A DNA stretch of 20,000 nucleotides from Chiloscyllium plagiosum (taxonomy: Eukaryota), in NCBI RefSeq assembly GCF_004010195.1, contig NC_057718.1, forward strand, positions 73,248,340-73,268,339, in the 5' to 3' direction. A program made the position numbers and the translations under genes. This document shows positions 1 to 20,000 of this stretch, piece by piece. Every line of letters starts with the position of its first letter. Within the stretch, counting starts at the first letter, position 1. The notes under the pieces are model-generated. The model made no database searches, was not told the origin of the DNA, and saw nothing but the letters and a program-made list of their open reading frames with translations.

Positions 1-521
1 ATTCTGGTCACCACATTACAGGAAGGATGTGGAGGCTTTGGAGATGGTGCAGAAGAGGTTTCTCAGGATGTTGCCTGAATTAGAGTGTATGAACTACAAG
101 GAGAGGCTAGAAAAATTCAGGTTGTTTTCTCTGGAGTGCCAGAGGCTGAGGGGAGACTTGATAGACATCTTTAAAATGATGAGGTGTATAGATAGGGTTG
201 ACGGTACAACTCTTTTCCCCAGAGCTGAAATGTCTAAAACAAGGGGGCATGCATTTAAGGAGGAAAGTTCAAAGGAGACATGAGGGGCAAATTGTTTTAC
301 TGTGGTCTGAGTGTGGAACGGACTACCACTGGTGGTGGTGGATGCAGATATGATACGGGCATTTAAGAGATCTTTAGATAAGCACATGAATATGCAAGGA
401 ATGGAGAAGTATGGACCAAGGGTAGGCAGAGAGATTAGTCTAATTTAGCACCATGTTCGGCACAACATCGAGGATCGAAGGGCCCTATGCTGTACTATGC
501 TGTACTATAGTCTACGTTCTA
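1..521 (+). mobile_element. CR1/HER1-type LINE 3' fragment (ORF2 C-terminus, 3' UTR, short-repeat tail)
   Basis: FWSPHYRKDVEALEMVQKRFLRMLP...RLRGDLI...KTRGH; ends ggatcgaagggcc-(ctatgctgta)2...ctacgttcta. Confidence 0.93.
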
Positions 522-3295
522 ATCCTAGGGAAACAATCCATCCTGTCCTGCGGACATCTATTTTCAAGGAATTCCAACTCCTAACACTTCCTTTCTCATG
601 TTTTGTCCAACATTTCACACTGCCTGTCTTGGTTTAAATATCCACAACATCCGATTCCTGATTACGAGGACAAAAAAAAATTTAAATATTTTTCCCATAT
701 CCTCTGGATCTTCAAGATGTTCCCTTCTTCATCTGACAGGTCCCACATTTTCCCTTAGCTATGTTTTTGCTCTTGGTAAATTGCTAAAACATTGTTGGGT
801 TTTCTTTCATTTTGCTTGCTAATATTTTAGCATTTCCTTTCATTTTGTTTTTTCTTGATTCTTATACTTTCTTTACTGCAGTATTGAGTTTTGAGAGTAT
901 TATAAGCTCTCTTACTGTTTAATTTTTCCCTGTATTTTTCTAGACAGCCATGGAAGTCCATATTTGTCAGTGCCATTCTTATTTTTCAAGGATTTTGTCT
1001 GCTTTGTGTCCCAAGGATCTCACTTTTGTGCCTTCCACTGGTATACCATTGATGTATCCTTTAGCAGTCCTGTCCAGTCCACTTCAGTCAGTTCAGCTTT
1101 ATAAAGAAAAAAATGACATTCCCTAATTAAAAGCTTTTAATCCTGATTGTTGTCCTTTTCCATAAGACTAACCAAATTGAGGTCCCTATCCCTGATATGG
1201 TCATCTGCTATTAATTTACCCACTTGCCCATCCACATTTTCTAAAACTAAATGCAGAATTGTGTCTCCTCTCATTAGGCTCGTAAGATAGTTTAAACATC
1301 TTTTTCCTGGACACAGTACATGAATAGTTCACACTCAATGTCACTTATATTGTTTGAGAAACCCAAATGATAGTGGGATACTTGTAAGCTATTTATTAAT
1401 GTCCTCTCAATCCAAAAGGCTCAAATTTATCTACATTCATATTCTGCTATCTCCCTCACTATTTGGTGGTGATGGGGTATCTGAAATATATGTGTAGTAG
1501 TGTAAATGATCCTTTTTTATTCTTAAACTCAACCCATGAAACCTCATTTAATTAACCCATAAAGTATATCATCCTTTCGCGATTGTAAATAAGACCATAA
1601 GACCATAAGACATAGGAGTGGAAGTAAGGCCATACGGCCCATCGAGTCCACTCCGCCATTCAATCATGGCTGATGGGCATTTCAACTCTACTTACCCGCA
1701 TTCTCCCTGTAGCCCTTAATTCCTTGTGACATCAAGAATTTATCAATCTCTGCCTTGAAGACATTTAGCGTCCCGGCCTCCACTGCACTCCGCGGCAATG
1801 AATTCCACAGGCCCACCACTCTCTAGCTGAAGAAATGTCTCCGCATTTCTGTTCTGAATTTACCCCCTCTAATTCTAAGGCTGTGTCCACGGGTCCTAGT
1901 CTTCTCGTCTAACGGAAACAATTTCTTAGCGTCCACCCTTTCCAAGCCATGTATTATCTTGTAAGTTTCTATTAGATCTCCCCTTAATTTTCTAAACTCC
2001 AATGAATACAATCATTGGATGATCCATACTGCTAATCTTGTCTTTGTCACCCACTCTATCCTGTCTGAAAACCTAAATAAGGTGTTAATGAGTTACTAAC
2101 TTTGCCTCTCCCTTAGCCAGGTTTCCATTATAGCAGTGGTATCATGCTGCCATTTATTTCTGTGCCCTCAGTTCATCAGCTTAGTTTGTAATACTGCTTG
2201 CATTGAAGTATAAAGAGCTCAATCTGGTTAATTTATTTTGCTGGACACTTTTTAATAATTTGTCTTTCCAAGTTGCAGATATATCACTAACAAATATTCT
2301 ACCACCTGTTTCCTGATCAGCTAAGCCTCCATTTTGGTTCCCATACCCCTGCCATGGTAGTTTGAAACTTTACCTACCAAATTAGCGAAAGCCCCCACAA
2401 AGCTATTTATCCCATTTCTGCCCAAGTGCAATCTGTCAAGCTTGTACATGTGCTACCTTCCCTAGAAAGTCCCAAAGCCTCAAGAATCTAAACCCATTCC
2501 TGGTACACCGTTTCTTCAGCCATGCATTCACTGATCTTATTCCTGCTCTTGCTAGTACTGGAGTAATCCTGAGGTTACTACATTTGAAGTCCTGCATTTT
2601 AATTTATCTCCCAACTTCCTACCTTCAGCTTTCAGATCCTTATCCCTTTTCTTACCATGTTGTTGGTACCTTTGTGTACCACACCCACTGGCTGCTCAAC
2701 CTCCTGCTACAGAATGTCCTGCAGCCTCTCGGTGATATCCTTGGTGCTGGCACTAGGGAGGCAACATATCATCCTGATTTCACATCTGCAACCACAGAAG
2801 AACCTATCTGTATACCTTACTACTGAATCCCCTACCATTATTGCCACTCATTTTCCATCCCTTCCTGCAGCAGAGCCACCTATGGTGCCATCACCCATGG
2901 CTAATGTGACTTTCCTCTGAGAGGCCGTCCCTCCCTATGTATTGAAGCCACTACCTGTTTGAGAAGGAGGAGGTTGGGTGGATGACCACAGAGATTCCTA
3001 CACTTTCTTCCTCAACACGTGACTTTGTCTGATGGTCACACATTCCCTTTCTGCCTTTGCAGTCCTCACTAGTAGTGTGGCTACCTCACTAAGCATGCTG
3101 CCTATGACATTCTCAGCATCACAGATATTGCACAATGTCTCTATCCATAGCTCCAGCTTCAAAAAGCTGTTATCCATTAGCTGTAGTTGGACTCACTTCT
3201 TGCACACATGATTGTCATGGACACTGGATGCATCCCTTATTTCTTACATCACAAGAGGAACACAGTAGAGGTCTGTGGTCTCCTATTATCTCAAT
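522..3295 (-). mobile_element. Old decayed CR1 LINE, 5' half: ORF1 (zinc finger/coiled coil + SGNH esterase) and ORF2 APE endonuclease; interrupted by 1590-2013
   Basis: Minus-strand remnants: LLCSSC...HVCKK*VQLQL (~3130-3275); AIMVGDSVVRYTDRFFCG (GDS at 2824-2832); MICCLPSASTKDITERLQDIL...VVHKGTNN (~2660-2780); LYFNASSITN*ADELRA, AIMETWL (~2110-2215); MRGDTILHLVLENVDGQV (~1220-1275). Many stops and frameshifts; boundaries approximate. Confidence 0.85.
1590..2013 (-). mobile_element. Younger 5'-truncated CR1/HER1 3' fragment nested in the older CR1 endonuclease region
   Basis: LYSLEFRKLRGDLIETYKII...KTRTRGHSLRIRGGKFRTEMRRHFFS; tail seen as aagaccataagaccataagacata. Confidence 0.92.
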
Positions 3296-3321
3296 CTCTC
3301 CAGATTGAGAATTTCTCCCTT

Positions 3322-3396
3322 TGGAGGTAGAGATACAAAAGTGTCCAGAGGGGCAATCTTTTCACACAGAGGTTGGTGAGTGTCTGGTACAGGCTC
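3322..3396 (+). mobile_element. Short CR1 ORF2 C-terminal fragment
   Basis: ...RYKSVQRGNLFTQRLVSVWYRL resembles the RGxxFTQRVVxxWNxL motif of the other CR1 copies. Confidence 0.65.
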
Positions 3397-3584
3397 TCCT
3401 TTCTTTGAGTTGAGAACTTGAAGTCTGAATCTTTTGGTTTGCTGTTGCTAAACTAAAGCAAATTATGTGTTCAGGGTTATAGCAGTGGGATCCTGCTGGT
3501 CAAGGGGAAGGAAGGGTTGTGGCAAAGGCAATGGTCTCAGTATATGTTAAATTGATTTGAAATGTAACAATAGTAGTAACCATG

Positions 3585-3620
3585 CTTAATGGTTGATGTT
3601 TTTTCTTAGCCTGTGTGCAG
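3585..3620 (+). promoter_or_regulatory. 3' splice region upstream of the CGA ATG exon: candidate branch point (cttaat), pyrimidine tract, tandem AG acceptors
   Basis: cttaat...gatgttttttcttag|cctgtgtgcag|gATG; implies an upstream non-coding exon, as in other vertebrate CGA genes. Confidence 0.65.
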
Positions 3621-3621
3621 G

Positions 3622-3721
3622 ATGGCTCGTTACATGAAGTGTGGAGGACTGGCTTTGGTTGTTCTATTCGTGGTAGAGCAGGGTGTGCGATCTTTCCCTG
3701 AAGTGGAGGCTGCAATACCAG
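3622..3721 (+). CDS. CGA: Glycoprotein hormones alpha chain, first coding exon: MARYMKCGGLALVVLFVVEQGVRS / FPEVEAAIP + first base of Gly
   Basis: ATG at 3622 in strong context (gcaggATGg), preceded by a pyrimidine tract and AG acceptors (3608-3609, 3619-3620). 33 codons + 1 nt, then donor AG|gtgaat (phase 1). The 24-aa hydrophobic signal peptide followed by FP-x7-G parallels mammalian alpha (e.g. FPDGEFTMQG). Joins in frame to 13662. Confidence 0.92.
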
Positions 3722-3835
3722 GTGAATATTGCGCTGGCATGATTAGCATGTGATTGAGATTAACTCACTCTTGAAGAAATGATATGATGCAGTTTGGGTT
3801 ATTTTAGATTTAGCTTAGATAGACTTGCTGTAAAT

Positions 3836-5640
3836 AACAAAGAACAAAGAACCTTACAGGACAGGAACAGGCCCTTCGGCCCTCCAAGCCTGAGCCGATC
3901 CAGATCCTCTATCTTAACCTGCCGCCTATTTTCTGAGGATCTGTATCGCTTTGCTCCCTGCCCATTCATGTATCTGTTTGGATACATCTTTAATGACGCT
4001 ATCATTCCCGCCCCTACTACCTCTGCTAGCAACACATTCCAGGCACCCACTGCCCTCTGCATGAAGAACGTTCCATGTATATCTCCCCTAAACTTCTCCC
4101 CTCTCACTTTGAACTCATGATCCCTTGTAATTGAGTCCTCCGTTCTGGGAAAAATCTTCTTGCTATCCACCCTGTCTACACCTCTCTTGATTTTGTAGGC
4201 CTCAATCAGGTCCCCCCTCAATTTCCTATTTCCAATGAAAATAATCCTAATCTACTCAACCTCTCCTCATAGCTAGCACCCTCCAGGCAACATCCTGGTG
4301 AACCTCCTCTGCACTGTCTCCAAAACATCCACATTGTATTGGTAATGTGGCGAACAGAACTGTACACAGTATTCCAAATGTGGCCGAACCAAAGTCTTAT
4401 ACAACTCTAACTTGAACTGCCAACTCTTGTACTCAATACCCTGTCCATTGAAGGAAAGCATGCTGTATACCTTCTTGACCACTCGACTGACCTGCATTGC
4501 CACCTACAGGGAACAATGGACCTGAACACCTGGATATCTCTGTACATCAATTTTCCCCAGGACTTTTCAATTTACTGTATAGTTCACTCTGGAATTACAT
4601 CTTTCAAAATGCATCACCTTTTATTTGTCCGGATTGAACTCCATCTGCCATTTCTCTGCCCAACTCTCCAATCTATCTATATTTTTCTGTATTCTCTGAC
4701 TGTTCCCTTCACTACCTGCTACTCCAGCAACCATAGTGTCATCTGCAAACTTGCTAATGAGGCAACCTACACCTTCCTTCAGATCATTTATGTATATCAC
4801 AAACAACAGTGGTCCCAGCACTAATCCTTGTGGTACACCACTAGTCACAGGTCTCCATTTTAAGAAGCTCCCTTCCACTACTGCTCTCTGTTTCCTGTTG
4901 CCCAACCAGTTCTCTATCCAACTAGCTAGAACAACCAGGACCCTATGCGACTTACCTTTCTTTATCAGCCTACCATGAGGAACCTTATCAAATACCTACT
5001 AAAGTCCATGTATATGACATCTACATCCCTTCCCTCATCAAGCAACTTTGTCACCTCTTCAAATAATTCTATTAGTTTTATACACCATGGCCTTCCCTGC
5101 ACAAAACCATGCTGTCTATCACTGATAAACCCATTTTTTTCCAAATAGGTATATATCCTATCTCTTAGTATCTTCTCCAGTCTTCTTCTACCACTGATAT
5201 CAGGCTCACGAGTGTGTAATTACCTGGATTATCCCTGCTACCTTCTTAAAAAGAGGATAACTTTAGCAATTCTCCATCCCTCTGGGAATTCTGCCAATTT
5301 TAAGGATGCTGCAAAGATATCGGGTAAAGCGCCAGCTATTTCTTCTCTCGGTTCCCTCAGCAACCTGGGATAGATCCATCCGGACCTGGGGACATGTCCA
5401 CCTTAATGCCCTTAGAAGACACACTTCCTCCCTCCTTATGCCGCCTTGACCTAACATCTATCCCTAACCTCAATATCTGCCATGTCTACTCTCTACAAAG
5501 TACTCATTAAGAATCTCACCCATTTTCTCTGACTCCATGCATATCTTTCCTCCTTTGTCCTTGAGGGGGGCCAACTCTTTCCCTAGTTACCCTCTTGCTC
5601 TTCATATATGAATAAAAGGCTTTGGGGTTTTCCTTAACCC
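3836..5640 (-). mobile_element. CR1/HER1 LINE, 5'-truncated (RT domain to 3' tail), decayed
   Basis: VTSGVPQGLVLGPLLFVIYINDL...ISKFADDT; YKTLVRPHLEYCVQF; RGDLIEAYKI; tail aacaaagaacaaagaac and 3' motif ggcccttcggccc (3870-3882). Starts ~115 nt after the CGA donor. Confidence 0.95.
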
Positions 5641-6116
5641 TACCTTTGAGAAATATGATCATAATATGATAGAAGTCCGCATGCAGTTTGAATAAGATAT
5701 AATTATTCTAAAACAAAGGTTTTAGCTGTGGAAAAAAAATTGTGGAGATGAAGGGGCAGGTTGACTGTGGTGGATTGGAAAAAAAGATTTGAAAGAATTG
5801 CCAGTAAATAGGGAATGGTTAAGAAATATTACACAGTTTACAACAAATAAAGATTCACGTAAGGCACACACAACCAAAGGGTAAAACAACTTGTAATTAA
5901 CAAAATAAGCTAAAGAATGCATTACATCAAAGTAAGTATCTTGTCGAGATTTCAAACCCAGCAAAACTTGGGTAAAAAAACTGTAAGAAAGGAAAAAGAA
6001 TACAAGCTTGCAAGGAACATAAAAATAGATTCTGAAGGCTTCTTTATATCTGTGAAAAGGAAAAGCTTAGTTAGAACAAATGTAGGCATGTTACAAGTGG
6101 GAGCAGAGAACTTAAA

Positions 6117-6355
6117 TTCTGGATCAGTGGTGCTGGAAGAGCACAGCAATTCAGGCAGCATCCGATGAGCAGCAAAATCGACGTTTCGGGCAAAAGCCCT
6201 TCATCAGGAATAAAAAGCTTTTTATTCCTGATGAAGGGCTTTTGCCCGAAAAGTCGATTTTGCTGCTCGTCGAATGCTGCCTGAATTGCTGTGGTCTTCC
6301 AGCACCACTGATCCAGAATCTGGTTTCCAGCATCTGCAGTCATTGTTTTTACCCC
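6117..6355 (+). mobile_element. Penelope-like fold-back insert: 204-bp palindrome (6116-6319) + 36-nt tail, 14-bp TSD
   Basis: 102-bp arms centred on aaaaag|cttttt (6217/6218), about 4 mismatches; gcagagaacttaaa at 6103-6116 and 6356-6369. Confidence 0.88.
6180..6207 (-). ncRNA. Minimal type I hammerhead ribozyme motif (mirror copy on + strand at 6228-6255 has one substitution)
   Basis: CUGAUGA-A-GGGC uuuu GCCC-GAAA-CG-UC; helix III reduced to palindromic ACGU; helix I weak. Activity not shown. Confidence 0.65.
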
Positions 6356-9300
6356 GCAGAGAACTTAAAGTAGAGATAAGGAAATCGCAAAGAAGTTAAC
6401 AGTTACTCAGTGTTTGACTTTATAGAGAAGACATACTGAATGTTTCCCAGAAATACTAGGCAACCAATGGACTTGTGAAATTGAGGAACTACAAGACATT
6501 AGTATTAGTTGAGAATTATTACTTAAAGCCAACTGGATTGCAAGTTGGCCTATCCCTGAACCATAGAGATTTCTACGTATGAGCATTAAAGGAGATGGCA
6601 AAACAGATAATGGATGCAATGGTGAATATCTTTCAAAATTGTGGAGATCCTGGAAAAGTGTCTGGGGCTTAGAAAGTGAAAAATATAGCTCTCCTTTTCA
6701 AGAAAAGAGGATGAAGGAGAATGGAAACCACAGACTTGTCAGTTTGATATCAGTTATAAAGAAAATGTGAGAATGTGTTACAAGGAAGGATAAAATAACT
6801 AGATATTTAGAAAATAATCAACAAATTGAACATGTATTTAGGAAGAGGAAGTCTTACTGACAAACCTATTAGGGTTTTTGGGATATACTTGTAGCATTGA
6901 TGCAAGAAAATCATGGATGCAGTGTATTTGGATTTTCAGAAGGCTTTTTGAGGTCCACTCTGGTGGCTAGCAAATAAAGTTAGAGAACATGGAATTGGGG
7001 GAAATATACTCATATGAATTGAGAATTGTTTAACAGGCAGAAAGCAGAGAATGGAGTAATTGGACCATTTCAGGATGCCAGGCAGTTACTAGTGAGATAC
7101 TGCAAGGATTGGTGCCACATCCACAGCTTTGCACAATGTATACAGATGATTTGGATGTTAGAGTACTTTTTCTGGGCCAAGTAGTTTTGTTTCTAATTTT
7201 GAATTGTGTCAAATCTTTTAGAATGTTTTTCACCATAAGGACAAATGGGTTTTCTTGACCTATCTTATCAAACCTGCCTGATTAATTACCACTATGCCCC
7301 TTGCTTCATTAATTACGGCTATGCTCTCATGTCCAATCTCTACCTCCTTTTGCCATGTACCTTTCATGGAACATCTTGCCAATCTGAGGATATACATTGA
7401 AAGATTACAATGTGAGTGTGCCAACTTTGAAAGTATTGACTATGCAGTGTTGCTCCTCATCAATAGCATGATCGCATAGCAGGTATGAAGCCACACTGTC
7501 TAAAATATATAGTTTGCATGGCTAACATTCCCGCACATATACAACCCCATTCTCTCACCTTAGCCACTGTTTAACCACCATGCTACACATTTTACCTGCC
7601 TACATCCCGATTGAAAAACGTCTCTAAATCATTGGGATCCTGATGCCCACTGTAGATCTGAATCTTGTAATTGTCCGGTAGAGGAACATCACATATGGGC
7701 AAGCAACTGGAGAAATACAAATGTAAGCTTTCTTTTATAGAAAATAAACAAATTCAGCAGAGGTAAACTTTGGCCCCACAACACCATCTAGATTTCTGCA
7801 CCATGATCAAACATTATTTTATAGTTAGCGACTGTGTGCTACACCAAGTTGTCTTACCTTGAAACCAGATGTCAATGAGAGACTGCCAGGCTTGTAGAAC
7901 CAGTGATAGTTGAGCTCTGTCATGGACAATGTCAGCTTCTTCATCCCCAGTGTCACCATCTCCTTCAGAAGAACATTAGTCACTTTTCCCAATTCCTCTG
8001 CATCTAGTATATCACCTTATCACCTGCTCCAGTTCTGCAGGGCAAAACATATCAGGACAATACAATACACTTTATCTGGTCTATACTTGAAGGCAGCAAA
8101 ACTGGATCTTCAAGAGACCTATACACTGTTCCATCAAGTCTCTACTGAGGCATTGACAGCATTAAACCTGTGTTCTGCATCAATATAGAATGGTGAGCAC
8201 AGGAACAGGTCCTTTGGCCCATCATGTCTGTGCCGACTATGATGCCATTCTAAACTAATCACATCTCCCTATTCGTTTAGTCCCTGTCTTTTCATGTGTT
8301 TATCTAAATGCCTTTTAAACTTTGCTAACGCATCTGATTCTACCACCGCCCTGCTAGCATGTTTCAGGTATCTATCACTCTCTATGCAAAAAACCTCTCC
8401 TTACACAACTTTGTGAAATGTTTTTCCTTTCATCTTAAATCTATGCCCCGAGTATTTGACACTTACACCCTGGGAAAAAGAATCCAACTATCCACCCTCT
8501 CCATATCTCTCATAATTTTACATACTTTTATCAGATTGCCCTCAGCCTCCAATGCTGCAGCAAAAACAATCCAAGTTTGTCCAACTCTTCCTCATTGCTA
8601 ATACACTCCAATCCAGGCTACATCCTGGTAAACCATTTTTACACCCTCCATAAAGCCTTCATTTCCTTCCTATAGTATGGTGACTAGAACTGTACACAAT
8701 ACTCCAAATGTAACTTAGCTAAAATCTTATACAGGTGCAACATGAATTGCCAACTTTTATGCTCAATTCCCCTACAACTGAAGGCAAGCATGCCAACCAG
8801 CTTCTTTAACAGGTTATCTATATCTGTTGCCTCTTTGTTGAACTTCGCGATTTCTTTATATATCTATTTTCCTAAGGATCCTGTCTATGTTCCTCTTCCA
8901 TTTGACCTCCCAATGATTCAACTCACACTTTTCTGAATAAAACTCTATCTACCATTTCTCCCCTGATCTTTCAAACTGATTTATAACCTCCTTCACTGCC
9001 CACAACTTCACCAATTTTTGTAATTTGAGAACTTTCTAATCAGACCACCTACATTTTCATCCAAAGCATTTACATTTATCACTAATAATAGAAGCCCCAG
9101 CATTAATGCTTGCAGAATATCGCTGGTTACAGATCGCCAGTCAGAAAAACACCCTTCAACAATTACCCTCCATCTTCTACGATCAAGCCAATCTTGTACC
9201 AAATTGCTATTCACCATTGATTCCATGAGACTTAATCTTCTGGATCAGCCTACCATGAGGGATCTTGTCAAATACTATGGTAAAGTCCATACAGACAGCA

Positions 9301-9656
9301 TCCACTGCCCGATCATCAACAATCATTTCGTCACTTCCGCAAAAATCTTAATTTGGAGACGCTGGTGTTGGATTGGGGTGTATAAAGTTAAAACTCACGT
9401 AACACCAGGTTATAGTCCAACAGATTTATTTGGAAGTACTAGTTTTTGGAGCACTGCTCCTTTATCAGGTGATTGTGGATTATAAGATCATAAGACAGAA
9501 CTTATAGCAAATGTTTACAGTGTGATGCAACTGAAATGATATTTTAAAAAGACCTGGATTGTTTGTTATGTTTCTCATCTTTTAGAATGGCCATGTTGGT
9601 TTCAGTTCTTTCATATGTAAATCCCAGAACATTTTTTAAAGTTGCATTCTCATTTG

Positions 9657-9912
9657 AGATTAGATTAGATTCCCTACAGTGTGGAAATAGGCCCTTTGGC
9701 CCAACAAGTCCACACAGACCCTCTGAGGAGTAACCCACCCAGACCCATTTCCCTCTGACTAATGCACCTAACACTATGGGCAATTTAGCATGACCAATTC
9801 ACCTGATTTGTACATCTTTGTGACTGTGGGAGGAAACCGGAGCACCCGGAGGAAACCCGGAACCCTGGTGCTCTGAGGCAGCCATGCTAACCACTGAGCC
9901 ACTGTGCTGCCC
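9657..9912 (-). mobile_element. HE1-like tRNA-derived SINE (V-SINE type), internally deleted
   Basis: Minus-strand head gggcagcacagtggctcagtggttagc (A box); core gggtttcctccgggtgctccggtttcctcccacagtc; LINE-like 3' end gggccaaagggcc and (aatct)n tail. Confidence 0.88.
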
Positions 9913-10060
9913 TGATGAAAGACCTGAAACCAACAAGGTCATTCTAAAAGATGAGAGCCTTAACAAGCAATCCAGATCTTTTTAAATATATCATTTCAGT
10001 TGCATCACATTGTAAACTTTTGCTATAAATTCTGTATCTTATGATTTTATACTCCACAAC

Positions 10061-10095
10061 CACCTGATGAAGGAGCAACACTCTGAAAGCTAGTG
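10061..10095 (+). ncRNA. Minimal type I hammerhead ribozyme motif in the PLE arm
   Basis: cac-CUGAUGA-A-GGAGcaacaCUCU-GAAA-GC-UA-gug: helix I cac/gug, helix II GGAG/CUCU, palindromic AGCU helix III. Confidence 0.65.
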
Positions 10096-10564
10096 CTTCC
10101 AAATAAACCTGTTGGACTATAACCTGGTATTGTGTGATTTTTAACTTCAAAAATTTTAATCACCTTTGTGAGACAAAACCTACCCCACATAAAGCCTTGC
10201 TAACTATCTCTAATAATTTGATTCTTCTCAAAATGCGAGTAAATCCTATACCTAAGAATCATCTCAGATAATTTCCCTACAATCAACATGCCTCCAGTGA
10301 AAGATCCCATCACTGTTAGTGAAAAAGACTTAAATTGAACACAGGAGGAGCAAAAGAGTTTCTTTGGTCTCAGAATAGTTATTGATATTGTACCTTCCGG
10401 ATGAGGAATCCTGGGTGTGGATAAGAGGACATTTGTCTGTCTTTATGTGCAGCAACTTGTTGAAGATGTCCTGCTGGCTGAGTGACTATCACATGTCATT
10501 GAAAAGGGTGTGCCTGCAGTGCAGCACCATCATCTGCCTGGTCCCTCATTAATGTATCACCCCA

Positions 10565-10691
10565 GGCAAGGCTATGGATCAAGTGCTAGAAAGTGGAATT
10601 AGAATAGTTAAGTTGATATTTTTGACTGACCAAGATGTGATGGGCTGAAGGATCTTTTTCTGTGCTGTAGATCTCTGAGTTTATGAGTCTA
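10565..10691 (+). mobile_element. CR1-type 3' UTR remnant
   Basis: ggctatggatcaagtgc...gggctgaaggatc...tctgtgctgtagatctctgagtttatgagtcta resembles the 3' ends of other CR1 copies here. Confidence 0.7.
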
Positions 10692-11007
10692 GATGCCAAG
10701 CCTCAGAATGCGTTCAGCATAGTAATTGTGGCACTTGCAAGGATGTTATGTTGTCTTTGTGCCGTTATTGCTGATAATTTCAATAGTGTTGAGAGAACCG
10801 AATTCAATTTGCGAGCATCTGTGACATGTAGCAAATCAACTCTGAGCAGCTGCTATCCTTAAGCTCCTTCACTGTACGTGTCTAGCAAATGGGTAATGAA
10901 ATGATTGCTAATCCCATGCAGCCAAACTTTGCACATGTATTCACCCCATTCACCTTGATTTTTCCACCACTCACTATCCTTATCACCACTTCTACATGCT
11001 TCTCTGC

Positions 11008-12210
11008 TTTTTTTCAATTCACTTGTGAGTTGTGGGCATCATTGGCTGTTCCAATATTTATTGCCCATTCCTTGTTGCCCATAGTTGGTGAGCTGCCGTT
11101 TTGAGCAGCTGCAGACCGTATACTGTAGGCAGACCCATAATGCTGTTAGGGAGTGAATCCCAGAATTTTAAACCAACAACAGTGAAGGAACAGAGATAAA
11201 TTTCTCAGTCAGAATGGTGAGTGGCTTGGAAGGGATCTTGTCTGTGATAGTGTTCCTGTGTATCATGTATGTGGCCTTGTCCTTCTAAATAGAATTGGTC
11301 ATGGGCTTGAAAAATGTTGTCTAAGAAGTGTTAGTGAATTTCTGCAGGGCATCTTACAAATCGGACATTCTGCTACTTCTGAGCATTGCTGGTGGAGGCA
11401 GTGGATATTTGTGGATGTGGTGCCAATTAAGCTGCTGGTGTTGTTGGAGATGCACTTATCCAGACAAGAGGGAGTATTCCATCACCTGGCTTGTACCTTA
11501 TAGACAGGATTTGGTTAGTCAGGATGTGAGTTACTCGCTGTGGTATTCCTAGCCCTACGTATATATGACTAGTCCAGATCAGTTTCTTGCTAATAGTAAC
11601 CTCTAGGATGTTGATAGTGGGAGATTCAGGGATGGTAATGCCATTGAATGTCAAGGGGTGGTGGTGAGATTGTCTTTTGTTGGAGACAGTCATTACATGG
11701 CATTTGTGTGACACTAATGTCACTTGCCACTTTTCAGTCCTGTGTCTGCATGGGTTTCCTCCTACAGTACTCCGACAGTCCAAAGATGTGAAGGTTAAGT
11801 GAATTGGCTATGCCAAATTTCCCATTGTGTCCAGGGATGTGATGGCTAGGTGTATTAGTCATGGGAAATTCAGGGGGTTAAGGTAGGGGGAGGATCTGAG
11901 TGGGATGCTCTTTGGAAGGTTGGTGTGGACTCGATAGATCAAATAGCTTGTTTCCACACTGTAGGGACTCTGTGACTTAAGTATTTGGATATGGACTGCT
12001 TCAGTATCTGAGGAGATGCGAACAGTGCTGAAAATTGTTCAATCAACAGTGGACTTCTCCACCTCTGACTTTATGATGGAGGGAAGATCATTGATGATCC
12101 AGTTGAAGATGGTTGGGCCTCAGACATTACCCTGATAAACTGTAGAGATGTCCTGAAGCTGAGATGACTGACAGCCAACAACCACTCTCATCATCCTATG
12201 TGCCAGATAC
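11008..12210 (-). mobile_element. LINE 3' portion of a second CR1/L2-group family, interrupted by a SINE
   Basis: EKWQVTLVSHKCHVMTVSNKRQSHHHPLTFNGITIPESPTINILEVTISKKLIWTSHI (RT C-terminal region); RT continues at 11976-12210. Clade assignment uncertain. Confidence 0.75.
11738..11975 (+). mobile_element. HE1-like SINE, 5'-truncated
   Basis: tgtgtctgcatgggtttcctcc...cagtccaaagatgtg...gtgtggactcg...gtttccacactgtaggga, homologous to the SINE at 9657-9912. Confidence 0.85.
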
Positions 12211-12784
12211 AATTCCCTCATCACTTCTGTCATTGATGTCCCCTCTTCCCCTATAGCTCCCCTTTTGAACCCTTCAGAAAGTTTGATGGAAAGACACATA
12301 TGACTGTATTCATCCCAGACTTCTGACTGGCCTTGATGAACACACCCTAGATGCAGTTGACAACACCATTGACTCCTGTGTTTAGAGGTCCCCTACTGAA
12401 AACATTTGATTCCCCAGACTACTTCTGCTGACACTGCAGGATTGATTGCTGAACATCCCCTGTACTGTACCTGGACTGATCCCCGATCATGAGTGTCTCA
12501 AGTGGGCCACTGAATTTGTTGGAGTCCCTGGACAGTGCATAGACTGTGACCATGACTGATGGCACCAGGACTCCCTGACTGGCAGCACATCACCCATTCA
12601 CTCTACTGAGGACTAGCCTCTGACATGATCATTTGTGTGTAATGTGATTGCATCTCAGGCAGTTGACAGACTGTGTTAGATTGGCATCTTGGCATGCCCC
12701 TCAGAACAATACCATACTGACAAGCAGCCTGTCTAAGTGCCTGCACTGAAGAGCACTTAAAAATGGTAGTAGCAAAAGACTTTT

Positions 12785-12911
12785 CTCCACAGCTATCTGA
12801 TGAAGGAGCAACGCTCTGAAAATTAGTGCTTCCAAATAAACCTACTGGACCATAACCTAGTACTGTGTGATTTTTAACTTTGTCCACCCCAGTTCAACAC
12901 CGGCACCTCCA
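12785..12911 (+). mobile_element. Solo Penelope-like 3' end (same family as 9353-10147) with hammerhead motif at 12794-12828 and tail
   Basis: ctgatgaaggagcaacgctctgaaaattagtgcttccaaataaacc...tttttaactt matches ~10053-10147; followed by tgtccaccccagttcaacaccggcacctcca, close to the reverse complement of tail 9353-9384. Confidence 0.85.
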
Positions 12912-13394
12912 CATCATGCCGGAATAGAGGCAATCTTTCCAAATAACCAGCTTTGGTGCTGTGGGACTTCATTCCATTTAGAATAAAAACAGAAAGACCA
13001 ACAAGATCTCACCACTCACATCCTGTCACCTGCTGGCACACTACCCATGCCCAATGCTTCTTCCAACCTCCTATGGCCCTTCATTACTTCATAACTGGAT
13101 ATGCCTCCTCAAACACCCCCATGTCATTCATGTCACCATTGCAAATTATGCCCTCAAATAACCTGATTGGTCTATCCTGCAGCCTTATGACAGGCTATTC
13201 CTATGGTGATAGTTTGATATGTATATTAAGTTTAAGCAAAATCATATAATTTTCCACTGTGTTTAAAAAAATACTTCTTTCAATACAAGGCAATAAAAAT
13301 ATCAATCAGATGGCAGAGATCAAATAGCCAAAGCTTTCAATCAAACAGGGACTTGGTTCTTTCAATAAATAGTGGATGTCAGTGTTCTCAGCGA

Positions 13395-13542
13395 GGTTGA
13401 CAAGCAGAAGGCTAAGAGAACACAGCAAGCCAGGCAACATCAGGAGGTGGAGAAGTCGACTTCTTCACTTCCTGATGCTGCCTAGCTTGCGGTGTTATCC
13501 CAGCCTCCTGCTTGTCTATTTTGGATTTCAGCATCTGCAGCA
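13395..13542 (+). mobile_element. Penelope-like fold-back insert: 118-bp imperfect palindrome (13399-13516) + 26-nt tail, 10-bp TSD
   Basis: 59-bp arms centred on gtc|gac (13457/13458); ttctcagcga at 13385-13394 and 13543-13552; the arm matches the start of the PLE at 19108. Confidence 0.82.
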
Positions 13543-13661
13543 TTCTCAGCGAAGCATACATAATAAGAAAACAAATTACCAGTGCCTTTCTATGTAGTTT
13601 GTTGTAAATGCAGTATTTGGAAGAATTATTCAGTTTGTTCTTCATCTTTTTCTCTGTGAAG

Positions 13662-13846
13662 GATGTCCAGACTGTAGACTGAAGGAGAACACACGTTTCT
13701 CAAGAGCAGGGGCACCCATCTTCCAGTGTAAAGGCTGTTGTTTCTCCCGTGCTTATCCAACGCCAATGCGGTCCAAGAAAACAATGCTGGTTCCAAAGAA
13801 TATCACTTCAGAAGCAACATGCTGTGTAGCTAAATTATTTTCCAGG
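13662..13846 (+). CDS. CGA: Glycoprotein hormones alpha chain, second coding exon: (G)[61 protein letters not shown]
   Basis: Manual translation gives the alpha-subunit signatures [13 protein letters not shown] and [22 protein letters not shown], with N-glycosylation sequon NIT. Acceptor ttcttcatctttttctctgtgaag|, donor agg|gtaaga. 185 nt, phase 1 to phase 0, as in the tetrapod gene. Confidence 0.98.
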
Positions 13847-14387
13847 GTAAGACATCTGGATGAAGTCAAAAATTTTATTGCAAGAACAGACAATAAAATG
13901 TAATACATATAAGATATGGCAGTCTCGGAAATGGTTGAAGAGCTCCTCTTGTGAGCTTTTAGATGTTGAATTCTAATGCCTTTCATTAAGTAGGACACAA
14001 GTGTGGAAAGGATGCAATCATTACTGTGGTGTGCTTTTGCTGTTAATGCAGCTGCTGTTATTCTTTGTTATTTCTGCCCATTGTATCCCATCCATTTTAA
14101 ACTTTATTACAAAGGAAATATAATCTCATGTTTGCACAGATCTTTTCACACTTTCCACCACCTCTCCTCCCTTGTCCCTGAGATAAATAGCTAGTCTGCA
14201 ACTGCCTTCTGTCTCTCTCTGTGTAATGTAATTTCCCTACCCATGTCTGAGCAATAAAGGTAAATAAGGAGGTGGCAAACTGGTGAATCGGAGAGGGATC
14301 TGGAAGAAATGTAAACTTTAATGCAAACCCAAATGTAAATGAAATGCAAGAAGAGCATTGGAAAGAATAAGGTAACAGAAGACATTG

Positions 14388-14805
14388 AATTTTTTTTCTT
14401 TTCTCTGTGGATGTTGCTGGCAAGGCCATTTGGTTCCTATGCTGAAAATGTGTTGCTGGAAAAGCGCAGCAGGTCAGGCAGCATCCAGGGAACAGGAGAA
14501 TCGATGTTTCGGGCATAAGCCCTTCTTCAGGAAGGGCTTATGCCCGAAACGTCGATTCTCCTGTTCCCTGGATGCTGCCTGACCTGCTGCGTTTTTCCAG
14601 CAACACATTTTCAGCTCTGATCTCCAGCATCTGCAGACCTCACTTTCTCCTCCATTTGGTTCCTATGCCTAATTGCTCTTGAAAGAGTGGCTTGCTCAGT
14701 AATTTCAGAGGACTGTTAAAAGTCAATCACATTGCAATGGATCTACAGTTACATGCTGGCCAGACCAGGTAAGGATAGCAGATTTCCTTCCCTAAAGACA
14801 TTGCA
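14388..14805 (-). repeat. Decayed interspersed repeat whose left part resembles the terminus of the 11008 LINE; host of the insert 14441-14651
   Basis: T-rich start then gctggcaaggccattt...cctaattgctcttg resembles 11008-11085; continuous across the TSD. Family not identified. Confidence 0.5.
14441..14651 (+). mobile_element. Penelope-like fold-back insert: 85-bp arms (14441-14525, 14531-14615), 5-nt loop, 36-nt tail, 15-bp TSD
   Basis: Only 2 arm mismatches seen; ccatttggttcctat at 14426-14440 and 14652-14666 (17 bp with shared gc); minus strand reads CUGAAGA-A-GGGC uuau GCCC-GAAA-CA-UC. Confidence 0.88.
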
Positions 14806-14811
14806 GGATAG

Positions 14812-15040
14812 TATCACAAAAATCCTAGAATCCTTACAATGTGGAAGCAGACCATTTGTCCCATCAAGTCCACACTAAGCCTTTGAAGAGCATCCTGCCC
14901 AAACCAACCCTGTAACCCTGCATTTCCCATGGTTAATTAATCTCCAAACTCCATACAGACAGTTACCCAAGTCTGAAGTTGAACCCAAGTCCGTGGCACT
15001 ATGAGGCAACAGTGCTAACTACAGAGCCACCATAGCACCC
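14812..15040 (-). mobile_element. HE1-like tRNA-derived SINE, internally deleted
   Basis: Minus-strand head gggtgctatggtggctctgtagttagc (A box) ... gggttcaact (B box); 3' end like 9657-9740. Confidence 0.82.
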
Positions 15041-15079
15041 TAATAATTATTTTGCTTTATCGTTAGCAGTCAGAAAAAT

Positions 15080-15602
15080 AGATGCAGCATTGAAGCTGAA
15101 ATAAGTAGAAAGGTAATTGAATTTAAAATAGAAAGGATGTACTAAATAAAGAAATAAAACTCAAAGAGGATTTAGTTCCAGATGGATTGCATTCATATAT
15201 TATAAAAGAATCTAGGGAAGAGATAGAAAAAGCAATGTTCATATTTAATGATTCATTAGAAGAACATCTTTTGTAGATGACTGGCAAATAGCTGTCATAA
15301 TTTCTATATTTAAAAAGGGAGGCCAAACATGTTCAGGAAATTAAACATTTAGAAATGAGCAATGTAATAACAAATAACTAGCTTGGATGTCAAAAGGGAA
15401 GTCTCACTTGATTAGTTGAACTAAATCCTCTAAAGAAGTCACAGAGACAGTAGACAATGGCAATGTGGGACATGCAATTTAACTGTATTTTAAAAATAAC
15501 TTTAGTAAGCAGTCCCATAATAGACTAATGAATAACATGGAGTCAGAGAACCTAGTGCTGAACGGGTTACTAGTGGTCTTCATCACAGAAAGCAAAATAT
15601 GG
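15080..15602 (+). mobile_element. Very old CR1 RT N-terminal fragment
   Basis: VPDGLHSYIIKESREEIEKAM...DDWQIAVIISIFKKG; heavily decayed. Confidence 0.7.
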
Positions 15603-17351
15603 GAGCTATTGAGCTGTACAGCATGGAAACAGACCCTTTGTCCAAGTTGCCATATCGACCAGATATCCTAAATTAATCAAGTCCCCTTTGCCAGCATGTG
15701 GCCCATATTCCTTTAACCCTTTTCTGTTTATATACCTATCTAGGTGCCTTTGAAATGTTGTAATTGTACCAGCCTCCACCACTTCCTCTGGCAACTCATT
15801 CTGTGCACACACCACCCACTCTGTGGAAGTGTTGCCCCTTTGGTCCCTTTTAAATCTTTCCCCTCTCACCTTAAACCTCAGCCCTCTAATTTTGATTTTC
15901 CCCAACTCGGAGAAAAGACCTTGGCTATTCACCCTATTCATGCCCCTCATGATTTTATACACCTCTGTAAAGTTACCTCTCAGCTTCCGACACTCCAGGG
16001 AGAATAACCTTAACGTATTCACCCTCTTATTATGGCTCAAATCCTCCCAATCCTGGCAACATCCTTGTAAATCTTTTCTGGACCCTTTAAAGTTTCAAAA
16101 CATCCTTCCTATAGCAGAAAGACCCGAAGTGAAAGCAGTATTCCAAAAGTAACCTAACCAATGTCCTGTATAGCCACAACATGACCTCCCAGTTCTAACA
16201 CAGTGCATTGACCAATAAAGGCAAGCATACCAAGTGCTTTCTTCACTCTTCTGTCTTCCTGCAACTTTACTTTGAAGGAAATATGAATCTGCACTCCAAG
16301 GTCTCTTTGTTCAGCAGCACTCCCTAGGACCTTGGCTTTTAGTGTCTCAGTCCTGCCCTGATTTATTTTTCCAAGATGCAGCACCTCACATTTATCTAAA
16401 TTAAACTCCATCTGTCACCCCTCAGTCCATTGGCCCATCTGATCAAGGTCCCATTGTGCTCTAAGGTAGCCTTCATCGCTGGCCACTACACCTCCAATTT
16501 TGGTGTCATCTGCAAACTTACTAACCAAACTTCCTATGTTCATGTCCAAATCACTTATATAAATTATGAAAAACAGTGGAACCAGCACCGATCTTTATGG
16601 CACACTGCTCATCACAGGCCTTGGGTTTGAAAAGCAATCCTCCAACACCAACCTCTGTCTTCTAGCTTCAAGCCAGTTCTGTATCCAAATGACTAGTTAT
16701 CCCTATATTCCATGAGATTTAACCTTGTTAACCAGTCTACCATGAGGAAACTTGTCAGTTGCCTGACTGAAGTCCATACAGACAACACCCATCGTTTTGC
16801 CATATTGACTGTATGATTGAATGAATGCAAAGATTGATTCATTGAATGAATCAGTACTCTTTGAAACTCCTTCAGAAAACTCAAGTTGGTGAGACATGAT
16901 TTCCCACACAAAGCCATGTTGACAATCCCTAAACAGTCCTTACCTTTCCAAATCATATAAATCCTGTCCGCTCCAACAACTTGCCCACCACAGATACCAG
17001 GCTCACCAGTCTATACTTCCTATCTTTCTTAAATAATGGCACCACATTAGCCAACGTCTGGTCTTCTGGCACCTCACCTATGACTATCGATGATATAAAT
17101 ATCGTAGCAAGGGGCCCAACAATCACATCCTTAACTTTCCTCACGGTTCTTGGGCACACCTGACCAGGTCCCAGGGATTTATCCACCTTTATGTATTTTA
17201 AGACATCCAGCACCTCTTCCTCTGTAATATGGACATTTTTCAGGATGTTGTTTTTTTCCCCACATTCTATATCTTGCATATGCTTCTTCCATATGTATCT
17301 CCACCATCTCCTGCAGTTCCACACATAGGCGGCCTTGCTGATCTTTAAGGG

Positions 17352-17431
17352 ATTCTGGATTAGTGGTGCTGGAAGAGCACAGCAGTTCAGGCAGCATCCA
17401 AGGAGCAGTGAAATCGACGTTTCGGGCAAAA
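17352..17431 (-). mobile_element. Single arm of the 6117-family Penelope-like element, truncated within hammerhead helix II
   Basis: attctggattagtggtgctggaagagcacagc...gacgtttcgggcaaaag nearly identical to 6116-6196. Confidence 0.88.
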
Positions 17432-17433
17432 GG

Positions 17434-17906
17434 CTCTGTTTTGTGAGCAATACAGGCAGATCACAGATTTAAGTAGCATAGATAAGTAAATAATAGGTAA
17501 ACAGCGGCAAAAACAAAAACACTAGCACAAGCGAATGTTAAGTGTTTATGAGACCATTCAGTATTCTGACAATAGTGGGGTAGAAACTGTTTTGAAACCA
17601 GCTGGTGCATGTGTTCAGGCTTCTGTACCTTCTCCTCGATGGTAGAGGTTATACAAAAACATTGCCAGGGTGGGATGGATCTTTGAGAATGCTGGTGGCC
17701 TTTCCTTTATAGCAGGCCTGGTAGATGGATTCTATAGATGGGAGGTTGGCTTTTGTGATTCTCTTGGCTGTGTTCACCATTCTCTGTAATCATCGCCGAT
17801 CTTGAATGGTGCAGTTACCATGCCAGGTAGTGATACATCCAGACAGAATGCTCTCGATGGTGCACCTATAAAAGTTAGCAAGAGTCTTCACCGTCATGCC
17901 AAATTT
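17434..17906 (-). mobile_element. Rex1/Babar-type LINE 3' fragment
   Basis: KFGMTVKTLANFYRCTIESILSGCITTWHGNC...ILKDPSHPG...PLPSRRRYRS...FQNSFYP, characteristic of the Rex1/Babar post-RT region. Confidence 0.87.
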
Positions 17907-19107
17907 AGAATTCTTTTAGATTCTCCTCAACCCTATTTGCCAAATCTATCTCATGTTCCCTTTTAGTCTGCGTCATTTTCCTCTTAAGTATACTTTTACT
18001 GCCTTTATGCCCTTACTGGTGATTCCCTCCATTCCAGCTGTCTGCACCTTCTTGTGTCTTCTTTTTCTTGACCTTAACTTCCTGAGTCATCCAGCATTCC
18101 CTACAACTACCAGTCTTACCCTTCACCCTAACAGGAACATACTGTCTCTGGACCCTAGTTATCTCATTTTTGAAGGCTTCCCATTTTCCAGCCATCCCTT
18201 GACCAGCAAATATTGCCCCCAATCAATTATCGAAATTTCCTGCCTAATACTCTCAAAATTGACCTTCCTCCAATTTAGAATTGTAAATTCTAAATCTAGT
18301 CTATCCTTTTCCATCACTATTTTAAAAACTAATAGAAGTATGAACACTTGCCCCAAAGTGCTCCGCTTTGACATCTCGGTTACCTGCCCTACCTTATTTT
18401 CCAAGAGTAGGTCAAGTTGTACTCCTGCTCTAGTAGGTACATCCACATACTGAATCAGAAAATTTTCTTGTATTCACTTAACAAATTGCTCTCCATCCAA
18501 ACTCTTGACACTATGGCAGTCTCAGTCTATGTTTAGGGAGTTAAAACTCCCTACCATTACCACCTCATGATTCTTACAGATTACTGAGATCTCTTTACAT
18601 TTTTTTTCTCAATTTTTCACTGACAATTTGGGGGTGTGTGGAGGTGATTATCATTTTCTTATTTCTCAGTTCCATGCAAATAACTTCACCCTGGATGTAC
18701 CCTCAGGAATATCCTCCCTAAGTACAACTGTAATATTATCCCTAAAATAAACTCCCCTTCCTCTCTTGTCCTTATTGTGCTTCCCATAGCATCTGTGTCC
18801 TGGAACATTAAACTGCCAGTCCTGTCTATCCCTGAGCCATGTCTCTGTAATTGCTATGATATCCCAGTCCCATGTTCCCAACCATGCCCTTAGGACGCCT
18901 GCCTTACCTGATAGGCCTGTTGCATTGAAAGAAATGCAGTTTAATTTATCAGTCCTACCTCATTCTCTGTTTTGTTCCTGTTGCCTTAACTGTTTGACTT
19001 GCCCCTGTTCCCAACTGCGCCAGTCTCAGACCCTTTCTCACTATCTCCCAGGGTCCCATCCCCCACCAGTTAAAATCATCCCGAGCAGCTCTAGCAATTC
19101 TCTCCAG

Positions 19108-19434
19108 TAGACAAACAGGAGGTTGGAAGAACACAGCATCAGGAGGTGGAGAAGATGACGTTTCGAGTGTAAACCCTTCTTCAGGAGTGGGAGCAGCTGT
19201 AAGGTGAGCAGCAGATAAAGGGGGTTGGGAGTGCAGGATGGTACAAACTGGGTTGGTTGATGAAAGGAATGAGTCTGGCTGATGGCAAGAAGGAAGGGCT
19301 GATGAGAGGAATGGGAGGGAGCGGGGAGGGACTGGGAAGGGAGTTGGGTGATGGGAAGGATGATTATTTGAAAGTGGAGAACTCAATGTTGAATCCTCCA
19401 GGCTGTAGGCTGCCCAGGTGGAATTTGAAGTGTT
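19108..19434 (-). mobile_element. Penelope-like element 3' fragment: ORF C-terminus, pyrimidine-rich UTR, hammerhead motif (19157-19184)
   Basis: HFKFHLGSLQPGGFNIEFSTFK* (stop 19364-19366) resembles the PLE GIY-YIG C-terminal LxxLxPxGxN motif; CUGAAGA-A-GGGU uuac ACUC-GAAA-CG-UC. Confidence 0.85.
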
Positions 19435-19701
19435 AGAACATAGAACATAGAACATAGAACATAGAAGAATACAGCGCAGTACAGGCCCTTCGGCCCTCGA
19501 TGTTGCGCCGATCCAAGCCCACCTAACCTACACTAGCCCACTATCCTCCATATGCCTATCCAATGCCCGCTTAAATGCCCATAATGAGGGAGAGTCCACC
19601 ACTGCTACTGGCAGGGCATTCCATGAACTCACGACTCACTGAGTAAAGAACCTACCCCTAACATCTGTCCTATACCTACCCCCCTTTAATTTAAAGCTAT
19701 G
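19434..19701 (-). mobile_element. Short, young-looking CR1/HER1 3' fragment with (tagaaca)4 tail
   Basis: tagaaca x4 from 19434; ggcccttcggccc at 19484-19496; FFTQ*VVSSWNALP on the minus strand; many CpGs retained. Confidence 0.9.
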
Positions 19702-20000
19702 AGACTGAGGAAGTCATGGATACCACGTTTACCAAGCTGGTCACATCACCAGGAAGGGCTAAACAGACAGAGAGGAATACGGTGACCACCAGGAAGATGA
19801 GTAAGCGTTAGCAGGCAGTGCAGGAGACCCTGTGGCCATCCCCCTCATACACAGGTACACTGATTTGGATATGTTTTGGGAGGGGTGGGGGCTGGGAATG
19901 GCCTCTCAGTGGAAAGCAGCAGCAGCAGCAGCAGCCAATGTAATGACACCATGACCGGCTCTGTTGTACAGCAGGGAGGGTCGATGTGTAGGTGAGCTGT
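19701..20000 (+). mobile_element. CR1 ORF1 middle fragment, runs off the window
   Basis: ETEEVMDTTFTKLVT...VTTRK...QAVQET / VAIPLIHRYTDLD resembles the region between coiled coil and esterase in CR1 ORF1. Confidence 0.7.
19915..19935 (+). repeat. (AGC)7 microsatellite
   Basis: agcagcagcagcagcagcagc read directly. Confidence 0.9.

Follow-up and report, generated by a model that had tools for sequence, protein, structure and literature searches.

Inverted insertions of EN+ Penelope-like elements (PLEs) are well documented and consist of head-to-head pLTRs with a palindromic junction, a tail of ~30-40 nt and a TSD of ~8-10 bp (PMC3846280, PMC8557442). An inverted pLTR with a 31-bp tail on one copy and a 9-bp TSD was termed the "typical Penelope structure" by Arkhipova et al. 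(2013, PMC3846280), and the layout is drawn in Fig. 2 of Craig et al. (2021, PMC8557442), who called the origin of PLE tandem and inverted structures and of their tails undefined. Metazoan PLEs carry minimal hammerheads with a conserved core, a bulged base before helix II and a palindromic 15.2-16.2; the motifs belong mostly to truncated PLEs and can form opposite-strand pairs spaced by 100-700 bp (Cervera and De la Pena 2014, PMC4209133). Non-LTR retrozymes, which also occur in one cartilaginous fish, are protein-less PLE derivatives with a hammerhead (bioRxiv 10.64898/2026.07.22.740005).

Four inserts of this kind, here I1 to I4, were found in a window of 20,000 nt from the shark Chiloscyllium plagiosum (GCF_004010195.1, NC_057718.1, positions 73,248,340-73,268,339, forward strand). 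The EN+ PLE features present are a single tail of 26-36 nt per insert (slightly short in I3), a variable TSD, a fixed 3' end and variable 5' truncation. Unlike the published inverted-pLTR elements, the shark arms are reduced to the pLTR module and enclose no ORF, the TSDs measure 10-17 bp and one family has on the order of 10^5 copies. In the sections of Frangieh et al. (2024, PMC11167929) considered here, Poseidon PAc of Anolis carolinensis resembles the inserts in a hammerhead that ends in GAAACGUC and is cut after it, in a tail and in AT-rich flanks; those sections do not model inverted products. The I2 family also shares CACAACC...CTGA just before the core with PAc as given there (1 match, 0 of 200 shuffles, for a pattern picked post hoc), whereas I1, I3 and I4 differ from PAc in their possible link to a Neptune-like endonuclease end. 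The shark hammerheads have the metazoan core, bulged base and palindromic 15.2-16.2, but their helix II of 4-5 bp is unlike those of PMC4209133, and their cleavage is a prediction from sequence; a search of one supplement of that study returned no sharks. Retrozymes form head-to-tail tandem repeats, whereas all four shark inserts are head-to-head, dispersed and TSD-flanked. The layout had initially been put forward as the best candidate for an under-described system; since the architecture was already known, the gain lies mainly in correct annotation. Such elements risk being misannotated as MITEs or as genes for hairpin RNAs.

Four inserts around a glycoprotein hormone alpha exon

The host exon, of glycoprotein hormone alpha, spans 13662..13846 on the plus strand (Pfam Hormone_6, E 4.5e-35; splice sites), and a candidate signal-peptide exon (3622-3721) was found alongside the splice-site inspection. 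I1 (6117-6355), I2 (9353-10147) and I3 (13395-13542) lie in the preceding intron and I4 (14441-14651) in the following one. A TSD, inverted arms and a one-sided tail of 36, 32, 26 and 36 nt, respectively, were re-derived for I1 to I4, and the annotated TSDs of 14, 13, 10 and 15 bp were recovered, with I4 reaching 17 bp when 2 bp within the arm are included. TSDs were sought in zones of 60-70 nt; in the chance control, which used narrower zones of 30 nt, none of 1500 random pairs contained an exact direct repeat of at least 10 nt. Two of the four TSDs are only 50-53% A+T, a point against the PLE account.

The arms of I1, tail-less (6116..6217, minus strand) and tailed (6218..6319, plus strand), are paired at 98 of 102 positions without a spacer and meet inside AAGCTT, a self-complementary hexamer. 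A minimal hammerhead core is intact in the tail-less arm (6184-6207, minus strand) and present in the tailed arm (6228-6251). The 36-nt tail (6320..6355, plus strand) contains the 12-mer CAGCATCTGCAG at 6328-6339, and the left TSD (6103..6116, 14 bp, its last base common to the arm) matches the right TSD (6356..6369) at 14/14 positions. A half copy of the I1 subfamily (17352..17431, minus strand) is interrupted by another repeat and has a tail-less end identical to that of I1. In I4, the tail-less arm (14441..14533, minus strand; hammerhead core 14507-14530, minus strand; loose read ends at 14531 and 14533) holds 8 template bases, 14526-14533, that are missing from the tailed arm (14531..14615, plus strand), whose first 3 nt, GAA, are common to the end of the other arm. 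Pairing between 14441-14525 and 14531-14615 is 83/85; the 36-nt tail (14616..14651, plus strand) carries the 12-mer at 14625-14636 and stops at the family-wide end of 14650-14652. The left TSD (14426..14442, 17 bp, 2 common to the arm and 15 outside it) is identical to the right TSD (14652..14668) at 17/17 positions. The asymmetry of I4 could also stem from a perfect palindrome that later lost sequence between GAA repeats at its centre.

In I3, 4 extra nt (13395-13398) separate the left TSD (13385..13394; 10/10 with the right TSD, 13543..13552) from the tail-less arm (13399..13457, minus strand), which pairs with the tailed arm (13458..13516, plus strand) at 50 of 59 positions; the 26-nt tail (13517..13542, plus strand) has the 12-mer at 13529-13540. 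No hammerhead core is present in I3, and the insert begins at the predicted cut site: its centre, GTC|GAC, aligns in register with that site, as placed by analogy with PMC11167929. A general rule that centres fall at the hammerhead cut site was rejected; it holds for I3 alone, the self-complementary GTCGAC explains I3 equally well, and none of the 15 listed joints (of 1757 in the raw reads) lies there. A longer I3-like copy (19108..19436, minus strand), which has a 3' UTR, a hammerhead core at 19184 and its tail-less end near 19108-19110, encodes, upstream of the pLTR, a putative 22-aa Neptune-like GIY-YIG C-terminus (19367-19432; 19364-19432 with the stop). The fragment had neither a Pfam nor a PDB hit, and its clade rests on a by-eye resemblance to the Neptune rows in Fig. 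S2 of PMC8557442.

I2 is oriented opposite to the other inserts, with its 32-nt tail (9353..9384, minus strand; 78% A+C on the sense strand; homologous to 12881-12912) on the left. The tailed arm (9385..9653, minus strand) comprises a paired part, 9385-9614, and an unpaired part, 9615-9653, which probably represents template from further upstream; the tail-less arm (9915..10147, plus strand) has a hammerhead core at 10064-10088. Arm segments 9385-9614 and 9915-10147 are 86-91% identical in three ungapped segments, and the left TSD (9340..9352) matches the right TSD (10148..10160) at 12/13 positions. As its centre consists of ~39 nt of unpaired sequence and a SINE-like dispersed repeat of ~260 nt (9654..9912, minus strand; related copies at 14826-14905 and 11781-11971), I2 is not a clean fold-back. 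This repeat may be HE1; no TSD longer than 4 nt was found around it. Capture of the SINE during integration of I2 was considered and set aside, being a single case that is indistinguishable from later SINE insertion. A solo tailed copy of the I2 family (12785..12918, plus strand; hammerhead core 12797-12821; read pile-ups ending at 12911-12918) showed neither an inverted arm nor a TSD.

The inserts had been described as differing in sequence, which applies to I2 (score 14 against the others vs 23 for shuffled sequences) and not to I1 and I4, which are related (local score 97 vs a shuffled maximum of 27), nor fully to I3, which is weakly related to both (28-31 vs 23-25; 28-37 vs shuffled maxima of 23-25 when the I3-like copy is included). 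The four inserts form two unrelated sequence groups. The 12-mer occurs at its three annotated positions, compared with 0.10 occurrences expected at up to one mismatch.

The inserts are very probably strongly 5'-truncated PLE insertions whose mirror half was rebuilt at each insertion. Hammerhead cores with helix II and the bulged base gave 5 matches compared with 0 in 200 shuffles, with another at 19184; they occur in three of the four inserts (I1, I2 and I4) and in two other copies, that at 12785 and the I3-like one. The hammerhead end GAAACGTC matches the end of the Anolis Poseidon template. Rfam returned 28 matches up to E 10, none reaching its gathering score, the top ones being generic hairpins; its microRNA matches were all sub-threshold. 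No RT or GIY-YIG ORF in the window is linked to I1/I4 or I2 sequences, no PLE RT was seen in the 29 of its 99+ frames that were scanned, and the 22-aa fragment is the sole arm-to-endonuclease link. Pattern scans for the I1/I4 family gave 0 matches in viral contigs, prokaryote genomes and metagenomes.

Formation of the palindrome and its tail

In the proposed mechanism, reverse transcription of an EN+ PLE would cover only its terminal pLTR module, a stretch of 60-270 nt surrounding the minimal hammerhead, and would yield two head-to-head copies of it. Each of two nicks, staggered by 10-17 bp, would prime one antisense cDNA, the far RNA start site yielding the tailed arm and the near one the tail-less arm. 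After an early halt, the two cDNAs would pair at their 3' ends over 3-6 nt, and subsequent fill-in would leave a palindrome, one tail and a TSD. A self-complementary word would produce a perfect centre (I1, I3), and chance microhomology a lopsided one (I4). We regard the account as a whole, one retrotransposition event of an EN+ PLE truncated to the pLTR and copied twice head to head, as quite probable; for the two-primer step itself, in which opposite target nicks prime two cDNAs, the chances appear evenly balanced. LINE-1 twin priming likewise starts reverse transcription from the two target nicks, and its cDNAs join by microhomology; in LINE-1, the upstream portion of a single RNA becomes inverted, whereas the shark inserts carry the same terminal segment twice.

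A possible, if somewhat doubtful, course is snap-back, in which one cDNA or an antisense template primes itself, endonuclease resolution supplies the tail and later deletions make centres lopsided. In PMC3846280 such palindromes are explained by self-priming, and this agrees with the perfect centres of I1 and I3 at self-complementary hexamers and with the tailed arm of I2 being the longer one. However, snap-back of a tailed cDNA could not supply the 8 extra template bases in the tail-less arm of I4, and priming from both target nicks is therefore favoured. Snap-back is also at odds with the lizard PLE in vitro, whose protein nicks both target strands, extends each of them and uses two RNA start sites that bracket the tail. 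The 15 listed joints include 13 within I4, all different; in 9 of these 13 the antisense arm is longer and the sense arm 70-101 nt shorter (the strand is known, the tail status lying outside the reads), which counts against snap-back, whereas the 4 with a longer sense arm accord with it. The end of the reference arm at 14533 biases the joints towards that position.

Returning to the two-primer route, the tail might pair back with a block just 3' of the hammerhead cut site, giving a structure recognised by the RT. The pairing blocks are GATGCTG with CAGCATC in one group and a different pair in the other. The 7-bp tail helix keeps its pairing in 20 of 21 cells and has no two-sided change (n=3); all 5 folding z-scores fall within -0.6 to +0.5, and single-strand folds of I3 and the 12785 copy favour other pairings. 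The tail stem-loop is a lead only. The 12-mer, initially suggested as a possible RT recognition or priming signal, is ruled out as a general one because it is missing from the I2 family; confined to the I1/I3/I4 group, where it can pair with a conserved upstream block, it could plausibly contribute to RT recognition within that group. The stumps may record how PLEs make inverted repeats, through a dimeric protein, two opposite-nick cDNAs, annealing over 3-6 nt and tail pairing for RT recognition, a suggestion we hold tentatively and at slightly under an even chance. This combined model was not found in the literature covered, which leaves out most subscription journals. If it is true, ~10^5 natural copies make PLE inverted-repeat formation directly testable. 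The mechanistic value of this genome lies in its great number of insertions short enough for one read to cover the centre and both junctions.

Copies across the genome

Raw reads suggest ~10^5 copies, whose tail end is fixed and whose centres are many and different. The I4 family accounts for ~86,000 arm equivalents; 34,568 loose read ends fall at 14650-14652 with mixed AT-rich flanks, those of the I2 family pile up at 12911-12918, and 25,815 reads continue past 14533 into upstream template. The palindrome centres, which the initial annotation had named as the check, are variable, and most copies extend beyond the centre of I4, which supports per-insertion formation over a self-propagating unit. 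No centre is common to most copies, and minor sub-lineages with a shared centre may exist. Partial read fit can also come from subfamily divergence. Perfect hairpins are under-represented in short-read libraries.

A non-autonomous hairpin class, in which PLE proteins would re-insert the transcribed palindrome and tail as one unit, is very unlikely. Its very high copy number (the ~86,000 arm equivalents), the junction from 14533 to 14593, which recurs in 35 reads with 28 starts and in three contig sets (8, 2 and 8 contigs), and known non-autonomous PLE derivatives (MRC1, PMC8557442; retrozymes) would suit such a class. Against it, the four centres in the window are four different template positions, most reads run past the centre of I4, only 2,468 of 178,657 matched reads (at most 1.4%) fit wholly vs ~20% expected for a fixed 211-nt unit, and recurrent junctions amount to ~0.1% of depth. 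With the tail end fixed and the centres many, a fixed self-propagating hairpin class is unsupported; of the two options raised initially, extreme truncation products are favoured and the hairpin class falls on its varying centres. MITEs of a DNA transposon, which would likewise be short, palindromic, TSD-flanked and highly abundant, are scarcely credible given long and variable TSDs (14, 13, 10 and 15-17 bp), asymmetric termini, hammerhead cores, varying centres and the occurrence of the same sequence in the window as solo and half copies. The initial reading as PLE retro-insertions rather than MITEs is upheld by the variable TSDs, the fixed tail end, the hammerhead cores and an empty site.

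That site, sought as an empty orthologue of I4, was found in a related organism, C, as one target copy: a 251-nt contig at single-copy depth spans 14271-14425 and then 14652-14743. I4 is thus a usable presence/absence marker between related sharks.

Inverted PLE inserts of two groups

The layout reported in the initial annotation, a target site duplication (TSD), inverted arms and a tail, was present in all four inserts: I1 (6117-6355), I2 (9353-10147, with its tail on the left side), I3 (13395-13542) and I4 (14441-14651). Sequence comparison sorted them into two groups: I2 (group B) is indeed separate, but I1, I4 and, more distantly, I3 are related and form a single group A, so the inserts do not all differ independently in sequence. 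The fold-back layout of I2 applies to its arms, TSD and tail but not to its centre, where a SINE-like repeat (9654-9912) with no clear TSD around it occupies the arm junction exactly. Three related copies also lie in the window: a solo tailed group B copy (12785-12918); a half copy of group A (17352-17431) that shares its tail-less end with I1; and, on the minus strand, a longer I3-like copy (19108-19436), whose tail-less end matches that of I3.

Read toward the tail, the arms contain a minimal hammerhead with a conserved core, one bulged base and a helix II of 4-5 bp, followed by GAAA (five pattern matches vs none in 200 shuffles; a sixth core lies at 19184). This agrees with the minimal hammerhead motif of Penelope-like elements (PLEs) in the available part of PMC4209133, where such motifs are also reported to occur in pairs, on opposite strands and 100-700 bp apart. 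The group A core terminates in GAAACGTC, an ending in common with the Anolis Poseidon template of PMC11167929; the cut site of that template, given there as 26 nt after the start codon, falls after GAAACGTC by our count. Upstream of the copy at 19108-19436 lie a 3' UTR and a stop-terminated frame of 22 residues, in which LGSLQPGGFNI resembles, by eye, one of the Neptune sequences in Fig. S2 of PMC8557442 (ending AGTLEPG-GLNR) but none of the Poseidon rows; Pfam and PDB returned no match for this fragment.

The inserts show four features of endonuclease-positive (EN+) PLE insertions: an inverted terminal module (pLTR) with a tail, a hammerhead, a TSD of variable length, and a fixed 3' end with variable truncation. 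Their assignment to PLEs rather than MITEs is supported. The MITE reading fails its defining test; so do the readings as a non-LTR retrozyme (as outlined in the accessible text of bioRxiv 10.64898/2026.07.22.740005) and as a fixed-centre hairpin class. The proposal of an under-described system was not borne out, because the same layout is already described in the available portions of PMC3846280 (where the typical Penelope structure has an inverted pLTR, one of whose inverted copies carries a 31-bp tail, and a 9-bp TSD) and PMC8557442 (as a drawing), and is named as a curation pitfall in a passage of PMC8969392. The inserts are a correct catch of a published architecture.

Tail ends, centres and an empty site in reads

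Reads and contigs of organisms A, B and C were compared with window positions 12700-14800, with I1 and I2 themselves outside, in 4 of 24 runs. As unique bins average 0.54-fold, peak depths correspond to roughly 86,000 arm equivalents for the I4 family, 33,000 for group B and 5,000 for I3-like copies. I4-family tails have a fixed end, with 34,568 loose read ends at 14650-14652 and AT-rich, unrelated flanks; loose ends for group B fall at 12911-12918. The centre varies: 25,815 reads run beyond 14533, and 11,282 before 14531, into a single upstream template sequence, and of 1757 joints in total, 13 of the 15 listed lie within I4, all different. These centres argue against a self-propagating unit with a fixed centre. 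Wholly fitting reads numbered 2,468 of 178,657 placed vs about 20% expected for a fixed 211-nt unit, an upper-bound argument only, as the denominator also takes in other repeats and is biased by divergence and hairpin loss.

Several other arrangements recur. A sister subfamily, differing just before the tail, is represented by 6,495 reads that leave I4 at 14450 for a common other sequence. The lopsided junction 14533 to 14593 (35 reads; 8, 2 and 8 contigs) marks a hot spot of microhomology or else a sub-lineage amplified on a small scale. Organism B has 13 contigs, and organism C 10, in which the group B tail end (12918) is joined tail to tail with that of the I4 family (14651), a multi-copy fusion of two families; the two organism A runs have none. 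The tail-to-tail arrangement 14651 to 14445 within the I4 family occurs in 16 and 12 contigs (B and C) and in one read and one contig of organism A. In 237 raw reads the tail-less end of I3 returns to 13470 with two letters between, which is a head-to-tail repeat of about 49 nt of the pLTR end (13470-13516) present in part of the I3-like family.

The empty orthologous site sought for I4 was found in organism C: a 251-nt contig runs from 14271-14425 into 14652-14743 at single-copy depth (36 vs 37), so I4 and one target copy are absent there. An organism B contig whose match breaks off at 14425, leaving another 58 letters, its second piece not among the listed rows, suggests that the site is empty there too. 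Both I4 junctions are spanned by organism A contigs. For I3, both junctions are spanned in organism B but just the right-hand one in A and in C, in agreement with the older arms of I3 (85% vs 98% for I4).

Formation of the inverted arms

According to the available text of PMC11167929, a PLE protein, predicted to be dimeric, cleaves and extends both target strands, prefers AT-rich sites, and begins reverse transcription at two RNA sites bracketing the tail. In a two-primer step, each target nick would prime its own antisense cDNA; one RNA start site per nick would give an arm with tail on one side, a bare arm on the other and a TSD, and the two antisense cDNA ends would anneal at the centre. 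The centres AAGCTT (I1), GTCGAC (I3) and a common GAA (I4) fit such annealing. The I3 centre (13457-13458) is both a predicted hammerhead cut site and the midpoint of a self-complementary hexamer.

I4 is the informative insert for this step. Its tail-less arm is bounded by the TSD, itself proven by the empty site, and holds 14526-14533, a stretch missing from the tailed arm that the loose-end consensus identifies as part of the template. The two-primer step has about an even chance of being correct. Loss of sequence between GAA repeats at the palindrome centre after insertion can also account for the lopsided I4 junction, as it yields an identical product. Self-priming on an antisense template, proposed in the accessible part of PMC3846280, also stands against the two-primer step. 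Snap-back of the tailed cDNA has no source for 14526-14533 in the tail-less arm and cannot produce the I4 centre. Among the 13 joints listed within I4, the antisense arm is longer by 70-101 nt in 9 and shorter in 4. Neither the group A and B families nor a two-primer PLE model turned up in the literature searched; both may be described in older Penelope papers, in Repbase or in Dfam, which lay outside that search. The two-primer step is the one lead on mechanism that merits a count across the genome.

The 12-mer noted as a shared tail motif is real but confined to group A, and so is not common to all inserts. About 17 nt beyond the cut site lies the other best-conserved block of group A, to which the first seven bases of the 12-mer are complementary. 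For the I2 tail, predicted pairing with its own pLTR involves a different sequence. Such tail-to-pLTR pairing remains a lead, because the three sequences showed neither covariation nor a folding signal stronger than that of shuffles.

Host locus and surrounding repeats

One exon in the window belongs to the glycoprotein hormone alpha gene (13662-13846; Pfam Hormone_6, E 4.5e-35). A candidate signal-peptide exon of this gene (3622-3721), recognized from translation and splice sites, would be separated from it by an intron of about 9.9 kb filled with repeats. Two of the 29 frames scanned matched LINE remnants on the minus strand (4621-4995, Pfam RVT_1, E 1.8e-17; 18666-18959, Exo_endo_phos endonuclease, E 6.7e-06), and related LINE fragments lie at about 4280-5000, 8600-9300 and 16050-16800.
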